Source: Escherichia phage RB14. Taken from it: a stretch of 64,000 nt of DNA. The notes under the pieces were generated by a model. That model was given only the letters and a program-made list of their open reading frames with translations, had not been told where the DNA came from and made no database searches. This document shows, in pieces, positions 1 through 64,000 of this stretch. The translations under genes and the position numbers were made by a program. The stretch's first letter is position 1. The number at the start of each line of letters is the position of its first letter. The stretch lies in sequence record NC_012638.1; one strand, 5' to 3'.

Positions 1-1193
1 TCGCACTGCGCGCAGTATATGGTAAAGACCCAATCGCTTCCGGTGCTAAAGAAGCATTCCACCCAATGTATGGTCCAGATGCAATGTTCTCTGGTCAGGG
101 TGCTGCTAAGAAATTCCCAGCTCTGGCTGCTAGCACACAAACCACAGTAGGTGATATCTATACTCACTTCTTCCAGGACACTGGTACTGTGTATCTGCAA
201 GCTTCTGCTCAAGTAACAATTAGTGCAAGCGCAACTGACGCAGCTAAATTAGATGCTGAAATTAAGAAACAAATGGAAGCTGGTGCACTGGTAGAAATCG
301 CTGAAGGTATGGCTACTTCTATCGCTGAACTTCAGGAAGGTTTCAATGGTTCTACCGATAACCCATGGAATGAAATGGGCTTCCGTATCGATAAACAAGT
401 TATCGAAGCTAAATCTCGCCAGCTGAAAGCTGCTTACTCTATCGAATTAGCACAAGACCTCCGCGCTGTTCACGGTATGGATGCTGACGCTGAACTGTCT
501 GGTATTCTGGCTACAGAAATTATGCTGGAAATCAACCGTGAAGTTGTTGATTGGATTAACTACTCCGCTCAGGTTGGTAAATCTGGTATGACCCTGACTC
601 CGGGTTCTAAAGCTGGCGTATTCGACTTCCAGGATCCAATTGATATTCGTGGTGCTCGCTGGGCAGGTGAATCCTTTAAAGCTCTGTTGTTCCAGATTGA
701 CAAAGAAGCAGTTGAAATTGCTCGTCAGACCGGTCGTGGTGAAGGTAACTTCATTATCGCTTCCCGTAACGTAGTTAACGTTCTGGCTTCAGTTGATACT
801 GGCATTTCTTATGCTGCACAAGGTCTGGCTACCGGCTTTAACACTGATACTACCAAGTCAGTATTTGCTGGTGTTCTGGGTGGTAAATACCGTGTATATA
901 TCGACCAGTATGCTAAACAGGATTATTTCACTGTAGGTTATAAAGGTCCGAACGAAATGGATGCTGGTATTTACTACGCTCCATATGTAGCTCTGACTCC
1001 GCTGCGTGGTTCCGATCCGAAGAACTTCCAACCGGTAATGGGATTCAAAACTCGTTACGGTATCGGTATCAACCCATTTGCAGAATCCGCTGCTCAGGCT
1101 CCGGCTTCTCGCATCCAGAGCGGTATGCCTTCTATTCTGAATAGCCTTGGTAAAAACGCTTACTTCCGCCGTGTATATGTTAAAGGTATCTAA
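1..1193 (+). CDS. 23: Major capsid protein gp23, C-terminal part (5' end upstream of window)
   Basis: Frame is open from window start to TAA 1191-1193; translated sequence recognised as T4-type gp23 C-terminus (ends RVYVKGI). Confidence 0.95.
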   Translation, partial: ALRAVYGKDPIASGAKEAFHPMYGPDAMFSGQGAAKKFPALAASTQTTVGDIYTHFFQDTGTVYLQASAQVTISASATDAAKLDAEIKKQMEAGALVEIAEGMATSIAELQEGFNGSTDNPWNEMGFRIDKQVIEAKSRQLKAAYSIELAQDLRAVHGMDADAELSGILATEIMLEINREVVDWINYSAQVGKSGMTLTPGSKAGVFDFQDPIDIRGARWAGESFKALLFQIDKEAVEIARQTGRGEGNFIIASRNVVNVLASVDTGISYAAQGLATGFNTDTTKSVFAGVLGGKYRVYIDQYAKQDYFTVGYKGPNEMDAGIYYAPYVALTPLRGSDPKNFQPVMGFKTRYGIGINPFAESAAQAPASRIQSGMPSILNSLGKNAYFRRVYVKGI

Positions 1194-1208
1194 TCTTTGA
1201 CGATTTAA

Positions 1209-1237
1209 GGGACCTTCGGGTCCCTTTAGTTGTTTTA
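1209..1237 (+). terminator. Intrinsic terminator after gene 23
   Basis: Hairpin gggacc-ttcg-ggtccc (1209-1224) followed by T-rich tract. Confidence 0.8.
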
Positions 1238-1240
1238 TGG

Positions 1241-1248
1241 TATAAATA
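1241..1248 (+). promoter_or_regulatory. T4-type late promoter (TATAAATA) for gene 24
   Basis: Exact TATAAATA about 28 nt upstream of the gene 24 ATG, SD AGGAAA between. Confidence 0.8.
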
Positions 1249-1275
1249 AATCATATAAACCAAAAGGAAAGCGCA

Positions 1276-2559
1276 ATGGCTAAAATCAACGAACTTCTGC
1301 GCGAATCAACCACAACGAATAGCAACTCAATCGGTCGCCCAAATCTCGTTGCTTTGACTCGCGCTACCACTAAATTAATATATTCTGACATTGTAGCAAC
1401 GCAAAGAACTAATCAACCTGTTGCTGCTTTTTATGGTATCAAATACCTTAACCCAGACAATGAATTTACATTTAAAACTGGTGCTACTTATGCTGGCGAA
1501 GCTGGATATGTAGACCGAGAACAAATCACAGAATTAACAGAAGAGTCTAAATTAACTCTCAATAAAGGCGATTTATTCAAATATAATAACATCGTTTATA
1601 AAGTATTAGAAGATACACCATTTGCTGATATTGAAGAAAGCGATTTAGAATTAGCTCTTCAGATTGCAATTGTTCTTTTAAAGGTTCGTCTATTTTCTGA
1701 CGCAGCGTCAACAAGCAAATTTGAAAGCTCTGATAGCGAAATTGCGGATGCTAGATTCCAGATTAATAAATGGCAAACCGCAGTTAAATCTCGTAAACTT
1801 AAAACTGGCATCACAGTTGAATTAGCACAAGATTTAGAAGCAAACGGATTCGATGCTCCTAATTTCTTGGAAGATTTGCTTGCAACTGAAATGGCAGATG
1901 AAATCAATAAAGATATTCTGCAGTCTTTAATTACAGTATCAAAACGTTATAAAGTTACAGGAATTACTGATACTGGATTCATTGATTTGAGTTATGCATC
2001 TGCACCTGAAGCTGGTCGTTCATTATACCGAATGGTATGTGAAATGGTTTCGCATATCCAAAAAGAATCAACTTATACAGCAACGTTCTGTGTTGCTTCA
2101 GCTCGTGCTGCTGCGATTCTTGCTGCATCAGGTTGGTTAAAACATAAACCAGAAGATGATAAATATCTTTCACAAAATGCCTATGGGTTCTTAGCTAATG
2201 GTTTACCGCTTTATTGCGATACTAACAGCCCATTAGATTATGTAATCGTTGGCGTAGTAGAAAATATCGGTGAAAAAGAAATTGTTGGATCAATTTTCTA
2301 TGCTCCGTATACAGAAGGTCTTGACTTAGATGACCCTGAACATGTAGGTGCATTTAAAGTTGTGGTTGATCCAGAAAGTTTGCAGCCATCTATCGGTTTA
2401 TTAGTTAGATATGCTTTATCTGCAAATCCTTATACCGTAGCAAAAGATGAAAAAGAAGCAAGAATAATTGATGGTGGAGACATGGATAAAATGGCGGGTC
2501 GTTCAGATTTGTCTGTTTTATTAGGTGTTAAGCTACCAAAAATTATTGTTGATGAATAA
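1276..2559 (+). CDS. 24: Capsid vertex protein gp24
   Basis: 427-aa ORF directly after gp23, paralogous capsid fold, length equals T4 gp24. Confidence 0.93.
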   Translation: MAKINELLRESTTTNSNSIGRPNLVALTRATTKLIYSDIVATQRTNQPVAAFYGIKYLNPDNEFTFKTGATYAGEAGYVDREQITELTEESKLTLNKGDLFKYNNIVYKVLEDTPFADIEESDLELALQIAIVLLKVRLFSDAASTSKFESSDSEIADARFQINKWQTAVKSRKLKTGITVELAQDLEANGFDAPNFLEDLLATEMADEINKDILQSLITVSKRYKVTGITDTGFIDLSYASAPEAGRSLYRMVCEMVSHIQKESTYTATFCVASARAAAILAASGWLKHKPEDDKYLSQNAYGFLANGLPLYCDTNSPLDYVIVGVVENIGEKEIVGSIFYAPYTEGLDLDDPEHVGAFKVVVDPESLQPSIGLLVRYALSANPYTVAKDEKEARIIDGGDMDKMAGRSDLSVLLGVKLPKIIVDE

Positions 2560-2565
2560 AACAAA

Positions 2566-2590
2566 GGGACCTTTCGGTCCCTTTTTATTT
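2566..2590. terminator. Bidirectional terminator between convergent genes 24 and rnlB
   Basis: Hairpin gggacc-tttc-ggtccc flanked by A-run and T-run. Confidence 0.8.
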
Positions 2591-3593
2591 AACTTACCAA
2601 TTCAATCCAAGCCGGACGAAGTACATCTTGTACCATTTTAACTAATTCCTTTTTAATCAAAGAAGGATTATCCGCTTGAGTTAGAGTAATACCTTCACGA
2701 GAAGTTTCTTCCAAAATATCTTGAACAGTTAGTCCCATCACCTTTCCAAAATCTTTTGGACCAATTTCGCCAATTTTAGAAATAACGTTATTTACTCGGT
2801 TCAGTGTAACGTAGCAAGCTAAAATTCCCAGCAATTTATTATCAGCTTCTGACAGCTCAACTTTAGCTTTAATAGGCTTATCAGACTTTTTCTTTTCGCT
2901 AAATTTAGAGTTCTTGCATTTAATAGCTACACGATTGCCATTAGGCATCCAAGAAGGATAACAAGGTTTCAATACATATCCTTCAGCAGTAAATACTTCG
3001 CCTTTTGCTTCGGCATTCCAAACGCATTTATTTGCATCAACTAATCCAGCATGGTCTACCGTAAAATTATAATCCTGGACTACAGAATCTAAATCATTTG
3101 GCAATTTAATAAGCTCTTCAAATTTACCACGACCTAAAAGTGGAGCCATTTTAAATTTAAATGTATTACAGAATGATTCCATCATATAATCATCGACATA
3201 AGTCACATCACCGCTTTCGGTAGTAACAATAATGTCAAATACATAAAAATCTTTATCGCCATAATCGACATTCTTCTGAATGCCAGGTCCAGCGAATTCG
3301 CCAAAAACTTGATAAGATACAACCGCTGAAGTTTCCATAATATCTTGCACTGCTTCGATAGAATCAGCGTAATTCTTTAGAATAATTTCATACCCAAAGA
3401 AATCTTCAGCAGGAAGAATAGGACCAGTACGTTTAGCGCAAGTTACTTTATCACGCTCAATAATCAATGAGAAATTTGTGCCGTGAATCTTTTCACGAGC
3501 TACCCATTCGCCGCCAGTCAATCCCAGGCTATAAAGTTTTTCAATAAATTTAGAGTTGTAATGATTTTCAAGACTGCTATACTTTTTAAACAT
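2589..3593 (-). CDS. rnlB: RNA ligase 2 (Rnl2)
   Basis: 334-aa ORF; N-terminus [16 protein letters not shown]... and nucleotidyltransferase lysine motif (KIHGTN) recognised as T4 Rnl2. Confidence 0.93.
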
Positions 3594-3602
3594 AATTAAT
3601 CC

Positions 3603-3881
3603 TCAAAATATAATTTCTAACCAATCACCATCACGCTGATCACTATTAACTTTAAAGCTAAATCCTTCTTTTCTCAGCCAATCACCAATTTCTTCAGTAA
3701 TCAATTTATCGCGAGCAGTACAATAATAACTAAAATATGTTTTACCTTGTTCAGCTGCTTTATTAGCAAGTTCTGAAAAATCTTTAATAAAACACTCTAG
3801 CTTAAACTGTTTACTTTTTAATGCTTTTTCGCGTAATTGATTAGCAAAAGATTCATTTTCATAAAGATCATACTGTTCCAT
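3603..3881 (-). CDS. Hypothetical protein (position of T4 24.2)
   Basis: 92-aa ORF, ATG start, coupled to rnlB. Confidence 0.7.
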   Translation of the reverse strand: MEQYDLYENESFANQLREKALKSKQFKLECFIKDFSELANKAAEQGKTYFSYYCTARDKLITEEIGDWLRKEGFSFKVNSDQRDGDWLEIIF

Positions 3882-4083
3882 TTTTCACCTTTTTATTGAT
3901 ATGTCTTTTTCTATAGACAACTTTTTCTCGAGTCTCAAATTTATTCTTAGCAGTCATAGCTCGAGCCCATAATACAGCCACTTCTTTCGCCTGTAAGTTT
4001 AATTCACGAGCAATTTCAATGAATGACTTTCCAGACTCATGAAGAGTAAACACCACAACCTCAGTTCTCATAATCAATCTCAT
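3868..4083 (-). CDS. Small basic protein, possible helix-turn-helix (position of T4 24.3)
   Basis: 71-aa ORF; segment ESGKSFIEIARELNL resembles an HTH. Confidence 0.6.
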   Translation of the reverse strand: MRLIMRTEVVVFTLHESGKSFIEIARELNLQAKEVAVLWARAMTAKNKFETREKVVYRKRHINKKVKNGTV

Positions 4084-4140
4084 GTTATCGAGTTGGTGCT
4101 ATTATATACATCATTTTCTGATTATGTTTTGTGTGCTTTC

Positions 4141-4166
4141 AAAATGAAGAAAGGGGCCGAAGCCCC
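4141..4166 (-). terminator. Terminator downstream of hoc
   Basis: ggggc-cgaa-gcccc hairpin; on - strand followed by U-rich tract. Confidence 0.7.
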
Positions 4167-4171
4167 TACGA

Positions 4172-5302
4172 TTATGGATAGGTATAGATGATACCAGTTT
4201 CTAAAGCAGTTTTATGAATGATGTATCCATTACGCGATTCTTGGACATCAACTTCTGGATAGTCTTTCATCATCTTCTGAAGAGTGTAACGATGCAGGTA
4301 GTATTTACTATCTGGATCTTCAGTTTTCCAATCTTTACCTTCTTCAGTCATTTTTTGGATTTCATCCATAACCCACCAACCGCACCAGATGTAAGCTGAA
4401 GTACGATGTGGAAGAGAATGAACATAAGGTAATTCACCTTCTGGTTCCGGAGCAACTTTATCAGTCACTTGAACTTGACCTGTTGTTTTAACTGTTTTGC
4501 TATCATAATCAGTTGCTGTAACGACAGCAGTAACTTCAATAGTTTGACTTCCAACAGATGAGGTATCGATAGTATATACGTTAGTTGACCCTTCTACAGG
4601 AGAAGAATCTTTCTTCCATGAATACGCAATTTGCGCTTCTTCTGGAGCATCAGTGACATTAGCGGTAAATGTAGCCGAAGCATCTTGCTGAACATTAATA
4701 GAAGGAGGAGTCAATGTAACCTGTGGATTCATTGTCTTCTTATTAACTGTCAATGATACTTCATTAGAAGTAACGCTCAGTGCATCATAATCTGTCGCTG
4801 TTACTTGAGCTACACACTTGATTTTTTTAACTCCGCTTGTAGTAGGAGTGTAATTGAATGTAGCGCTAGTTGCTTCGCTCACAGGAGAACCGTCAACGTG
4901 CCATTGATACGTAGCAGATGCACCTGATGGCTGCGAAGCTAAAGTAGCGGTAAATTCAACAGCTGTTCCGATTACTCCTTCCGGAGGACTATTAGGAGTT
5001 ACAGCTAAAGTAGTTGTCTGTGTCTTATTTTGAACTGTGATAGTTGTAGTAGCTTCTGCTGTTTCAGCATCAGTATCTGGAACTGGGTTTGTTGCAACTA
5101 CTTTAATAGTCTTTTGACCGGCAGGTCCTTTTAATACATAATTAAAAGTTGCTGACGTTTCTTCCTGTGGAGCACCGTCTACAGTCCAAGCATATGTAAT
5201 AGGTCCATCTCCAGTTTGACCACTGGGTGTAGCAGTAAACTGCTTAGTTTCATCAATAACCCCTGTTGGTGTTTTAGGAGTTATATCAACTGTAAAAGCC
5301 AT
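4172..5302 (-). CDS. hoc: Highly immunogenic outer capsid protein Hoc (Ig-like repeats)
   Basis: 376-aa ORF with repeated Ig-like units (ATFNYV/ATFNYT/ATFTANV) and conserved C-terminus; same length as T4 Hoc. Confidence 0.93.
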   Translation of the reverse strand: MAFTVDITPKTPTGVIDETKQFTATPSGQTGDGPITYAWTVDGAPQEETSATFNYVLKGPAGQKTIKVVATNPVPDTDAETAEATTTITVQNKTQTTTLAVTPNSPPEGVIGTAVEFTATLASQPSGASATYQWHVDGSPVSEATSATFNYTPTTSGVKKIKCVAQVTATDYDALSVTSNEVSLTVNKKTMNPQVTLTPPSINVQQDASATFTANVTDAPEEAQIAYSWKKDSSPVEGSTNVYTIDTSSVGSQTIEVTAVVTATDYDSKTVKTTGQVQVTDKVAPEPEGELPYVHSLPHRTSAYIWCGWWVMDEIQKMTEEGKDWKTEDPDSKYYLHRYTLQKMMKDYPEVDVQESRNGYIIHKTALETGIIYTYP

Positions 5303-5311
5303 AAGTTATCC

Positions 5312-5992
5312 TTATTTTAATGTTACGAAAGAAGAATTGCGTGTTTCACGAATTAGAACTGATCCGTCGCGGTTAATGTAATAAATTAAGCTAAATAAAG
5401 TTTGGTGTGCTGACGCATGCTCAAAACTTGTTGGGTGAGATTTCCAATCCGGAGTTTCAGCAATCCACTGGTAAATCCACCAAGGAACAGTACAGAATCC
5501 TGGATTTTTCCCAATCAGCTGAAGATTCGGACTAAAGTTTTCCGGAAGAGTAAATACAGACGGCTTTTCAGATTCAATAATCTCAGCTACAGCCTGTTCA
5601 AATTTTTCTTCAACAAAAGGAGTATCTTCAATCAAAACATCGGTATTTTCAGGAATTTTATCCGTTTCTACTACTTCAATTTTAATGTCAGATTTAACCG
5701 GAGAATCAATCAGAAGTGCTGCTTCTGGATTGACTTCTTCATCGTCATATTTTAATCCCTCTGCGGCATCAGCAGCATCAATTAAGTCTTTAATAGATAA
5801 CCCATCAATCTCTGGCATAGGTTCACTAGCAAGCTTCTGGAGGGCTTCTTCAATATCAACAACGATATTATCAAAAGATTTATTCTTTTTGACCTTTATA
5901 CCAAACTGTTCAGCATATTCAGCTAATTTAGCTTTAGCTTCTTTATTATCATCAAGAGCCTTCAGCTCTGCAATATAATCTTTATCTATCAT
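5312..5992 (-). CDS. inh: Inhibitor of prohead protease (Inh)
   Basis: 226-aa acidic ORF between hoc and segE, recognised as T4 Inh. Confidence 0.85.
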   Translation of the reverse strand: MIDKDYIAELKALDDNKEAKAKLAEYAEQFGIKVKKNKSFDNIVVDIEEALQKLASEPMPEIDGLSIKDLIDAADAAEGLKYDDEEVNPEAALLIDSPVKSDIKIEVVETDKIPENTDVLIEDTPFVEEKFEQAVAEIIESEKPSVFTLPENFSPNLQLIGKNPGFCTVPWWIYQWIAETPDWKSHPTSFEHASAHQTLFSLIYYINRDGSVLIRETRNSSFVTLK

Positions 5993-6005
5993 AATATTTC
6001 CTCAG

Positions 6006-6013
6006 TATAAATA
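6006..6013 (+). promoter_or_regulatory. Late-promoter motif TATAAATA upstream of segE
   Basis: Exact TATAAATA 29 nt upstream of the segE ATG. Confidence 0.6.
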
Positions 6014-6041
6014 TAGATATATTTATTACTCGGAAAATAGT

Positions 6042-6659
6042 ATGTACCACTTTGTATATGAAACAACAAATCTAATAAATGGTAAAAAGTATATAGGAAA
6101 ACACTCTACTGATGACTTGAATGATGGTTACCTTGGTTCTGGTAAGGCAATTCAGCAGGCTATAAAGAAATATGGTGAAAACAATTTCTCTAGAACAATA
6201 CTAAAAGAGTTTAAAACTTCCGAAGAAGCGTACATATATGAAGAAGAAATTATAACTCCTGAAATAATAAAAAGCAAAAATTATTATAATATGAAACCTG
6301 GTGGAATTGGTGGAATTGTTATGACTACAGAGGTTATAGCAAAGATGAAAGAATCTTCCGCTAAGAGATTTGAAAACTCACCGGGCACGGTATTAGGTAC
6401 AACTTGTTACACTAATGGAACTAAAAATATTTTTATTAAACCTGGAGAACTTGTTCCAGAAGGATTTGTAAAAGGGATGGTTCATCCTAATAGAAAGTCC
6501 AGAAAAGGATGTAAAGTCAAACCAACTACCACAGGAACTTTTTGGGTCAATAATGGTGCAATAAATAAATTAATACAACCAGACGGTATTATTCCCGACG
6601 GATTTATTAAAGGTCGTCTCATGAAAAGAGATTCTAAAGGCAAATTTAGTAAGGCATAA
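6042..6659 (+). CDS. segE: GIY-YIG homing endonuclease SegE
   Basis: 205-aa ORF; N-terminal GIY-YIG module (FVYETTNLINGKKYIGKH...YLGSG); located between inh and uvsW as in T4. Confidence 0.9.
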   Translation: MYHFVYETTNLINGKKYIGKHSTDDLNDGYLGSGKAIQQAIKKYGENNFSRTILKEFKTSEEAYIYEEEIITPEIIKSKNYYNMKPGGIGGIVMTTEVIAKMKESSAKRFENSPGTVLGTTCYTNGTKNIFIKPGELVPEGFVKGMVHPNRKSRKGCKVKPTTTGTFWVNNGAINKLIQPDGIIPDGFIKGRLMKRDSKGKFSKA

Positions 6660-6661
6660 TT

Positions 6662-8170
6662 ATGGATATTAAAGTACATTTTCACGACTTCAGCCATGTA
6701 CGCATCGATTGTGAAGAGAGCACGTTCCACGAATTAAGAGATTTCTTTTCGTTTGAGGCCGATGGATATAGGTTTAATCCTCGCTTCAGATATGGCAACT
6801 GGGATGGACGAATCCGTCTATTAGATTATAATCGCCTTCTTCCATTCGGCTTAATCGGGCAAATTAAAAAGTTCTGTGATAATTTTGGCTATAAAGCCTG
6901 GATTGACCCACAAATTAACGAAAAAGAAGAATTATCAAGAAAAGATTTTGATGAATGGCTTTCTAAATTAGAAATCTATTCAGGAAATAAAAGAATTGAA
7001 CCACACTGGTATCAAAAAGATGCAGTGTTCGAAGGATTAGTTAATCGTCGTAGAATTCTTAATCTTCCAACATCCGCAGGTAAATCTTTAATTCAAGCTT
7101 TGCTTGCACGTTATTATTTGGAAAATTATGAAGGTAAAATTCTTATCATTGTTCCAACAACTGCTTTGACAACTCAGATGGCTGATGACTTTGTTGATTA
7201 TCGTTTATTCAGTCATGCAATGATAAAGAAAATCGGCGGCGGAGCATCAAAAGATGATAAATATAAAAATGATGCACCGGTAATTGTTGGTACATGGCAA
7301 ACTGTAGTAAAACAACCAAAAGAATGGTTCTCACAGTTTGGAATGATGATGAATGATGAATGCCATCTTGCTACAGGAAAAAGTATTTCATCTATAATAT
7401 CAGGTTTAAATAACTGCATGTTTAAATTTGGTCTATCAGGTTCATTACGTGACGGCAAAGCTAATATCATGCAGTATGTTGGAATGTTTGGTGAAATATT
7501 TAAGCCAGTAACGACTTCTAAATTAATGGAAGATGGACAAGTAACTGAGCTAAAAATTAATAGTATTTTTCTTCGTTATCCTGATGAGTTCACTACTAAA
7601 TTAAAGGGAAAAACTTATCAAGAAGAAATAAAAATTATTACTGGACTCAGTAAAAGAAATAAATGGATCGCTAAATTAGCTATTAAGCTTGCGCAAAAAG
7701 ATGAAAACGCTTTTGTCATGTTTAAACATGTATCGCATGGTAAAGCTATTTTCGATTTAATTAAAAATGAATACGATAAAGTTTATTACGTATCAGGGGA
7801 AGTTGATACCGAAACACGCAATATAATGAAAACCTTAGCTGAAAATGGTAAAGGAATAATTATAGTAGCTAGTTATGGTGTATTTTCTACTGGCATTTCA
7901 GTTAAAAATCTTCATCACGTTGTTTTAGCGCACGGTGTTAAATCAAAAATCATTGTATTACAAACAATTGGTCGTGTATTACGTAAGCATGGTTCTAAAA
8001 CAATCGCAACAGTCTGGGACCTCATAGATGATTGTGGTGTTAAGCCAAAATCTGCTAATACTAAAAAGAAATATGTTCATTTGAACTATCTTTTAAAACA
8101 CGGCATTGATCGTATTCAGCGCTATGCAGATGAAAAATTTAATTACGTAATGAAAACAGTTAATTTATAA
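6662..8170 (+). CDS. uvsW: UvsW SF2 helicase
   Basis: 502-aa ORF with Walker A (LPTSAGKS), DECH box (MNDECH) and helicase C motifs. Confidence 0.93.
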   Translation: MDIKVHFHDFSHVRIDCEESTFHELRDFFSFEADGYRFNPRFRYGNWDGRIRLLDYNRLLPFGLIGQIKKFCDNFGYKAWIDPQINEKEELSRKDFDEWLSKLEIYSGNKRIEPHWYQKDAVFEGLVNRRRILNLPTSAGKSLIQALLARYYLENYEGKILIIVPTTALTTQMADDFVDYRLFSHAMIKKIGGGASKDDKYKNDAPVIVGTWQTVVKQPKEWFSQFGMMMNDECHLATGKSISSIISGLNNCMFKFGLSGSLRDGKANIMQYVGMFGEIFKPVTTSKLMEDGQVTELKINSIFLRYPDEFTTKLKGKTYQEEIKIITGLSKRNKWIAKLAIKLAQKDENAFVMFKHVSHGKAIFDLIKNEYDKVYYVSGEVDTETRNIMKTLAENGKGIIIVASYGVFSTGISVKNLHHVVLAHGVKSKIIVLQTIGRVLRKHGSKTIATVWDLIDDCGVKPKSANTKKKYVHLNYLLKHGIDRIQRYADEKFNYVMKTVNL

Positions 8171-8185
8171 GGGCTTCGGCCCTTT
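8171..8185 (+). terminator. Weak hairpin after uvsW
   Basis: gggc-ttcg-gccc hairpin followed by a short T tract. Confidence 0.4.
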
Positions 8186-8195
8186 GGAGAAAAAG

Positions 8196-8426
8196 ATGTT
8201 ACTAGAATTTAAACAATTTCTTTATGAAGCTTCTATTGATGAATTTATGGGTAAAATTGCCTCTTGTCAAACATTAGAAGGTTTAGAAGAACTTGAAGCT
8301 TATTATAAGAAAAGAGTCAAAGAAACTGAATTAAAAGATACTGATGACATCTCTGTGAGAGATGCTTTGGCAGGAAAAAGAGCTGAATTAGAAGATTCAG
8401 ACGATGAAGTAGAAGAAAGCTTTTAA
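8196..8426 (+). CDS. uvsW.1: UvsW.1
   Basis: Track ORF starts at TTG 8184; first ATG with SD (GGAG) is 8196, giving 76 aa. Confidence 0.8.
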   Translation: MLLEFKQFLYEASIDEFMGKIASCQTLEGLEELEAYYKKRVKETELKDTDDISVRDALAGKRAELEDSDDEVEESF

Positions 8427-8482
8427 ATTAAAAAAAGGCCCAACCAAAAAGGAAGGGCCAAAACTATAGACTAAAGGTCACA

Positions 8483-8650
8483 CTATAGCAAAAGTTGTGT
8501 TTCATTTAATTGTTCTTCCGAACTTTCTGAAACTGGTAGTTCTTTAATGTAATTATAGCAAGGCCCAGGATGTACAGGACCTTTGTCTGTTTCAACAACC
8601 AATGCAGAATCGATTGGAGTTTTACAGACAACACAAATCTTATCTGACAT
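8483..8650 (-). CDS. Small Cys-containing protein (position of T4 uvsY.-2)
   Basis: Hand-translated 55-aa ORF MSDKICVVCKTPIDS...; not in track (under 60 aa). Confidence 0.55.
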   Translation of the reverse strand: MSDKICVVCKTPIDSALVVETDKGPVHPGPCYNYIKELPVSESSEEQLNETQLLL

Positions 8651-8678
8651 GATTGTCTCCTCTGAATTATATATCTAT

Positions 8679-8903
8679 TTATACAACTCTCATATGCATA
8701 TCAATGCCCATATCTTTAGAATAAAAATATTCATCAAGATATCCAGCAAATTTTCCTTTAATATAAAGGACATCTTCGCCACACGGGTGGTCGGCCAGGA
8801 TACGAATATCCTGACGCTTAAGATTATGCTTTTTCATTAAAAATTGAATTTCCGTTTCAAATTCTTCTTCATAATTAAAAGCATCATCAATGCTATATCT
8901 CAT
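8679..8903 (-). CDS. Hypothetical protein (position of T4 uvsY.-1)
   Basis: 74-aa ORF; ATG overlaps uvsY stop (TAATG). Confidence 0.7.
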   Translation of the reverse strand: MRYSIDDAFNYEEEFETEIQFLMKKHNLKRQDIRILADHPCGEDVLYIKGKFAGYLDEYFYSKDMGIDMHMRVV

Positions 8904-9316
8904 TATTTTCCAGCCTCAAATGCCCGCATGTCTTGAATATGCTTAATAGCAAATCCACGTGATTTAATAGCATCAAGAGCTCCGCTACAGAAATCCAATA
9001 AAATCCCCCAATACTGCAGCGAGGTATCAACCTTTAAAACATCCTTATCAGCTGATAGAACTGTTTTCATTTCTGATTTCTCGTAACGATCCATACTAAA
9101 TTCATCACCATCTCCTCGTCCCGAGTAGTAGTCTAATTTAGCTTTAAGAGCAACTTTTTTCTGTGCGTCAATTCTAAGCATTTCCTTTTTAATACTTGAA
9201 TGCTTATTAAGCCATTTACTATATAACATCACATTATTAGCTGCTTCATACTGTAATTTAGTCGAATCTATAAACACATCTTTCTTCAATTCTTCTTGAA
9301 GATCTTCTAATCTCAT
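8903..9316 (-). CDS. uvsY: Recombination mediator UvsY
   Basis: 137-aa ORF recognised as T4 UvsY. Confidence 0.93.
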   Translation of the reverse strand: MRLEDLQEELKKDVFIDSTKLQYEAANNVMLYSKWLNKHSSIKKEMLRIDAQKKVALKAKLDYYSGRGDGDEFSMDRYEKSEMKTVLSADKDVLKVDTSLQYWGILLDFCSGALDAIKSRGFAIKHIQDMRAFEAGK

Positions 9317-9356
9317 ATTGTTCTCTATTCAATTGTTATTGGATGGACTTAGATTC

Positions 9357-9383
9357 ATTATACCACGTTTATACGTGAAGCAT
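9357..9383 (-). promoter_or_regulatory. MotA-dependent middle promoter for uvsY (corresponds to T4 oriF region)
   Basis: On - strand ATGCTTCA (MotA box), 13 nt, TATAAT; overlaps the gene 25 stop codon. Confidence 0.8.
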
Positions 9384-9781
9384 TATACTCTATTACTAGA
9401 AGCCAATTGCAGTTTTATCTGCTCAATATCATCGGGGTTATCGATGACCGAAAAGCGTATTTCTACTATCAGAGTATAATCATCATAAACGGGTATCACA
9501 TTAACTGATAATTTATCAATACGCGGCTCATAGTTTCTTACTGCGCTTTCGATATTGCGCTCAACTGTATCAGCAGTAAGAGGAGTCATATTTTCAAAAA
9601 GCTGGTCTGATAAATCACATCCAAATTCAGGGTCAAACGGTCTTGAACCTTTTCTTGTTGTAATAATTCCCAAAAGACTGTTTTTAATTGACCTTAATCC
9701 AAGTGATCTGGAAACATCTTTGTTCCAATCCATTTTCATTTCCGGGTCAATATCAGAATAAAGCTTATTAATATTTGCCAT
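9383..9781 (-). CDS. 25: Baseplate wedge protein gp25
   Basis: 132-aa ORF recognised as T4 gp25. Confidence 0.9.
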   Translation of the reverse strand: MANINKLYSDIDPEMKMDWNKDVSRSLGLRSIKNSLLGIITTRKGSRPFDPEFGCDLSDQLFENMTPLTADTVERNIESAVRNYEPRIDKLSVNVIPVYDDYTLIVEIRFSVIDNPDDIEQIKLQLASSNRV

Positions 9782-10407
9782 TATAGTAACTCAAAGAACT
9801 CTTTGAGGCCTCTTATTACATGAGCATGGGTTTTTCCACACTCTGGACATTTAATTGGAACAGCCAAATAAACGGTAGGTTTTAAAAGCATATCTTTTAT
9901 AGCTACAATATCTGACTCTGTGATGATAGAATATAAATCTTCTAGTTCCTTTTCATTTAAGTCTTCAACTGGAATGCTTTCCCCGTTAGCATGAATCGTT
10001 TCTATACATGATACTATCATGTGGGCTATATTTTTATCATCAAAAATTTTAGGGTATCGGAATTTAATTTTAATGTCACCCAGTGTATACCAGAGGTCTT
10101 CTGGTGCATCTATTTGTGTGTGTAATAGATTTATATGGGTTGGTATTTCAGTTCCACAGGTGCACTTCCAGGAGTTTTCGTGATTAACTTCGCCGAGAGA
10201 ATGTGCCCATAAATGAATCAACAATAGTTCTGATTCTTGGCGGTTTAAATCTTTTGCATTTGTGCAGTCTTTGATTAGCTTTTTAACAATTACTTCTACA
10301 GAACCATTATTTTTGGCAGTAATAAGTTCTAGATATTCTTTAAGCGTGAATGCGCGACAATTGATTATTTTAGAACCAACTCTCACATCAAATTTGTATT
10401 CATACAT
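9781..10407 (-). CDS. 26: Baseplate hub protein gp26
   Basis: 208-aa ORF upstream of gp25, divergent from gene 51. Confidence 0.85.
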
Positions 10408-10428
10408 ATTTAGCTCCTTTATTTATCA

Positions 10429-10440
10429 TATTTATAAATA
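10429..10440. promoter_or_regulatory. Overlapping divergent late promoters for genes 26 and 51
   Basis: TATTTATAAATA holds TATAAATA on both strands (10433-10440 on +, 10429-10436 on -). Confidence 0.8.
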
Positions 10441-10457
10441 GAATAAAAGGAGCATCT

Positions 10458-11207
10458 ATGGCAAACATTATTCGTTGTAAATTACCAGATGGTGTTCATC
10501 GTTTTAAACCATTTACGGTAGAAGATTATCGAGATTTTTTGTTAGTTCGAAACGATATAGAACATCGGTCACCACAAGAACAAAAAGAAATAATTACTGA
10601 TTTAATTGATGATTATTTTGGAGACTATCCGAAGACTTGGCAACCATTTATATTTTTGCAGGTATTTGTAGGGTCGATAGGTAAAACTAAAGTACCAGTC
10701 ACATTCGTATGTCCAAAATGTAAAAAAGAAAAGACAGTTCCATTTGAAATATATCAAAAAGAATTAAAGGAACCTGTTTTTGATGTAGCTAATGTTAAAA
10801 TTAAATTAAAGTTTCCTTCTGAGTTTTATGAAAATAAAGCAAAGATGATTACTGAAAATATTCATTCCGTTCAAGTAGATGAAATATGGTATGATTGGAA
10901 GGAAATTAGTGAATCAAGCCAAATAGAACTTGTTGATGCCATCGAGATAGAAACATTAGAAAAAATTCTCGATGCAATGAATCCTATTAATTTAACTCTA
11001 CATATGTCATGCTGTAATAAGTACATTAAAAAATACACTGATATAGTAGACGTGTTTAAGCTATTAGTTAACCCAGATGAGATATTTACTTTTTATCAAA
11101 TTAATCACACACTCGTAAAAAGTAATTATAGCTTAAATTCAATAATGAAAATGATTCCTGCCGAGCGCGGATTCGTATTAAAACTGATTGAGAAGGATAA
11201 ACAATAA
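10458..11207 (+). CDS. 51: Baseplate hub assembly protein gp51
   Basis: 249-aa ORF at T4 gene 51 position. Confidence 0.85.
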
Positions 11208-12382
11208 TGAGTATGTTGCAACGCCCCGGATATCCAAATCTCAGCGTTAAATTATTTGATAGCTACGACGCTTGGAGTAATAATAGATTTGTTGAATTAG
11301 CTGCTACTATTACTACATTAACTATGCGGGATTCTCTTTATGGCCGAAATGAAGGAATGCTGCAGTTTTATGATTCTAAAAACATCCATACAAAAATGGA
11401 TGGAAATGAAATAATTCAGATTTCTGTAGCTAATGCAAATGATATTAATAATGTTAAAACACGAATTTATGGATGTAAGCATTTTTCCGTGTCAGTAGAT
11501 TCAAAAGGTGATAACATCATTGCTATTGAATTGGGAACTATTCATTCTATAGAAAATCTTAAATTTGGTAGACCATTTTTCCCTGATGCAGGTGAATCTA
11601 TAAAAGAAATGCTTGGTGTCATTTATCAAGACCGTACATTATTAACTCCAGCGATAAATGCTATAAATGCTTATGTTCCTGATATTCCATGGACTAGCAC
11701 ATTTGAAAACTATTTGTCATATGTAAGAGAAGTTGCTCTAGCTGTAGGAAGCGACAAATTTGTATTTGTATGGCAAGACATCATGGGAGTTAACATGATG
11801 GACTATGATATGATGATAAATCAAGAACCATATCCAATGATTGTCGGTGAGCCATCTTTAATAGGTCAATTTGTCCAAGAATTAAAATATCCATTAGCAT
11901 ATGATTTCGTTTGGTTGACTAAATCGAATCCTCACAAACGTGATCCAATGAAAAACGCTACTATCTATGCGCATTCATTTTTAGATTCTTCATTACCAAT
12001 GATTACTACAGGAAAGGGTGAAAACTCTATTGTAGTGTCAAGGTCAGGTGCTTATTCTGAAATGACTTATAGGAATGGATATGAAGAAGCTATTCGTCTT
12101 CAAACTATGGCACAATATGACGGCTATGCTAAATGTTCTACTGTCGGTAATTTTAACTTGACTCCTGGCGTTAAAATTATTTTTAATGATAGTAAAAACC
12201 AATTTAAAACAGAATTTTACGTTGATGAAGTTATCCATGAATTATCCAATAATAATTCAGTAACTCATCTATATATGTTCACTAATGCAACGAAACTGGA
12301 AACAATAGACCCAGTTAAGGTTAAAAATGAATTTAAATCTGATACTACCACTGAAGAAAGTAGTTCTTCCAATAAGCAATAA
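11207..12382 (+). CDS. 27: Baseplate hub subunit gp27
   Basis: 391-aa ORF, same length as T4 gp27; start overlaps gp51 stop. Confidence 0.9.
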
Positions 12383-12860
12383 AGAAGTTTCTATTCCTAA
12401 AATGGGTCTTAAACATTATAACATTTTAAAAGATGTTAAAGGCCCTGATGAAAATTTAAAACTTCTTATTGATTCTATTTGTCCGAATTTGTCACCGGCA
12501 GAAGTTGATTTCGTTTCTATTCATTTATTGGAATTTAATGGAAAGATTAAATCTCGTAAAGAAATAGATGGCTATACTTATGACATTAATGATGTTTATG
12601 TATGCCAAAGATTAGAATTTCAATACCAAGGAAATACATTTTATTTTAGACCTCCTGGAAAATTTGAACAATTTTTAACGGTGAGCGATATGTTATCTAA
12701 ATGCTTGCTTAAGGTCAACGATGAAGTTAAAGAAATTAATTTTCTTGAGATGCCAGCATTCGTTTTAAAATGGGCAAATGATATTTTTACAACTTTAGCA
12801 ATTCCTGGCCCTAATGGTCCAATAACTGGAATTGGCAATATTATTGGATTATTTGAATGA
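12327..12860 (+). CDS. 28: Baseplate hub distal subunit gp28
   Basis: 177-aa ORF overlapping the gp27 3' end. Confidence 0.85.
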
Positions 12861-14629
12861 AAAAGCCACAAGAAATGCAAACGATGCGTAGAAAAGTTAT
12901 TTCAGATAATAAACCAACACAGGAAGCGGCTAAATCCGCTTCTAATACTTTATCTGGACTTAACGATATATCTACGAAATTGGATGATGCTCAAGCTGCT
13001 TCTGAATTAATTGCTCAAACTGTCGAAGAAAAATCGAATGAAATAATTGGAGCAATTGACAATGTAGAAAGCGCAGTGAGTGATACTACTGCTGGTTCTG
13101 AGTTAATTGCTGAAACTGTCGAAATTGGCAATAATATTAATAAAGAAATCGGTGAATCGCTCGGAAGCAAATTAGATAAATTAACAAGTTTACTAGAGCA
13201 AAAAATCCAGACAGCTGGAATTCAACAGACTGGAACTAGTTTAGCCACTGTTGAAAGCGCTATTCCTGTTAAAGTCGTTGAGGATGATACTGCTGAATCT
13301 GTGGGTCCTTTATTACCAGCTCCTGAAGCAGTTAATAATGATCCTGACGCTGATTTTTTCCCTACCCCTCAGCCAGTTGAACCCAAACAAGAATCACCAG
13401 AAGAAAAACAGAAAAAAGAAGCATTTAACTTAAAATTATCTCAAGCTTTAGATAAATTAACGAAGACTGTTGATTTTGGATTTAAAAAATCCATTTCAAT
13501 TACTGATAAAATATCAAGCATGCTATTTAAGTACACCGTCAGTGCTGCTATTGAAGCTGCTAAAATGACTGCAATGATATTGGCTGTTGTTGTTGGAATA
13601 GACCTTTTGATGGTTCACTTTAAATACTGGTCAGATAAATTTTCAAAAGCCTGGGATTTATTTAATACTGACTTTACTAAATTCTCTAGCGAAACCGGAA
13701 CATGGGGTCCTTTATTACAGAGCATCTTTGATTCTATTGATAAAATTAAACAACTTTGGGAAGCGGGAGATTGGGGCGGATTGACAGCAGCTATCGTAGA
13801 AGGACTCGGAAGTGTTCTTTTTAATTTAGGAGAGCTTATTCAATTAGGTATGGCTAAATTATCTGCTGCAATTCTTCGAGTCATTCCTGGTATGAAGGAT
13901 ACCGCTGATGAAGTAGAAGGAAGAGCATTGGAAAATTTCCAAAATTCTACTGGAGCATCTCTCAATAAAGAAGACCAAGAAAAAGTTGCAAATTATCAAG
14001 ATAAACGAATGAACGGAGACCTTGGTCCGATAGCAAAAGGATTAGATAAAATTGCTAATTGGAAAACTCGTGCATCTAATTGGATTCGTGGGGTTGATAA
14101 TAAAGAAGCACTAACTACCGACGAAGAACGCGCAGCAGAAGAAGAAAAATTAAAGCAACTTTCACCTGAAGAAAGAAAAAATGCTTTAATGAAGGCTAAT
14201 GAAGCCCGTGCCGCAATGATTCGCTTTGAAAAATATGCTGATTCAGCTGATATGAGTAAAGACTCAACGGTTAAATCAGTTGAAGCTGCCTATGAAGACC
14301 TTAAAAAACGGATGGATGACCCGGATTTAAATAATTCACCGGCAGTTAAAAAAGAACTTGCTGCTAGATTTTCTAAAATTGATGCTACTTATCAAGAGCT
14401 CAAGAAAAATCAGCCTAATGCCAAACCTGAAACTTCTGCTAAATCGCCAGAAGCAAAACAAGTCCAGGTTATTGAAAAGAACAAAGCACAGCAAGCTCCT
14501 GTTCAACAAGCATCTCCTTCAATCAATAATACTAATAATGTTATTAAGAAAAATACTGTCGTTCATAATATGACACCTGTCACAAGCACAACTGCTCCTG
14601 GTGTATTTGGCGCGACTGGAGTTAATTAA
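12857..14629 (+). CDS. 29: Baseplate hub / tail length determinator gp29
   Basis: 590-aa ORF with long helical, low-complexity middle region. Confidence 0.9.
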   Translation: MKKPQEMQTMRRKVISDNKPTQEAAKSASNTLSGLNDISTKLDDAQAASELIAQTVEEKSNEIIGAIDNVESAVSDTTAGSELIAETVEIGNNINKEIGESLGSKLDKLTSLLEQKIQTAGIQQTGTSLATVESAIPVKVVEDDTAESVGPLLPAPEAVNNDPDADFFPTPQPVEPKQESPEEKQKKEAFNLKLSQALDKLTKTVDFGFKKSISITDKISSMLFKYTVSAAIEAAKMTAMILAVVVGIDLLMVHFKYWSDKFSKAWDLFNTDFTKFSSETGTWGPLLQSIFDSIDKIKQLWEAGDWGGLTAAIVEGLGSVLFNLGELIQLGMAKLSAAILRVIPGMKDTADEVEGRALENFQNSTGASLNKEDQEKVANYQDKRMNGDLGPIAKGLDKIANWKTRASNWIRGVDNKEALTTDEERAAEEEKLKQLSPEERKNALMKANEARAAMIRFEKYADSADMSKDSTVKSVEAAYEDLKKRMDDPDLNNSPAVKKELAARFSKIDATYQELKKNQPNAKPETSAKSPEAKQVQVIEKNKAQQAPVQQASPSINNTNNVIKKNTVVHNMTPVTSTTAPGVFGATGVN

Positions 14630-14637
14630 GGAATAAT

Positions 14638-15732
14638 ATGGCAATTGTTAAAGAAATAACTGCTGATTTAATTAAAAAGTCCGGTGAGAAAATTTCAGCC
14701 GGACAGAGTACTAAATCAGAAGTAGGAACTAAAACATACACTGCCCAGTTTCCAACTGGGCGTGCTAGTGGTAATGACACTACAGGGGACTTCCAGGTAA
14801 CAGATCTATATAAGAATGGATTATTATTTACTGCATACAATATGTCATCTAGGGATTCTGGAAGTCTTAGATCGATGAGATCTAACTACTCTTCTTCATC
14901 TTCGAGTATTTTACGTACAGCTAGAAACACTATTAGTAGTACAGTATCAAAACTATCAAATGGATTAATATCAAATAATAATTCAGGAACAATAAGTAAA
15001 GCTCCTATCGCAAACATTCTTTTACCGAGATCTAAATCTGATGTTGATACATCATCACATAGATTTAATGATGTTCAAGAAAGCCTTATCAGTAGAGGCG
15101 GAGGTACTGCTACTGGTGTGCTAAGTAATATTGCTTCAACCGCAGTATTTGGGGCGCTGGAAAGTATAACACAAGGTATAATGGCTGATAATAATGAACA
15201 GATTTATACGACAGCCAGAAGTATGTATGGTGGTGCTGAAAATAGAACTAAAGTGTTTACATGGGATTTGACTCCACGTTCAACAGAAGATTTAATGGCT
15301 ATTATTAATATCTATCAATATTTTAACTATTTTTCTTATGGTGAAACGGGTAAATCTCAATATGCTGCTGAAATAAAGGGGTATTTAGATGATTGGTATC
15401 GTTCTACGTTAATTGAACCTTTATCTCCGGAAGACGCAGCTAAAAATAAAACACTATTTGAGAAAATGACATCGAGTTTAACTAACGTTCTAGTAGTTTC
15501 AAACCCGACAGTTTGGATGGTGAAAAACTTTGGTGCAACATCTAAGTTTGATGGAAAAACGGAAATATTTGGTCCATGCCAAATACAGAGCATTAGATTT
15601 GATAAAACACCTAATGGTAACTTTAACGGATTAGCTATTGCTCCAAACCTCCCTAGTACATTTACTCTCGAGATTACTATGAGAGAAATTATCACGTTAA
15701 ACCGTGCTTCTTTATATGCGGGGACTTTTTAA
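14638..15732 (+). CDS. 48: Baseplate tail-tube junction protein gp48
   Basis: 364-aa ORF. Confidence 0.9.
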   Translation: MAIVKEITADLIKKSGEKISAGQSTKSEVGTKTYTAQFPTGRASGNDTTGDFQVTDLYKNGLLFTAYNMSSRDSGSLRSMRSNYSSSSSSILRTARNTISSTVSKLSNGLISNNNSGTISKAPIANILLPRSKSDVDTSSHRFNDVQESLISRGGGTATGVLSNIASTAVFGALESITQGIMADNNEQIYTTARSMYGGAENRTKVFTWDLTPRSTEDLMAIINIYQYFNYFSYGETGKSQYAAEIKGYLDDWYRSTLIEPLSPEDAAKNKTLFEKMTSSLTNVLVVSNPTVWMVKNFGATSKFDGKTEIFGPCQIQSIRFDKTPNGNFNGLAIAPNLPSTFTLEITMREIITLNRASLYAGTF

Positions 15733-16697
15733 TGTATTCTTTAGAGGAATTTAATAATCAAGCAATAAACGCAGATTTCCAACGTAATAATATGTTTAGC
15801 TGCGTTTTTGCAACAACTCCATCAACTAAAAGCTCTTCGTTGATAAGTTCAATTAGCAACTTTTCTTATAATAACTTGGGCCTAAATTCAGATTGGCTAG
15901 GATTAACTCAAGGTGATATTAATCAGGGAATTACCACGCTAATTACAGCTGGCACACAAAAACTGATAAGAAAATCAGGGGTTAGTAAATATCTTATTGG
16001 TGCCATGAGTCAACGTACAGTTCAAAGTTTATTAGGCTCATTTACAGTTGGTACATATTTAATTGACTTCTTTAACATGGCATATAACTCATCTGGATTG
16101 ATGATATATTCTGTAAAAATGCCAGAGAATAGATTATCCTATGAAACTGACTGGAACTATAATTCTCCTAATATTCGTATAACTGGAAGAGAATTAGACC
16201 CTTTGGTTATTTCATTTAGAATGGATTCAGAAGCATGTAACTATCGTGCAATGCAAGACTGGGTTAACGCTGTTCAAGACCCAGTAACTGGATTACGTGC
16301 TTTGCCACAAGATGTCGAGGCAGATATTCAGGTTAATCTTCATTCTCGTAATGGATTGCCTCATACTGCGGTGATGTTCACTGGATGCATTCCAATATCA
16401 GTGAGCGCTCCTGAGTTATCATATGATGGAGATAACCAAATAACTACATTTGACGTTACTTTTGCGTATAGAGTGATGCAGGCTGGAGCAGTTGATAGGC
16501 AAGCTGCGCTTGAATGGCTTGAATCTGCTGCTATAAATGGTATTCAAAGCGTTCTCGGAAATAGTGGAGGTGTTACTGGACTACCTAATTCGCTTTCACG
16601 ACTTAGTAGATTAGGAGGAACTGCAGGAAGCATTTCAAACATTAATACTATGACAGGGATTGTCAATTCGCAGAGTAAAATATTAGGAGCAATATAA
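15732..16697 (+). CDS. 54: Baseplate tail-tube initiator gp54
   Basis: 321-aa ORF, start overlaps gp48 stop. Confidence 0.9.
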   Translation: MYSLEEFNNQAINADFQRNNMFSCVFATTPSTKSSSLISSISNFSYNNLGLNSDWLGLTQGDINQGITTLITAGTQKLIRKSGVSKYLIGAMSQRTVQSLLGSFTVGTYLIDFFNMAYNSSGLMIYSVKMPENRLSYETDWNYNSPNIRITGRELDPLVISFRMDSEACNYRAMQDWVNAVQDPVTGLRALPQDVEADIQVNLHSRNGLPHTAVMFTGCIPISVSAPELSYDGDNQITTFDVTFAYRVMQAGAVDRQAALEWLESAAINGIQSVLGNSGGVTGLPNSLSRLSRLGGTAGSISNINTMTGIVNSQSKILGAI

Positions 16698-16701
16698 CAA
16701 T

Positions 16702-16732
16702 GGGGACCTTTCGGTCCCCATATTTTTATTTA
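16702..16732 (+). terminator. Terminator after gene 54
   Basis: ggggacc-tttc-ggtcccc hairpin then T-rich tract. Confidence 0.8.
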
Positions 16733-17016
16733 CGGAATGAAATAAAAGCAGCAACTGAAGCAACTAAACTGTCTTCAATATAAACTTCAATTTTTACCGG
16801 AGCTTCTGACTCAAATTTACCTGTTACTACACCTTGAAAAATACTTTCAGTCTGTTCTGGCTTTGAAAAATTTTCAGAAGGAAAAATTCCGAACTTTTTA
16901 TCTGTTCCAAAAATTTTGATAAATTCATCGTAAACTGCTTCATTAAAAGCATTATCAGCAGGAATAACGCCTTCAACGACGAGTTCTTGACCTAAAAAGC
17001 GCAAAGAAGATTTCAT
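16726..17016 (-). CDS. Hypothetical protein (position of T4 alt.-3)
   Basis: 96-aa ORF; SD GAGG 10 nt upstream of ATG. Confidence 0.75.
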   Translation of the reverse strand: MKSSLRFLGQELVVEGVIPADNAFNEAVYDEFIKIFGTDKKFGIFPSENFSKPEQTESIFQGVVTGKFESEAPVKIEVYIEDSLVASVAAFISFRK

Positions 17017-17023
17017 TTTGTGT

Positions 17024-17077
17024 TCCTCATGTTATGTCAGTAAGACTACTATAACACAACATGAGGGACTTGTAAAC
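17024..17077 (-). promoter_or_regulatory. T4-type early promoter nested in an inverted repeat
   Basis: On - strand GTTTAC, 18 nt, TATAGT; 9-bp arms at 17025-17033 and 17058-17066, downstream arm contains the SD. Confidence 0.65.
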
Positions 17078-19134
17078 TACATTTTGAACTTTTTAGACAT
17101 TCCGTTGATGTTAACCAAAGAAGCTAAGATTTGAGAAACTTCGTTTTCCTCTTCTTTTGATTCTTCTACAAGGAATTGATTAAATCCAGCCATTGGACGA
17201 ACTTCACCAGTTTCCATTAGATGGTCGCCATCATATACTGATTCTTCTAATTGTTCAGAAGGAGGAACGATTGTACCTTCGATTAGATACTTGTTATAAG
17301 CAGTTTCTTTCATAAAGTAAGTACTTACTTTATTAATCTTCAGTAAAATTCCACGTGGTAGAATAACTTCAGCTTCTGATGGAAATCCTGATAAATGACC
17401 CGGAACGATAACTTTAACTCGTTCAGCTCCTTTAATTACCATACCCACGCTAGTTTCAGCATCTTCATTAGCATATGTAGAATGACTACCCATATGCATC
17501 AAATCTTCTGCATCAACAGAACCTTCTCCTTCGCCAGAAAATACTGCACCGGAATCATCTAGAGCCATATAGTTTTTACCATGCTCACCGAAGATATTTG
17601 GTTTAAGTGATGTCGATACGAAGTTCTTGAAATAGAACATTTTATTTTCAATGTTATGACGCAAAGTTTTAAAAGTAACTTCTTGTCCACGGTAAAGTGT
17701 AGTTCCTGGAGGAAGAACTGAACCTTTAGCAAACGCAGAATCCATAGTCTCGATGTGCTTAATAGCGCGCTCCATGTATTCTTCACGTGTAGAATCAGGT
17801 TTACCTAAAAGGAATGAGTTCATTTCAACATACGAATCTGCGCAATAATCTTCAATTACATCAGACTCAGCCTGAGTCAATCCTTTTGGAGTTACTTCAG
17901 TGCTTGCATATTCATACGCCTGAGCAGCGGATTCATCAATTAATTTATAAATTCCATTCATTACAAATTGAATAATAGCTGTCTTTTCATCTGGTGTAGC
18001 TTTAGAACCTTTAACTAAATCATTGATAATTTTCTTAATAACATCAAAACTATTAGAAATATTAATATCAGCAAGATCGCTTAAAATTTTATCAGTTTTG
18101 TAATTAAAGAAGTCTTTATTCTTTAAATATTCCTGGGAACCTTGATATGATGTATCGCTCTGCAACTTGATAGATGGATCGCGTAAACGTGCATGGGCTA
18201 ATGCAATATGATTTCGGAAACTTTCTAGTTCATAATCGTTAGATTTAAAACGAGAAGCACTTCTCATACCGCCGATAGCTCCTTTGCCGAAGTTTGAACC
18301 AATCTGAATAACGCCAGAGTTCATTGGTCCTTCTGCTTTATATACCGGAACTTTAGATTCAAACTCTTGATATTTCTTAGCAGCGAAGCTATCACCCTGA
18401 AGTGAAGCATCAACAGTAGAATATTGAGCTTGTGCTGCTAATCGACGACTAATTTTAGTTTTCTGAATAACAGCTTGATCCGTACGCTTATCATTTTCTA
18501 AAGCAATAGAAGCAGCAACTGCGACAGCTTTAGGAACAGCATTACCTGTTTTAACGTCTACATAAACATCACCAACCTTTGATTCAACTTTTGTGAATAA
18601 CTCAGTTGAAATAGGAGGTACACCTGGAATGTCTTCTAAATTGGCATTTTTACGGTAAACCATAATATATGCATATTTCTTATCATAGTCCCAGATTTCC
18701 TTTAAAAGAACATATCGACCTGCTCCTTTAGTACGTACTAAACGGTCAGCAATAACTTGCATTTGACGAGCAGCGCCATTTGTTTTACTTTTTAGTACGC
18801 GGAATAGGCATGCATCAATTTTATACTGTTTCATTGTTTGAAGAGCAGTATCAAAAACCGCATTAATGACACCAATTGGATTTCCACCCAAGTTTTTAAG
18901 CTTAACTAACGATAATTTCTCATTAACACCTATCATTACGATATGCATCATTTTGTCGCCTGGCTTAACGTTTTTATTCGTATCACCGCCAGAGGTGTAT
19001 GTACAAAATCGAAATCCAGGAAGAACGCTTTCTTCACCGGCTTGAATAGCAAAAATTTGAGGTATTTTATGCTTAGGATTTAAGTTAACAACCGGCGCCG
19101 AAGCGCCGTCAAATAATTCTGTAATAAGTTCCAT
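17077..19134 (-). CDS. Alt-family mono-ADP-ribosyltransferase paralog
   Basis: 685-aa ORF; shares N- and C-terminal blocks with the adjacent 698-aa ORF; Arg (LYRGQ), STS (FVSTSL) and ExE (SEAEVILPRG) motifs. Confidence 0.85.
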   Translation of the reverse strand: MELITELFDGASAPVVNLNPKHKIPQIFAIQAGEESVLPGFRFCTYTSGGDTNKNVKPGDKMMHIVMIGVNEKLSLVKLKNLGGNPIGVINAVFDTALQTMKQYKIDACLFRVLKSKTNGAARQMQVIADRLVRTKGAGRYVLLKEIWDYDKKYAYIMVYRKNANLEDIPGVPPISTELFTKVESKVGDVYVDVKTGNAVPKAVAVAASIALENDKRTDQAVIQKTKISRRLAAQAQYSTVDASLQGDSFAAKKYQEFESKVPVYKAEGPMNSGVIQIGSNFGKGAIGGMRSASRFKSNDYELESFRNHIALAHARLRDPSIKLQSDTSYQGSQEYLKNKDFFNYKTDKILSDLADINISNSFDVIKKIINDLVKGSKATPDEKTAIIQFVMNGIYKLIDESAAQAYEYASTEVTPKGLTQAESDVIEDYCADSYVEMNSFLLGKPDSTREEYMERAIKHIETMDSAFAKGSVLPPGTTLYRGQEVTFKTLRHNIENKMFYFKNFVSTSLKPNIFGEHGKNYMALDDSGAVFSGEGEGSVDAEDLMHMGSHSTYANEDAETSVGMVIKGAERVKVIVPGHLSGFPSEAEVILPRGILLKINKVSTYFMKETAYNKYLIEGTIVPPSEQLEESVYDGDHLMETGEVRPMAGFNQFLVEESKEEENEVSQILASLVNINGMSKKFKM

Positions 19135-19137
19135 GAT

Positions 19138-21234
19138 TTATCCTTGAACGAACTTGTAAGGCATGTTTGTAATATCTATGCAAGACGCAATAATTCCAAG
19201 AGATGATTCTACTTTCTGTTTAACGTTTGATGAAACAAATGATGCAAAGTCAACTCTGTCTTCTATTTCAGTATCACCTGTCATTGCAACTACTTCACCG
19301 GTTTCCATTAAATGGTCTCCGTCATAGATTACCGATTCGGTGAGCTCTTCCGTGGTCATAACTTCAGCTTGAATGAGTTTTGTATTATTAGATGTTGTTC
19401 CGTCATTATTAGAAGCATCAGTTATTTTATTAACTTTGACCATCAATCCACGCGGTAGAATAACTTCAGCTTCTGTTGCTATTCCGAGACTTCCTGGATA
19501 TACAACATTAACTTTATGAGCTCCATCAATTGCCCATCCTATTTGAACTTTAACGTATTCAGGATTTTCTTTATACGCTCTTATTTCGTTTGGATTAATA
19601 GTTATTCCTTCTTCATTTTTATCAACTGTTAATTCATTGCGAGCTTCTGGTTCTAAAAGACCAATACCAGCATGTGTGATTCCAAAACGTCCAAAAATGA
19701 TAGGAGTTAAAGAAGTAGATACAAAATTTCTGAAGTAGAACACTTTATTTTTAACTAACGCTTCATATATAGGAGCAGTCATACTTTGAGCACGATAAAC
19801 TGTAATGCCTTCTGGTATACGGTCACCATTTTCAAAAGCTGAATCTAAGTTATTTATAGCAGATTCAATTTCTTTTTCACTCATTACATCATATCGTTCT
19901 GGATTGTAACGACCTAAAAGAAGATTATTGATGTCAGTATATCCTGAACCGCAATATTCTCTAATGCCACGCTTTTGTGATGGAGTATATTTAGAACCAT
20001 CGCGGGCAATAGTAATATCAATCATTGGACCAGCACCAATTCCAGAAAAACTGTAAATCATTCGTTTGAGGAATTTAGTTTTTGCTGCGTTCCAGGAATT
20101 TTTAGTTATTTCTTCCCAGACTTCATCTGGTTGTCCTTTACGATTTTTATTATGATTAGCAAGCCATTTATCTTTATAATCTTCAAAGAATTGATTTACA
20201 GCTGCTGCGTATTTCTCTAAACATTTTATTGAAGTAGTTGGTTCATTTTTAATTGCATTAAAAATTACTTCTTTAATTTTTTCTGAAACTTCACCGACTT
20301 GACTCATTGGAAAGAATTTATAATCATAGTGAAGTTCATCTGCCGTTCCTTCAGCAATAATTTTTGCTGCCTTTGTTTTAGAAGCTAATGAATTAATTCC
20401 AATTTTCATTTCTTCTGCTTCGGGAATTAAAGGTGCAGTAGCTGGTTTATTAAAATTAGCTGCTGTAGATTCATACTTCTGGAATAATTCACTTTCAAAT
20501 CTAGAAGATTCCAATGACTGACTTTGTGCAATTGCTCTACGGGAAATTTTAACTTTAACGATTACGGCTTGGTCAGAACGTTTATCATTTTCTTGTGCAA
20601 TAGATGCAGCAATTGCCTCATTTTTGGTTACTTGAGCTCCAGTATCTTTATTGATATAAACATCACCGACCTTCGATTCAACTTTAGTAAAGAGCTCGGT
20701 GCTAATTTCTGGAACTCCTGGAATGTCTTCTAGTGATACATTTTTACGATGTATAAGAATATATGCATACTTTTTATCGTAATCCCAGAGTTCCTTAAGA
20801 AGGACGTATCTGCCACCTGAACGACTGCGGATGAGTCTATCAGCAATAAGTTGAATTTGTCGAGCTTGACCGGCGGTTTTAGACTTAAGAATACGAAGCA
20901 TGCAGGCATCAATTTTATATTGACGCATTGTTTGCATTGCAACAGTAAAAACTGAATTGATATAATTAATCGGGCTTGGACCAAGACCTTTTAATTTAGC
21001 AATTGAACCTTTAGCAGTTAATGTAAAAGGAACAATATGCATCATTTTATCGCCCATCTTTAAATCACGATTAGTATCACCTCCAGATGTATAGGTACAT
21101 AAACGAAAGCCTGGTTGTTCAATTGCATCATCAACATGAACTGAAAAAATTTGTGGTATTTTCTTCTTTGGATTTAAGTTTGTAATCGGAAGAGTAGTAT
21201 CTTCGTCAAATAATTCTGTAATGAGTTCCATCAT
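19138..21234 (-). CDS. alt: Alt ADP-ribosyltransferase
   Basis: 698-aa ORF (MMELITELFD...; second ATG 21231 has better SD spacing); YRAQ / FVSTSL / TEAEVILPRG motifs; adjacent to ligase. Confidence 0.85.
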   Translation of the reverse strand: MMELITELFDEDTTLPITNLNPKKKIPQIFSVHVDDAIEQPGFRLCTYTSGGDTNRDLKMGDKMMHIVPFTLTAKGSIAKLKGLGPSPINYINSVFTVAMQTMRQYKIDACMLRILKSKTAGQARQIQLIADRLIRSRSGGRYVLLKELWDYDKKYAYILIHRKNVSLEDIPGVPEISTELFTKVESKVGDVYINKDTGAQVTKNEAIAASIAQENDKRSDQAVIVKVKISRRAIAQSQSLESSRFESELFQKYESTAANFNKPATAPLIPEAEEMKIGINSLASKTKAAKIIAEGTADELHYDYKFFPMSQVGEVSEKIKEVIFNAIKNEPTTSIKCLEKYAAAVNQFFEDYKDKWLANHNKNRKGQPDEVWEEITKNSWNAAKTKFLKRMIYSFSGIGAGPMIDITIARDGSKYTPSQKRGIREYCGSGYTDINNLLLGRYNPERYDVMSEKEIESAINNLDSAFENGDRIPEGITVYRAQSMTAPIYEALVKNKVFYFRNFVSTSLTPIIFGRFGITHAGIGLLEPEARNELTVDKNEEGITINPNEIRAYKENPEYVKVQIGWAIDGAHKVNVVYPGSLGIATEAEVILPRGLMVKVNKITDASNNDGTTSNNTKLIQAEVMTTEELTESVIYDGDHLMETGEVVAMTGDTEIEDRVDFASFVSSNVKQKVESSLGIIASCIDITNMPYKFVQG

Positions 21235-21254
21235 ATCCTCTCTAGTGTTTATTC

Positions 21255-21262
21255 TATTTATA
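21255..21262 (-). promoter_or_regulatory. Late promoter (TATAAATA on - strand) upstream of alt
   Basis: TATTTATA on + strand about 20 nt upstream of the alt ATG. Confidence 0.65.
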
Positions 21263-21283
21263 AAATTAAAGGCCCGAAGGCCT

Positions 21284-21472
21284 TTAATAATCTATTGGTA
21301 ATAGAGTACGATATATTTCAAACTTTGGACCTTTTTCATAAGCATCAAAAGTTTCTGTGAATTTATTATAAGCATATGCATCTATAAATTCAATCATGAT
21401 TTGCGATACAGAAGTAGAAACATCTCCACCTTCTTTTTGAGCCACGACAATTGTTTCTAAGTAAGCTTTCAT
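21284..21472 (-). CDS. Hypothetical 62-aa protein
   Basis: ATG overlaps ligase stop (ATGA). Confidence 0.6.
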   Translation of the reverse strand: MKAYLETIVVAQKEGGDVSTSVSQIMIEFIDAYAYNKFTETFDAYEKGPKFEIYRTLLPIDY

Positions 21473-22932
21473 AAACCAGTTACCTCATGAAAATCGCCAA
21501 ATACATCTTCGAACGTATTAGCTTTAGTTTTATCTTCACGTAAACGAATCGCAATTGGAAGAAATAATTTAACGTAATCGGTGCGGCCATCAGATTTTAA
21601 CCAACCGTTGCATTCGCACTCTAGAATTTTTCCAATATAATAATTTTGGTTTTCCATAATGCGAGTACGGTCAAGTTCATGCGATTTTATACCAGCTTTA
21701 TCTTTTAAGCCTGAACCAGCATTTACTTTAATTTTTCCACACTCTGACTCAAGAATAAATCCACCCGCTTTAGTAGGGTCTTTACGGTGAGGATAAATTC
21801 CTACAATTTTTAAATCAACATCAATTACTTCTTTAAATTTATAAAGATTTTTTGAACGAGCATTTTCCCATAATCCATCGATATTTTTGAGAATAATACC
21901 TTCAAGACCTTGGTCAATATACTTTTTGTAAATTACCTTAGCTTCATCTAGGTTATTTACTACTTGGTTTTCAATTAAAATTACTTTATCATAGCCTGAT
22001 GTCATTTGTTCTAGTTTAGAAAAACGTACATCATATTTTAAACGAAACGCTGGAAGACCATATATTTCTACTAATGGAACATAGTCCCAGACCTGAAACT
22101 TCATGCATTGTGCTTCTTTTTCAGAAATGGTTCCCTTTAAAGATTTATTAGCGATTCCATTAGAAGTAGTACGTGATTCAGCTACTTCGGCGAATTCTTT
22201 AGCTTTACTAATTTCAGGATAAGCATCAAAAAGAAAATCTAGGCCTTCTGGTTCCTTTTCAACTTGCTCATGGTATACCAATTCGCCATCAATTAACACA
22301 CCTTCTGGATGAATCTGGCGAGCTTCTGCAGTCATTTTGATTAACTCTTCCTTGAGAAGATCTAATCCTAGATATTCATTACCAGCTCGTGATAAAAGAC
22401 GAACATCATCTAATTCATCACCTCTGACTTCAGCAAAGCACCGAGCTCCATCAGCTTTTAACTGCGCAAAAGCTGGAAACTTAATATTCTTACTAATGCC
22501 TTTTTCATCATAAGAACTTGCCAGCATTTGAGGTTGTTCAGGAATTAAACCTGGCCAAACTTTATTTGCAATAGATACTGAAGCACCGCATTCAAGGTCT
22601 CGCATCATCACCCGACGCAAAACTTCAACATCATCTTTTTTACCGTCAGCAATATATCCAGTTAATTCCTCAATTGCCGCATTTCCGGTCAATTTCCGAG
22701 TAGCTAACGTGAATTCAATGAAGTCAAGCATATCGGTAAGAGTCAACATTCCAAAACTCTGGGTAGCAATACCAGGTTTAGGCCATTTCTTGATATAATA
22801 CTGTAACCCACGAGAATAAGTCAGACGATATACTCGTTTAAGCAATTCATTATCTTTATTCTTTTCAAGAATTGCTTGCTTCTGCTTAGTTGAACCAATA
22901 GATGCTATTTCGTTCAGAATTTTAAGAATCAT
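21469..22932 (-). CDS. 30: ATP-dependent DNA ligase gp30
   Basis: 487-aa ORF; adenylation motif KADGAR; recognised as T4 DNA ligase. Confidence 0.95.
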   Translation of the reverse strand: MILKILNEIASIGSTKQKQAILEKNKDNELLKRVYRLTYSRGLQYYIKKWPKPGIATQSFGMLTLTDMLDFIEFTLATRKLTGNAAIEELTGYIADGKKDDVEVLRRVMMRDLECGASVSIANKVWPGLIPEQPQMLASSYDEKGISKNIKFPAFAQLKADGARCFAEVRGDELDDVRLLSRAGNEYLGLDLLKEELIKMTAEARQIHPEGVLIDGELVYHEQVEKEPEGLDFLFDAYPEISKAKEFAEVAESRTTSNGIANKSLKGTISEKEAQCMKFQVWDYVPLVEIYGLPAFRLKYDVRFSKLEQMTSGYDKVILIENQVVNNLDEAKVIYKKYIDQGLEGIILKNIDGLWENARSKNLYKFKEVIDVDLKIVGIYPHRKDPTKAGGFILESECGKIKVNAGSGLKDKAGIKSHELDRTRIMENQNYYIGKILECECNGWLKSDGRTDYVKLFLPIAIRLREDKTKANTFEDVFGDFHEVTGL

Positions 22933-23198
22933 TGTTCATCCTTTAGAGTTTGGTTTACAGCTCTATTATAAATCAATTCATCATTAAGCTCAGTCAAAGA
23001 CCTGTGGTACGTGGTTCTAACTTTATTTCCTTGCATCCAGTGCTTGACGTAAATGAAACCTTGCTCTACGCATTTTTTAAAAATTCGTTCGTCTTTTTGA
23101 GCTCGGAACTCTGGATTGCATCTAAAAAATTGATTTACGTGACCGTAATCACGTGTAGTATTACCTTCATTTTCATAAATAGTGTGAACGACAAACAT
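22929..23198 (-). CDS. Hypothetical protein (position of T4 30.1)
   Basis: 89-aa ORF. Confidence 0.7.
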   Translation of the reverse strand: MFVVHTIYENEGNTTRDYGHVNQFFRCNPEFRAQKDERIFKKCVEQGFIYVKHWMQGNKVRTTYHRSLTELNDELIYNRAVNQTLKDEQ

Positions 23199-24034
23199 TA
23201 GAATGCTCCTTGGAAAATATTATCACCACCAGTAGGTCTATTATACAAATACTCTATGCCACCAGGTTTAATATAGTTCCATGTCTGAAACGGATGTGTC
23301 TGATATGGATGATATAGATTATAAGGATTAAATCCAGGAGTTCTCCAGGTAGTGTTCCAAGGAAAAGAATCATTTTTAATCATCTTTTCAATTACATCTT
23401 TTATAGCTTTTTCACTATCAAAACTTTCTTTATTTTCCTTCGATGGAAAAAGCTTATTCTCTACATCATTCCATGTATAAACTCGCTGCGCAGTTTTTGG
23501 AATACTGTCACGCTCCCCTCGAGCCATCCAATAAACAGGAACATTTAATATTTCACTCGCGTGATCGCAGTGGTGAGCGAGATCGTCAATATAACAAATT
23601 ACGTTATATTTCTCTTTTGCCTTTTTGAACAACTCTTCTTTTGAAGAATCATGACCACACATCAATACTTCTGAGAAGGCACCAGGAAAAAGAGCATTCA
23701 AATTAAATTGACGATTTAGCAGAGCGTCAATAGAATCACCCAATGCTGTAACAGCTACAAAATTATAATCTTCTTTTAATTTGTTAATTACACACAGGGC
23801 ATCTTTATACGGAGACAAGTAACGAATAAAATCTGAACGATTGTATTTTTCAATTAACTTGACACCAAGTTCTTCATCGCAATTAAAGAGCTTACCAGGA
23901 GAAATAAATTTTTCGTCCTGAATCATTTTTAAAATATGTTCCAACGGAAGATTATATTTTTGGGCAAAATAAGGAAGACCTGATTGCCAGCTTAAACATA
24001 CACCATCAATATCAGTCAAAATAGTAGGCTTCAT
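23198..24034 (-). CDS. HAD-superfamily phosphatase-like protein (position of T4 30.2)
   Basis: 278-aa ORF; N-terminal DxDG motif (ILTDIDGV). Confidence 0.7.
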   Translation of the reverse strand: MKPTILTDIDGVCLSWQSGLPYFAQKYNLPLEHILKMIQDEKFISPGKLFNCDEELGVKLIEKYNRSDFIRYLSPYKDALCVINKLKEDYNFVAVTALGDSIDALLNRQFNLNALFPGAFSEVLMCGHDSSKEELFKKAKEKYNVICYIDDLAHHCDHASEILNVPVYWMARGERDSIPKTAQRVYTWNDVENKLFPSKENKESFDSEKAIKDVIEKMIKNDSFPWNTTWRTPGFNPYNLYHPYQTHPFQTWNYIKPGGIEYLYNRPTGGDNIFQGAF

Positions 24035-24489
24035 AGAGAGTCTCTTAATAGGTTTAACACATCAATAAATTCAGCTTCGGTTAATATTGTATCATCTTTT
24101 GTTAGACTACTAGCCATGCTGTGCTTCAAAACTTTTCCTTTCGAGGCTTGTAATGCATCACGAAAGCCCTTGTTTTGAATCGCTGCCTCAAAATACGCAT
24201 TTGTGTATAATTCTTTCCACGCTGGAGAGTATCTTGAAAACGGAACTCCGAGCCAGAAGAGGGTCCCACGGTCCTGAGCTCTAGCATAAGACCTTCCAGC
24301 TTGTTGGGCGGCAAGCCCGGATAACCCAAATACACGACGTTGCTGTTCAACATTTTTCACCTTACATCCTTGGAGAAATCCTTCAAGACCTCCAAATTGG
24401 ATACCATCCATAACAAAAGGCCATTGGGCGAAATTACTTAATGCACACGATGGCCATCTAAAATTGCTTCTAATCTCTAACTCAGACAT
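24031..24489 (-). CDS. YbiA/NADAR (DUF1768)-like protein (position of T4 30.3)
   Basis: Track start is TTG 24495; ATG at 24489; segment ALSNFAQWPFVMDGIQF resembles the YbiA core FSNFAAWPIKVDGKTW. Confidence 0.65.
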   Translation of the reverse strand: MSELEIRSNFRWPSCALSNFAQWPFVMDGIQFGGLEGFLQGCKVKNVEQQRRVFGLSGLAAQQAGRSYARAQDRGTLFWLGVPFSRYSPAWKELYTNAYFEAAIQNKGFRDALQASKGKVLKHSMASSLTKDDTILTEAEFIDVLNLLRDSL

Positions 24490-24688
24490 TTTCAATACTT
24501 ATAATTTCAACATCAGCCCAATGACCATAGCAAGGAAGACGAAATTCAACTGGCCAGTTAGGGTCCTTTTCTAATATAATAGACTTAACTTGTGGTTCTT
24601 CATGTTCATCAGTATATGGATTTTTATCTGTTACTTTATATGTGACCTTAATGTACTGAATTCCAAAAATCTTATAAATTATATTCAT
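24482..24688 (-). CDS. Hypothetical 68-aa protein
   Basis: ATG start. Confidence 0.6.
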   Translation of the reverse strand: MNIIYKIFGIQYIKVTYKVTDKNPYTDEHEEPQVKSIILEKDPNWPVEFRLPCYGHWADVEIISIENV

Positions 24689-24882
24689 ACTAATTCCTTT
24701 AATCCGTAAATAGGAGATAATTCATCACCCATACGAAGGTCTTCATTTCCATCTACCCAGGAAACAATATAAGCCTCTTTTATTTGAACACCACTCCATT
24801 TAAATGGAGGTAGAACCTTAGAAATTAATCCAGGTATACCAACTCCCTTTAATTCAACAGTTTGACCTAAAAAGAATTTCAT
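24685..24882 (-). CDS. Hypothetical 65-aa protein
   Basis: ATG start. Confidence 0.6.
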   Translation of the reverse strand: MKFFLGQTVELKGVGIPGLISKVLPPFKWSGVQIKEAYIVSWVDGNEDLRMGDELSPIYGLKELV

Positions 24883-25169
24883 CAGAACCTCATCTGAAAG
24901 CCGTGTGATTTAACATTACCGCCGCCAATATCAGAAATATTAATTTCACGCGCAATTGAAGGGTCAATGTCAATTTCACGATTAAGTTTAGCGATAGCTA
25001 AAGTATCACGCCCATTTACTGTACGGAATTCTAAAGGACAAACCACATCAACATAATTTTTAATCGATTCACTGGTAGGTTGCAAATGAGCAGGAAGGTC
25101 TTTAGGCGCCTTAGAGAAAACAACTTCACAGAAATTTTTGCGGGTATCAAAATAAGTAGTCATAAACAT
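24882..25169 (-). CDS. Hypothetical 95-aa protein
   Basis: Track ORF begins at TTG 25220; SD-preceded ATG at 25169 (GAGG, 9 nt). Confidence 0.6.
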   Translation of the reverse strand: MFMTTYFDTRKNFCEVVFSKAPKDLPAHLQPTSESIKNYVDVVCPLEFRTVNGRDTLAIAKLNREIDIDPSIAREINISDIGGGNVKSHGFQMRF

Positions 25170-25186
25170 AGTATTTTCCTCAGTAA

Positions 25187-25211
25187 GGGGCCGAAGCCCC
25201 TTTTTTATTTT
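25187..25211 (+). terminator. Strong plus-strand hairpin plus T-tract inside a minus-strand gene block
   Basis: ggggc-cgaa-gcccc followed by ttttttatttt on + strand. Confidence 0.6.
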
Positions 25212-25575
25212 AAATATCAAATTCGTTAAGAACTACATCAAAGATTGCTTCAAGATGCTCAGGTTTAGCTCTATTACTCAGAATATGACGAATCCAAGTT
25301 TTAACCAGAAGCTTACGATTAACGCCATTCCAGCAAGGATGAGTCCCTAAATCACGTTGACGAAAATCATCATCTAATGCGATTTTAAAAGAAGAACCTT
25401 CTTTCGTGATTGAAACTGTAATACCGTTTTCAAATCGCATATAAACATAGTTAGGAGTCATATACTGTTCAATTTCGCATACTGAACCATTTTGATGTTT
25501 CCAAAGGCAGATAGTATCAATAGAACCTGCAATACCGTTAGAAACATATTTACGTTCAAAGTTGATGTAGTTCAT
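25210..25575 (-). CDS. Hypothetical 121-aa protein
   Basis: Track start is TTG 25587; ATG 25575 preceded by GGAG at 8 nt. Confidence 0.65.
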   Translation of the reverse strand: MNYINFERKYVSNGIAGSIDTICLWKHQNGSVCEIEQYMTPNYVYMRFENGITVSITKEGSSFKIALDDDFRQRDLGTHPCWNGVNRKLLVKTWIRHILSNRAKPEHLEAIFDVVLNEFDI

Positions 25576-25600
25576 TTTATTCTCCAAGATGTTTAATTGC

Positions 25601-25640
25601 GGTACAGGTATATAATATCATATCCTGTACCAAAGTAAAC
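25601..25640 (-). promoter_or_regulatory. T4-type early promoter with inverted repeat
   Basis: On - strand GTTTAC, 17 nt, TATTAT; arms ggtacagg (25601-25608) and cctgtacc (25624-25631). Confidence 0.6.
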
Positions 25641-25642
25641 AA

Positions 25643-25975
25643 TTATTTTACTACTTTCCAATGCTTCATATCAAGTTTACCAACTTTTTTCATCTTCTCA
25701 ATTAAGCGTTCGGCACGTTGGCGAGCTGTAACATAATACCATTCACCTAATTCATTTTGTTCAATTTTTCCAACGATTACTGTATTCAATTCATAAATCC
25801 AACCAGTAAAGAAATTATGAACTTGAATTGTAAAGGTGAAATCTGTTCCCATACCTTCTGTTGTTTCTACTTCAATAATATCACCTTCAACTGCCATTAA
25901 GAACCACATAGTTTCATCATATTTACCATTGAAGCATTTAGTTTTAACTGCAGCGTTCAGATTAATCGTTTTCAT
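25643..25975 (-). CDS. Hypothetical 110-aa protein
   Basis: ATG start. Confidence 0.65.
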   Translation of the reverse strand: MKTINLNAAVKTKCFNGKYDETMWFLMAVEGDIIEVETTEGMGTDFTFTIQVHNFFTGWIYELNTVIVGKIEQNELGEWYYVTARQRAERLIEKMKKVGKLDMKHWKVVK

Positions 25976-26048
25976 TTTATTCTCCTTTGTTTGTGTAAGA
26001 TAATACTATCACAAAGGAACCATACTGTAAACAACTTTGTGCAATCTT

Positions 26049-26081
26049 TGGAAAATAAAAAAGGACTCCCGAAGGAGTCCT
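26049..26081 (-). terminator. Intrinsic terminator (- strand)
   Basis: aggactcc-cgaa-ggagtcct hairpin followed on - strand by UUUUUAUUUU. Confidence 0.8.
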
Positions 26082-26085
26082 CAAC

Positions 26086-26262
26086 TTATGCTTTCTGCTT
26101 ACCAAAACGAGAAGCATCATCTCGAAGAACCGCACGTGCTCGGCGCATGATCTTCTCAACAGTTTGATTGATACGAGAGTTCGACCCACGCTTGTAACCA
26201 GCGCGTTTAGAATCACCAACTTTCTTTTCAACTGCTTTCTTTGCTTTAGCTTGTTTTGCCAT
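26086..26262 (-). CDS. Small Lys/Arg-rich protein (58 aa)
   Basis: MAKQAKAKKAVEKKV...; ATG at 26262 has an upstream GAG; the track extension to 26304 lacks an SD. Confidence 0.55.
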   Translation of the reverse strand: MAKQAKAKKAVEKKVGDSKRAGYKRGSNSRINQTVEKIMRRARAVLRDDASRFGKQKA

Positions 26263-26505
26263 TATAAATTCTCTTTTAAATGAAAATGCAGGACTTATTG
26301 GCATTGCCTGCGCAAGCCCTCAAGGGGAACATAGGTTTTGAATATTTACCGACAGGATAACCATAAACCCGTCATCATTCACATTCAAGAGGTACACCAT
26401 AAAACTGCCGGGGTCTTAAAACTATAATGATTCGCAAATCATTAATCAGACAGTTCGATGGCTCCTCGATTTTAGCTCACACTAAGGCAGTGAATCTCCA
26501 ATAAA

Positions 26506-26754
26506 TTACTTCAATGTTACCACAAAGTGACGAACTGCTTTTCGTGCAGCAGAAGCCAGAGGCTTGGCATATTTAAGTTCATCTTTTTCCTGAAGCTCAG
26601 CAGCTAATGCAGTTTGAGCAGGATTCAGATGTTTGAAATAACGCAGGATTTCAAGAGCTTCGGCTTCAACATCAATAGATGCGCCATAGTTTTCGTGACC
26701 ATTATTCCATGCGTTTCGTTGCAGTTCAAGAGCGTGTTGTAATTGTTTAATCAT
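26506..26754 (-). CDS. rIII: rIII lysis-inhibition accessory protein
   Basis: 82-aa ORF recognised as T4 rIII. Confidence 0.9.
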   Translation of the reverse strand: MIKQLQHALELQRNAWNNGHENYGASIDVEAEALEILRYFKHLNPAQTALAAELQEKDELKYAKPLASAARKAVRHFVVTLK

Positions 26755-26872
26755 TTAAAAATTCTCGTTAGAGATTAAAACTCGGTAGTCACGTTCTTCT
26801 GAATTTCATCTTCTTTCGACAGATCTCTCAGTTGTAGACTACCACATAGAATTGAAACTCAATTCATATTAT

Positions 26873-26880
26873 TATTTATA
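26873..26880 (-). promoter_or_regulatory. Late promoter (TATAAATA on - strand) upstream of rIII
   Basis: TATTTATA on + strand immediately after the gene 31 stop. Confidence 0.6.
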
Positions 26881-27216
26881 TCACTTATAAAGACACGGAA
26901 TAGCTTTATAGTGACAGGTAACGAATTTTTGCTTAATTTCTTTTGGCTGCTTAAGACCCAGAGCTACAAAAGGATGTGGAACGTTTCGAATTTGACCAAC
27001 TGGAAGAGAAGTCAAATCACCAACTTCACAGAAACCTTCAGGAACATCAGGACCAACAGAGTGAATTACACACAGTTCAGGAACTTCACCTTGAACACGT
27101 TTACCGATAATAAGTCCTGATTCTGTAACTTCTTCATCACCGGCTTGTGCAGGTTCAGAAACTAAAATAACATATTCACCGACAGCACGAATTGGTAGCT
27201 GTTGTACTTCAGACAT
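26881..27216 (-). CDS. 31: Co-chaperonin gp31 (GroES analogue)
   Basis: 111-aa ORF recognised as T4 gp31. Confidence 0.92.
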
Positions 27217-27272
27217 CGTTTTTCCTTTTTGTTAACAGATGAATTAATAATAACAAATAATTCTTAAAGCAT

Positions 27273-27581
27273 TTATTTACCAATAAATTGGAGTAAATGC
27301 TCAACTTTCATACCATTAACAGAAATCAATTTGTCAATAGAAAAACCTCGCCACTCGCCAAGCTCAACATCAAATACTGGAATCATATCAGTAGATTCTT
27401 TCCGAGCAGATTCAGTCAATTTACCAGTTTGCATGGTTGGCATAAAGTCAGCATCGCGAGTACCTTTCATAGTACGAATAGTACCATCAGACTTTTCAAA
27501 AACTACGTTTGAAATACCCATGGACAATTTAGTTTTCAAAATTTCACGAATTGCTACTTTCTGTTCAGTTGTCAGTTTCAT
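27273..27581 (-). CDS. Hypothetical protein (position of T4 31.1)
   Basis: 102-aa ORF. Confidence 0.7.
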   Translation of the reverse strand: MKLTTEQKVAIREILKTKLSMGISNVVFEKSDGTIRTMKGTRDADFMPTMQTGKLTESARKESTDMIPVFDVELGEWRGFSIDKLISVNGMKVEHLLQFIGK

Positions 27582-27818
27582 TTATTTACCTATTACAGTT
27601 TTAATATGAGTTGTTCCACGTTCTTTAAGGGTGGAAAGTAATTTTTGGCATTTTTCTAAATCAGATTTCCAACTATATGGTCTATCAATACTAGTCCAAT
27701 CAGTTTTATAATACTGTTTCCATTTAGAGAAAAAATATTTCTTATACTCTACAGCAAACGAGATGTTCTCGTTAGAATAAGAACTAATTGCTGTAAGCTT
27801 TACCAAACGAAATTTCAT
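27582..27818 (-). CDS. Hypothetical protein (position of T4 31.2)
   Basis: 78-aa ORF. Confidence 0.65.
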   Translation of the reverse strand: MKFRLVKLTAISSYSNENISFAVEYKKYFFSKWKQYYKTDWTSIDRPYSWKSDLEKCQKLLSTLKERGTTHIKTVIGK

Positions 27819-28399
27819 TATTCACCACAGAATTCGTTGATATTTTCCCAGTTTAACTTATTCAAGTTTTTCTTAGGAACATTAAACACTTCAATACCTG
27901 CATTTCGCAGAATATCATCCCAGCCAGGTTTATTTTTATCGTATGTTTCACAATAAACCAACTTTTTAATTCCAGATTGAGCTATTGCTTTTGCACAATC
28001 TGGACAAGGAGAAAGTGTTACATACATAGTAGCACCTTCAATAGAAGAACCATTTCGTGCAGCAAACAAAATTGCATTTAGTTCAGCATGAATTTCATTT
28101 TTAGACGACCATTCAGAGTGAGCGCTGCGGTGTTCTTTCGCCAAGACAAAACGATCAGTTGAACCAAATGATACACATTCGGGCTTATGACCTTGAATGA
28201 TAGTATGTTTAGGCTTATTCAACAACCAACCTTGCTCAGCAGCATAATCACAGCAATTTACTCCACCTGCCGGAGAACCATTATACCCAGTAGAAATAAT
28301 ACGTCCATTCTTTTCAATTACTGCTCCTACCTTCCAGGAGCAACATTTTGATTCCTGTGATACTAAATATGCAATTTGAAGTACTGTACTCGCTTTCAT
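27818..28399 (-). CDS. cd: dCMP deaminase
   Basis: 193-aa ORF with zinc-binding HAE (HAELNAI) and PCxxC (PCPDCAKAI) motifs. Confidence 0.93.
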   Translation of the reverse strand: MKASTVLQIAYLVSQESKCCSWKVGAVIEKNGRIISTGYNGSPAGGVNCCDYAAEQGWLLNKPKHTIIQGHKPECVSFGSTDRFVLAKEHRSAHSEWSSKNEIHAELNAILFAARNGSSIEGATMYVTLSPCPDCAKAIAQSGIKKLVYCETYDKNKPGWDDILRNAGIEVFNVPKKNLNKLNWENINEFCGE

Positions 28400-28734
28400 T
28401 TCATAATCACCAGATAAGCAGATTTAGCAGTTTCAACACGATAAATTTCGTGACGAAGTTTAGTTATACTTTTAATAACAGAACTAATTATATTCTGCCC
28501 ATCTTTAAAGCGGTTTTTCTTATCAATAAAAATTGCGCCAACCATCTTTTTGTGAAGCTCAACTGGATACTTCGTCACAATAATAGCATCATATACAGAA
28601 GGATGAATACTATTTACTAGAGTGTCATTCATTAAAGTTATTCTAATGAACTGTGCTGTTTCAGAGTCAAGCGCTCTATGATCGCCAGTATCATTTTCAA
28701 GACAATTATCAATTATATCAGTTAAATTCATCAT
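28396..28734 (-). CDS. Hypothetical protein (cd.1 position)
   Basis: 112-aa ORF. Confidence 0.65.
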   Translation of the reverse strand: MMNLTDIIDNCLENDTGDHRALDSETAQFIRITLMNDTLVNSIHPSVYDAIIVTKYPVELHKKMVGAIFIDKKNRFKDGQNIISSVIKSITKLRHEIYRVETAKSAYLVIMK

Positions 28735-28967
28735 AGTACGCCATACACCCTTTGTGCTTCAACTAATCCATCAAAATCTAATTTAAGATGCGATATTTGA
28801 TCGCCATCACCTGGATTCACAATTACTAATACTGAACGAGGAGTTTCGGTAATAACACGAACCGATGTTTCAGGAAATCGTTCAGAAACCTTATTTACCA
28901 ATTCCTGTGCAAATAGCTTAACTTTTTCTTGGAATTCTTTAACAGTAATTGGTTTTTCACTTAGCAT
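28731..28967 (-). CDS. Hypothetical protein (cd.2 position)
   Basis: 78-aa ORF. Confidence 0.65.
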   Translation of the reverse strand: MLSEKPITVKEFQEKVKLFAQELVNKVSERFPETSVRVITETPRSVLVIVNPGDGDQISHLKLDFDGLVEAQRVYGVL

Positions 28968-29488
28968 GTTGATCCCAGCTCCTTACTTTCAACGTTTTTA
29001 ACTAATTTGACAGAAACTAATTCAGCATCTTGAGTAATCATTACCGGGCCTTCTTCATACTCTTCAAGATATTCTAGAGCTTTCTTTTTAGCTTCTTCCT
29101 TCGTATCAGTTTGAGCATAGATATAAAACATACAACCAGTAATACCTACTACTTTCCATTTAATTTCTTTATCAGTTTTAATTTCAAATTTACTGACAGA
29201 ATCATCTTTTTGAACTTCTTCGAAAAAATAATATTCTGACATATAAGTAATTGAAAATAACGGGCTATCTTTATAGCATTCGCCCATTACATCAACAGCT
29301 TTATACCAGCAGTCATCAATTTCACGTTTAATGCTAATAACATTCTTCGCGGGATCAATTTTTACTTTAAATGAATTTTCATCAATAAACTGGGCAATTC
29401 GTTTATTAGCCCCACAAGTTTCATTAAAAATATCTTTATATCCAGCTTTAAAGCGATAAACCTTATCTTCTTCAAACCATTCGCTCAT
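28961..29488 (-). CDS. Hypothetical protein (cd.3 position)
   Basis: ORF to 29503; SD-preceded ATG at 29488 (GAGGAAA), 175 aa. Confidence 0.65.
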   Translation of the reverse strand: MSEWFEEDKVYRFKAGYKDIFNETCGANKRIAQFIDENSFKVKIDPAKNVISIKREIDDCWYKAVDVMGECYKDSPLFSITYMSEYYFFEEVQKDDSVSKFEIKTDKEIKWKVVGITGCMFYIYAQTDTKEEAKKKALEYLEEYEEGPVMITQDAELVSVKLVKNVESKELGSTC

Positions 29489-29550
29489 TTTCAATTTCCT
29501 CATTTGTTTGGTAGAGCTATAATATCACAACTCTACCGTAAAGTAAACTA

Positions 29551-29826
29551 TTAAATTGCTTTGAATTCTGCTGTCTGCGATTCAAAACGAATATCGCCTT
29601 TGATGACTAGCTCAGCATCAAGACCGAATACAACAATGATATGTGCAGAACCTGGATACAACGTGATGGCAATAGAATCCACCTGGTCTGGAAGCAAAGT
29701 GTTCAATACATGAGTCACTTGAGCATGGATTCGAAGCTCAGCTGCGTTATCAAGTTTTTCAAACATATTATTAGCGATAATTTGGCTAAACACTACTTCT
29801 ACGATTTTAGAATAAGTCGGAAACAT
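29551..29826 (-). CDS. Hypothetical protein (cd.4 position)
   Basis: Track start is TTG 29856; ATG 29826 preceded by GAGGT. Confidence 0.6.
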   Translation of the reverse strand: MFPTYSKIVEVVFSQIIANNMFEKLDNAAELRIHAQVTHVLNTLLPDQVDSIAITLYPGSAHIIVVFGLDAELVIKGDIRFESQTAEFKAI

Positions 29827-29828
29827 AT

Positions 29829-30029
29829 TTACCTCACATAATTTTCTTCGAGCCAATCAATAACATCCAACGCATTATCAAAAGTTGAACCATCTACTTT
29901 GTCTTCTGTTTCATAATCAAGAACATCTAAACCTACTCTTCCATCAACAATAGGCCATAAACAAAATAGATATTTCTTTTCTTTTTCAATTTTATCACAA
30001 AGACGATAAATCTTTTCTATGTTATTCAT
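29829..30029 (-). CDS. Hypothetical protein (cd.5 position)
   Basis: 66-aa ORF. Confidence 0.6.
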   Translation of the reverse strand: MNNIEKIYRLCDKIEKEKKYLFCLWPIVDGRVGLDVLDYETEDKVDGSTFDNALDVIDWLEENYVR

Positions 30030-30218
30030 AAGTTTTCCATGGTAAAGGCAGTTTAGTTTTCTTTACTGTTAGTTCAATATCAGGATTCTTTTCTCTTAAT
30101 TTAAGGCATTCCTCCCAAGCTCTGATTTCACTAGTGAATACACAAAATTGCCCATTACTAGTACCGACTAAACCACTATTTACAATAATAATAGCCCAAG
30201 TTTCATGATGCCACGCCA

Positions 30219-30219
<1 letters not shown>
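30022..30219 (-). CDS. Hypothetical 65-aa protein
   Basis: ATG 30219 overlaps pseT stop (TAATG); track ORF extends to 30249 inside pseT. Confidence 0.55.
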
Positions 30220-31422
<1,203 letters not shown>

Positions 31423-31426
<4 letters not shown>

Positions 31427-31653
31427 TTATTTTTCTCAACCAATGATTGAATATAATCATGCAGGTCTTTAGATGCTTTACCCCACTTATTTTGGTATTC
31501 ATTTTTAAGATTAGCACGTGATTGAGCTAATAAAACATCATTAGTTGGAGGTAAAGATTCTAATCGTTGAATCTGTCGTCCATAAATCATTGCAGCCATC
31601 TCGGATTCATAAATTAATCCCTTTAGATGTTCAAATTGATACCATGAAATCAT
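31423..31653 (-). CDS. Hypothetical protein
   Basis: 76-aa ORF. Confidence 0.6.
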
Positions 31654-31949
31654 TTACATTTATCCTCTTTTAACTCTTGACGATAATAACATATCATAGT
31701 TTTCTGGTCATGTACATATCGTTTTACATCATTAAGCCAAATACGAAATTCCTGGGAATCTTCAAATGGCATACCGACCCAAGCTTTACCATCAATAACT
31801 TTAACTTGCCAAGATAGTTTAGCTTCGTCATATGACTTTATTTGTACAGGCCAATTAGGATGAACTGTTTCTTTCTTTACTTCTAGAGGCTTTGTAGAAC
31901 AACCAACTAGAAGACCAATAGATAATATTACTGCGGATAGTTTAATCAT
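31650..31949 (-). CDS. Outer-membrane spanin (lipoprotein, Rz1 equivalent)
   Basis: 99-aa ORF with lipoprotein signal (LLVGCS lipobox). Confidence 0.8.
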   Translation of the reverse strand: MIKLSAVILSIGLLVGCSTKPLEVKKETVHPNWPVQIKSYDEAKLSWQVKVIDGKAWVGMPFEDSQEFRIWLNDVKRYVHDQKTMICYYRQELKEDKCK

Positions 31950-32299
31950 TTAGAAAGATCCTGGATGTCTTCTGCGAACTTGCTAAAGGAATTGTTGATT
32001 TGTTTTTCAACCAATCCTGGCTTACTAGCCACCACATCCGCCTTCTTCGCATCTTTACGCAGTTTTTCATTTTCACGCTCAATTGCAGCAATTGATTCAC
32101 GATTTTTATTATTCATTGCATCAATATAATTATATTGATTTTTTAAATCATTTAATGCTAAAGCATTTTCATTAGCAGTTTTTGTAATTTCTACGACAGA
32201 CGTTTCTAATCTTTCAATTTTGTGTTTTAAAACTAAAGAAGTTCCGCCCAATGTAATTACAATTAATAGTAAACCTGCTGTAGTATTACTTAATTGCAT
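31946..32299 (-). CDS. Inner-membrane spanin (Rz equivalent)
   Basis: 117-aa ORF; N-terminal transmembrane helix then coiled-coil-like region; directly upstream of the lipoprotein. Confidence 0.75.
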   Translation of the reverse strand: MQLSNTTAGLLLIVITLGGTSLVLKHKIERLETSVVEITKTANENALALNDLKNQYNYIDAMNNKNRESIAAIERENEKLRKDAKKADVVASKPGLVEKQINNSFSKFAEDIQDLSK

Positions 32300-32796
32300 A
32301 AAGTTTTAATAACCTCTATAATATCGTCTTGAGAAAGACCGTTAATTAAAATATGATGTTCAGCTGGAGATTTAGAAATTTTAAAGCATGCCGCAACATC
32401 TTCTGCCATATCTGATGCACTACGATTTGGATTACTAATTCCAAGACGATGCTTTCCAGTCAAAGGATTAACGATGATATAGCATTTGCAGCTATTGATA
32501 TGAACATTGGGTTGAGTCTGATTAATGAACACTTCACAATCATACTTAGCGAGTTGATTTTCTAAAAAGACTTTCATCTCTTCAACCGCATCAGGAAGCA
32601 TATCACGGGCTTGCTCAAGACGACGATTTCGATATTCTTTAATGGTCGTTTTCCGCTTGACTTGCTTAGCTAAATCTTTCTTAAGATCGGTGATATATCC
32701 AACTCGACGATTTCCTTTGAATACAGAAATCCCATCTGTAGTATCACCGTATGCTTCAACGACCATTTCAGTAGTAATAAGTTGTAAATCCATCAT
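32290..32796 (-). CDS. alc: Alc (inhibitor of host transcription on cytosine DNA)
   Basis: 168-aa ORF (MMDLQLIT...) recognised as T4 Alc. Confidence 0.88.
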   Translation of the reverse strand: MMDLQLITTEMVVEAYGDTTDGISVFKGNRRVGYITDLKKDLAKQVKRKTTIKEYRNRRLEQARDMLPDAVEEMKVFLENQLAKYDCEVFINQTQPNVHINSCKCYIIVNPLTGKHRLGISNPNRSASDMAEDVAACFKISKSPAEHHILINGLSQDDIIEVIKTLCN

Positions 32797-32800
32797 AAAG

Positions 32801-32854
32801 TCCTCATGTTATGTCAGTAAGACTACTGTAACACAACACGAGGGACTTGTAAAC
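32801..32854 (-). promoter_or_regulatory. T4-type early promoter nested in an inverted repeat (upstream of alc)
   Basis: Near-identical to 17024-17077; arms at 32802-32810 and 32835-32843 (one G-U wobble). Confidence 0.65.
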
Positions 32855-32857
32855 AGC

Positions 32858-34445
<1,588 letters not shown>

Positions 34446-34452
34446 AATAAAA

Positions 34453-34468
34453 TGGGCCTTGCGGCCCA
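34453..34468 (-). terminator. Hairpin plus U-tract between nrdB and denA
   Basis: tgggcc-ttgc-ggccca; on - strand followed by UUUUAUU and then the denA ATG. Confidence 0.55.
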
Positions 34469-34472
34469 CTCC

Positions 34473-35651
34473 TTAAAAGTATTTTTTAAAACTCATCATA
34501 ACTTTATCATCAACATCATTATCAATCTGTGCAACAAGATAAGATGACAGTTCTACTTCTTGTGGCGCGGATTGAACATTATCAGAATTAAGATATTCAC
34601 GAATCCAAGGATATGGATGTTTAACCGGAGCATCGGTAATTGGGCATGGAAGACCGCACTGTTTCATACGAGATACAGTTAAGTAATCAATAAAGCTCCA
34701 CATGCTATTTGTATTTAATCCAGGAACATCGCCATCTTTAAATAAATGAACTGCCCAATCTTTTTCTTGGCGGTTAACTTCCATGAAAATATCAACTGCT
34801 TCTTGTTCACACTCTTGAGCAATTTTAACCCATTGATCGCCATCAGTACCAGATTGAAGTTGACGAATAATATATTGGGTGCCTTTAAGGTGAAGCTGTT
34901 CATCGCGTGCAATGAACTTCATAATCTTGGCATTACCTTCCATGATTTCCATGTTTTTATGGAAGTTAAAGGTACATGCGAAAGATACATAAAAACGAAT
35001 AGCTTCCAATGCGTTGATTACATGCAAACAGAGGTAAAGAGATTTCATTAGCTCACGCTTCCAATATGTCTCATGCTCAATAGCATCTTCAATAACGTCT
35101 TCGTCTGCATTAATTTCTTTTTGGTATTCGATATCAGCTTTAGCGTTTTCCCAATAACGAGTTTTAATTAGAACATCATCATAATAACGTCCAATGGATT
35201 CAGCACGTTTCATAATAGCTTCATCTAATACAATCTCATCAAATACCTTCGATGGATCAGTATAAAGATTTCGCATGATATGAGTATATGAACGGCTGTG
35301 AATAGTTTCACTAAAAGTCCACGTAGCAACCCATGTATCAAGGCTTGGGTCTGAAATTAATGACATAAGTACAGCAGACGGCGCACGACCCTGAATGCTA
35401 TCCAAAAGTGATTGATACTTCAGATTATTAGTAAAAATATTTTGCTGATACTGAGGAAGCTTATTAAACTGTGCAGCATCCATCATCAAGTTTACTTCTT
35501 CAGGACGCCAGAAAAATGATAAAGACTTCTCAGTAAGTTCTTCAAATACTCGATGCCGTTGAATATCATAACGCGCAATACCAAGACCTGAACCAAAAAA
35601 CATAGGTTCTTTTAAAACATCAACTGGATTTGTATTAAAAACTGTGCTCAT
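34473..35651 (-). CDS. nrdB: Ribonucleotide reductase small subunit NrdB (intron-less)
   Basis: Uninterrupted 392-aa ORF. Confidence 0.92.
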   Translation of the reverse strand: MSTVFNTNPVDVLKEPMFFGSGLGIARYDIQRHRVFEELTEKSLSFFWRPEEVNLMMDAAQFNKLPQYQQNIFTNNLKYQSLLDSIQGRAPSAVLMSLISDPSLDTWVATWTFSETIHSRSYTHIMRNLYTDPSKVFDEIVLDEAIMKRAESIGRYYDDVLIKTRYWENAKADIEYQKEINADEDVIEDAIEHETYWKRELMKSLYLCLHVINALEAIRFYVSFACTFNFHKNMEIMEGNAKIMKFIARDEQLHLKGTQYIIRQLQSGTDGDQWVKIAQECEQEAVDIFMEVNRQEKDWAVHLFKDGDVPGLNTNSMWSFIDYLTVSRMKQCGLPCPITDAPVKHPYPWIREYLNSDNVQSAPQEVELSSYLVAQIDNDVDDKVMMSFKKYF

Positions 35652-35702
35652 AAATTTTCCACTTAGTTAATAGATAGTGACTCGTCCATGAGTCAAATTA
35701 TA

Positions 35703-37967
35703 TCATAATTTACAGGATGAACAATCTTCAGCTTTTGGAGTTTCTATTTCATAATCATCAGTACCAGAACCATCACGGGTATTATGATAATAGAAATTTT
35801 TTCCGCCAAAATACCAAAAATACAAAAGGTCATCAATCATTATTGACATTGGAACCTTTCCTTTTGGAAAAATCTGCGGGTCATAGTATGTATTCGCTGA
35901 AGCTGATTGACACACCCATTTCAGCATAATAGCTACCTGCGTAAGATAAGGTTTATTACCTTTCTTAGCTAATTTCCATGTATAATCATAGAGGTCTATG
36001 TTATGCTCAATATTGGGCACGACTTGATTAAAGGAGCCCTCTTTTGATTCTTTAACAGAGACTGGTCCACGTGGAGGCTCGATACCGTTTGTACTGTTAG
36101 AAACTTGGGAAGATGACTCACATGGCATAAGTGCTGATAATGTGCTATTACGGATGCCAAAGAGCTTAAGGTCTTCCCGCAGCGACGACCAGTCACAAAC
36201 GTATTTTGGAGCTGCGATTTGGTCAATCTTTTTATTGTACCAGTCGATAGGTAATTCGCCTCGAGACCAACGAGTGTCTGAATAATATTCGCAAGGTCCT
36301 TTTTCTTTGGCGAGCTTAATGGATGCTTTAATGAGTCCATACTGTAATCTCTCAAATAGTTCATGTGTTAAATCGTTAGCATCTTCATAAGAAGCAAAGT
36401 TACTTGCCAGCCAAGCTGCATAGTTGGTAACACCTACACCGAGGTTACGACGCTTTTTAGCTTTTTCTGCTTCAGGAACTGGATATCCTTGGTAATCCAA
36501 TAGATTATCAAGAGCACGAACTTGAACTTCTGCCAATTCATTAATTTTATCTTGGTCTTGCCAGTCAAAATTATCTAGTACGAATGCAGAGAGAGTACAC
36601 AATCCAATTTCAGCATCAGGACTATTCACATCATTTGTTGGAATAGCAATTTCACAGCACAAGTTACTCTGACGAATAGGTGCCTTTTCACGAATAAACG
36701 GAGTGTAGTTATTCGTATTATCAATGAACTGCACATAAATCCTTGCTGTTCCTGAACGTTCAGTCATGAGCAATTCAAATAGTTCACGGGCTTTAATACG
36801 CTTTTTACGAATATTAGGGTCTTTTTCTGCTGCTTCGTATAATTCACGGAAACGGTCTTGGTCTTTAAAATAAGAATAATAAAGCTCGCCACCCATTTCG
36901 TGTGGACTGAACAAAGTAATGTAATCGTTCTTTCCGAATCGTTCCATCATCAAATCATTCAGCTGAACACCATAATCCATATGACGAATGCGGTTTTCTT
37001 CTACGCCTTTGTTATTTTTCAAAACGAGAAGATTTTCAACTTCCAAATGCCAAATAGGATAATAAGCAGTAGCAGCGCCGCCACGAATTCCACCCTGTGA
37101 ACATGATTTAACAGCAGTCTGAAAATGTTTCCAAAAAGGAATAACACCAGTATGGCGTACTTCACCCATGCCAATCTTAGAACCTTCGGCACGAATCATA
37201 CCAACGTTAATACCAATTCCAGCACGTTTAGAGATATATTCAACAATTGAAGCGGAAGCCTTATTGATAGACTTCAATGAATCACCTGCCTCAATAACAA
37301 CACATGAACTAAACTGCCGAGTTGGAGTACGGCAACCAGCCATAATAGGAGTTGGCAATGAAATCTGTCGAGTAGATACTGCTTCATAAAAACGGATAAC
37401 ATGTTTTAATCTATCAACAGGTTCATCTTGATGCAGTGCCATTCCAATAGTCATAAATGCAAACTGTGGAGTTTCATAAATTTGACCAGTGGTTTTATCT
37501 TTAACTAAATATTTTTCTTTTAATTGCATCGCCCCGGAATAAGTAAATTCCATATCCCGCTCGTGCTTAATTTTTGATTCTAAAAATGTAATTTCTTCTG
37601 CTGAATATTTTGACAATAATTCAGGGTCATATTTACCTGCATTTACACAATAAGAAATATGGTCAATAAATGAACGTGGTTCATACTGCCCATAAACATG
37701 CTTACGAAGAGCGAACATTAAACAACGTGCAGCTACATATTGGTAATCAGGCTCTTCAACCGAAATAGAATTCGCAGCGGCCTTAATGACAATAGTCTGA
37801 ATATCATCAGTTGTCATTCCATCACGGAGATAAGATTTAATATTTTCATATAATTCATAAGGATCGACTGATGTTCCTTCAGCTGCCCAAGATAAAACTT
37901 TAATAATTTTTTGTGGGTCAAAGCTCTGAGAAACACCACTACTTTTGATAACATTAATTAATTGCAT
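35703..37967 (-). CDS. nrdA: Ribonucleotide reductase large subunit NrdA
   Basis: 754-aa ORF with ATP-cone N-terminus and class I catalytic core; 51 bp from nrdB. Confidence 0.95.
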   Translation of the reverse strand: MQLINVIKSSGVSQSFDPQKIIKVLSWAAEGTSVDPYELYENIKSYLRDGMTTDDIQTIVIKAAANSISVEEPDYQYVAARCLMFALRKHVYGQYEPRSFIDHISYCVNAGKYDPELLSKYSAEEITFLESKIKHERDMEFTYSGAMQLKEKYLVKDKTTGQIYETPQFAFMTIGMALHQDEPVDRLKHVIRFYEAVSTRQISLPTPIMAGCRTPTRQFSSCVVIEAGDSLKSINKASASIVEYISKRAGIGINVGMIRAEGSKIGMGEVRHTGVIPFWKHFQTAVKSCSQGGIRGGAATAYYPIWHLEVENLLVLKNNKGVEENRIRHMDYGVQLNDLMMERFGKNDYITLFSPHEMGGELYYSYFKDQDRFRELYEAAEKDPNIRKKRIKARELFELLMTERSGTARIYVQFIDNTNNYTPFIREKAPIRQSNLCCEIAIPTNDVNSPDAEIGLCTLSAFVLDNFDWQDQDKINELAEVQVRALDNLLDYQGYPVPEAEKAKKRRNLGVGVTNYAAWLASNFASYEDANDLTHELFERLQYGLIKASIKLAKEKGPCEYYSDTRWSRGELPIDWYNKKIDQIAAPKYVCDWSSLREDLKLFGIRNSTLSALMPCESSSQVSNSTNGIEPPRGPVSVKESKEGSFNQVVPNIEHNIDLYDYTWKLAKKGNKPYLTQVAIMLKWVCQSASANTYYDPQIFPKGKVPMSIMIDDLLYFWYFGGKNFYYHNTRDGSGTDDYEIETPKAEDCSSCKL

Positions 37968-38284
37968 AAGTCCTCAACTTGAAAATCGTCTTTAAACAAT
38001 CGGTTAACTATATGAGCTATTATATCACCATGACACGGCTTTGGTTTACATGTGCATCCTAGCCTCATTCCACGTAAAGGCTCTAAATGTGCTTTAGTTA
38101 TTTCTCCGGATTTAATTCGACGTATAAAATCTTTTTTGAATAATTCAATGGCAGCCTCCCGGCTGCCAGCATCTTTACCGACGTAATTTCCCCAAAATGT
38201 ACCGCGGTGAATATTAACATCAAAGTCGGATTTGTATTTATTCACTACCCGGCATAGACGGCCCGTGCGGTTGTAGGTGTTCAT
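37958..38284 (-). CDS. Hypothetical Cys/His-rich protein (position of T4 nrdA.1)
   Basis: 108-aa ORF with [13 protein letters not shown] motif. Confidence 0.7.
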
Positions 38285-38501
38285 ATTGTTCTTCCGTTAA
38301 AACAGTAATATCGTAGTAACAGTCAGAAGAAGTTTTAACTGTGGAAATTTTATTATCAAAATACTCACGAGTCATTTTATGAGTATAGTATTTTTTACCA
38401 TAAATGGTAATAGGCTGTTCTGGTCCTGGAACTTCTAACTCGCTTGGGTTAGGAAGTGTAAAAAGAACAACGCCAGAAGTATCTTTAAATCGTAAAATCA
38501 T
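38238..38501 (-). CDS. Hypothetical protein (position of T4 nrdA.2)
   Basis: 87-aa ORF. Confidence 0.65.
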
Positions 38502-39358
38502 ATTGCCATTTTCCCTTTAATTGCTGGATGCGATTCATAATTTTCAAGGATAAAATCTTTCGGTTTCATGTATTCAGTTAACCAGTAAAGCTGTGTTTCG
38601 GTGTCACAATTTCCAAACTCTATAGGCCAATCAATTTTAAGTTCACATAGTTCTTTAGGCTCACGACGTAAAATTTCTTTACATTGCTCAGTATGATTCA
38701 TATAGATGTGAGTATTACCACCAGAAAATATCAAATCTCCTGGGATAAGATTACACATCTTAGCCACAATATGCGTCAAGGCAGCGTACGAGGCAATGTT
38801 GAATGGCAATCCCAAGAAAACATCTACACTTCTTTGGTACCATTGTAAATCAAGATAACCATTACGCACATTAAACTGATAGAACATATGACAGGGCGGT
38901 AATGCCATTTGATTGATTTCAGCTGGATTCCATGCTGAAACGATTTGACGTCGATCAGTTGGTAATTTTTTAATACGATCAATAGTTTCAACTAATTGAT
39001 CCACACCGCCGAAATCACGCCATTGTTTACCGTATATAGGACCAAGTTCACCACTATGATATCCTAGGTCTTTAGCCTGGTTTTCATAGTTATCGTCCCA
39101 AATAGTTTTACCTTGAATAAGACTACCATGTGTGCGAAGACGTAAATCATTAACATTGGTAGAACCGGAAATAAACCATAGAAGCTCAGCAATGCATGCA
39201 TTCCAGGCGAGCTTCTTAGTTGTTACTGCAGGAAAACCTTTAGTTAAATCCCAACGTAATTTAGTACCGAACAAAGCAATTGTTCCTGTGCCTGTTCGGT
39301 CATCGGTTTCATAGCCATTTTCAAAAATGTCTTTAATTAAATCTTGGTATTGTTTCAT
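38498..39358 (-). CDS. td: Thymidylate synthase (intron-less)
   Basis: Uninterrupted 286-aa ORF with catalytic-Cys region ([11 protein letters not shown]); no intervening sequence. Confidence 0.95.
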
Positions 39359-39403
39359 TTAGTACCTTATATAAATTATAATACATTTTATGAAGCTAAA
39401 TAA

Positions 39404-40594
<1,191 letters not shown>

Positions 40595-40603
40595 TATATT
40601 TCC

Positions 40604-40846
40604 TCAAACAGACTTTTTCACAATTTTCCAATCAGCTTTAAACTGATCAACGTCAGAGTGATAAATCCAGAATCCTGCGCTTTCTCCGTCTTCATAAAGA
40701 GGACATCCATCACATTCATCTTCCCATCCCATGTCACGTAAAAGATGTTCAGCTTTTTCAACAAGCCCAGAATCTTTACCGATGATATTAAAATACCATT
40801 TACCTCTAACTTCCGAATCTTTGATGCTCTGACGTTGTAATCTCAT
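40604..40846 (-). CDS. Hypothetical protein (frd.2 position)
   Basis: 80-aa ORF. Confidence 0.65.
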   Translation of the reverse strand: MRLQRQSIKDSEVRGKWYFNIIGKDSGLVEKAEHLLRDMGWEDECDGCPLYEDGESAGFWIYHSDVDQFKADWKIVKKSV

Positions 40847-40900
40847 TTTATTCTCCTTAGTTGATAAGGCTATAGTATCATTACCATAGCCCGTTGTAAA

Positions 40901-41266
40901 CTACTTTTTGAAAGTTTTTCGCAAAAGTTCAATGATTTCATCTACATTGTTTTCGTCAACAATGCAGTGAATTTTTGTTACGCCAGAAACCTTGTCTTCG
41001 ATTTCATCTTCTTCAGAAGTCGGTTCTTTATACTCACGAAAACAATGAAATTCGTCTTCACAAACGTTAAAGTAAAAATGCTTTCCATTTGCGCATTCAA
41101 TGTGTTTTATTACTCTAAATCCATCAACAAAGAAAGCTTCTTTAACTTCAAACCATCCGCCATTTTCTTGGATAATTTTAACTATTGATGAATTAGAACG
41201 TGGGCGATAATTAATAAATGTATCAATAAGTCTTGGAACAAGTTCATACTTTTTGCCGATATACAT
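40901..41266 (-). CDS. Hypothetical protein (frd.3 position)
   Basis: 121-aa ORF. Confidence 0.65.
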   Translation of the reverse strand: MYIGKKYELVPRLIDTFINYRPRSNSSIVKIIQENGGWFEVKEAFFVDGFRVIKHIECANGKHFYFNVCEDEFHCFREYKEPTSEEDEIEDKVSGVTKIHCIVDENNVDEIIELLRKTFKK

Positions 41267-41310
41267 TACGTTTTCCTCATTTTAACGGGGCTGTAATAGC
41301 CCCTTGATAA

Positions 41311-41541
41311 TTATTGTTCAATCAATCCCATGTAAAATTCTGCGTCTTCAGAATCCATGCCATCACAATATTCATTAGCCATAAAGCGGGTGAGGTCTTC
41401 AAGAGGACCTTCAATGACAATAGAAAAATTGCAATAATTGGGATCATCGTGAATACTTGTGATACTAAGTTCAGGATAACGATTACGAATAATTTCTTCG
41501 ATATATTCAAAATCAACGATGTCAATATCAACTTTAGCCAT
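41311..41541 (-). CDS. Hypothetical acidic protein
   Basis: Track ORF to 41574; SD-preceded ATG at 41541 (MAKVDIDIV..., 76 aa) lies downstream of the early promoter. Confidence 0.6.
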
Positions 41542-41578
41542 ATTATTTTCCTCTTTAATCATCATCAGCAGCATTGCC

Positions 41579-41653
41579 GATAGTTGTATAGTACCACAGT
41601 ATGCTTTGGTTGTAAACCGTTTTGTGAAAAAATTTTTGAAATAAAAAAGGGGA
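41579..41653. repeat. Direct repeat copy 1 (about 73 bp, one mismatch vs 58049-58123)
   Basis: 59 bp identical, then 1 mismatch, then 13 bp identical. Confidence 0.85.
41590..41617 (-). promoter_or_regulatory. T4-type early promoter (repeat family B, copy 1)
   Basis: On - strand GTTTACA, 18 nt, TACTAT. Confidence 0.65.
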
Positions 41654-41667
41654 CCCTAGAGGTCCCC
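41632..41667 (-). terminator. Terminator downstream of gene 32
   Basis: ggggacc-ctaga-ggtcccc hairpin followed on - strand by UUUUUUAUUU. Confidence 0.85.
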
Positions 41668-41689
41668 AATTAATTAGTAATATAATCTA

Positions 41690-42598
41690 TTAAAGGTCAT
41701 TCAAAAGGTCATCCAGGTCCGTGTCATCAGCACTAGATGAACTGCTAGAGCTTGAGCTCATAAAATCATCTTCAGTTTTTGTATTGAAGTCATCAACATT
41801 GAATGCATCCAAATCATCAGCAACTTTATCAGCTTTCTTAGCAGCAGTTGCAGCGGCACCGCCCATCACAGCAGTTCCCATAACTTGACCGAATTTAGTA
41901 TTCAGTTCTTCAAATGATTTGAATTTATCTTTAGAAGTCATTTCAGAAAGGTCAACCATTTGTTCGAACAGTTCTTTCTGGAAAGATTCATCGTCAATGT
42001 TTGGAATCGCAGATTGATTCAGGAATTTAGATTCATCGTAGTTACTAAATCCAGAAACCTGTTTAACTTTCAGTACAAAGTTAGCACCTTCCCACGGACA
42101 AGTTACATCAACTGGAGTTTCACCCATTTCAACATCAACTGCAATCATTGCATTGATTTTATCCCAGATTTTCTTACCGAAACGATATTTAAATACTTTA
42201 CCTTCGTTTTCTGGAGCAGCTGGGTCTTTTACAACAAGAATGTTAGCCCAGTAAGAAGTTTTGCGTTTAACAAGACTGTACTCTTTATTGTCAGTGTTGT
42301 ACAAATCATTTTTACTGATGTACTGACATACTGGACAAGAATCGTAATCACCGTGGGTAGATGAGCAATTTTCGATATACCATTTACCGTTTTTCTTGAA
42401 ACCGTGATTTACAAGAATTGCGAATGGTGCTTGTTCATCATTTTTAGACGGAAGAAAACGAATTACTGCTTGACCGTTACCCGCATTGTCGAGTTTCAGT
42501 TTCCACTCGCCTTTATCTTCAGAAGAAAAACCACCTTTATTTCCAGCCAGTTTAGCCATTTGCGCAGCAAGTTCAGCAGTAGATTTACGTTTAAACAT
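41690..42598 (-). CDS. 32: Single-stranded DNA-binding protein gp32
   Basis: 302-aa ORF with zinc-binding Cys/His cluster and acidic Ser-rich tail. Confidence 0.95.
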
Positions 42599-42665
42599 TT
42601 TTATTTCCTTTTTAATTTAATTAACAGTTGGTGCTATGACGATGTATGACCTCATAGCTGGTCAG
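42599..42665 (-). promoter_or_regulatory. Gene 32 autoregulatory translational operator (pseudoknot plus A/U-rich tract)
   Basis: Leader on - strand ...CCAGCUAUGAGGUCAUACAUCGUCAUAGCACCAACUGUUAAUUAAAUUAAAAAGGAAAUAAAAAUG matches the recalled T4 operator. Confidence 0.8.
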
Positions 42666-42670
42666 TGAGA

Positions 42671-42698
42671 TAATTATAATCTATTTATAATAAGCAAT
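42671..42698 (-). promoter_or_regulatory. Gene 32 middle promoter with embedded late promoter
   Basis: On - strand TTGCTTA (MotA box) ... TATAAATA ... TATAAT. Confidence 0.7.
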
Positions 42699-43351
42699 TA
42701 ATACTTGCAAGATTTCACAGTTTCAATAAAAACACTTTTAGCTTTCTGTGAATCAATATTTAAAATTTTTCTATAAGCCTTTAACTTTATAGAATAATTA
42801 TTCCAGACTAAATTATCAGTCTGTTCATCATGTTTATCAATTATATTTAAAAATGAATCAAGCAAGATAAACGTCTCAAACGAAATTATATTCGATTGCA
42901 GAAGTTTAAAAATATAACTTGACTGAACCTTTGGATTATATTCAAAGATTTCTTTAAAAGCAGAAACTTCAACTTTTTTACTAAAATAATAAATGTTGCG
43001 AATATCTTCTTCAAACTTAAATTTAATTTGCTTTAAGCGTCCGATATATTCACGATAAAACACAAGTGCATCAGCGTCAGAGATGTCACCAATCCAAGCA
43101 TCTTGGTTAGCAACCAAATTGCTTATAAAGATTAAAGCAAGTTCCTTTAATTTATATTTTTCTGATAACTTCTGGAAAAAATACTTATCCCTTCGCTTTT
43201 GATAAGCGGCATCAGACACCCGCATGCACCAATTATACTTAATAACATCATACTTTCCATTCATATGCTGTTTTATCATTAAGTATAATTTATAAACTGA
43301 TTTACCATCAATGTATCTTTCACCACCAGCAGGCATGCGGAGTTTAATCAT
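42698..43351 (-). CDS. 59: Helicase loader gp59
   Basis: 217-aa ORF recognised as T4 gp59; only 99 bp from gene 32. Confidence 0.9.
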   Translation of the reverse strand: MIKLRMPAGGERYIDGKSVYKLYLMIKQHMNGKYDVIKYNWCMRVSDAAYQKRRDKYFFQKLSEKYKLKELALIFISNLVANQDAWIGDISDADALVFYREYIGRLKQIKFKFEEDIRNIYYFSKKVEVSAFKEIFEYNPKVQSSYIFKLLQSNIISFETFILLDSFLNIIDKHDEQTDNLVWNNYSIKLKAYRKILNIDSQKAKSVFIETVKSCKY

Positions 43352-43686
43352 AGCAGAAAATCTAGTGTATTAGTTTTTTCACAACGAACAACAGAAGGAC
43401 GTAAAAGATTTTCGTCAATAGCTTCTGACTGAATTTTTTCAATTATACCCGAAGGAATAAATTTAGCAAATTGAGTTTCAGGAATAGAATTTTCTTCCAA
43501 GAATGCTGTCGTAGCTTCAAGATAACTCATTCCAAACTCTTCTACCATTTTTTCAATAATAAATCCATTTTCTTGACGATCAAGAAGCTTTGCTATTTCA
43601 TCCTTTTCTTTTTTGATTGAAAGTTCTTTTTCTGAAAGACCGGTCTCATCGACCGGACGAATATCATTTAGAGAAAACTGTGTCAT
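43348..43686 (-). CDS. 33: Late transcription co-activator gp33
   Basis: Track start is TTG 43695; ATG 43686 gives 112 aa (MTQFSLNDIRPV...). Confidence 0.88.
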   Translation of the reverse strand: MTQFSLNDIRPVDETGLSEKELSIKKEKDEIAKLLDRQENGFIIEKMVEEFGMSYLEATTAFLEENSIPETQFAKFIPSGIIEKIQSEAIDENLLRPSVVRCEKTNTLDFLL

Positions 43687-43933
43687 AAAGTTCAACTACC
43701 TCTTCAGTTTCAGCTTCAAACACATCACGGTTATCTTTATGATACAAAGCTAATAGACGATTAAACATCTTACCATCAACGCCAAGTTCATCTTTAGCAC
43801 GAATTCGAATATCTTTAATCAGTTCATTATAACCGGAAATTTTCAGTTTATGATCAGATGCTTCTTTAATAAATTTAGCCAAGTCTTCGCCGTGGATAGC
43901 TTCATCAAATTCAACCATTTCTTTTTTAGCCAT
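43664..43933 (-). CDS. dsbA: dsDNA-binding protein DsbA
   Basis: 89-aa ORF. Confidence 0.85.
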   Translation of the reverse strand: MAKKEMVEFDEAIHGEDLAKFIKEASDHKLKISGYNELIKDIRIRAKDELGVDGKMFNRLLALYHKDNRDVFEAETEEVVELYDTVFSK

Positions 43934-43941
43934 TATTCACC

Positions 43942-44859
43942 TCAAAATTCATTAATGCTATTAGTTAATTTAGAAAGACCCGCTTTTACAAAATATGAAT
44001 AAATTTTGCCACGCGGTGGTAATTTATATGAATTATAGTAATTCACAATGTTTGAAGCAATATTATCAGGAATATAATCAAAATCAATTAGAACTAGATT
44101 TTCTTTATAACGATTATATTCAGATTCTGTGAGAAGCACCTTAGCTTGCTCACGGTCATTAGCAATAGCTTCAACGATTGAAGTTTTCATTGAAGGAGTT
44201 CGTTCACCTTCAACTTTGGTAAACCAAAAGTCAGATCGTACTTTAACTGAAGCAACGTTATCCTTTTTGTCGCCTTTAAGGATTTTAGTCATACAGTCAA
44301 TTTCAGCAGAACCGCTTTTAATTTTAACCCATTTCTTGTGCATCGGTGACCATTGCTTAACATTTGGGTATTTGTGAAGCTGTGTAAAGTCACCATCCGA
44401 CGAAATGATTAAAATTTTATGTCCTTCTAAAGAGAACTTTTTAACAAGAACAGCAATGTGGTCATCTGCTTCATACTTATCAATATCCATAACAATGTAT
44501 GGCATATAAGCTTTTAATTCATCTATAACTTTATGGCTGGATTCAAAATAACCTTCCCAGTCCCAAGTAGATTCTTCTCGTGCTTTTCCACGGTTTTTCT
44601 TATAATAATAGGCGAAATCACGACGCCAATATCCAGATTTCGCGTTATCAATACACAGTACAATTTTAGTGTATCCAAGCGTTTTTGCTTTTTTGACATT
44701 AAACTTAATTGAGTTCAATATCAAATGACGAACCATTGATAAATTAATTTTTTCTTTATCTGGGAAGTTTACCAGAGCAGTTGAAAGCGCGATTTGACTA
44801 AAGTCAATAAAGCAAATTCCCTCTTTGTAATCTTCATCCAGCATCATTTCTAAATCCAT
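43942..44859 (-). CDS. rnh: RNase H (5'-3' exonuclease, FEN-1 family)
   Basis: Track start is TTG 44874; ATG 44859 gives 305 aa (MDLEMMLDED...). Confidence 0.9.
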   Translation of the reverse strand: MDLEMMLDEDYKEGICFIDFSQIALSTALVNFPDKEKINLSMVRHLILNSIKFNVKKAKTLGYTKIVLCIDNAKSGYWRRDFAYYYKKNRGKAREESTWDWEGYFESSHKVIDELKAYMPYIVMDIDKYEADDHIAVLVKKFSLEGHKILIISSDGDFTQLHKYPNVKQWSPMHKKWVKIKSGSAEIDCMTKILKGDKKDNVASVKVRSDFWFTKVEGERTPSMKTSIVEAIANDREQAKVLLTESEYNRYKENLVLIDFDYIPDNIASNIVNYYNSYKLPPRGKIYSYFVKAGLSKLTNSINEF

Positions 44860-44888
44860 ATGAACCTCGTTCAATTAGTGAGATTTCT

Positions 44889-44919
44889 ATTATATACCAT
44901 CCAAATCTTAAAGTAAACA
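44889..44919 (-). promoter_or_regulatory. Sigma70-type promoter for rnh
   Basis: On - strand GTTTAC, 16 nt, TATATAAT. Confidence 0.6.
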
Positions 44920-44921
44920 AG

Positions 44922-44929
44922 TATAAATA
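44922..44929 (+). promoter_or_regulatory. Late promoter (TATAAATA) for gene 34
   Basis: Exact TATAAATA 35 nt upstream of the gene 34 ATG. Confidence 0.8.
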
Positions 44930-44963
44930 CTTATTATTGAAAACACAATAGGAGCCCGGGAGA

Positions 44964-47900
44964 ATGGCCGAGATTAAAAGAAAGTTCAGAGCAGAAGATG
45001 GTCTGGACGCAGGTGGCGATAAAATAATCAACGTAGCTTTAGCTGATCGTACCGTAGGAACTGACGGTGTTAACGTTGATTACTTAATTCAAGAAAACAC
45101 AGTTCAGCAATATGATCCAACTCGTGGATATTTAAAAGATTTTGTAATCATTTATAATAATCGTTTTTGGGCAGCAACGGATAATATTCCAAAACCTGCT
45201 GGAAATTTTAATAGAATTCGTTGGAAAGCATTACGTACTGATGCCGTATATACAACCGTATCATCTGGACCATATCAATTAAAATCCGGAGAAGCAATTT
45301 CAGTAGATACATCAGTTGGCAATGACATTGAGTTTACTTTACCACCTTCTCCGCTTGATGGAGAAACCGTAATAATTCAAGATATCGGTGGAAAACCTGG
45401 CATAAATCAGGTTAAAATAAATTCTTCAAATCAGAGTATTGTCAATTTTAGAGGTGAACAGGTACGTTCAGTTTTAATGACTCATCCAAAGTCACAGATG
45501 GTATTCATTTTTAATAATCGTTTGTGGCAAATGTATATTGCTGATTATAGCAGAGAAGCTGCGATTGTTACTCCATCGACTGCATATCAAGCACAATCTA
45601 ATGATTTTATCGTACGTAGATTTACTTCTGCCGCACCGATTAATGTTAAACTTCCAAGATTTGCCAATCATGGAGATATCATTAATTTCGTTGATTTAGA
45701 TAAATTAAATCCACTTTATCATACAATTGTTACGACATATGATGAAACAACGTCAGTGCAAGAAGTTGGAACTCATTCCATTGAAGGCCGTACATCGATT
45801 GACGGTTTCTTGATGTTTGATGATAATGAGAAATTGTGGAGATTGTTTGACGGGGATAGTAAAGCACGTTTACGCATTATAACAACTAATTCTAATATTC
45901 GTCCAAATGAAGAAGTCATGGTATTTGGTGCGAATAACGGAACAGCCCAAACAATTGAGCTTCAGCTTCCAACTGATATTTCTGTTGGTGATACTGTTAA
46001 AATTTCCATGAATTACATGAGAAAAGGACAAACAGTTAAAATCAAAGCTGCCGGTGAAGATAAAATTGCTTCTTCAGTTCAATTACTGCAATTCCCAAAA
46101 CGTTCAGAATATCCGCCTGAAGCTGAATGGGTAACAGTTCAAGAATTAGTTTTTAATGGTGAAACTAATTATGTACCAGTTTTGCAACTTGCTTATATAG
46201 AAGATTCTGATGGAAAATACTGGGTTGTACAGCAAAACGTTCCAACAGTTGAAAGAGTCGATTCTTTAAATAATTCTACTAGAGCAAGATTAGGCGTAAT
46301 TGCTTTAGCTACACAAGCTCAAGCAAATGCTGATTTAGAAAATTCTCCGCAAAAAGAATTGGCAATTACTCCAGAAACGTTAGCTAATCGTACTGCTACT
46401 GAAACTCGCAGAGGTATTGCAAGAATAGCAACTACTGTTCAAGTAAATCAGAACACCACATTCTCTTTTGCAGATGACCTTATCATCACTCCTAAAAAGC
46501 TGAATGAAAGAACTGCTACAGAAACTCGTAGAGGTGTCGCTGAAATTGCTACGCAACAGGAAACTAATACAGGTACTGATGATACTACAATCATCACTCC
46601 TAAAAAGCTTCAAGCTCGTCAAGGTTCCGAATCATTATCTGGTATTGTAACTTTTGTATCTACTGCAGGAGCTACTCCAGCTTCTAGTCGTGAATTAAAT
46701 GGTACAAATGTTTATAATAAAAACACTAATAATTTAGTTGTTTCACCTAAAGCTTTGGATCAGTATAAAGCTACTCCAACGCAACAAGGCGCAGTAATTT
46801 TAGCAGTTGAAAGTGAAGTAATTGCTGGACAAAGCCAAGAAGGATGGGCAAATGCGGTTGTAACGCCAGAAACGTTACATAAAAAGACATCAACTGATGG
46901 AAGAATTGGTTTAATTGAAATTGCTACACAAAGTGAAGTTAATACAGGAACTGATTATACACGTGCAGTCACTCCTAAAACTTTAAATGACCGTAAAGCA
47001 ACTGAAAGTTTAAGTGGTATAGCTGAAATTGCTACGCAAGTTGAATTCGACGCAGGCGTCGACGATACTCGTATCTCTACACCATTAAAAATTAAAACCA
47101 GATTTAATAGTACTGATCGTACTTCTGTTGTTGCTCTATCTGGATTAGTTGAATCAGGAACTCTCTGGGACCATTATACCCTTAATATTCTTGAAGCAAA
47201 TGAGACACAGCGTGGTACACTTCGTGTAGCTACACAAGTTGAAGCTGCTGCAGGAACATTAGATAATGTTTTAATAACTCCTAAAAAGCTTTTAGGTACT
47301 AAATCTACCGAATCGCAAGAAGGTGTTATTAAAGTTGCAACTCAGTCTGAAACTGTGACTGGAACGTCAGCAAATACTGCTGTATCTCCAAAAAATTTAA
47401 AATGGATTGTGCAGAGTGAACCTACTTGGGCAGCAACTACTGCGATAAGGGGCTTTGTTAAAACTTCTTCTGGTTCATTAACGTTTGTTGGTAATGATAC
47501 GGTAGGTTCAACACAGCCATTAGAATCATATGAGAAAAATAGTTATGCAGTATCACCATATGAATTAAATCGCGTATTAGCAAATTATTTGCCATTAAAA
47601 GCAAAAGCTGTAGATAGTAATTTATTAGATGGTCTAGATTCGCTCCAGTTCATTCGTAGGGACATTGCACAAACAGTTAATGGTTCACTAACCTTAACCC
47701 AACAAACGAATCTGGGTGCCCCTCTTGTATCATCTAGTACTGCTACATTCGGTGGATCAGTTTCAGCAAATAGTACATTAACTATTTCTAATACTGGAAC
47801 GGCAACTCGTCTGATTTTTGAGAAAGGACCTCAAACTGGAACAAACCCGGCTCAAACGATGACAGTCAGAGTGTGGGGAAATCAATTTAGCGGGGAATCA

Positions 47901-48833
47901 GACACAACACGTTCTACCGTATTTGAAGTTAGTGATGAAACGTCTAGTCATTTTTATTCTCAGCGTAATAAAGCTGGAAATATAACATTTAATATCAACG
48001 GTACAGTAACACCGATAAATGTTAATGCTTCAGGAACATTGAATGCAAATGGTGTAGCAACATTTGGTAATTCAGTCACTGCAACTGGTGAAATTATTTC
48101 TCGAAGCGCAAATGCTTTCCGTGCTATTAACGGAAATTATGGTTTCATTGTTCGCAATGATGGGTCAGTAACGAATTTTATGCTTACTGCATCGGGTGAT
48201 CAAACTGGCGGATTTAATGGATTGCGTCCTTTAGCTATTAATAATGCATCTGGCCAAGTAACGATTGGTGAAAGCTTAATCATTGCAAAAGGTGCTACTA
48301 TAAGTTCGGGTGGTTTGACTGTTAACTCGAGAATTCGTTCTCAGGGTACTAAAACCTCTGATTTATATACCCGTGCGCCAACATCTGATACAGTAGGATT
48401 CTGGTCAATCGATATTAATGATTCAGCCACTTATAACCAGTTTCCGGGTTATTTTAAAATGGTTGAAAAAACTAATGAAGTGACTGGACTTCCATACTTA
48501 GAACGTGGTGAAGAAGTTAAATCTCCTGGTACATTGACTCAGTTTGGTAACACACTTGATTCACTTTACCAAGATTGGATTACTTATCCAACGACCCCAG
48601 AAGCACGTACCACTCGCTGGACGCGTACATGGCAGAAAACTAAAAATTCTTGGTCAAGTTTTGTTCAGGTATTTGATGGAGGTAACCCTCCTCAACCTTC
48701 GGATATAGGAGCAATCCCATCTGATAATGGAATAATAGGTAATCTTACTATTCGTGATTTCTTACGAATTGGTAATGTTCGCATTATTCCTGACCCAGTG
48801 AATAAAACTGTTAAATTTGAATGGGTTGAATAA
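44964..48833 (+). CDS. 34: Long tail fibre proximal subunit gp34
   Basis: 1289-aa ORF (T4 gp34 length) with repeated fibre motifs (ITPKKL...ATETRRG.AEIATQ). Confidence 0.95.
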   Translation: MAEIKRKFRAEDGLDAGGDKIINVALADRTVGTDGVNVDYLIQENTVQQYDPTRGYLKDFVIIYNNRFWAATDNIPKPAGNFNRIRWKALRTDAVYTTVSSGPYQLKSGEAISVDTSVGNDIEFTLPPSPLDGETVIIQDIGGKPGINQVKINSSNQSIVNFRGEQVRSVLMTHPKSQMVFIFNNRLWQMYIADYSREAAIVTPSTAYQAQSNDFIVRRFTSAAPINVKLPRFANHGDIINFVDLDKLNPLYHTIVTTYDETTSVQEVGTHSIEGRTSIDGFLMFDDNEKLWRLFDGDSKARLRIITTNSNIRPNEEVMVFGANNGTAQTIELQLPTDISVGDTVKISMNYMRKGQTVKIKAAGEDKIASSVQLLQFPKRSEYPPEAEWVTVQELVFNGETNYVPVLQLAYIEDSDGKYWVVQQNVPTVERVDSLNNSTRARLGVIALATQAQANADLENSPQKELAITPETLANRTATETRRGIARIATTVQVNQNTTFSFADDLIITPKKLNERTATETRRGVAEIATQQETNTGTDDTTIITPKKLQARQGSESLSGIVTFVSTAGATPASSRELNGTNVYNKNTNNLVVSPKALDQYKATPTQQGAVILAVESEVIAGQSQEGWANAVVTPETLHKKTSTDGRIGLIEIATQSEVNTGTDYTRAVTPKTLNDRKATESLSGIAEIATQVEFDAGVDDTRISTPLKIKTRFNSTDRTSVVALSGLVESGTLWDHYTLNILEANETQRGTLRVATQVEAAAGTLDNVLITPKKLLGTKSTESQEGVIKVATQSETVTGTSANTAVSPKNLKWIVQSEPTWAATTAIRGFVKTSSGSLTFVGNDTVGSTQPLESYEKNSYAVSPYELNRVLANYLPLKAKAVDSNLLDGLDSLQFIRRDIAQTVNGSLTLTQQTNLGAPLVSSSTATFGGSVSANSTLTISNTGTATRLIFEKGPQTGTNPAQTMTVRVWGNQFSGESDTTRSTVFEVSDETSSHFYSQRNKAGNITFNINGTVTPINVNASGTLNANGVATFGNSVTATGEIISRSANAFRAINGNYGFIVRNDGSVTNFMLTASGDQTGGFNGLRPLAINNASGQVTIGESLIIAKGATISSGGLTVNSRIRSQGTKTSDLYTRAPTSDTVGFWSIDINDSATYNQFPGYFKMVEKTNEVTGLPYLERGEEVKSPGTLTQFGNTLDSLYQDWITYPTTPEARTTRWTRTWQKTKNSWSSFVQVFDGGNPPQPSDIGAIPSDNGIIGNLTIRDFLRIGNVRIIPDPVNKTVKFEWVE

Positions 48834-48841
48834 GAGGTATT

Positions 48842-49957
48842 ATGGAAAAATTTATGGCAGAGTTTGGACAAGGATATGTCCAAACGCCATTTTTATCGGA
48901 AAGCAATTCAGTAAGATATAAAATAAGCATAGCGGGTTCTTGCCCGCTTTCTACTGCGGGGCCATATGTTAAATTTCAGGATAATCCCGTTGGAAATCAA
49001 ACATTTAGTGCAGGTCTTCATTTAAGAGTTTTTGACCCTTCTACAGGAGCATTAGTTGATAGTAAGTCATATGCTTTTTCTGCTTCAAACAATACAACAT
49101 CTACCGCTTTTGTCAGTTTCATGAATTCTTTGTCAAACAATAGACTTGTTGCTATATTAACTAGCGGAAAGGTTAATTTTCCTCCTGAAGTGGTATCTTG
49201 GTTAAGGGGAGCAGGAACTTCAGTTTTTCCATCAGATTCAGTATTGTCAAGATTTGACGTGTCATATGCTGCTTTTTACACTTCTTCTAAAAGAGCTATC
49301 GCATTAGAGCATGTTAAACTAAGTAATAGAAAAAGCACAGATGACTATCAAACTATTTTAGATGTTGTATTTGATAGTTTAGAAGACGTCGGAGCTACGG
49401 GATTTCCTAAAAGAACATATGAAAGTGTCGAGCAATTTATGTCAGCGGTTGGTGGAACTAATAACGAAATTGCGCGATTGCCAACTTCAGCTGCTATAAG
49501 TAAATTATCTGATTATAATTTAATTCCTGGTGATGTTCTTTATCTTAAAGCCCAGTTATATGCTGATGCTGATTTACTTGATCTTGGAACTACAAATATA
49601 TCCATTCGTTTTTATGATGCATCAAATGGATATATTTCTTCAACACAGGCTGAGTTTACTGGACAAGTTGGATCTTGGGAATTAAAGGAAGATTATGTAG
49701 TTGTTCCTGAAAATGCAGTCGGATTTACTATATATGCGCAGAGAACTGCTCAAGCTGGTCAAGGCGGAATGAGGAATTTAAGCTTTTCTGAAGTATCAAG
49801 AAATGGCGGAATTTCGAAACCTGCTGAATTTGGTGTCAATGGTATTCGTGTTAATTATATCGGTGAATCCTCTTCACCTCCAGATATAATGGTACTTCCT
49901 ACACAGGCATCGTCTAAAACTGGTAAAGTGTTTGGACAGGAATTTAGAGAAGTTTAA
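48842..49957 (+). CDS. 35: Long tail fibre hinge protein gp35
   Basis: 371-aa ORF. Confidence 0.9.
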   Translation: MEKFMAEFGQGYVQTPFLSESNSVRYKISIAGSCPLSTAGPYVKFQDNPVGNQTFSAGLHLRVFDPSTGALVDSKSYAFSASNNTTSTAFVSFMNSLSNNRLVAILTSGKVNFPPEVVSWLRGAGTSVFPSDSVLSRFDVSYAAFYTSSKRAIALEHVKLSNRKSTDDYQTILDVVFDSLEDVGATGFPKRTYESVEQFMSAVGGTNNEIARLPTSAAISKLSDYNLIPGDVLYLKAQLYADADLLDLGTTNISIRFYDASNGYISSTQAEFTGQVGSWELKEDYVVVPENAVGFTIYAQRTAQAGQGGMRNLSFSEVSRNGGISKPAEFGVNGIRVNYIGESSSPPDIMVLPTQASSKTGKVFGQEFREV

Positions 49958-49962
49958 ACTGA

Positions 49963-49989
49963 GGGAGCCTTCGGGTTCCTTTTTTCTTT
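49963..49989 (+). terminator. Hairpin plus T-tract after gene 35
   Basis: gggagcc-ttcg-ggttcct (two G-U pairs) then tttttcttt. Confidence 0.6.
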
Positions 49990-49996
49990 ATAAATA
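49989..49996 (+). promoter_or_regulatory. Late promoter (TATAAATA) for gene 36
   Basis: Exact TATAAATA 24 nt upstream of the gene 36 ATG. Confidence 0.8.
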
Positions 49997-50019
49997 ATAT
50001 TAAAATAAAGGGGCATACA

Positions 50020-50670
50020 ATGGCTGATTTAAAAGTAGGTTCAACTGTAGGTGGATCTGTCATTTGGCATCAAGGAAATTTTCCGTTGAATTCAGCCGGT
50101 GACGATGTACTCTACAAATCATTTAAAATATATTCAGAATATAATAAACCACAGGCAGCTGATAATGATTTCGTTTCTAAATCTACCGGTGGTACTTACA
50201 CAGGCCCAGTTACTATTAATTATGGTGTAAATAGTTATCTTCAATTAAGTAATAATGAAACCCCCATCCGAATTCGTTCTGGTGGCGGCACTGGTAATAC
50301 TCTTGTAGTTGGTGGCTCTTCTGGCGGTATTAGTTTTAGACCAGCAGGTAGTGAAATCACTACTGGACAAATTACTATTACGCCAGAAGGTTTGACAACA
50401 TTTACCAAAGCTGTAACGGCTCCATCTGTAACTGTTACATCTACTCCTTCCGCAGCATCTGATGTTACTCGTAAAGATTATGTTGATGGAGCAATAAATA
50501 CTGTTACAGCAAATGCAAACTCTAGGGTATTACGCTCTGGAGACACTATGACAGGAAATTTAACTGCGCCAAACCTTTTTTCACAGAATCCTGCATCTCA
50601 ACCTTCACACGTTCCACGATTTGACCAAATCGTAATGAAGGATTCTGTTCAAGATTTCGGCTATTATTAA
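50020..50670 (+). CDS. 36: Long tail fibre distal connector gp36
   Basis: 216-aa ORF. Confidence 0.9.
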
Positions 50671-50678
50671 GAGGACTT

Positions 50679-53624
50679 ATGGCTACTTTAAAACAAATAC
50701 AATTTAAAAGAAGCAAAACCGCAGGTCAACGTCCTGCTGCTTCAGTATTAGCCGAAGGTGAATTGGCTATAAACTTAAAAGATAAAACAATTTTCACAAA
50801 AGATGACTCAGGTAGTGTTATAGAATTAGGTTTAAAATATGGAGGAACAATTGATGGTTCTTTAACTGTTAATGGAAGCATAATTGGAAATTTAACAGGT
50901 AACGCTGCAACCGCAACGAAATTGCAAACACCTAGGAAAATTAATGGTATATCTTTTGATGGGTCAAAGGACATTACCCTAACTCCATCTGACATAAATG
51001 TCAATAGCACAACATTTATAAAAAATAATGGCGAATTACCTACTAATGCTAATTTAGATGAGTATGGGCCCATTGAAGAATATCTTGGTGTTTGGTCGAA
51101 ATCTACTTCAACAAATGCGCAACCAGCAAATAAATTCCCAGAAGAAAATGCCGTAGGTGTACTAGAAGTATTTGTGGCCGGCCAATTTGCTGGCACTCAG
51201 CGTTATACTGTAAGATCTGGTAACGTCTATATTCGTTCCTTATCTGCTAAATGGAATGGCGTCGATGGTCCATGGGGTCCGTGGCGCAATATTCAAACTG
51301 GCACACGTCCACTATCAACTACGCTAGACTTGAATACTTTAGGTGATGCTTCTCATTTTGGGTTATGGCGAAATAGTTCAAGTGCCATTGCAACATTTTC
51401 TCGAAATTACCCAGAAGAAGGTGGTCTCGCGCAAGGTCTTTTAGAAATTTATGAAGGCGGTAACTATTCTCGTACACAACGTTATACTACCCGAATGGGT
51501 GTTGTATATGTTCGTTGTCTTGCTAGCGCATGGGATCCAGAAGCTCCGAATTGGGGAGAGTGGCAACAAGTAGGTATGGTTACTCCCAGCACATTCTATG
51601 ACGGAGATCTGAATGATTTTAAAACTCCTGGATTATATAATATTTTAGGCACTGATGCCGTTATTAACTGTCCTACCGGTGAAGGTTTGCCGACTGTTAT
51701 TGTTGGTTTGCTGGAAGTTAAACAGCGTGCTTCTGGCGGTGCTATTTTCCAAAAATTTACTACTGCCGGAACGGGTGCAACTACTCGCGATCGTATTTTT
51801 GAGCGTGCATATACTGGTGGTGTGTGGGGTGCATGGAACGAAGTATATACATCTTATTCTCTGCCAATTACTTTGGGTATGGGTGGTGTTAAAACTCAAT
51901 TAGCGGAGCTAGATTGGCAAACATTTGATTTTGTTCCTGGTAGTATGTTTAGCGTTCCTTTGAACAAAATAAAGAACATGCCAGCAAATATGAATTGGGG
52001 TACGATTGACGGAAACTTGGTTATGTTTTCTGTCGGTCCTAGCGAACACACTGGCACAGGACGTACTGTTCAGGTTTGGCGTGGTACTGTATCCCAGACA
52101 AACTACCGTTATTTTGTCGTTCGTGTGTTCGGTAATTCTGGAAATAGAACTTGCACAGTTCGCCGTGTTGTTCTTGAAGACGGATCACATACTTGGACTG
52201 CTCAACAAAACTTTAGGGGATTGTTGAATATCACTGCTGCTGTTAATCTTGGTGCTAATCAGAAAATTTCACTTGCTCCAGGAGCATATATTCAAGCCCC
52301 TGCTAGCGGTTCTGGTTCTAATACTTACGCGAATCAGAATACTACCATTGCACCATTATATCAGGCCATTGACGATTCAAATAAAAACCAGTTTGCGCCA
52401 ATTGTTAAACAGAAAAATACTGTAAGTAATATCACCTTTGCCACTGGTATGGCTATAGGTACATCCGAATATAAGATCATTGCTCAGGGTGATTTATCAG
52501 CTAATGGAACAGCAGATGGGTTAAAACAATGGACTTTCATGCCGTCAGGTTATTTTAAATCTCCAGGGCGTGTATATGTCGGTGATGCGTTCCTTAATAC
52601 AGATGGTAATATTGCCGGTTCAATCTGGAAGAAATATAACAATGCGACAAATTTAGATGCTGCCTTGAATACTCGCGTAGGTAAAGGCGGTGATACGATG
52701 ACAGGTCGGTTAACAATCAATGCACCTAATGATTCTATTGTATTATCAACAACTGCTAGTAATTCTTTGCATATTCGCGGTGACATAGACGGGACTGGTA
52801 ACTGGTATATTGGCAAGGGTGGTGCTGATAATTCGCTAGCATTTTATAGCTATGCTACTCAGGCGGCAGTACATATCACAAACAATGGTGAGATTTCGCT
52901 AAATCCACAAAATACCGCAATGGTTAACGTTAACCGCGATCGTGTACACATTAACGGTTCTGGATGGATTGCTAGACAACCGGGTGATTGGGGCAACCAA
53001 TGGCGAGTAGAAGCTCCATTATTCGTTGATCATGGTTATGTTGGTCAAGATAGTTATTATCCTATTCTTAAAGCAAGAAGCGTTATAACCAATCAAGGAT
53101 ATAGCACCGCTGTTGACTTTGGTATGCGTCGTATTCCAGCACAGTGGGGGCAAGCAATCATTCGTGTCGGATCCACGGAGGCTTCTCCTGATGCTGGACA
53201 CCCACAAGCTGTATTTGAATTCCATCATGATGGATTCTTTTATACACCAGGAAATGGTAGCTTTAGCGATGTGTATATTCGTTCTGACTCCCGTCTCAAG
53301 ATTAATAAAGAAGAATTAGAATATGGAGCGGTCGAAAAAGTTTGCCGACTGAAAGTTTATATTTACGATAAAGTTAAGTCTATTAAAGACCGTAGTGTTA
53401 TTAAACGTGAAGTTGGTATTATTGCTCAGGACCTTGAAAAGGAATTACCGGAAGCTGTATCTAAAGTTGAAGTTGATGGATCTGATGTTCTGACAATTTC
53501 TAACTCTGCTGTGAATGCTCTTTTAATTAAGGCTATTCAGGAAATGAGTGAAGAAATTAAAGAATTGAAAACGCCTCTCTTTACTAAAATTGCTCGCAAA
53601 ATTAGTAAATATTTTAAATTCTAA
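50679..53624 (+). CDS. 37: Long tail fibre distal subunit gp37 (T2-type, C-terminal chaperone-like tail)
   Basis: 981-aa ORF; conserved N-terminus [13 protein letters not shown]; C-terminal block [14 protein letters not shown]... resembles an intramolecular-chaperone/auto-cleavage domain. Confidence 0.9.
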
Positions 53625-53630
53625 CAACAA

Positions 53631-53648
53631 GGGGGAAATGCCCCCTTT
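53631..53648 (+). terminator. Hairpin after gene 37
   Basis: ggggg-aaatg-ccccc then ttt. Confidence 0.5.
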
Positions 53649-53660
53649 GGAGTATAAATT

Positions 53661-54443
53661 ATGGCAGTAGTTGGAGTTCCTGGCTGGATTGGAAGTTCAG
53701 CCGTAAATGAAACGGGACAGCGCTGGATGAGTCAAGCGGCTGGTCAATTAAGATTGGGTGTTCCTTGCTGGATGAGTCAATTTGCAGGTCGCTCACGAGA
53801 AATTATTCACACGCTTGGAGCAGACCATAACTTCAATGGTCAATGGTTCCGAGATAGATGTTTTGAGGCAGGTAGTGCACCTATAGTGTTTAATATCACT
53901 GGAGATTTAGTATCATATTCTAAAGATGTTCCTTTATTCTTCATGTACGGAGATACACCAAATGAATATGTTCAGTTGAATATACACGGTGTAACGATGT
54001 ATGGACGTGGCGGTAATGGTGGTAGCAATAGTCCTGGCTCAGCTGGAGGTCATTGTATTCAAAACGATATTGGTGGGAGACTAAGAATTAATAATGGTGG
54101 AGCTATTGCAGGCGGTGGCGGCGGTGGCGGCGGCGGATATTATTCTCCTTTTTCACAAATGAGATTGACCTTTGGCGGCGGTGGCGGTCGTCCTTTTGGT
54201 GCGCCGGGCGGATCTATTGATATGCAATCAGGTGCGACTGGTGGTACTATTTCTTCACCTGGCTCAGGATCCGTGAATGGTATCTATAATGGTGGAAACG
54301 GTGGTGAAGTAGGTTCCGCGGGAGGTAGATGCAATATTCGCGGTCAAGGATCTGAATATGATGGAGGTGCTGCTGGTTATGCTGTCATAGGGTCCGCTCC
54401 AACATGGCAAAATGTTGGAGCAATATATGGTCCAAGAGTATAA
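53661..54443 (+). CDS. 38: Receptor-recognising adhesin gp38 (T2-type, glycine-rich)
   Basis: 260-aa ORF with several poly-Gly motifs ([21 protein letters not shown]); unlike the 183-aa T4 chaperone-type gp38. Confidence 0.85.
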
Positions 54444-54473
54444 TGTGAATAAATACCCTTAAAAGGAGGGTCT

Positions 54474-55130
54474 ATGGCAGCACCTAGAATATCATTTTCG
54501 CCCTCTGATATTCTATTTGGTGTTCTAGATCGCTTGTTCAAAGATAACGCTACCGGGAAAGTTCTTGCTTCCCGGGTAGCTGTCGTAATTCTTTTGTTTA
54601 TAATGGCGATTGTTTGGTATAGGGGAGATAGTTTCTTTGAGTACTATAAGCAATCAAAGTATGAAACATACAGTGAAATTATTGAAAAGGAAAGAAATGC
54701 ACGCTTTGAATCTGTCGCCCTGGAACAACTCCAGATAGTTCATATATCATCTGAGGCAGACTTTAGTGCGGTGTATTCTTTCCGCCCTAAAAACTTAAAC
54801 TATTTTGTTGATATTATAGCATACGAAGGAAGATTACCTTCAACAATAAGTGAAAAATCACTTGGAGGATATCCTGTCGATAAAACTATGGATGAATACA
54901 CAGTTCATTTAAATGGACGCCATTATTATTCCGACTCAAAATTTGCTTTTTTACCAACTAAAAAGCCTACTCCCGAAATAAATTACATGTACAGTTGTCC
55001 ATATTTCAATTTGGATAATATCTATGCTGGAACAATAACCATGTACTGGTATAGAAATGATCATATAAGTAATGACCGCCTTGAATCAATATGTTCTCAG
55101 GCGGCCAGAATATTAGGAAGGGCTAAATAA
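54474..55130 (+). CDS. t: Holin T
   Basis: 218-aa ORF with single N-terminal transmembrane segment and large C-terminal domain. Confidence 0.93.
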   Translation: MAAPRISFSPSDILFGVLDRLFKDNATGKVLASRVAVVILLFIMAIVWYRGDSFFEYYKQSKYETYSEIIEKERNARFESVALEQLQIVHISSEADFSAVYSFRPKNLNYFVDIIAYEGRLPSTISEKSLGGYPVDKTMDEYTVHLNGRHYYSDSKFAFLPTKKPTPEINYMYSCPYFNLDNIYAGTITMYWYRNDHISNDRLESICSQAARILGRAK

Positions 55131-55403
55131 TTATTTGTTTGTATACATCTCTAGATATCGATATACACCCTCAAAACCCTCGTTGAATTCGTCGATGAGG
55201 GTTTTCTTATCTTCTTGGGTTAATTCAGAAACAATTTTACGGAATGAATTCTGATTTAACTTTCTACCTTCATGCGTTACTCCAATCTCATTCAGAAATG
55301 CAATAAAATTAGCACGATTCTCAACAATATCTTCTCTGGAAAATTTAATCAAAATAGACGCAACAGTAATAATTTCACGAACTGTATCAATGTTTTTATT
55401 CAT
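55131..55403 (-). CDS. asiA: Anti-sigma70 protein AsiA
   Basis: 90-aa ORF recognised as T4 AsiA. Confidence 0.93.
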   Translation of the reverse strand: MNKNIDTVREIITVASILIKFSREDIVENRANFIAFLNEIGVTHEGRKLNQNSFRKIVSELTQEDKKTLIDEFNEGFEGVYRYLEMYTNK

Positions 55404-55415
55404 TAACTATACCAC

Positions 55416-55568
55416 TCAATTAGTTGACTTTATTATAATATCATCAGACGCTTGATTTGTAAACTGGTCTGTGTTATTTTCTTCAAAAATTTTTTCTACG
55501 AATTCCTTGAACGACTCGCGTTCCTGAGCTACATTATGCTCGATTACCATTTCAAGATTATGACTCAT
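55416..55568 (-). CDS. Small acidic protein (position of T4 asiA.5)
   Basis: Hand-translated 50-aa ORF; ATG overlaps arn stop (ATGA). Confidence 0.5.
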   Translation of the reverse strand: MSHNLEMVIEHNVAQERESFKEFVEKIFEENNTDQFTNQASDDIIIKSTN

Positions 55569-55843
55569 TCGAAATAATCTTCAATTTCGTAATCATGGAC
55601 ATAAATCATTATAGTTTCTAATACATCATCAATACTTTTTCCTGGAGCTGGAATTACGTAAAAATATCCTGCTTTTGAGAGGTCTTTATAAGTTCCAACC
55701 AAGAAATCATTATTCTCAAGATGTAGTTCTTCAACTAATTCATTAACAATTGAGTGGTATAAATTTGGTAGAAACTTATATAGCTTTTCTAGAATATCAA
55801 TTTTGATTGTGTATTGAACCACAGATTGAGAATCAATAATCAT
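55565..55843 (-). CDS. arn: Anti-restriction nuclease Arn
   Basis: 92-aa acidic ORF between asiA and motA. Confidence 0.8.
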   Translation of the reverse strand: MIIDSQSVVQYTIKIDILEKLYKFLPNLYHSIVNELVEELHLENNDFLVGTYKDLSKAGYFYVIPAPGKSIDDVLETIMIYVHDYEIEDYFE

Positions 55844-55926
55844 AGACCTTCCCCTTATGTTTCTGTTTGCGATTAGATTCTTTAAACGCTTTCTTCTTAT
55901 CCTTATGGACAGAAGCTTTATTAAAA

Positions 55927-56145
55927 TTATGTTTTGCGACTAAATTGTTCATAGTGCTGAATTACCTCTCTTAAACATTTGCATGTGAATGAAAACTTTT
56001 TAGCTACACCACATTCAAATATATGTTCTCTTAAATCACGTGTGTCAGTATATCCCATCTCAACAATAAAATGCCGTATTAGATTTTTATCTTTATCGTT
56101 GAGAGAATTAAAATAATCGGATTTTGAATTAATTTCCCTGGCCAA
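55927..56145 (-). CDS. Hypothetical protein, possible TTG start
   Basis: 72-aa ORF; GAAGGTGA 5 nt upstream of TTG. Confidence 0.45.
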   Translation of the reverse strand: MAREINSKSDYFNSLNDKDKNLIRHFIVEMGYTDTRDLREHIFECGVAKKFSFTCKCLREVIQHYEQFSRKT

Positions 56146-56425
56146 ATTGAATCACCTTCAGTTGACGTTTTAGCTCTTTTATCATCTCTTCGTTCATCGC
56201 AATATAAAGATCGCGTAAAGCAGGTTTTATCATTCCATTTATTGGGGAACTAAATGGGCATACATAATCTTTTCCTACGAGCTTTTTAGTGAATTCCATA
56301 TCACAAAACTGAAATGCAGGTTCATTAGCATAAATTCCCCAATTGGTTGACATCATTTTATTGGCATATTCCAATGCTTGGATTTGATTAGTAATTCCAT
56401 CAATTTGAAACTTTTTAATATTCAT
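56129..56425 (-). CDS. Hypothetical protein
   Basis: 98-aa ORF. Confidence 0.65.
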   Translation of the reverse strand: MNIKKFQIDGITNQIQALEYANKMMSTNWGIYANEPAFQFCDMEFTKKLVGKDYVCPFSSPINGMIKPALRDLYIAMNEEMIKELKRQLKVIQFGQGN

Positions 56426-56892
56426 TAGTAAAGGTCCTCGGAGTAAAGTTCTTTTTCACTACCACCACGTTCAATACGCACTTGTCCAGCGTAAGTTGCA
56501 ATAATCATTGCTTCTTCACGTGTCCAGTAATTGCTATACTGGTCAATAAATCCTTGGTCTTCACCACAAACATGGTCTGATACAAGTTTATCACTTACCT
56601 GGTCAAGAACTTCAGCCATATCTTTAGAATAATGACGAGCACCAGGAATAACCAGAGTCCCACCATCTTTTAACTTAAAGCGGTTGGCTGCACACACAAT
56701 TCGACGTTGATATTTTTCATTATTGTTCCAATGAGCTACTTGCCAACAGATTTCAGGAACCTCTTCTAAAACATCCTCTTCCGTATATTCGGTGTAGTCG
56801 CCATAGGCCTGTAATTTAGCTGCTAGACTTTCTGGAGTTTCACGTAATAAAGCCAGGTCTAATAATTCAAGACGCTCTTTGAAGGTTTTCAT
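56425..56892 (-). CDS. Hypothetical protein
   Basis: 155-aa ORF. Confidence 0.7.
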
Positions 56893-57044
56893 TTGGTTTC
56901 CTCAACACTTTTAATTTTTATAGCTTGTTTAGAACTTTCAAAGCATTGACAATATACTCTTACCGCATCAAACTGGTTGGCCGCTTTAAGATGGACTACA
57001 CCTTCGCCGTTATAAAATTCTACGACAATTTTAAATGTTTTCAT
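56889..57044 (-). CDS. Hypothetical 51-aa protein
   Basis: Hand-translated; ATGA overlaps with both neighbouring ORFs. Confidence 0.5.
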
Positions 57045-57370
57045 TTAAACCATCCTTTAATACGCTGCCACAAAGTTTTCTGCTGAGCTTTGTTAACACC
57101 AATTGAACGAATAACTGGTTGAGATTCCTGGAATTCTTTATAATCAGCAAGGTAAATTTCGTAAGCTGCATCTGTAAATGAACTTATCGCTGCCATAAAA
57201 TTATTGCGAATACCTACTGGAGCATCTTTACTTTCACGAATAATCATGTATTTACCAGTCTTAATCTTTACGATAGTTCCAAGATAAGCTCCATGATACC
57301 AGATGTCCCAACCCTCTTGAGTAGGTTCTGCACAACGACGAAGTTCATTGATAATTTCTAACTTGTTCAT
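57041..57370 (-). CDS. Hypothetical protein
   Basis: 109-aa ORF. Confidence 0.7.
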   Translation of the reverse strand: MNKLEIINELRRCAEPTQEGWDIWYHGAYLGTIVKIKTGKYMIIRESKDAPVGIRNNFMAAISSFTDAAYEIYLADYKEFQESQPVIRSIGVNKAQQKTLWQRIKGWFK

Positions 57371-57380
57371 TATTTATTCC

Positions 57381-58016
57381 TCACAGTTCAGATGCTACAG
57401 CGATTACTGCTTCAATGTTTTCTGCTGAGCGTTTAATGTCAAGATACACATTACCGTTTTTAGCGATTTTACAAGACATTCCGATATCAGTAAATTTCTG
57501 AATATGATGTTCCATCATTTTGTATCCAAAAATTCGCATATTTCCATTATTGTTAATTTCAAAATTACGAATTCCGTGAGTGCGTTTTTCTAAAATAGCG
57601 AGATAGTTACTGCGATAAGTTTCAACCTTTTTAAGAACAAATCCATTTTCATCTAAAAGTTTTAACATGAGATCTTTATCTTCTTCCATATCAGAAGTAA
57701 TCTCACGAGCTTTACGAGTTGCTCGTTTTTTCAGTAGTTCCGGAGCATTTTCCTGTGCGTATAAAGTTGCTGCGTTTGAAATAATATCCTGGGCTTCACC
57801 TGTAATGATTAATCCATCACCAGATTTCTCCACCAGGCCTTTTTTAATCAATACCCCAATATTACTATTAACTACTGCGTTACCTAAATCTGGATGCACC
57901 TCACGAACTTCTGCAGCTGTAATAAAATCTTTCTTAGCAATAGTAATTAAAATCGCAGCAGTTTTTTCATTCAGAACATCGTTAGAAGCTTTGATGATGT
58001 AAGTTACTTTAGACAT
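57381..58016 (-). CDS. motA: Middle-transcription activator MotA
   Basis: 211-aa ORF recognised as T4 MotA. Confidence 0.93.
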   Translation of the reverse strand: MSKVTYIIKASNDVLNEKTAAILITIAKKDFITAAEVREVHPDLGNAVVNSNIGVLIKKGLVEKSGDGLIITGEAQDIISNAATLYAQENAPELLKKRATRKAREITSDMEEDKDLMLKLLDENGFVLKKVETYRSNYLAILEKRTHGIRNFEINNNGNMRIFGYKMMEHHIQKFTDIGMSCKIAKNGNVYLDIKRSAENIEAVIAVASEL

Positions 58017-58048
58017 TTTCTAATCTCCGTAATTCTGTATCAGTAGTT

Positions 58049-58123
58049 GATAGTTGTATAGTACCACAGTATGCTTTGGTTGTAAACCGTTTTGTGAAAA
58101 AATTTTTAAATAAAAAAGGGAGA
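58049..58123. repeat. Direct repeat copy 2 (pairs with 41579-41653)
   Basis: Same 59 bp plus 13 bp as copy 1. Confidence 0.85.
58055..58087 (-). promoter_or_regulatory. T4-type early promoter for motA (repeat family B, copy 2)
   Basis: On - strand GTTTACA, 18 nt, TACTAT; identical to 41590-41617. Confidence 0.7.
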
Positions 58124-58137
58124 GCCGAGGCTCTCCC
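58100..58137 (-). terminator. Intrinsic terminator downstream of the gene 52 operon
   Basis: gggagagc-cgag-gctctccc hairpin followed on - strand by UUUUUUAUUU. Confidence 0.8.
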
Positions 58138-58142
58138 TAAAA

Positions 58143-58292
58143 TTACTGCATGACTGTGATAACTGTCATGATAACACGTTGAATTCCGAACGCAAGAAGA
58201 CCTCCTGCTACAGCTGGAACAACGCCTAAACCCGCCAGTAAAATGCTACCAGATACTAATGCAGCGCTTGTAATACCAATGAATGGACTCAT
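58143..58292 (-). CDS. Small hydrophobic protein (49 aa)
   Basis: Hand-translated MSPFIGITSAALVSGSILLAGLGVVPAVAGG...; ATG overlaps gene 52 stop (ATGA). Confidence 0.5.
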   Translation of the reverse strand: MSPFIGITSAALVSGSILLAGLGVVPAVAGGLLAFGIQRVIMTVITVMQ

Positions 58293-59617
58293 TTGATTTC
58301 CTCTAAATCTTTGGTGTATTCGGTAACTACATCAGTAGTTTTCCAATATTCGTTTTCTTCTTTTTTGGCTTTAGCTTCTTCGGCAAGTTTCTTCGCTTCA
58401 TCGGAAGTCATATGAAAAATATTCATTCCAACTAGTTTATCAACATAAGAAGAATACATATCGATTTTCGAAAGTTCTTCGGTCAGTTCTTTACGAGTTT
58501 TACCCTGCACAACGATTTCACCTGAAATTACTTTCTTAATGAAATGTGCCTTGGCAAAGGCTAAACGAAAAGCTGACTCAGTTTCTTTAATTTTGTTATC
58601 AATTCGTTTTTGGACATAAGTTTTACGAACTTCAACAAAGTCTTTAATTAAATCAACTACGTTATCGTAAACTTGTAGTTTTCCTTTCTCATTAATAACC
58701 GTAATATTCTGAGAACGACGCTCAATCAACCCGAAGTCTTTCATAATTTTTGCATGACGTTCTTCTTCATTATCGCACAAAGAATATTCTTTGCGGAATT
58801 TAACTTTGAATCCAAAACCATGCTCACCACAAGCATCATCCCATGTAATGAAGCCTTTATCTTCAAGTGGGTCTAAGATTTTACTCACATAAGTTTCACG
58901 ATCATACTTATACGGAATCTCAGTGATATGCATTTGAGTTCGTGAAGTAAACTTATATGTTCCACGAATTTCATATTGCCCATCAATTTCAACGACTTCA
59001 CCACGAAATTCTGGGAATTCTACCTTCGGTTTAGTTACTTTCTTTCCTTGAAGAGCTTGCAGTACAGCTTTCTTAACAGAAGAAACACTATGAGGAAGAA
59101 TGTAAGTTGCATAACCAGTTGCAATACCGGAAACGCCATTAAGAAGAACAGTAGGAATAATAGGCAAATAGAAAGCAGGCGGAATGTGTTCTTTATCTTG
59201 ATGTACCGGAGCATATTCAGTATCTTTATATACGTTATAGAAATTTTTACTTACACGAGCAAAAATATAACGACTTGCCGCTGCCTTTTGGACAGTACGA
59301 GAACCAAAGTTTCCTTGACCATCTAATAGAGGAAAGTTATTATTCCAAGTATTAGCCATCAAAGCACCTGCGTCTTGCGCAGAGTTTTCGCCATGATGAT
59401 ATCCAAGGTCCGCTACACCACCTGCGATAGAAGCGAGTTTGTGAAACTTATCTTTATTTCCTCGTGCCAAATCAAGAGCTCGAGCAATAACAAATCGTTG
59501 AACTGGCTTAAATCCATCAATCATATTTGGGATAGCACGATTTTCAACCGTGTACATAGCGTAAGCCAATGCTTCATTATCAATGATACTTTTTAAATCG
59601 CGATTATTCAGTTGCAT
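58289..59617 (-). CDS. 52: DNA topoisomerase II medium subunit gp52
   Basis: 442-aa ORF. Confidence 0.93.
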   Translation of the reverse strand: MQLNNRDLKSIIDNEALAYAMYTVENRAIPNMIDGFKPVQRFVIARALDLARGNKDKFHKLASIAGGVADLGYHHGENSAQDAGALMANTWNNNFPLLDGQGNFGSRTVQKAAASRYIFARVSKNFYNVYKDTEYAPVHQDKEHIPPAFYLPIIPTVLLNGVSGIATGYATYILPHSVSSVKKAVLQALQGKKVTKPKVEFPEFRGEVVEIDGQYEIRGTYKFTSRTQMHITEIPYKYDRETYVSKILDPLEDKGFITWDDACGEHGFGFKVKFRKEYSLCDNEEERHAKIMKDFGLIERRSQNITVINEKGKLQVYDNVVDLIKDFVEVRKTYVQKRIDNKIKETESAFRLAFAKAHFIKKVISGEIVVQGKTRKELTEELSKIDMYSSYVDKLVGMNIFHMTSDEAKKLAEEAKAKKEENEYWKTTDVVTEYTKDLEEIK

Positions 59618-59621
59618 AAAT

Positions 59622-59762
59622 TTACCATACTAGTGAATGTAGTGCCATAATAACATCAGAAATGAAAAGCACGACTTGAATTAATCCGAACATTACTCCA
59701 TAATATAGTGCTACTAATAAAGTAGCAAGGGCTAATGAATAGCCCAAGATTTTCTTAATCAT
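59622..59762 (-). CDS. Small hydrophobic protein (46 aa)
   Basis: Hand-translated MIKKILGYSLALATLLVALYYGVMFG... Confidence 0.45.
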   Translation of the reverse strand: MIKKILGYSLALATLLVALYYGVMFGLIQVVLFISDVIMALHSLVW

Positions 59763-59913
59763 TAGTAGATAACAACACAAATGTTAAATATGCACACATA
59801 CCCTGAGCTAAAGCTTGCGAAAACACACTGCTGGCATCAATACAGATAGTTAAAACACATGCTACTATCCAACAAATAAATGAAATAACTCCTAATAATT
59901 TTGCAATATTCAT
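59755..59913 (-). CDS. ac: Small membrane protein Ac (acridine sensitivity)
   Basis: Hand-translated 52-aa hydrophobic ORF between stp and gene 52; SD GAGGAAAA upstream. Confidence 0.6.
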   Translation of the reverse strand: MNIAKLLGVISFICWIVACVLTICIDASSVFSQALAQGMCAYLTFVLLSTND

Positions 59914-59920
59914 ATTTTCC

Positions 59921-60001
59921 TCACTGGCGTCCGAAGACGCCTTTAGTTTTAAGATTATTACGATAGAACTGCATCACGTGTTCGTTGTGGAAATTACTCA
60001 T
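59921..60001 (-). CDS. stp: Stp peptide (26 aa)
   Basis: Hand-translated [26 protein letters not shown] matches recalled T4 Stp exactly; ATG overlaps ndd stop. Confidence 0.85.
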
Positions 60002-60459
60002 TAATATGCCTGCAAAACGAATTTAAAGTTATCAGCCAACATACGGTTCATTTCTTCAAGTGTTTGATACTCGGAATGATGATTACGGGTAAACGCCAAA
60101 GCTAACTGACCTTTACCAAATCCTGTCGTCAGAGGTTTCATCTTAGAAGCAGGCAGATAAAATACTGTGTATACCATATTGTTATTTGCAATAGTACGTG
60201 CAAGCTGAGACCGACGTTGACGAATATGACTTAGAACTGCACTGAATCCTTGCTTAGAACGCTGATTACCTACATAAAATCGTGCAGACACACATGGATT
60301 ACTAAATGGACGACCATCTAATTTACTTACTAAAAAGTAAAATCCAGGTTTAGATAAAATATCTTTATGCGGAGTTCCTAAAAACCACTCACCACCCTTG
60401 ATTGTACCAATAACAGTAGCGCCTGCGTTGTTCAGATCAGTAACAGTCATGTATTTCAT
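60001..60459 (-). CDS. ndd: Nucleoid disruption protein Ndd
   Basis: Track ORF of 170 aa trimmed to [10 protein letters not shown]... Confidence 0.88.
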
Positions 60460-60517
60460 ATTAATTTCCTCTAAATTATTTTCTACTCCAAGGCCGCATG
60501 AATACGCGGCCATTAAA

Positions 60518-60733
60518 TTAATCGTCGCAGTCGACGCTCAATTCCCAAAACTCTTCTACAGTATAAGTTTCAGTATCATTTTCAATACAGAAACGTTCAT
60601 TACTGTTATTTGCTAAAGTAGCATTAACTGTCGGTTTCTCGCTAGTGCTCTTAAGAGGTGAAATACGAATTAACTGATCACCGTTATCTAAACAGAAAAT
60701 TTCACCAACTTTTACATCTTTAAAACTTTTCAT
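60518..60733 (-). CDS. Hypothetical protein (ndd.1 position)
   Basis: 71-aa ORF. Confidence 0.65.
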
Positions 60734-60848
60734 AATTCACCTCAAGGAGTATAAAATCCAAACGCAGTTGTTGACCATCCCATCCAATATGGAAAATTTG
60801 CACCAATGTAAAACATAAGAATATAAAACCAACCGCTCAGCAAATTCA

Positions 60849-61046
60849 TCATTTTACACCATTCCAAATTGTTTCAACCACAGATTTTAAACCATTTTGA
60901 TGAATATCCATTCCGACTACTGCCATCAAATAGATTCCAACTACAACTGAACCTAAGGCAAAAATCAACATGAAAATGAATAAAGCCGGAAAAATATTAT
61001 CGAAAAACCATTCAATAAATGTAAAAACACTGCGTTTACGCTTCAT
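60849..61046 (-). CDS. Small membrane protein (65 aa)
   Basis: Track ORF trimmed to SD-preceded ATG (GAGGAAAAT); hydrophobic core. Confidence 0.55.
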   Translation of the reverse strand: MKRKRSVFTFIEWFFDNIFPALFIFMLIFALGSVVVGIYLMAVVGMDIHQNGLKSVVETIWNGVK

Positions 61047-61053
61047 ATTTTCC

Positions 61054-61167
61054 TCACATAAATCCAAAGTAAGCGTTTAATACATCAATCATTAAAACGA
61101 TTGGGAATATACTCAAAACTATTAGTATTATAACTACATTCCATATAGCTTTAACAATCTTTTTCAT
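61054..61167 (-). CDS. Small membrane peptide (37 aa)
   Basis: MKKIVKAIWNVVIILIVLSIF...; ATG 61167 lies 9 nt after GGAGG and downstream of the early promoter; the track extension to 61263 spans the promoter. Confidence 0.55.
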   Translation of the reverse strand: MKKIVKAIWNVVIILIVLSIFPIVLMIDVLNAYFGFM

Positions 61168-61195
61168 TTTGTGTTCCTCCGTAGTTGATAGGGTA

Positions 61196-61225
61196 ATAGT
61201 ACCACGGAGGAACAGTCTTGTAAAC
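61196..61225 (-). promoter_or_regulatory. T4-type early promoter nested in an inverted repeat
   Basis: On - strand GTTTACA, 18 nt, TACTAT; arms 61174-61182 and 61204-61212, downstream arm contains GGAGG. Confidence 0.65.
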
Positions 61226-61409
61226 AACTTTTTAAAAATATTCGTAATAAATGTGAATACCAACTACTACCGCTGAAACCTGTGCAACCCACCACGCACA
61301 AGCAATAAGTACAGAATTCAAAATTTTCATAATAACCTCATTACAAAAGTAAATGTTAAACAAATTACTGGAATACTAATTAACCAAACAAAACACCACC
61401 ATAATGAAC

Positions 61410-61673
61410 TCATAGTTCAATCTCAGCGATTTTCATTTCATTACTATTAATAGCCGCTTTAAGACTATCTGAAAGAATTACATTCCAGTGGTCATTCATA
61501 TGACCATTAACTAAGCGTGTAATTTCTTCGGGAGTTGAAAAATAAGGCTGATCGGACTCCCAATGCGATAATCCTAAGCGAGTATAAATCATGCCTTCAT
61601 CATCGCTAGAATATTCAACTGACACAAACTCATCAGTTATTTTATGCTTAGCATAATAAAATTTAAATTTCAT
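61410..61673 (-). CDS. Hypothetical protein
   Basis: Track start is TTG 61682; ATG 61673 gives 87 aa. Confidence 0.6.
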   Translation of the reverse strand: MKFKFYYAKHKITDEFVSVEYSSDDEGMIYTRLGLSHWESDQPYFSTPEEITRLVNGHMNDHWNVILSDSLKAAINSNEMKIAEIEL

Positions 61674-61678
61674 TTTAC

Positions 61679-61885
61679 TCAATAATCCGCTAAAAGATCG
61701 ACGATTGCATCACGAAGACACTTATTCGCAATACGTTTAAGAGCAATTTCAGTTTCTGGAGCATTTTGAATAATCATTGAATTCAATTCAGCCTCAGCAA
61801 ACTGAAGTTCTTTAACTAATTCAGCTTTATATTTTCCTTGCCCTTTCTTAGCTTTTGCTCGTTTTAATTCAGCTGTAGTAAACAT
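61679..61885 (-). CDS. Hypothetical basic protein (68 aa)
   Basis: Track ORF runs through the promoter; SD-preceded ATG at 61885 (GGAG, 8 nt). Confidence 0.55.
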   Translation of the reverse strand: MFTTAELKRAKAKKGQGKYKAELVKELQFAEAELNSMIIQNAPETEIALKRIANKCLRDAIVDLLADY

Positions 61886-61919
61886 TTCATTCTCCAAATC
61901 CGTATCAGTTGATAGTTGT

Positions 61920-61949
61920 ATAGTACCACGGTCCTTGTGGTATGTAAAC
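61920..61949 (-). promoter_or_regulatory. T4-type early promoter (repeat family B, diverged copy 3)
   Basis: On - strand GTTTAC, 18 nt, TACTAT; shares gttgatagttgtatagtaccac with copy 2. Confidence 0.6.
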
Positions 61950-61965
61950 TGTTTTGTGAAATTTT

Positions 61966-62523
61966 TTAAATGGAAAGATACCATCCGTTGTAGTTGCTTT
62001 TTCTTACAACCTTACGAAGGTCTTCTCTGTCACCGATGAACTTCGGAGTGTACTGGATGACACCTGGATGAATTTCTTTAGTGTTGAATATAATTATACA
62101 GTCAGCGACTTGATGATTTAGAATGGGCCCTAGATTTATTCCAGAACCATATGGATACTCTCCGCTGCATCCTGTTGTTACAGAAATCCAACGTGAGTCA
62201 GTTTGATGTGTCTTAACTTCTACACGAAGCCCGCAGTATTTTGGATGCGCCAATACATCCCATGCGTATGTATACGGGTCATTAACGTCCTCTTGGCCTT
62301 TGTTAACATACCCGCTTAGCCAATCTGCTACAAAAAACTCTGCGTACACCGCGATACGGCATCTTTCAATAACTTCTGCTTTATCCTGGTTCGGGTTTTG
62401 TTTTAAAGAGTATCTTGCAGTATCAGCAATTTTGACCTTCATTTCACTAGTCAAATCACTGTTCGATAGGGTAAATGTCGGAATCTGAAATAGTCTCTGT
62501 AAACCCGGATTCGTTTTCTGCAT
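61966..62523 (-). CDS. denB: Endonuclease IV (DenB)
   Basis: 185-aa ORF recognised as T4 DenB. Confidence 0.88.
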   Translation of the reverse strand: MQKTNPGLQRLFQIPTFTLSNSDLTSEMKVKIADTARYSLKQNPNQDKAEVIERCRIAVYAEFFVADWLSGYVNKGQEDVNDPYTYAWDVLAHPKYCGLRVEVKTHQTDSRWISVTTGCSGEYPYGSGINLGPILNHQVADCIIIFNTKEIHPGVIQYTPKFIGDREDLRKVVRKSNYNGWYLSI

Positions 62524-62785
62524 TTAGACTTTCCTTTTTACCGCTGAGATAAGCGTTATATACTTTAAGAGTGCCGTAATAAATTCGGTCATTTTCATCT
62601 AAAGACTCACGGTCAAGTTCATCGAGTTCCTTTTTATCCATGACTATAATATCATTGCAGTAAAGAAACCCAAGTTTTTCGTGACCAAACTCAAATTTAT
62701 TGCAGTACACAATATTAGCGTAATGATTTCCGTGCAGTTTAATCTCTTTTATGTCGGAATCACCGATATTCATACAATAAATCAT
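62456..62785 (-). CDS. Hypothetical protein (denB.1 position)
   Basis: 109-aa ORF overlapping the denB 5' end by 68 nt. Confidence 0.6.
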   Translation of the reverse strand: MIYCMNIGDSDIKEIKLHGNHYANIVYCNKFEFGHEKLGFLYCNDIIVMDKKELDELDRESLDENDRIYYGTLKVYNAYLSGKKESLNAENESGFTETISDSDIYPIEQ

Positions 62786-62823
62786 AATTTTTCCTTAAAA
62801 CAAAAGGGCCGAAGCCCCTTATT

Positions 62824-63018
62824 TTATTTGAATTGCGCAATTCTTTTTTCTAAACAATCTGCATAAGATTTCATTGAGATGAACTGTGAAAGCAGTAATT
62901 CTTGCTCAACTTCATTAATCGTTAGAAACTTTGTACTTTCTAAAAATTTGCTCAGTGCATTAATTTTGAGCATTAATTGATCGTATTCTTCTTTTACTCG
63001 TGCTTGATAACCTAACAT
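62824..63018 (-). CDS. Hypothetical coiled-coil protein
   Basis: 64-aa ORF flanked by UUCG-type hairpins. Confidence 0.6.
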   Translation of the reverse strand: MLGYQARVKEEYDQLMLKINALSKFLESTKFLTINEVEQELLLSQFISMKSYADCLEKRIAQFK

Positions 63019-63050
63019 AATTTTCCTTAATATGATAAGGGCCGAAGCCC

Positions 63051-63989
63051 TTATTTGAATTGTTCAGTAACGTCTTCAACTACTTCGTATTGGCAGGTAC
63101 GCATTTTAGCATCGTTGTAATCAATCGGAATTGATACTACATCGCGAGGATGAACTTTAACTTTTACAACTCGGCTGGTTGAACTGCCAAAGTGACGAAT
63201 ATAAGATTTAGAACACACATGCAGACCACGAGAACAAGTTTGTGTATCATCGTCATTCACACGAGTACGTGGCATTTTAACTACTTTACCAGGACTGTTA
63301 TCAAAGGTATTTGAGTGACAGTCAAAGTAATTGCTGCGAACTACTTTCCAAGCATAGAAGTAACCATCTTCTGTAATTTCAATATCATTTGCTACCAAGA
63401 AATCAAAGAGTCGAGATACCGCTTTTTGGCTTGGGTTTTCCAACAGATTTTCCAAGAACGGAAAATAAAATTCAAAGTTTTCGCCTTTTTCCATCGAGTC
63501 AAGAATACGATCAACTAAACCGGACCGCAATTCGATATTTTGATAGAACAAGCTTCCACCTTCAATTCGAACATCACCAGAAATATATTTTTCAACAGCG
63601 CGACGAACATTAATTTTTTGTGCCGCTTCTTCCAACTTATCTGCTACAAGCAGATTAAGAATTTCCTGGAAGTTTGAATGAGTATTAGGAGTTGCGTTAT
63701 AAGTTACGCCATCAACAGTAATTGAAATGAATTTTTTAGATGCATTCCAAATAATGTCAGATTTAGCAACTGGAGCAATAGCTACATCACTCTTAACTTC
63801 AACTGTAATGTCACCGCTAATGGTAACTTTGGAACGCTCAGCTTCTTCAGCATTTTTCAAAACACGACGGATTGTGTCAACCGATACACCTTGCCAATCA
63901 GCCAATTCCTGTTGGGTATAATTACCACTTGAATACAGTTTAACAATTTCAGCTTGTTCGTTTTTGGTCAGGCATTTAATATTGTACAT
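63051..63989 (-). CDS. rIIB: rIIB
   Basis: 312-aa ORF recognised as T4 rIIB; window ends 11 nt upstream of its ATG. Confidence 0.93.
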   Translation of the reverse strand: MYNIKCLTKNEQAEIVKLYSSGNYTQQELADWQGVSVDTIRRVLKNAEEAERSKVTISGDITVEVKSDVAIAPVAKSDIIWNASKKFISITVDGVTYNATPNTHSNFQEILNLLVADKLEEAAQKINVRRAVEKYISGDVRIEGGSLFYQNIELRSGLVDRILDSMEKGENFEFYFPFLENLLENPSQKAVSRLFDFLVANDIEITEDGYFYAWKVVRSNYFDCHSNTFDNSPGKVVKMPRTRVNDDDTQTCSRGLHVCSKSYIRHFGSSTSRVVKVKVHPRDVVSIPIDYNDAKMRTCQYEVVEDVTEQFK

Positions 63990-64000
63990 AATTTTCCTTA

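Follow-up and report, generated by a model that had tools for sequence, protein, structure and literature searches.

A predicted promoter-coupled translational gate in front of alt.-3 in a T4-like phage

Can alt.-3 of T4-like phages be translated from any RNA that carries it, or must the RNA have begun at the gene's own promoter? The question is raised by a gap of 60 nt on the minus strand of Escherichia phage RB14 (NC_012638.1), leading from the full-length Alt paralog to alt.-3. A stretch of 64,000 nt from this record was analysed and is referred to below as the window; all coordinates are given in it. The window comes from a T4-like phage of the genus Tequatrovirus and is RB51-like: the 901 bases spanning the site have 98.3% identity to RB51, RB68 and many others. 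An earlier note on this DNA had described an early promoter nested inside a hairpin and proposed that the hairpin could hide the SD of alt.-3 in RNA arriving from upstream. The observation is partly confirmed by our analysis, and the interpretation is supported as far as sequence and public data reach.

The gene upstream of the gap (17077..19134, minus strand) encodes an Alt paralog, an ADP-ribosyltransferase of 685 aa (Pfam ADPrib_exo_Tox, E = 9e-20). In RB51 the full-length paralog goes under the name 'alt.-2', whereas T4 retains only the alt.-1/alt.-2 remnants. The downstream gene, alt.-3 (16726..17016, minus strand), starts with the ATG at 17016 and encodes 96 aa with the Pfam domain DUF5498. 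It is non-essential, and C-terminal extension mutants of it let T4 evade the CmdTAC defence (PMC11618068). Between alt.-3 and gene 54 the scan found a bidirectional intrinsic terminator (16700..16721, both strands), also annotated in phages Ac3 and ASO78A. To judge by its position, it would form the end of both the short and the read-through transcripts considered below.

The promoter elements, both 9-bp arms, the SD GAGG and the ATG reported in the earlier note were all found in the sequence at the positions that it gave. The −35 hexamer GTTTAC (17072..17077, minus strand) is of the T4 early-promoter type by both sequence and promoter scan. It overlaps the TAG stop codon of the Alt paralog (17079-17077), the last base of the stop being the G of GTTTAC. 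The promoter scan also gave an extended −10 element, TGt TATAGT (17048..17056, minus strand), with TGn at 17056-17054 and TATAGT at 17053-17048. The spacer has 18 nt as we read it; in the scan version the −35 box is TTTACA, the spacer is 17 nt, TG is present and 10 of 12 positions match. An A-rich stretch within the last codons of the Alt paralog (17078..17097, minus strand) occupies the UP-element position, and it is kept in T4 despite deletion of most of the paralog. UP elements belong to T4 early promoters, whose architecture was described by Hinton as an A-rich upstream region, GTTTAC, TGn and −10 (PMC2988021). The alt.-3 promoter shows this architecture in full. It contains neither a MotA box nor the late motif TATAAATA, its type being early GTTTAC-N18-TGnTATAGT. 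From the position of the −10 box, transcription is predicted to start at the A at 17041 (minus strand), 7 nt past the box, which would give a leader of 25 nt; the T4 equivalent is at about 123057.

The same promoter is present at alt.-3 in six other genera (Dhakavirus, Mosigvirus, Marfavirus, Kanagawavirus, Karamvirus and Gelderlandvirus), where the Alt stop codon abuts GTTTACA, the extended −10 follows at 18 nt, the SD is ATGAGGA-like and the gap is about 60 nt. The GenBank record of ASO78A annotates the site by motif as a T4-early-like promoter, and GenBank records of T4 carry no promoter features. Wolfram-Schauerte et al. followed T4 over time, and in their data alt.-3 is early both in RNA and in protein, whereas alt, alt.-1 and alt.-2 RNA belongs to the middle class and Alt protein is late (PMC9697503). 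Such a shift of kinetic class from middle to early within 60 nt is expected of an active early promoter. The architecture, the recurrence in other genera and the kinetic class of the T4 RNA thus agree with the earlier assignment of the promoter as early.

The hairpin turned out to be larger than first described. The 9-bp arms CCTCATGTT (17066-17058) and AACATGAGG (17033-17025) are present on the minus strand, but in the full helix 17066-17052 pairs with 17039-17025 without interruption, making 15 bp of which two are G-U, and an apical stem of 4 bp is added. The 5' arm, which is the anti-SD arm, is CCTCATGTTGTGTTA (17052..17066, minus strand) and extends from the promoter spacer into the −10 box, of which it includes the first two bases. 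The 3' arm is TGACATAACATGAGG (17025..17039, minus strand) and, as had been claimed, it includes the SD GAGG (17028-17025). The promoter had also been placed between the arms. This holds for the −10 box and the predicted start, the only elements that the arms enclose; the −35 box is outside, 5 nt upstream of the 5' arm. Since the 5' arm lies within the promoter spacer, it cannot be part of RNA started at this promoter.

We computed the folding of both RNA forms and the opening energy of the start region, that is, the cost of making positions −18 to +12 around the start codon single-stranded; all these values are predicted and apply to naked RNA. For the read-through RNA of 121 nt the folding energy is −33.2 kcal/mol (z = −4.3), and none of 200 shuffled sequences folds as well. 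RNA from the predicted start at 17041 is unstructured (−3.0 kcal/mol, z = +1.0). Opening of the alt.-3 start region costs 21.9 kcal/mol in read-through RNA versus 5.6 in promoter-started RNA, and opening of the SD alone, 11.9 versus 1.4 kcal/mol. The read-through penalty for SD exposure is about 10 kcal/mol. These figures agree with two points of the earlier note, that the SD is free in RNA lacking the upstream arm and that read-through RNA could fold over it. Among 94 gene starts in the window, alt.-3 has the highest opening energy (median 7.9, standard deviation 3.9 kcal/mol), followed by alc. A duplex of spacer and leader at or below −20 kcal/mol was obtained with none of 3300 shuffled spacers. 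Two further pairings are available in read-through RNA only. In an alternative register, the 5' arm (17064-17053) pairs with the AUG region (17024-17013) at 11 of 12 positions, and an outer helix joins 17096-17083, within the A-rich stretch upstream of the −35 box, with codons 4-8 of alt.-3 (17005-16992). No Rfam family matched anywhere in the window.

Which RNA would carry both arms? The gene alt (ATG at 21231) is separated from the Alt paralog by 4 nt. The region upstream of alt (21255..21287, minus strand) contains a terminator, formed by the GC hairpin AAAGGCCTTCGGGCCTTT and a T-run at 21287-21264; it is followed by the core of a late promoter, TATAAATA (21262-21255), and then by the SD and ATG of alt. 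The consensus terminator scan of the window revealed no U-tract terminator between alt, the Alt paralog and alt.-3. The late promoter before alt is, from its sequence and position, the likely source of late read-through RNA. With this promoter upstream and no U-tract terminator before alt.-3, we infer that RNA crossing the site should exist, mainly as late RNA made to supply the packaged Alt proteins.

The reading that we favour, with moderate confidence, is that the site is a promoter-coupled translational gate. The strong T4-type early σ70 promoter at the stop codon of the Alt paralog would produce a short alt.-3 mRNA from about position 17041, with the SD single-stranded and translatable. 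Downstream of the −35 box the promoter carries the 15-nt 5' arm complementary to the SD region. With the anti-SD arm in the promoter spacer, any RNA that enters from upstream carries both arms. Such RNA would arise from late transcripts of the TATAAATA promoter before alt and from leakage past the terminator located there. It would form the 15-bp helix and bury the SD, optionally with the register that masks the AUG and with the outer helix. Synthesis of Alt.-3 would then rely on the early promoter of its gene alone, and the late RNA of the alt operon would yield none.

The proximity of the stop codon to the hairpin suggests a different outcome for the same RNA. Ribosomes terminating at the end of the Alt paralog might melt the hairpin, so that late synthesis of Alt.-3 would depend on upstream translation. 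The stop codon at 17079-17077 is only 10 nt before the main helix, and phage and operon mRNAs are known to use translational coupling through the unwinding of a hairpin. However, a ribosome with a stop codon in the A site covers about 9–10 nt beyond it and unwinds less, and the helix begins at or past this expected edge. At alc, where a related hairpin is found, the helix is still farther: the stop codon is 4–7 nt before the −35 box and the arm begins at position 8. The helix thus seems to be placed just beyond the reach of a terminating ribosome, and we consider coupling very unlikely.

The comparative evidence that bears on the translational gate comes mostly from the cassette at alc. When the region was compared by BLAST with the window, a second copy of the cassette, from the −35 box to the SD, was found at 32801..32854 (minus strand), between rnlA (gene 63) and alc, with 52 of 54 positions identical. 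It serves alc (32290..32796, minus strand), which encodes 168 aa with the Pfam domain ALC. The gene alc is the host shut-off gene. In this copy the helix extends outward through alc-specific sequence (AAGTCC/GGACTT), and the opening of the start region costs 21.7 kcal/mol in read-through RNA versus 4.4 in promoter-started RNA. The alt.-3 and alc copies in Tequatrovirus are homologous and hence do not constitute independent evidence. Independent evidence is provided by other genera at alc, by Kosakonia phage 305 at alt.-3, and by ndd.4 and 30.8.

Leaders of alc were drawn from annotated phages, IMG/VR and metagenomes, which yielded 55 distinct leaders. A promoter could be parsed in 43 distinct alc cores, and these, together with the alt.-3 core of the window, formed 19 lineages. 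In most alc lineages GTTTACA is directly followed by bases that can pair with the SD region of the same leader, and the sequences vary from lineage to lineage. In Tequatrovirus the spacer arm CCTCGTGTTGTG pairs with CATAACATGAGG in the SD region. The corresponding arms are TCTCCGTTTTTG and CAAAAACGGAGA in Karamvirus CkP1, TCTCCATTTGGTT and AACCAAATGGAGA in Karamvirus EnC15, TCCTCATCAG and CTGATGAGGA in Jiaodavirus, and TCTCCTCAT and ATGAGGAGA in Dhakavirus. Three further sets of leaders have (T)CCCCATTTTGTT and AACAAAATGGGG (L042/L075/L077), CCTCGTTTGTT and AACAAACGAGG (L043/L079/L080), and CCTCTCATTTTT and AAAAATGAGAGG (L066).

A MAFFT alignment of the leaders was set aside, as the helices of different lineages are in different registers and an alignment anchored at the arms would be circular. 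Therefore we used an alignment-free covariation test, where the spacer of each lineage was paired with the start region of every lineage. The best partner of the spacer was its own start region in 11 of the 19 lineages. The mean energy of own duplexes was −13.6 kcal/mol versus −7.3 for cross pairs, and 10,000 permutations did not once reach the observed mean. Of the 19 lineage representatives, 10 have the whole SD core paired to the spacer; four have a hairpin around the −10 box that ends 1–6 nt before the SD, and the remaining five, Mosigvirus included, have no hairpin. In the leaders where the SD is masked, the 3' arm always ends 3–8 nt before the AUG. Differing arm sequences with lasting complementarity and SD coverage point to an RNA helix; neither a terminator nor a protein operator would require this. 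We take the pattern at alc to be covariation for an RNA helix required to cover the SD, and regard this comparison of sister cassettes as the strongest support for the logic that the earlier note had put forward.

The same data bear on the reading of the hairpin as a DNA-level element, the inverted repeat around the −10 box being a protein-binding site, a cruciform or a recombination hot-spot. Cassettes of the PeSL type (see below) do mediate recombination, and the arms of several genera match perfectly by Watson-Crick pairing and show no strand bias; outside Tequatrovirus, no bias in favour of sense over antisense stability was seen (16 of 28). In Tequatrovirus, on the contrary, the G-U pairs of the helix favour the sense RNA, markedly in the T4 alc copy (−24.4 kcal/mol for the sense strand vs −15.4 for the antisense one) and marginally in the alt.-3 copy of the window, where the asymmetry is little (−23.4 vs −21.6 kcal/mol). 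Besides, the arm sequences turn over completely between lineages while the complementarity and the SD coverage persist. A role at the DNA level is accordingly the least credible explanation and would surprise us.

The hairpin might also act on the RNA in another way, by stopping, trimming or 3'-protecting alt transcripts, with the overlap with the SD being incidental. The promoter-early stem-loops (PeSLs; Arbiol et al. 2010, PMC2839356; Comeau et al. 2014, PMC4122927) make this worth considering: they are placed between the −35 and −10 boxes or over the −10 box, and one stem-loop from RB49 lowers the expression of lacZ placed after it to an extent similar to that seen with a strong terminator (Arbiol et al., PMC2839356). 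In addition, the GenBank record of ASO78A labels the hairpin as a rho-independent terminator, following a WebGeSTer prediction. However, the stem at alt.-3 is followed by A-rich bases with no U-tract, and the consensus terminator scan does not call it. In every alc lineage, too, the tails after the stems are A-rich and never a U-tract. The real terminators nearby consist of GC stems with T-runs. SD coverage and the narrow range in which the 3' arm ends before the AUG, both seen in the masking lineages, are constraints that a terminator does not need. We rejected the intrinsic terminator as such, the U-tract being missing. For the whole group of readings as terminator, attenuator or processing signal, we consider the chances poor.

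The remaining question is whether the gate, if it operates at alc, has a selected role at alt.-3. The masking arm at alt.-3 is absent in five of the six other genera that have the promoter; there the opening energy is 4.5–8.5 kcal/mol, which is about background. Thus masking is not required for alt.-3 in general. Besides Kosakonia phage 305, a masking arm was found only in Tequatrovirus. The Tequatrovirus alt.-3 cassette has GTTTACA and TGAGGA ends in common with that of alc, and seems to have been copied from it, displacing the ancestral alt.-3 promoter. From the sequences, the alc copy appears to be the original one, the alt.-3 copy having been acquired in the ancestor of Tequatrovirus; this direction is suggested by the spread of the design over many genera at alc and by the alc-specific outer pairing.

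Given this history, the hairpin could be functional at alc and a mere passenger at alt.-3, brought in when recombination between promoter/SD cassettes replaced the ancestral promoter. This would account for the patchy distribution of the arm among genera that share the promoter, for a shared block that spans exactly the −35 box to the SD, and for its 5' end AAGTCC, whose partner GGACTT is specific for alc and indicates an alc origin; PeSL cassettes are known to recombine (PMC2839356). Several observations are at odds with a passenger. The hairpin is kept at all 15 sequence-checked Tequatrovirus alt.-3 loci (6 haplotypes), with energies from −19.6 to −25.7 kcal/mol, and most of the changes within the helix (A to G, C to T, G to A) preserve pairs: one C to T lengthens the helix, and one C to A costs only the outermost pair. 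Since divergence within Tequatrovirus is low, the pair-preserving substitutions among these six haplotypes carry weak statistical weight; single-protein IMG/VR scans for Alt.-3 loci gave only six loci. The sequence downstream of the cassette, specific for alt.-3, provides the 5' arm with its second, AUG-masking partner. In Kosakonia phage 305, an unrelated spacer arm pairs with the AUG and first codons of alt.-3 (20.3 kcal/mol in read-through RNA versus 5.6 in promoter-started RNA), which, by its sequence, is an independent case of masking at this gene. Finally, the physical effect on read-through RNA would be identical whatever the history of the cassette. A passenger hairpin with no selected role at alt.-3 therefore seems to us unlikely.

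A gate of this kind may not be restricted to alt.-3 and alc. The pattern GTTTAC-N16-18-TAnnnT has 12 matches in the window, all on the early-gene strand, and hairpins overlap the promoter at seven of them. Among the 11 matches with an identifiable downstream start, four have a spacer-leader duplex at or below −11 kcal/mol, a level reached by 3.4% of shuffled spacers. The spacer is complementary to the SD region at alt.-3, alc, ndd.4 and 30.8, all of which are early-RNA genes in T4. In the ndd.4 leader (61165..61225, minus strand), whose sequence is unlike that of alt.-3, the spacer TGTTCCTCCGTG pairs with TACGGAGGAACA to form 14 bp including the SD, and the opening energy is 17.4 kcal/mol in read-through RNA versus 1.2 in promoter-started RNA. 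Segments between the SD and the ATG are common to the alt.-3 cassette, ndd.4 and Mosigvirus ndd.1. The 30.8 leader (25973..26032, minus strand) is a weaker case, where TTCCTTTGT pairs with ACAAAGGAG over 9 bp including the SD (11.5 vs 1.0 kcal/mol). Masking at 30.8 is clear in the window and weak or variable in four other genera, so that we claim no conservation. At frd.1, 30.7 and the ORF at 29488, the hairpins around the −10 box stop short of the SD.

PeSL cassettes are repeated in the genome and swapped between loci, and have been reported in the T4/PST pair, including ndd.4/ndd.5 (PMC2839356, PMC4122927). It is conceivable, and we suggest it tentatively, that many promoter-overlapping PeSL stem-loops are translational insulators rather than terminators, and would have to be reread as such. 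If this is true, an anti-SD strand in the spacer makes a gene translatable only from RNA of its own promoter, wherever the cassette lands, and T-even phages possess a portable module that sets the timing of early-gene expression as well as its independence. This would help to explain why the synthesis of Alc, Alt.-3, Ndd.4 and 30.8 ends once the early promoters have shut off, despite later transcripts crossing their genes. T4 is the textbook case of late genes kept silent by hairpins on early read-through RNA; the inverted version would add a cis-acting means of ending early protein synthesis. How early expression stops is incompletely understood according to reviews (PMC2988021, PMC3014915). 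Since the arms covary at alc in many genera, the idea can be tested directly, and the arm can be mutated without touching the −35 box, the −10 box or the coding sequence. The 54-bp module would also be a compact part for phage engineering that restricts expression to its own promoter.

Hairpins that sequester the ribosome-binding site around a nested promoter are known for T4 e, soc, 49 and I-TevI and for Aeh1 mobE (Uzan & Miller 2010, PMC3014915). The list in PMC3014915 includes neither alc nor alt.-3 nor any other early-promoter case, and our literature search found no description of an early-promoter hairpin masking the SD at alc or alt.-3; alc, ndd and 30.8 are not mentioned in the main text of the T4 dRNA-seq paper. 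The element at alt.-3 resembles the listed ones in that the hairpin takes in the SD or AUG; by its sequence, the −10 box and the predicted start are inside, and transcripts from there would lack the 5' strand. In the known systems the short transcripts are translatable and the longer ones translationally silent, and the same is expected at alt.-3. Its SD, too, is held in a stable helix of the long transcript, with 15 bp over GAGG and the start region ranking first of 94 in opening energy. The difference lies in the promoter. In e, soc, 49, I-TevI and mobE, a late promoter (or a middle and late one) is nested, and the RNA kept silent is early read-through RNA. At alt.-3 it is an early σ70 promoter and not a late (gp55) or middle (MotA) one, the 5' strand is the −35/−10 spacer, and it is the later read-through RNA that would be silenced. 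The comparison with e and soc drawn in the earlier note is thus apt in its logic and inverted in its timing, since late RNA would be silenced and early RNA translated. Owing to the early type of its promoter, the alt.-3 element would work like the e/soc family without being a strict member of it.

In its anatomy the element matches PeSLs, and it would represent one copy of a repeated PeSL-type cassette of promoter, stem-loop and SD. Like these, it is intergenic, beginning at the upstream stop codon, and includes an A/T-rich stretch and an early promoter of the σ70 type, with the SD and ATG on the 3' side; the spacer contains the 5' arm, and the −10 box is in the loop; and it is repeated in the genome, at alc. 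In the PeSL studies the stem-loops were interpreted as terminators or attenuators and also as sites of recombination (PMC2839356), and the text of these papers mentions neither translation nor SD sequestration (PMC2839356, PMC4122927). The alt.-3 stem, by contrast, lacks a U-tract, and the SD forms its 3' strand. RegB, in turn, removes access to the SD and thereby likewise limits early-gene translation to the first minutes (PMC3014915). However, RegB is a trans-acting nuclease that cuts GGAG, whereas the SDs of alt.-3 and alc are GAGG with no GGAG, and the block proposed here is an RNA structure acting in cis. We file the finding as a PeSL-type cassette that would act like the e/soc hairpins with inverted timing, that is, as a combination of known kinds of elements and not as a new kind.

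The early-promoter cassette that precedes alt.-3 on the minus strand, comprising 54 nt from the −35 box to the SD and a predicted SD-masking hairpin, is present in a second copy between rnlA and alc (32801–32854, minus strand; alc occupies 32796–32290), the two copies being identical at 52 of 54 positions. In the alc leaders of many other genera the design is kept and the sequences of the arms differ. The same arrangement is found at two further minus-strand early promoters. Upstream of ndd.4 (61165–61225, ATG at 61167), the promoter spacer TGTTCCTCCGTG is complementary to TACGGAGGAACA over 14 bp, so that the SD is covered, and the segment from the SD to the ATG, GAGGAACACAAAATGAAA, is identical in ndd.4 and alt.-3. 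Upstream of 30.8 (25973–26032, ATG at 25975), the helix between the spacer and the SD region is formed by 9 bp (TTCCTTTGT with ACAAAGGAG); masking of 30.8 in four other genera is weak or variable.

The ndd.1 leader of Mosigvirus mar005P1 (L017 1483–1543, upstream of ndd.1) has CATGAGGAACACAAAATG and the −10 region in common with the Tequatrovirus alt.-3 leaders, whereas its hairpin (GTAGGA with TCCTAC) is unlike theirs. Shared segments combined with differing hairpins indicate that parts of the leaders are exchanged mosaically among loci and genera.

Hairpins around the −10 box were observed at the minus-strand early promoters of frd.1 (40901), of the ORF with the ATG at 29488 (29548) and of 30.7 (25640). 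Here the first transcribed bases pair with the promoter spacer and the hairpins end before the SD; they could belong to the terminator-like type of PeSL (promoter-early stem-loop cassettes). The ORF at about 29488 (minus strand, starting with MSEWFEEDKVYRF) had no match in the compared RB51 stretch. The interval from alt.-3 to alc is approximately 500 bp longer in the window than in RB51, which points to an insertion adjoining an early-promoter cassette.

A terminator hairpin adjoins the alt late promoter (21255–21287, minus strand). Early and middle transcription coming from the gene 30 cluster would end at this hairpin, and late transcription would resume a few bases past it. The window also contains a full-length gene for a second Alt-like ADP-ribosyltransferase (17077–19134, minus strand), whereas its counterpart in T4 (L003 4066–4451) is reduced to the alt.-1/alt.-2 remnants. 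The T4 deletion leaves the last ~25 nt of the Alt-like gene in place, and these contain the A-rich stretch upstream of the −35 box of alt.-3.

Two late promoters (TATAAATA) lie back to back in the region 10400–10460, between divergent genes starting at 10407 (minus strand, 208 aa) and 10458 (plus strand, 249 aa), the latter assigned as gene 51 through its offset relative to the RB51 annotation. The SDs of these genes (AAAGGAGC) are reverse complements of one another, and therefore any RNA crossing the region contains an anti-SD/SD pair. By predicted start-region opening energy, the two genes rank 7 and 8 among the 94 gene starts of the window.

The true ATG of rnlA is at about 33982 (minus strand). 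Upstream of it, ATGATGCTTCCACATGGAGTGTGGTACTAT (34005–34040, minus strand) resembles a middle promoter of the MotA-box type whose −10 box is extended; a published table of T4 middle promoters has no entry for an rnlA middle promoter. If this candidate is active, middle-time read-through RNA would enter alc. The 136-aa gene directly upstream of rnlA, denA judging by position and size, ranks 3 for start-region structure. At its start (34445–34480, minus strand) a GC hairpin (GGGCCGCAAGGCCC) separates the SD AAGGAG from the ATG, a layout similar to the known "split" ribosome-binding sites of T4 genes 38 and 25.

Follow-up and report, generated by a model that had tools for sequence, protein, structure and literature searches.

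The alt locus of Escherichia phage RB14 carries two intact, adjacent genes for full-length Alt-family ADP-ribosyltransferases, here called Alt1 and Alt2, which we analysed in a 64,000-nucleotide stretch of record NC_012638.1 (the window). We give a probability of roughly 0.7 to the reading that they form a two-gene late operon encoding two packaged, trimmed and injected arginine mono-ADP-ribosyltransferases, derived from an old duplication and probably directed at different targets. The pair itself is already known, being annotated in RefSeq and noted in print.

Two tandem alt genes

The gene pair comprises the following features:

19138..21231, minus strand: Alt1, upstream Alt-family ADP-ribosyltransferase, 697 aa from the second ATG
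19135..19137, minus strand: intergenic gap ATC, 3 nt, between the Alt1 stop TAA (19138-19140) and the Alt2 ATG (19134-19132)
17077..19134, minus strand: Alt2, downstream Alt-family ADP-ribosyltransferase paralog, 685 aa

The ORF listing gives both genes as intact minus-strand frames with a gap of 3 nt, and their full-length identity of 42% (BLASTP, E = 3e-160) is far beyond what chance could explain. Both match PHROG 802 across positions 2-674 of its 674 (Alt1 E = 6e-273, Alt2 E = 1e-255) and PF03496 (1e-37 and 9e-20, respectively), and both are homologous to T4 gpAlt along their whole length, N-terminal domain included, at 72% (Alt1) and 42% (Alt2) identity. The original prediction of two tandem full-length paralogs is thus borne out by coordinates, identity and end-to-end profile matches. 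Its size of 698 aa for the upstream protein holds for the ORF (19138..21234), which opens with ATG-ATG and gives this length if the first ATG (21234) is used, but not for the start site; the second ATG (21231, MELITE...) is preferred, since the RB51, T2 and T6 annotations begin there and its distance to the GAGAGGA ribosome-binding site is more favourable. Every sequence block that had been quoted as shared was found in both proteins, namely MELITELFD, GFR.CTYTSGGDTN, YKIDAC, GRYVLLKE.WDYDKKYAYI, EVILPRG and YDGDHLMETGEV.

Gene order in the window is gp29, gp48 and gp54 on the plus strand followed by alt.-3, Alt2, Alt1, alt.1 and ligase on the minus strand, in agreement with the T4, RB51, T2 and T6 annotations. 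The pair therefore occupies the genomic position of the Alt family, between DNA ligase/alt.1 and alt.-3/gp54 and on the strand opposite the baseplate genes. A profile of the Alt N-terminal domain retrieved only 74 representative clusters from 1.84 billion proteins, mostly of Alt length (600-712 aa), and PF03496 was present in 4 of the 10 atypical hits checked against Pfam.

The window shares ~99% identity with phages RB51 and RB68, and Alt1 and Alt2 are each 97-100% identical to their counterparts in RB51, T2 and T6. RB51, RB68, T2, T6 and ~400 Tequatrovirus records share the same two genes (95-100% identical) with like order and 3-nt gap; about 400 GenBank phage records, T2 and T6 included, contain the full second gene. 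It is usually annotated as "Alt-like RNA polymerase ADP-ribosyltransferase", a name that RefSeq gives to both genes, and the RB51 record in GenBank lists Alt2 as 'alt.-2', that of T2 as 'alt.-1'. Most Tequatrovirus genomes have the tandem pair, and T4 is the exception. Functional divergence has been suggested for the 43.29% identical paralogs of 6phi13/SHFML-11 in a 2026 paper (PMC13600099), and a full-length alt duplication was reported in Aeromonas phage 44RR (Nolan et al. 2006, PMC1524935). Relative to the Alt pairs of RB51, RB68, T2, T6 and 6phi13/SHFML-11, the window represents a further instance with no substantive difference.

Domain organization

Using Alt2 numbering for the boundaries, four regions were compared between the paralogs:

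18430..19134, minus strand: Alt2 N-terminal domain, aa 1-235, with MELITE propeptide and ITE-6; 68% identity to Alt1
17860..18429, minus strand: Alt2 central region, aa 236-425, mostly helical; 21% identity to Alt1, the most diverged part
17260..17859, minus strand: Alt2 ADP-ribosyltransferase (ART) catalytic domain, aa 426-625, with the catalytic codons and fold; 36% identity to Alt1
17077..17259, minus strand: Alt2 C-terminal segment, aa 626-685 and stop, with LEE-631 followed by the YDGDHLMETGE block; 43% identity to Alt1

Pairwise alignment thus confirms the divergent central regions that had been proposed. Each protein would have a four-part layout, with an N-terminal domain of ~235 aa opening with a 6-residue propeptide that ends in I-T-E, a variable helical centre, a C3/VIP2-type ART and an acidic C-terminal propeptide preceded by L-x-E. 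At the ARTT turn, Alt2 has GFPSEAE and Alt1 has GIATEAE. Since the central and ART regions, ARTT loop included, are strongly diverged, Alt1 and Alt2 may have different host targets.

Catalytic residues and fold

The catalytic residues map as follows:

19465..19794, minus strand: Alt1 catalytic residues, R480 (19792-19794), S505-T-S507 (19711-19719) and E587-A-E589 (19465-19473)
17368..17691, minus strand: Alt2 catalytic codons, R482 (17689-17691), S507-T-S509 (17608-17616) and E587-A-E589 (17368-17376)

A complete Arg / STS / ExE triad had been proposed for both ORFs, and careful alignment revealed no catalytic loss. Alt2 R482, S507, S509, E587 and E589 and their Alt1 equivalents are invariant in a diverse family alignment of 12 sequences, and the R / STS / ExE residues of both proteins are in register with the YRG and QxE/ExE motifs of solved C3-like toxins, as expected of the R-S-E clade (PF03496, C3/VIP2-like). 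In a profile alignment to C3 (4xsg), YRG falls on VYRG and EaEViLPRG on QYELLLPRN. ExE instead of QxE is the signature linked to arginine specificity. Catalytic competence of both Alt1 and Alt2 is supported by these motifs. Conserved motifs alone are no proof of catalysis or packaging for Alt2.

The AlphaFold model of full-length Alt2 is of moderate confidence (pLDDT 70, pTM 0.50), with pLDDT mostly 70-90 in the ART region except for a loop at ~520-555. Its top Foldseek matches in the PDB are Vis, Certhrax, CDTa, C3bot and VIP2 (E 4e-9 to 1e-6, probability 1.00); target TM-scores reach 0.70 with Vis and C3bot, both single-domain ARTs. On this model, Alt2 has an ART fold of the C3/VIP2/Vis type. 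The bacterial R-S-E toxins (C3, VIP2, iota, CDTa, Vis and Certhrax) share fold and motif triad with Alt but lack its N-terminal domain, helical linker and two protease-removed propeptides. Assignment to the Alt/VIP2 clade follows Iyer et al. (PMC5512222). In T4 Alt, the E577A substitution, at a residue picked as essential for ART activity, abolished in vivo ADP-ribosylation (PMC11404850). We infer that the published E577 is the second glutamate of E-x-E, which we count as E576 on NP_049811, a one-residue numbering offset.

Expression signals and predicted packaging

Two putative signals precede Alt1:

21255..21262, minus strand: TATAAATA, match to the T4 late-promoter consensus, beginning 30 nt ahead of the Alt1 ATG
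about 21271-21288: terminator-like hairpin AAAGGCCTTCGGGCCTTT, with TATAAATA just downstream of it

Six Tequatrovirus loci keep the TATAAATA motif at -30 and T4 has it at -35; it is taken solely from its consensus match as a putative late promoter. No terminator was found between Alt1 and Alt2, whose junction CAAGGATAAATCATG recurs unchanged in RB51, T2, T6 and T4. The 3-nt gap, together with an AAGGA Shine-Dalgarno for Alt2 that sits within the Alt1 3' end, suggests co-transcription and coupled translation of the two genes.

T4 Alt is listed among the core proteins (PMC9026906, PMC11404850) and is cut by the prohead protease gp21 at ITE-6 and LTE-619 (PMC5694885, PMC9026906). Alt2 has motifs at ITE-6 (E6 codon 19117-19119) and LEE-631 (E631 codon 17242-17244), the latter in the alignment column homologous to LTE-619; because LEE-631 holds the position of the T4 cleavage site, a 54-aa C-terminal propeptide is predicted for Alt2. 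Alt1 has ITE-6 and a predicted C-terminal site at LTE-632 (E632 codon 19336-19338). The motif glutamate is invariant at both termini in the 12 sequences, consistent with gp21 processing sites, as are E631, Y634, D635, G636, D637, E641, G643 and E644 in the Alt2 C-terminal segment. A literature search for Alt2 in virion proteomics, activity assays or mutant phenotypes found no experimental datum. Alt2 might instead stay unpackaged and act late inside the producing cell, with translation or defence factors as conceivable targets, much as ModA and ModB do early. The TATAAATA motif, which predicts late synthesis and nothing further, is compatible with this. We consider it improbable, however, as the retained MELITE/ITE-6, L-x-E and C-terminal propeptide would then serve no obvious purpose and the corresponding sites of T4 Alt are those cut by the prohead protease. 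[quoted passage not shown]

For Alt2 we infer late transcription, packaging, processing, injection, activity and target divergence. In the favoured scheme, a tandem duplication before the Tequatrovirus/Dhakavirus split would have given Alt1 and Alt2, both transcribed late from one putative TATAAATA promoter. By analogy with T4 Alt, both late-made proteins would enter the prohead core, lose both termini to gp21 cleavage, leaving about 69-70 kDa, and accompany the ejected DNA into the next host for NAD+-dependent ADP-ribosylation of host proteins, the two enzymes most likely modifying different, possibly overlapping, protein sets.

The T4 alleles

Whether T4 carries the second copy intact or split had been left as a question; it is split, with only alt.-1 and alt.-2 present as a 5' remnant of Alt2, and the T4 reference contains no identical intact paralog of known function. 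The features concerned are:

17088..18795, minus strand: span absent from T4, where 1,699 bp have been deleted between the two copies of the 9-bp repeat CTAAAAAGT
18787-18795 and 17088-17096, minus strand: the 9-bp direct repeats CTAAAAAGT, at the ends of the T4 deletion

T4 alt.-1/alt.-2 (NP_049810, NP_049809) correspond to the first 348 nt of Alt2 (95.7% DNA identity), and the remnant continues with the last Alt2 bases and the alt.-3 spacer (95.9% DNA identity). A 1-nt deletion in an A-run, causing a frameshift, divides it into two ORFs. PHROGs 23015 and 15247, profiles of 61 and 67 residues, fit Alt2 far better than Alt1; they align with Alt2 residues 1-56 and 62-117, which represent T4 alt.-1 and alt.-2. 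T4 alt.-1/alt.-2 is a full-length Alt2 decayed by deletion, not a partial duplication. The T4 record describes it as 'an old duplication of the first part of gene alt'. In T4, and likewise in about 96 further phages in the database, Alt2 survives only as a remnant, and phage sutha has lost the gene by a different route; these phages are viable and Alt2 is therefore dispensable, at least on laboratory hosts.

T4 Alt (NP_049811), an arginine-specific mono-ADP-ribosyltransferase that is packaged in the head and injected, resembles Alt1 of the window in its place between alt.1 and the baseplate genes, in its N-terminal domain (99% identical) and in its C-terminal segment (94%), and shares the R/STS/ExE, ITE-6 and L-x-E cleavage motifs with both window proteins. 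The effector part of window Alt1, in contrast, is another allele, of the T2/T6 type (central region 36%, ART 65% identical), with a dS of about 1.2 against 0.15 in the flanks. Differences between the T4-type and T2-type Alt1 alleles are confined to the helical and ART module. At a query coverage of 80% or more, 337 GenBank phage records match the T2-type allele and 175 the T4-type.

Age of the duplication and selection

Dhakavirus IME281 has a tandem Alt pair between alt.1 and alt.-3, also with an annotated gap of 3 nt, and the arrangement in this genus (IME281/JS10) pairs upstream with upstream and downstream with downstream copies by orthology. Window and IME281 orthologs are 67% (upstream, Alt1) and 51% (downstream, Alt2) identical, compared to 43-44% for paralogs. 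As orthologs are closer across genera than paralogs, the duplication is old and retained, and older than the Tequatrovirus/Dhakavirus split.

Among the 7 phages compared, Alt2 has no internal stops (7/7) and is under strong purifying selection, with a dN/dS of 0.045 overall, 0.039 in the ART domain and 0.019 in the N-terminal domain at a mean dS of 0.20. A redundant Alt2, active, packaged and hitting Alt1 targets such as RNA polymerase alpha to boost dose or buffer loss, would fit the architecture, catalytic motifs and predicted processing sites common to both proteins, the dispensability of Alt2 in T4-type phages, and the non-essential nature of T4 Alt itself (PMC9026906). A dN/dS of about 0.04 maintained since before two genera split is, however, unexpected for a spare copy, 64-79% of ART and central residues differ while the N-terminal domain stays 68% identical, and the ARTT-loop sequences are unlike; we therefore regard redundancy as unlikely. 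It is very improbable that Alt2 serves mainly as a structural or scaffolding part of the prohead core, or is a pseudo-enzyme, and is retained for the sake of its N-terminal domain and not for catalysis. This domain is the best conserved (dN/dS 0.019) and Alt is counted as a T4 core protein (PMC9026906, PMC11404850), but R482, S507, S509, E587 and E589 are invariant, the ART domain is likewise under strong purifying selection (0.039), and phages without Alt2 still assemble heads.

Parts of Alt have different histories, given how identities contrast between the genera. N-terminal domains are only 46% identical between Dhakavirus and Tequatrovirus, as against 67-68% for paralogs within one genome, whereas the Alt1 ART module is 95% identical at the amino acid and 90% at the nucleotide level; sequence flanking the T2-type ART module is saturated between the two genera. 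Natural Alt1-N/Alt2-C chimeras and independent losses of Alt2 also occur. Based on alleles differing in the module alone, the Dhakavirus module match, and these chimeras and losses, we tentatively suggest that the alt locus could be a two-slot cassette for injected effectors, with Alt2 as the second, functionally distinct one. A genus-specific delivery frame, alike between the paralogs of one genome, may consist of the N-terminal ~235-aa domain and C-terminal propeptide, and the helical region and ART domain may form a module swapped by recombination between phages and even genera.

Implications

The Alt pair is ordinary and already annotated; its value is as a pointer to a well-conserved, uncharacterised effector, and comparison with Alt2 corrects the description of T4 alt.-1/alt.-2. 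Knowledge of phage-injected ADP-ribosyltransferases comes almost wholly from T4, a phage lacking the second enzyme. If our interpretation of Alt2 is true, the majority of T4 relatives, among them T2, T6 and many therapeutic isolates, deliver two distinct Alt enzymes into the host, and Alt2 targets could explain T-even differences in host takeover or sensitivity to bacterial defence systems. Should the more tentative cassette organization also apply, the Alt2 target may possibly be a host defence or toxin rather than RNA polymerase, and decades of work on T4 would have missed Alt2 because it is absent there.

The alt gene pair and its surroundings

The window derives from a T4-like (Tequatrovirus) genome, and the 5 kb around the alt pair share 99.2% identity with phages RB68, Ac3 and RB51. 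Two full-length Alt-family ADP-ribosyltransferase ORFs lie side by side on the minus strand as originally predicted, with a 3-nt gap between the TAA of the upstream gene (Alt1) and the ATG of the downstream gene (Alt2), and every shared sequence block quoted in that prediction is present in both.

Features of the alt locus in the window
19138..21234, minus strand: Alt1 ORF, 698 aa (ORF listing)
start 21231, minus strand: Alt1 from its second ATG, 697 aa, beginning MELITE; the annotated start in RB51, T2 and T6
17077..19134, minus strand: Alt2 ORF, 685 aa (ORF listing)
16726-17016, minus strand: alt.-3 (DUF5498), after Alt2
16700-16721: strong bidirectional terminator hairpin, beyond alt.-3

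The Alt1 ORF opens with ATG-ATG, and its GAGAGGA ribosome-binding site is spaced better for the second ATG; an AAGGA Shine-Dalgarno sequence for Alt2 lies within the final Alt1 codons. The minus-strand set comprises alt.-3, Alt2, Alt1, alt.1 (PF24647) and DNA ligase, with gp29, gp48 and gp54 as plus-strand neighbours, and the neighbour genes of the T4 alt locus are the same. The alt.1 homolog (21284-21472, 62 aa) belongs to PF24647 ‘Phage blade protein’ and to PHROG 1976 (function unknown). It is labelled ‘siderophore-interacting protein’ in the T6 RefSeq record (NC_054907.1, 463-651), which is probably wrong and apparently a similarity-transferred annotation. A putative sigma-70/T4-early-like promoter (17048-17076, minus strand; TTTACA-17 nt-TATAGT with an extended-10 TG, 10/12 matches) sits right behind the Alt2 stop and before the alt.-3 start, suggesting that alt.-3 may be transcribed early from a promoter of its own, independently of the late alt operon.

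Divergence, catalytic residues and fold of the two paralogs

Alt1 and Alt2 are 42% identical over their full length (BLASTP, E = 3e-160). The predicted divergent middle was borne out by pairwise alignment, in which identity is 68% in the N-terminal region (Alt2 residues 1-235) versus 21% in the central region (236-425), with 36% in the ART region (426-625) and 43% in the C-terminal region (626-685). Both proteins match PF03496 (ADP-ribosyltransferase exoenzyme; Alt1 at 1e-37, Alt2 at 9e-20) and, end to end, PHROG 802 ‘Alt-like RNA polymerase ADP-ribosyltransferase’, and neither is matched by any NCBIfam model. The full Arg/STS/ExE triad is present in Alt1 (R480, S505-T-S507, E587-A-E589) and in Alt2 (R482, S507-T-S509, E587-A-E589), and careful alignment revealed no loss of these residues, which are invariant across 12 aligned Alt-family members with identities down to 42%. 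The ExE motif is associated with arginine specificity.

A single-sequence search of the PDB with Alt2 returned nothing at E ≤ 0.01; C3-type ARTs of solved structure were reached only by the 12-member family profile (4xsg, 3e-8), which aligns the family YRG with VYRG of C3, and EaEViLPRG with QYELLLPRN. An AlphaFold model of Alt2, of moderate confidence (pLDDT 70, pTM 0.50), has Vis, Certhrax, CDTa, C3bot and VIP2 as its best PDB structure matches (E = 4e-9 to 1e-6; target TM up to 0.70). The observation of tandem Alt paralogs is confirmed, and the interpretation that accompanied it in the original prediction is supported.

Origin, retention and loss of Alt2

The original prediction left undecided whether T4 carries the second copy intact or split. 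T4 (NC_000866) has a single intact alt followed downstream by alt.-1 (61 aa) and alt.-2 (67 aa), which the T4 record attributes to an ancient duplication of the start of alt; an identical intact paralog of known function is absent, and the split ORFs are a decayed Alt2. The remnant DNA matches the first 348 nt of the window Alt2 at 95.7% identity, versus only 73% for Alt1, and continues into the final Alt2 bases and the pre-alt.-3 spacer at 95.9% identity. It differs from an intact gene by the loss of a single nucleotide in an A-run near codon 53, splitting alt.-1 from alt.-2, and by a 1,699-bp deletion with its ends in a repeated sequence, CTAAAAAGT (window copies at 18787-18795 and 17088-17096). 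Together, these matches and lesions indicate that T4 formerly had Alt2 and then lost it, alt.-1 and alt.-2 deriving from the full-length gene via deletion. Phage sutha (PV245934.1, 5001-7204) has a single 696-aa Alt followed by a 38-aa ORF that is a C-terminal remnant of Alt2, matching only its last 128 nt, a loss of Alt2 separate from the T4-type deletion.

In Dhakavirus IME281 a tandem Alt pair occupies the equivalent position and is likewise annotated with a 3-nt gap. Alt1 is 67% identical to the upstream copy and Alt2 51% identical to the downstream copy, and paralogs inside one genome fall below these ortholog values at 43-44%, which indicates that the duplication is older than the split between Tequatrovirus and Dhakavirus. 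In a comparison of seven Tequatrovirus genomes, Alt2 is free of internal stops and has a dN/dS of 0.045 at a mean dS of 0.20, similar to Alt1 (0.058), with constraint in each of its regions (N-terminal 0.019, central 0.073, ART 0.039 and C-terminal 0.041). The low dN/dS and intact reading frames point to a maintained functional gene wherever Alt2 is present, one under strong purifying selection, catalytic and cleavage residues included.

Modular history of the alt genes

Comparisons covering nine genomes, which are indicative rather than a full recombination analysis, indicate that the four Alt regions do not have one common history. The N-terminal domain is 67-68% identical between paralogs within a genome, in both genera, and only 46% identical between genera for orthologs. 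Recent gene conversion is ruled out as the cause of the likeness between paralogs by the saturated dS (~1.5) and 67% DNA identity of the block between Alt1 and Alt2. The likeness is either kept up at the protein level or goes back to an ancient homogenisation; the likely causes are such homogenisation or a shared adaptation of both proteins to one prohead core.

The window Alt1 and T4 Alt are 94% identical over the first 807 nt and 95% in the C-terminal segment (dS ~0.15), versus 53% in the central and 68% in the ART region at the nucleotide level (dS ~1.2), and represent two alleles of the effector part within one frame. Among GenBank phages, 337 records match the T2-type Alt1 allele over 80% or more of the query, compared with 175 for the T4-type; the T4-type Alt1 is also found alongside full-length Alt2, as in PYps15T (H76, H165) and phiC600P9 (H51, P0019). 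The T2-type ART module (window 19330-20060) is 95% identical in amino acids and 90% in nucleotides (dS 0.48) to the upstream copy of IME281 (L008 1413-3497), while the N-terminal 680 nt of Alt1 are undetectable in that copy by BLASTN, a combination that suggests exchange of the catalytic module between Tequatrovirus and Dhakavirus. A metagenome assembly protein of 684 aa (P0005) is a natural chimera, of Alt1 type over residues ~1-190 and of Alt2 type thereafter, as expected from unequal crossing-over of tandem paralogs inside the conserved N-terminal block.

Expression, processing and proposed mechanism

A late-promoter consensus, TATAAATA, starts 30 nt before the Alt1 ATG, behind a terminator-like hairpin, and is kept at every Tequatrovirus locus examined; no terminator was seen between Alt1 and Alt2. 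A second TATAAATA lies within Alt1 (19851-19858, minus strand; gene position +1374, ~715 nt ahead of Alt2) and is conserved in RB51, T2, T6, EH2 and ESh18. We do not claim it as an internal late promoter for Alt2, as it is missing from G50 and the motif count in the window (12 observed vs 8.7 ± 3.1 expected) is not above chance.

T4 Alt is a component of the prohead core, present in ~40 copies and ejected with the DNA, and modifies host proteins, RNA polymerase among them, by ADP-ribosylation (PMC9026906; PMC5512222). Mass spectrometry of T4 Alt showed that gp21 cleaves at ITE-6, which removes 6 residues, and at LTE-619, which removes 63 (PMC5694885); the latter site agrees with the residue count of NP_049811. 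Predicted cleavage motifs are ITE-6 and LTE-632 in Alt1, and ITE-6 and, in the homologous column, LEE-631 in Alt2; in the alignment, both cleavage-site glutamates and the downstream YDGD..E.GE block are invariant across the family. Cleavage would give mature proteins of 626 aa and 70.1 kDa (Alt1) and 625 aa and 69.1 kDa (Alt2), the calculated pI rising from ~6 to 7.3-8.0 on removal of the acidic C-terminal propeptide. A T4 Alt point mutant, E577A, altered in a residue picked as essential for ART activity, was inactive (PMC11404850). By count, the ExE glutamates of NP_049811 are E574 and E576 (T4, L001 5455-7503); the published number differs from this count by one residue, and we infer that E577 is the second glutamate of ExE, E576 in that count.

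The best-supported reading is that Alt1 and Alt2 would be expressed from a single late transcript with coupled translation, enter the prohead via their shared N-terminal domain and propeptides, be trimmed at both ends by gp21, and be ejected into the next host, where they would mono-ADP-ribosylate arginines. Strong differences between Alt1, Alt2 and T4 Alt lie in the helical central part, in the long insertion that separates STS from ExE, and in the ARTT turn (GIATEAE in Alt1, GFPSEAE in Alt2 and APSNEME in T4 Alt), which makes different target sets the most likely reason why both genes are kept. Reported targets of T4 Alt include MazF.

The N-terminal domain outside Alt

A profile search with the N-terminal domain against 1.84 billion representative proteins yielded only 74 clusters, mostly of Alt-like length. 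The domain is essentially specific to Alt-like proteins; a role in head targeting is proposed from its conservation between paralogs and the T4 literature. Four metagenomic carriers of the domain (P0180, P0182, P0183 and P0188) have C-terminal parts with no Pfam or PHROG ART match, and a PDB search gave no match for P0182 (1,142 aa) and P0183. On visual inspection, all of these except P0183 show degenerate motifs resembling R/S-x-S/x-E, with (V/I)LP(R/K) after them, and look like degenerate ARTs with K/N/D replacing catalytic residues; P0186 and P0190 appear to be spurious hits to low-complexity sequence. The idea that the domain is a portable delivery module for non-ART cargo was rejected for want of support.

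Distribution and significance

Megablast of the Alt2 gene against GenBank phages matched 496 records, 400 of which, T2 and T6 among them, contain at least 80% of the gene; among the matches listed, the low-coverage records include five with the T4-like 5' 348-nt remnant and one (sutha) with the last 128 nt only. The Alt2 protein matched 1,220 records by tblastn, with an Alt2-type copy (at least 80% identity) in 401. RefSeq names both genes ‘Alt-like RNA polymerase ADP-ribosyltransferase’, Nolan et al. (2006; PMC1524935) reported cases of alt duplication among T4-like phages, with a full-length example in 44RR, and a 2026 paper on phage 6phi13 described two Alt-like paralogs of 43.29% identity and suggested functional divergence after duplication (PMC13600099). 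The pair is therefore already known at a descriptive level, as a well-populated, annotated gene pair. A full-text literature search for the role, packaging and targets of Alt2 gave only descriptive mentions (PMC1524935; PMC13600099) and no experimental work on this paralog; two hits on bacterial NLR-related proteins were false positives that shared just the stem ‘alt’. What the present analysis adds is the derivation of alt.-1 and alt.-2 from a full-length Alt2 by deletion, a relative date for the duplication, evidence of strong purifying selection on Alt2, and the apparent replacement and exchange of effector-module alleles.

Follow-up and report, generated by a model that had tools for sequence, protein, structure and literature searches.

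The minus-strand gene at positions 24031..24489 of the 64,000-nucleotide stretch of the Escherichia phage RB14 genome (NC_012638.1) that we analysed in full, hereafter referred to as the window, is adfN (gene 30.3) of a T4-like (Tequatrovirus, RB51-like) phage. The gene is already known and has been experimentally characterised; its product, 152 residues followed by a TGA stop, is a NADAR ADP-ribosylglycohydrolase of the phage clade, as judged from its reading frame, from Pfam and from its identity to the T4 protein. The orthology, fold, residue conservation, intact length and gene context described below are results of our own analysis. The only step that we infer is that the allele in the window behaves like that of T4, so that it would work by the mechanism established for T4 AdfN, a reading to which we assign a probability of roughly 95%. 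There is no new biology in this finding: the reason for a histidine at position 123 and the question of which T-even factor helps AdfN belong to the published system. Its main value lies in the right annotation, as most GenBank records list a proven anti-defence enzyme as a ‘hypothetical protein’, presumably because the single protein reaches neither the Pfam NADAR model nor PDB chains.

Called mechanically, the open reading frame on the minus strand extends over 24031..24495 from a TTG codon, or begins at an ATG at 24489, the ATG version being 459 nt long. The TTG (24490..24495, minus strand) lies in frame two codons before the ATG and would make the mechanical frame 154 aa long. The ATG at 24489 is the likely start because it agrees with the T4 annotation, in which gene 30.3 has the same length and start, and because it overlaps the stop of gene 30.4. 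A preliminary description, made from the letters of the window, had placed the frame at the same coordinates with the same ATG start, and the peptide that it quoted is real. The encoded protein is identical to T4 gp30.3 (NP_049816) at 149 of 152 positions (98%), without a gap through L152, and is 100% identical to RB51 gp30.3. The three substitutions relative to T4 gp30.3 (V53I, M125I and S128G) leave E36, K43 and H123 untouched; residue 125 lies only two positions from H123, and HSM at 123-125 is natural and common within the 51-member family described below. With the Pfam model PF08010 (Phage_30_3, ‘Bacteriophage protein GP30.3’), whose curated gathering threshold is 36 bits, the protein scores 234.5 bits (E=4e-70), and the match takes in model positions 1-138, the full length of the model. 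The protein also matches phrog_652; no NCBIfam model was found for it. A region of 2.5 kb around the gene is 98% identical to RB51, RB68 and many further Tequatrovirus genomes, and gp30.3 itself is found in 1,509 phage records from many host genera.

The Pfam NADAR model PF08719 was not matched by the window protein alone, even at E<=10, and a single-sequence phmmer search against PDB chains returned only a spurious match to an ATP pyrophosphatase, with an E-value of 0.5. Membership of the NADAR superfamily therefore rests on the comparison of profiles and structures. A protein-database search yielded 104 homologs, with identities down to 34%, all of which match PF08010; one of them matches PF08719 too, and several are called ‘YbiA (DUF1768 family)’ by JGI. 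The window protein was aligned with 50 of its homologs (51 sequences), and this family alignment formed the basis of both a profile and an AlphaFold2 model. When run against PDB chains, the family HMM retrieved a YbiA chain (2B3W) at E=0.004, and hhalign aligned the family profile to YbiA with a probability of 94.5% (E=8e-8) in local mode and 95.8% in global mode. Taken singly, 21 of the 51 family members do match PF08719, the best of them at E=1.5e-7. The AlphaFold2 model (pLDDT 93.4, pTM 0.89) has a predicted YbiA/NADAR fold, with a helical core and small beta-sheets at the flanks. In a Foldseek search of the PDB, the top three matches were YbiA (2B3W), the ADP-ribose complex of the Phytophthora nicotianae NADAR (PnNADAR, 8BAU) and the NADAR of G. 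lovleyi (8BAT), with probabilities of 0.99-1.00, and all remaining matches were noise (E>1). Thus, similarity to NADAR proteins is present at the level of both profile and structure, and the resemblance to YbiA from which the preliminary description had started is no product of chance, given the PF08010 match, the 104 homologs and the profile alignment.

The peptide that had drawn attention to this gene, ALSNFAQWPFVMDGIQFGGLEGFLQGCK, corresponds to residues 16-43 of the window protein, and the YbiA peptide with which it had been compared, FSNFAAWPIKVDGKTWPTSEHYFQAQK, agrees exactly with residues 29-55 of E. coli YbiA (translation of MG1655 b0798). Both the HMM alignment and hhalign pair LEGFLQGCK with SEHYFQAQK of YbiA, so that LEGFLQG does stand in the place of SEHYFQA within a YbiA-like core, as proposed; the two motifs differ at five of seven positions (S to L, H to G, Y to F, F to L and A to G). 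The spacing of the E-x6-K residues is identical in the two proteins. Glu36 (codon GAA, 24382..24384, minus strand), the catalytic glutamate conserved in NADAR enzymes, aligns with E48 of YbiA and is invariant in 51 of 51 sequences, and Lys43 (codon AAG, 24361..24363, minus strand), which is catalytic or in contact with ADP-ribose, aligns with K55 and is at least 90% conserved in the family; the equivalent residues in the E. coli C7 NADAR are E88 and K95 in the literature. E36, G37, F38 and Q40 are all invariant among the 51 homologs, and the family consensus reads MEGFLQSLK. The residues that set the motif apart from that of YbiA are thus those fixed in the consensus of a diverged clade, and they point to purifying selection on this site and not to decay. 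To speak of an altered catalytic motif is therefore too strong: the catalytic Glu36 and Lys43 are kept, and it is only at non-catalytic positions that the motif differs.

The true peculiarity of the catalytic site in this clade, as the literature describes it, lies outside the quoted motif and is the invariant His123 (codon CAC, 24121..24123, minus strand), a hallmark of phage gp30.3-type NADARs that is present in all 51 sequences. In the model it directly follows the predicted strand E120-122, and Glu and Asp are absent at this point. According to the literature, phage gp30.3-type NADARs carry His here, YbiA-type proteins Glu (E125 in PnNADAR) and DarG1-type proteins Asp (D171). Sequence-only alignments give two placements for this residue: the local hhalign alignment ends at residue 122, and its ungapped extension puts H123 opposite E125 of YbiA, while global hhalign and MAFFT put H123 opposite H126, with E125 either unmatched or facing K122. 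The C-terminal helix (residues 138-152; 24034..24078, minus strand) is intact, is identical in sequence to that of T4, and appears in the model as a helix over residues 138-151 with pLDDT 94-98.

The function of the T4 protein is known from direct experiments. Johannesman et al. (Nat Commun 2025, PMC11825919) used phage chimeras to map resistance to DarTG1 to gene 30.3, which they renamed adfN. Deletion of adfN makes T-even phages sensitive to DarTG1, showing that it is necessary, AdfN is also sufficient for resistance, and its ectopic expression rescues RB69 by ~5 logs (PMC11825919). In the same study AdfN did not bind DarT1, and the purified protein stripped ADP-ribose off DarT1-modified DNA; E36A and K43A impaired T4 AdfN, leaving only partial rescue, and E36A was inactive on ADP-ribosylated DNA. 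A frameshift in RB69 deletes the last 15 residues, and a T4 protein truncated in this way has reduced activity (PMC11825919), so RB69 is sensitive to DarTG1 because it has lost the C-terminal helix. A second study (Toxins 2024, PMC11125620) found that T4 gp30.3 hydrolyses guanine-ADPr in vitro and not thymidine-ADPr; in later papers the T4 NADAR is active on G-ADPr in RNA and is absent from the list of enzymes that reverse cytidine-ADPr. The reaction published for the T4 protein on DNA is the hydrolysis of guanine-N2-ADP-ribose. The T4 gp30.3 construct is given in Methods 4.2 of PMC11125620 as ‘residues 1-208’, compared with the 152 aa that are encoded, which may be a typographical error or reflect tag residues. 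A transposon screen in T4 found insertions in 30.3 to be lost specifically on DarTG1 hosts.

These experiments bear out the anti-DarT role that had been suggested for a phage NADAR, since they were carried out on a protein 98% identical to that of the window (PMC11825919, PMC11125620, transposon screen). The accompanying caution that the substitutions leave activity uncertain falls away, as the T4 protein is active and its three differences from the window protein avoid E36, K43 and H123. As a whole, the preliminary description had the function right; it had missed the named gene (30.3/adfN) and the reported His123 deviation, and its idea was not new.

The published work also sets a limit on the simplest account of how AdfN acts. 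In uninfected E. coli, T4 AdfN gives no rescue from DarT1 toxicity (PMC11825919, PMC11125620), and its rescue of non-T-even phages is weak, T5 and Bas25 being barely helped (PMC11825919). [quoted passage not shown] The picture of a free-standing antitoxin is thus incomplete, and a T-even factor or context is needed.

For the window copy, the proposed role is accordingly that of an orphan antitoxin-like NADAR ADP-ribosylglycohydrolase of a T4-like phage. In hosts that carry DarTG1, the DarT1 toxin would ADP-ribosylate guanines in phage DNA and so block replication; AdfN would then cleave the N-glycosidic bond between guanine and ADP-ribose, freeing ADP-ribose and restoring the base, which would allow the phage to replicate. 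The residues used in catalysis would be Glu36 and Lys43, both in the conserved ME-G-F-L-Q-x-x-K motif, and His123, which is specific to the clade and lies in the last strand; full activity would require the C-terminal helix. We assign the same mechanism to this allele because its three substitutions avoid the functional residues and because HSM is common in the family. An intact adfN predicts resistance of the phage to DarTG1-carrying hosts, which would be useful when therapeutic T4-like phages are chosen or engineered.

The order of genes around adfN on the minus strand is that of T4: 30.7, 30.6, 30.5, 30.4, 30.3, 30.2, 30.1, 30, alt.1 and alt, after which this phage, unlike T4, has a second full-length alt paralog. 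Gene 30 encodes the ATP-dependent DNA ligase (Pfam PF01068). The start of 30.3 and the end of 30.4 share 8 nt (24482..24489, minus strand; …AATGTCTGA), and its TGA stop shares bases with the ATG of 30.2 in an ATGA (24031..24034, minus strand); both overlaps were read from the frame coordinates and the sequence and are the same in T4, and they suggest that 30.4, 30.3 and 30.2 are co-transcribed and translationally coupled. The preliminary description had placed the gene next to the ligase and the Alt genes, which is loosely true in that all are nearby and co-directional, but the ligase is two genes away and Alt four. No DarT-like gene was found among the genes flanking 30.3 (30.4 and 30.2), the nearest ADP-ribosyltransferases (ARTs) being the Alt paralogs. 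A scan of 22800-27300 for sigma-70 promoters and terminators gave 15 promoter-like sites, compared with 15.5 expected by chance, and at this level the scan is uninformative on expression. The only convincing signal in 22.8-27.3 kb is a strong terminator-like hairpin at 26061..26082 (minus strand), with a 9-bp stem (GAGGACTCC/GGAGTCCTT), a TTCG loop and a T-run, which lies just 3' of a 72-aa frame (26086..26304) in the position of gene 30.9.

Three further features of this region were noted. Two full-length Alt-type ART paralogs stand in tandem on the minus strand, at 17077..19134 (685 aa) and 19138..21234 (698 aa), and are 42% identical to each other; the 698-aa copy matches PF03496, and the 685-aa copy is assigned from its 42% identity to the other. 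At the corresponding place T4 has a single alt and the duplication remnants alt.-1 and alt.-2. Between alt and the ligase, a 62-aa homolog of alt.1 (21284..21472, minus strand) overlaps the ligase stop and matches PF24647 (‘Phage blade protein’, E=7.5e-29). Lastly, the frame 30.3' (24126..24353, minus strand; 75 aa), which is annotated in T4 and matches Pfam DUF2883 at E=3e-49, lies inside adfN in the +1 frame. An open stretch of 76 codons in this frame is confined to T4-like copies; in seven distant homologs of 30.3 the stretch covers 37-66 codons, which lends no support to a conserved overlapping gene, and 30.3' is probably an annotation artefact.

Other readings of the gene have to be set against the proposed role. 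The core-motif substitutions might have turned the protein into a degenerate NADAR pseudoenzyme with another, non-catalytic role, as the five differences from YbiA among seven positions and the missing direct match to the Pfam NADAR model could be taken to mean. We consider this extremely unlikely, as the MEGFLQSLK consensus is fixed at the positions that differ, as all 51 diverse homologs keep E36, G37, F38 and Q40, and as the 98%-identical T4 protein is active both in vitro and in vivo and is impaired by E36A and K43A (PMC11825919, PMC11125620). It is also conceivable that DarT1-modified DNA is not the main substrate and that the enzyme acts chiefly on RNA-ADPr, on soluble ADPr-derived immune signals or, as for YbiA, on N-glycosides of the riboflavin pathway, in which case its action against DarTG1 would be a side activity or one facet of its role. 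The T4 NADAR does take guanosine-ADPr off RNA in vitro, more weakly than DarG1, and a gene found in ~1,500 phage genomes from many host genera may exceed the distribution of DarTG1. We nevertheless regard this as unlikely, given the direct genetics with DarTG1 (deletion, complementation, the chimera screen and the transposon screen); no phenotype has been reported for alternative substrates, and the published list of cytidine-ADPr-reversing enzymes does not include the T4 NADAR.

A role turned inwards, in which AdfN erases the ADP-ribosylation carried out by the phage's own transferases (the nearby Alt paralogs, with ModA and ModB elsewhere), is most improbable and was rejected, as the chemistry of the linkage differs and the proximity reflects synteny. 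T4 Alt modifies arginine in proteins, and all assayed NADARs cleave nucleobase N-glycosidic linkages. It is true that 30.3 is followed on its own strand, at a distance of ~3-7 kb, by two Alt-type ART genes, that Morganella MP1 and Acinetobacter AbTZA1 also have Alt close to 30.3, and that, according to Iyer et al., NADARs and ARTs of T4-like phages are expressed together among the early genes. However, the four genes in between speak for shared T4-type synteny and not for a tight operon, and the proximity is lost in RB43, S16, Vibrio QD01 and ORM_20. Removal of DarT1-derived ADP-ribose from guanine thus remains the preferred reading for the window copy.

As to the T-even factor postulated for full AdfN activity, gene context led us to consider the neighbouring gene 30.2 (23198..24034, minus strand), which is otherwise given here as context only. 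It encodes a predicted HAD-like phosphatase of 278 aa (phrog_420, E=9e-93; weak PNK match) that is ‘hypothetical’ in most records. Its HAD motifs are intact (D8xD10 in the DIDGV motif I, T96, K132 or K142, and D150D151) and invariant in 5 diverged homologs, and the Tequatrovirus protein has an extra C-terminal extension of ~80 aa that is rich in Pro, Trp and Tyr. Pfam and NCBIfam gave only sub-threshold matches to thiamine pyrophosphokinase, there was no match to PDB sequences, and a single-sequence structure model was unusable (pLDDT 38). The context of 30.3 was compared in seven distant phages that bear a homolog: MP1, AbTZA1, RB43, QD01, kvi, S16 and ORM_20. Morganella MP1 and Acinetobacter AbTZA1 have a 30.2 homolog directly after the 30.3 homolog. 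In RB43 three frames, including one for a putative HNH homing endonuclease, come between the two, and in Vibrio QD01 the gene directly after the 30.3 homolog is of the HAD family but differs from 30.2, with BLASTP similarity to gp30.2 at motif I only. No 30.2-like neighbour of 30.3 was found in the RB49-like kvi, in S16 or in Ochrobactrum ORM_20, and BLASTP detected no similarity between gp30.2 and S16 gp73. The linkage of 30.2 and 30.3 is thereby kept in Tequatrovirus and in the Straboviridae genera Gualtarvirus, Pseudotevenvirus and Hadassahvirus, and gp30.2 and gp30.3 occur in 1,438 and 1,509 phage records, respectively, with a near-identical breakdown by genus.

If the product of 30.2 were the factor that potentiates AdfN, 30.3-30.2-(30.1)-30 would form a small cassette for the de-ADP-ribosylation and repair of DNA. 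We think this a long shot. What speaks for it is contextual, namely the ATGA overlap, the adjacency kept across the four genera, the HAD gene that follows 30.3 in Vibrio QD01 and the near-identical genus distributions. Inherited T4 synteny would account for the linkage just as well, RB49-like and Ochrobactrum phages do not have the two genes side by side, and in its text the T4 transposon screen mentions no gene other than 30.3 for DarTG1.

Compared with known systems, the closest counterpart of the window protein is T4 AdfN, with which it shares flanking genes, overlaps, E36/K43/H123, an intact C-terminal helix and 98% identity over 152 aa; it differs by three substitutions, at no known functional residue, and is the same allele as RB51 gp30.3. 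The RB69 allele, by contrast, is frameshifted and has lost the C-terminal helix that the full-length window copy retains. DarG1 (E. coli C7; Geobacter/Trichlorobacter lovleyi, 8BAT) adjoins DarT1, which it neutralises in uninfected cells; it carries Asp (D171 in E. coli C7) in place of the His of the phage clade, as well as additional N-terminal elements that make a DNA-binding channel, whereas the phage protein is a bare core. Unlike DarG1, the phage protein, an orphan, comes without a toxin gene, and the T4 type fails against DarT1 toxicity without T-even infection; the window protein is therefore an orphan antitoxin-like enzyme and not a component of a toxin-antitoxin system. E. coli YbiA (2B3W) is 15-23% identical to the phage protein, has Glu125 in the last strand, and lies in a LexA-linked rhlE-ybiA-dinG-ybiB neighbourhood with a link to N-glycosidase activity on riboflavin intermediates and not to anti-defence. 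The NADAR of the oomycete Phytophthora nicotianae (8BAU, solved with ADP-ribose) has 189 aa and 18% identity, and again carries Glu125 instead of His. Among phage anti-DarT proteins, AdfN-Bas32 and AdfN-Bas60 remove guanine-ADPr as AdfN does, but belong to other NADAR branches and, unlike T4-type AdfN, need no phage-specific context. Two others work by different routes: AdfA (gp61.2) binds and blocks DarT1 instead of repairing DNA, and AdfM (tk.4) is a macrodomain protein directed against the thymidine-modifying DarT2.

Follow-up and report, generated by a model that had tools for sequence, protein, structure and literature searches.

What does the short sequence that fills the gap between rnlA and alc in Escherichia phage RB14 do for the gene behind it? 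The window analysed here, a stretch of 64,000 nucleotides from record NC_012638.1, is Tequatrovirus (T4-like phage) DNA: positions 32000-34200 have their closest DNA match in RB18 (97.8% identity) and are covered to at least 80% of the query in 495 phage records. Around the gap, the minus strand carries nrdB, denA, rnlA, alc, pseT.3, pseT.2, pseT.1 and pseT, in this order. A first-pass annotation had described the gap as a promoter lying inside a hairpin, with another copy elsewhere in the window.

The cassette, its promoter and its hairpin

The repeat is as close as that annotation claimed. A 54-mer of the form GTTTACAAGTCCCTC[G/A]TGTTGTGTTA[C/T]AGTAGTCTTACTGACATAACATGAGGA is present at 32801-32854 and at 17024-17077, both on the minus strand, with 52 of 54 bases identical and hence two mismatches, while 100 dinucleotide-preserving shuffles gave no match. 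Homology between the copies runs from one base 5' of the -35 hexamer to the A that follows GAGG, the SD; on either side of it the two loci are unrelated. The position between the rnlA stop and the alc ATG was likewise given correctly. The elements are these:

32858-32860, minus strand: stop codon TAA of rnlA (RNA ligase 1, gene 63), 4 nt 5' of the -35 hexamer
32801-32854, minus strand: 54-nt cassette, alc copy, a G and the -35 hexamer through the SD GAGGA, filling the gap from the rnlA stop to the alc ATG
32848-32853, minus strand: -35 hexamer TTTACA, unchanged throughout an alignment of 28 leaders that represent many genera
32831-32848, minus strand: 5' arm (anti-SD) of the hairpin, within the spacer of the promoter and hence ahead of the predicted start; its core is CCUCGUGUU
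32825-32830, minus strand: -10 hexamer TACAGT, with TGn before it and a 17-nt spacer, near the hairpin top
32818, minus strand: predicted transcription start, an A 7 nt after the -10 hexamer, placed by this spacing
32798-32814, minus strand: 3' arm of the hairpin, core AACAUGAGG, containing the SD GAGG at 32802-32805
32791-32796, minus strand: alc start region ATGATG, first ATG at 32794-32796
17024-17077, minus strand: second cassette copy, after the alt stop and before the alt.-3 ATG (17014-17016)
17071-17076, 17048-17053, 17025-17028 and 17041, minus strand: -35 hexamer, -10 hexamer TATAGT, SD GAGG and predicted +1 of the alt.-3 copy

The T4 annotation puts the start of alc at the second ATG, 32791-32793.

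A consensus scan reads the cassette as TTTACA, a 17-nt spacer, and TACAGT (alc copy) or TATAGT (alt.-3 copy) with a TGn extended -10. This matches the T4/PST consensus TTTACW-N17-TAYWAT (Comeau et al. 2014, PMC4122927) and fits the description of T4 early promoters as UP/-35/TGn/-10 (PMC2988021). The record of a related phage, fPS-65, labels the site a 'predicted early promoter'; in the T4 GenBank records, promoter features were not found at the cassette loci. In an alignment of 28 leaders, the -35 hexamer, the TG and the TA...T of the -10 hexamer are invariant or nearly so across genera, and so, nearly, is the start A (alignment column 36). The cassette thus holds a promoter of the sigma-70/T4-early type, whose activity is predicted. 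In both copies the predicted +1 (32818 and 17041, corresponding to about 136.30 kb and 123.06 kb of T4) falls between the hairpin arms, so that transcripts starting there would have leaders of 22-25 nt (22 nt for alc) from which the 5' arm is absent.

The arms behave as the first-pass annotation proposed: the cores CCUCGUGUU (32835-32843) and AACAUGAGG (32802-32810) form exactly 9 bp, one of them a G.U pair, and the downstream arm contains the SD of alc, GAGG at 32802-32805. In the minimum-energy fold the helix is longer than this core and spans 32798-32848. That annotation had named the lack of a stable hairpin in the read-through RNA as a reason to abandon its reading; such a hairpin is predicted, at -29 kcal/mol with a z-score of -4.12 for alc (equally stable shuffles, 0 of 200) and at -23.7 kcal/mol with a z-score of -3.5 for alt.-3. 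The RNA from the predicted start, by comparison, is essentially unstructured (about -2 kcal/mol, z about 0). For alc, the computed probability that the SD is unpaired is 0.00 in read-through RNA, folded with 40 nt of upstream context, versus 0.49 in promoter-initiated RNA. The short alt.-3 transcript shows weak predicted pairing of the SD with its own coding region (probability unpaired 0.09, about -2 kcal/mol). A search of the whole window against Rfam 15 gave no match at the gathering score.

Covariation among alc leaders of the Tevenvirinae

If the pairing matters, it should be kept where the sequence is not. We gathered rnlA-alc junctions from ten other genera in an annotated phage collection, together with 42 IMG/VR loci found with an Alc protein profile. 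Most Tevenvirinae lineages share one layout: a stop codon, TTTACA, the 5' arm beginning 1-5 nt further on, TGn, the -10 hexamer and the conserved A, then a leader rich in C and A, the 3' arm with the SD at its end and, after A-rich sequence, the ATG. Helices of 8 or more uninterrupted pairs that include 3 or more nucleotides of the SD occur in 27 of 37 distinct alc leaders, and these are made by 17 distinct arm pairs, among them CCUCGUGUU/AACAUGAGG, CUCCAUUUGGUU/AACCAAAUGGAG, CCUCAUUUCGUUG/UAACGAAAUGAGG and CCUCUCGUUUUUG/CAAAAACGAGAGG. Close relatives differ by double compensatory changes, as in CUCAUUUUU/AAAAUGAG versus CUCGUUUUU/AAAACGAG, CAUUUGG/CCAAAUG versus CGUUUGG/CCAAACG, and UUUUG/CAAAA versus UUUCG/CGAAA. 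Within Tequatrovirus, stem-arm variants at paired positions still pair (A-U/G.U in the 5' arm, U-A/U.G in the 3' arm), and the remaining cassette variants are located in the -10 hexamer, the loop or a bulge.

The 28-leader MAFFT alignment is almost ungapped, yet the register of the helix varies by lineage (i+j = 59, 60 or 63). No single consensus structure can therefore be counted on it, and an 11-sequence subset in the same register was used along with alignment-free tests. In this subset 93.5% of the cells pair, versus 39-46% with the partner slid by 1-3 columns; changes on both sides occur at 4 pairs, in 13 cells, and the covariation score was reached by none of 500 shuffles. Free of any alignment, the mean duplex energy between spacer and leader is -15.6 kcal/mol for cognate and -9.4 kcal/mol for non-cognate combinations of alc leaders, and over the 37 distinct leaders the median probability of an unpaired SD is 0.0006 in read-through RNA versus 0.45 in promoter-initiated RNA. 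A covariance model was put to use as a detector only, its alignment having taken in reverse-strand palindrome hits and misplaced the arms of the T4 type; as a detector it recovers both cassette copies and an instance before gene 30.8, described below.

These comparisons indicate that the hairpin element is functionally constrained. An origin of the repeat by chance or as a neutral duplicate, which we also considered, is ruled out by the shuffles together with the covariation. The promoter-in-hairpin reading of the first-pass annotation is thereby upheld computationally, through the promoter match, the pairing of the SD in read-through RNA only, and the compensatory changes in the arms.

In 10 of the 37 alc leaders the spacer does not sequester the SD, including those of the Mosigvirus-like and Kanagawavirus-like lineages, Ac42 and 44RR. 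The Mosigvirus-like and two other lineages have a small hairpin within the spacer only, in the Kanagawavirus-like leaders and a related group a strong hairpin encloses the -10 hexamer and ends 2-4 nt before the SD, and in Ac42, 44RR and one other alc leader pairing between spacer and SD was not found. Since some exceptions carry hairpins that bracket the -10 hexamer or lie inside the spacer, hairpins at early promoters may have another or an additional role. Gaprivervirus has an additional ORF between rnlA and alc; it encodes 77 aa, bears the annotation 'inhibitor of host transcription', and has a terminator-like hairpin, AAAAGGGGTGTACAAGCCCCTTCTTTCT, ahead of it and a small hairpin of its own over the SD.

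The alt.-3 copy and similar layouts at other early genes

The gene 3' of the copy at 17024-17077 is an orthologue of T4 alt.-3, 100% identical. In T4, alt and the cassette are separated by alt.-1/alt.-2, a segment that partially duplicates the beginning (5' part) of alt; this segment is missing in RB14, where alt therefore adjoins the cassette directly, and the alt.-3 copy borders the indel. At the level of single bases (window 17017-17100 against T4 123033-123453), no nucleotide separates the end of RB14 alt from the first G of the repeat, and the annotated alt.-2 frame of T4 enters the cassette and terminates inside its -10 box. Beyond alt.-3, a perfect 9-bp, G+C-rich hairpin lies at 16700-16721, where genes 54 and alt.-3 converge; it has a terminator score on both strands, with a T-rich tail on the plus strand only, and is likely a bidirectional terminator.

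How much weight can the second copy bear? The first-pass annotation took the conservation of the cassette at two unrelated genes as a sign that it acts as a unit. The near-identity is real, and the cassette occupies 995 places in about 498 Tequatrovirus records, essentially two per genome. Pattern scans of IMG/VR and of metagenomes (7 and 9 stretches) returned alc or alt.-3 in every case and no third gene. In other genera, however, alt.-3 has an early promoter of another type, with a mini-hairpin in the spacer (e.g. CCACAAGGAUGUGG) and no occlusion of the SD, so the identity of the copies does not amount to independent conservation; the genomes with this different alt.-3 promoter still carry the long hairpin at alc. 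On these sequences, the near-identity is best described as the outcome of a Tequatrovirus-specific copy or gene-conversion event, and the argument from two genes is weaker than claimed.

A second, independent exchange between alc and alt.-3 is seen in a Dhakavirus-like genome (IMG/VR 2706795356, alc locus 1148-1206). Here the 3' half of the alc leader, CCTTACACAAACATGAGGAGAACATTATG, equals the genome's own alt.-3 leader over 29 identical nucleotides, from about +1 to the ATG, while its 5' half belongs with the alc leaders of Dhakavirus; the hairpin is kept. Judged by their sequences, alc and alt.-3 have thus exchanged leaders more than once. Such behaviour fits the 'mobile regulatory cassette' idea put forward for PeSLs, which consist of a sigma-70-like early promoter, a stem-loop, an SD and an ATG and are repeated in T4-type genomes (Arbiol et al. 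2010, PMC2839356); they have also been reported in T4/PST (Comeau et al. 2014, PMC4122927) and are implicated in sequence exchange between loci. Mutants in the C-terminal extension of Alt.-3 evade the CmdTAC defence (PMC11618068); the escape mutations lie outside the cassette and are therefore uninformative about it.

Is the layout confined to these two genes? We scanned the RB14 window and T4 coordinates 1-78 kb for sites that resemble early promoters and have an SD and a start codon behind them. Strong duplexes between spacer and leader precede regB (-20.7 kcal/mol), nrdC.8 (-20.0), denV (-17.8) and motB.2 (-15.7) in T4 and, in the window, a 37-aa ORF at 61.2 kb (-23.0) besides alc and alt.-3; gene 30.8 has a weaker one (-11.3). 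Duplexes of -15 kcal/mol or stronger occur at 7 of 33 early promoter-gene junctions, a count that includes both near-identical cassette copies, versus 10 of 1056 non-cognate pairings, and none of 5000 permutations equalled the observed count. In the strong-duplex leaders the probability of a free SD rises from 0.00 in the long RNA to 0.2-0.6 in the short RNA. The instances at genes other than alc and alt.-3 are unrelated in sequence to the 54-nt cassette. Two of them lie in the window:

25973-26031, minus strand: weaker instance before the orthologue of gene 30.8, a 9-bp stem UUCCUUUGU/ACAAAGGAG over the SD AAGGAG
61165-61224, minus strand: instance before the 37-aa ORF, 5' arm GTTCCTCCGT and 3' arm ACGGAGGAAC over the SD GGAGG, -23 kcal/mol

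At 30.8, the read-through RNA folds with -18.9 kcal/mol (z -3.2) versus 0 for the promoter-initiated RNA. The cassette at 61165-61224 is homologous to the one before T4 nrdC.8, and its leader end, GGAGGAACACAAAATG, is common to the alt.-3 leader; the 37-aa ORF that follows it is hydrophobic (MKKIVKAIWNVVIILIVLSIFPIVLMIDVLNAYFGFM).

Altogether, about one fifth to one quarter of the T4 early promoter-gene junctions have an anti-SD in the spacer, namely those of alc, alt.-3, regB, denV, motB.2, nrdC.8, 30.8 and a small membrane-protein ORF. It is possible, though we would not yet count on it, that a spacer anti-SD is common among the early promoters of T-even phages, a design not remarked on before, kept up by compensatory change across the Tevenvirinae, carried about as a mobile cassette, and permitting translation from the promoter's own transcript only.

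The window contains other repeated or palindromic promoters. The stretches 41541-41616 and 58016-58086 (both minus strand) share an identical 38-nt region from the -35 hexamer to the start, TTTACAACCAAAGCATACTGTGGTACTATACAACTATC, before different ORFs (76 and 211 aa), and this duplicated promoter cassette is without SD occlusion. At promoter-like sites starting at 25639, 29547 and 40900 (minus strand), inverted repeats bracket the -10 hexamer only, e.g. GGTACAGG...CCTGTACC; these sites resemble PeSL classes of Arbiol et al. 2010.

The proposed mechanism and its alternatives

The reading we favour, and consider fairly probable, is that translation of alc and alt.-3 is restricted to promoter-proximal early transcripts; the start site, the read-through and the translational effect enter it as predictions. 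On this view the cassette is an autonomous expression module for a gene of the immediate-early class. Host sigma-70 RNA polymerase would initiate at the embedded early promoter, about 22-25 nt 5' of the ATG. The short transcript would carry the 3' arm only, so that its SD is open and alc (or alt.-3) is translated. Read-through RNAs, arriving at alc via nrdB-denA-rnlA and at alt.-3 via gene 30-alt, would bring the spacer along; since the spacer encodes the anti-SD, they should fold into a helix of about 13-18 bp in which the SD is buried. The buried SD would prevent 30S binding on transcripts initiated upstream, and synthesis of the protein would depend on the firing of the proximal early promoter, regardless of later read-through. 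As early promoters are shut off within minutes (PMC3014915), the proposal would confine the synthesis of Alc and Alt.-3 to the early period.

Sources of long transcripts are at hand in T4, where the middle promoters PI-TevIII, PnrdB and PnrdA lie upstream of rnlA and P30 lies upstream of alt.-3 (PMC2988021, Table 1). The T4 omics classes (PMC9697503) list alc and alt.-3 as early RNA and early protein, rnlA as early RNA and late protein, and alt as late; they are consistent with the model, short of proving it. Because the rnlA RNA is itself early, short and long transcripts differ less clearly in timing at alc than at alt.-3. A DksA RNA-seq paper contains nothing on alc or alt.-3.

Precedent for such a device comes from T4 genes e, soc, 49 and I-TevI, in which transcripts arriving from upstream have the SD and/or the AUG locked in a helix, and the transcript of an internal promoter, being without the 5' strand, is well translated (PMC3014915, section 29). 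As in these genes, the SD of the cassette lies in a stable helix of the long RNA, and its own predicted transcript is without the 5' arm. The same partition-function calculation, applied to the experimentally validated hairpin of gene e, gives a probability of a free SD of 0.00 in the long versus 0.84 in the short RNA. The known cases, however, have late promoters (TATAAATA), which delay expression to the late period, whereas the promoter of the cassette is of the early sigma-70 type and has no TATAAATA; moreover, the anti-SD of the cassette is located in the spacer between -35 and -10, and the predicted outcome is reversed to early-only expression. By analogy, the cassette would employ the mechanism of e, soc, 49 and I-TevI with an early promoter and opposite timing, the translational effect being predicted. 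The T4 review (PMC3014915) mentions neither alc nor any case of a hairpin at an early promoter, and the full-text literature searched, with the older subscription literature outside its scope, contained no description of an SD-masking hairpin at an early T4 promoter.

Descriptively, the cassette also qualifies as a PeSL: it is an intergenic early promoter with an overlapping stem-loop and with SD and ATG at its 3' end, it is repeated in the genome, and it is associated with exchanges and indels. Could it then be an insulator of the PeSL type, whose stem-loop terminates or attenuates upstream transcription before the promoter restarts it, the overlap with the SD being incidental? The published descriptions present PeSL stem-loops as compact structures, within or ahead of the promoter, that terminate or attenuate transcription, and SD occlusion is not discussed in them (PMC2839356, PMC4122927). 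They may sit between -35 and -10 or overlap the -10 hexamer, and one stem-loop of RB49 reduced downstream lacZ about as much as rrnB T1 did (Arbiol et al. 2010, PMC2839356). In our own material, hairpins that fall short of the SD occur in several alc leaders and at other promoters of the window. The helix of the cassette is, however, longer than that of PeSLs, reaching from the spacer past the start site as far as the SD, and the alc copy resides in the syntenically stable rnlA-alc junction rather than in a hyperplastic region. Like an intrinsic terminator, the cassette places a stable stem-loop directly after a stop codon, but its stem is only moderately G+C-rich and lacks a U run; in no lineage does a U run follow the 3' arm, the sequence being A-rich instead (GGAGAAAACGAA, GAGGAACACAAAAUG). 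A scan for intrinsic terminators found no site in 32300-33300 and none at the cassette in 16500-17500. A pure terminator would also leave unexplained why the 3' arm covers the SD in 27 of 37 leaders, and would not need a 5' arm that is always upstream of the predicted start. We regard an insulator as an unlikely account of the cassette.

A poorer prospect, to our mind, is translational coupling, in which ribosomes that complete rnlA melt the stem base, so that the yield of Alc from read-through RNA follows the level of rnlA translation. The geometry would allow it: in nearly all hairpin-bearing lineages 0-5 nt separate the upstream stop codon and the -35 hexamer, and the first paired bases, the partners of the SD, come about 7-10 nt past this stop, within reach of a terminating ribosome. 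The rnlA-terminating ribosome might thus open the stem base, resulting in coupling instead of silencing. Yet the stem continues for 13-18 bp beyond the ribosome's reach and would quickly re-form, the tight spacing of the stop may merely reflect the gene density of T4, and the 61.2-kb instance has the same layout behind an A/T-rich non-coding stretch.

A role in RNA protection or processing, with the pairing on long transcripts either shielding an intergenic GGAG from the endoribonuclease RegB or creating a site for double-strand-specific cleavage, and so affecting mRNA stability instead of initiation, is in our estimate very improbable. While GGAG or GAGGAG serves as the SD in many non-T4 alc leaders, the SD of the T4-type cassette, GAGGA, is without GGAG, and SD occlusion is kept whatever the motif (GAGG, GGAG or GGGG). 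Least probable of all is a DNA-level palindrome acting as a protein site, a promoter-modulating cruciform or a recombination substrate that spreads the cassette: covariation alone cannot separate DNA from RNA pairing, and the cassette has clearly moved between loci (Tequatrovirus alt.-3; Dhakavirus-like alc/alt.-3), but a protein site would keep its sequence, whereas the arms vary freely and complementarity alone is conserved, the core arms are 24 nt and the extended arms 16 nt apart, a wide spacing that disfavours cruciform extrusion, G.U pairs occur on the sense strand, and the placement of the arms relative to start site and SD is explained at the RNA level only.

What would restriction of translation to the promoter's own transcript mean for the phage? 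Work on the timing of phage gene expression takes T4 as its reference system, and the shut-off of early proteins is usually explained by the shut-down of early promoters together with cleavage by RegB. If true, the mechanism proposed here would add a third, purely cis-acting layer to this shut-off, rendering middle and late read-through RNAs translationally silent for a defined subset of early genes. This subset includes the regulators Alc, RegB and MotB.2, whose dose probably matters. The stem-loops of at least some PeSLs would thereby acquire a functional reason besides termination, and the spacer of a promoter could carry a second code at the level of the RNA. Such a cassette would be a compact part of about 60 nt that ties the expression of a gene to one promoter in any genomic context.
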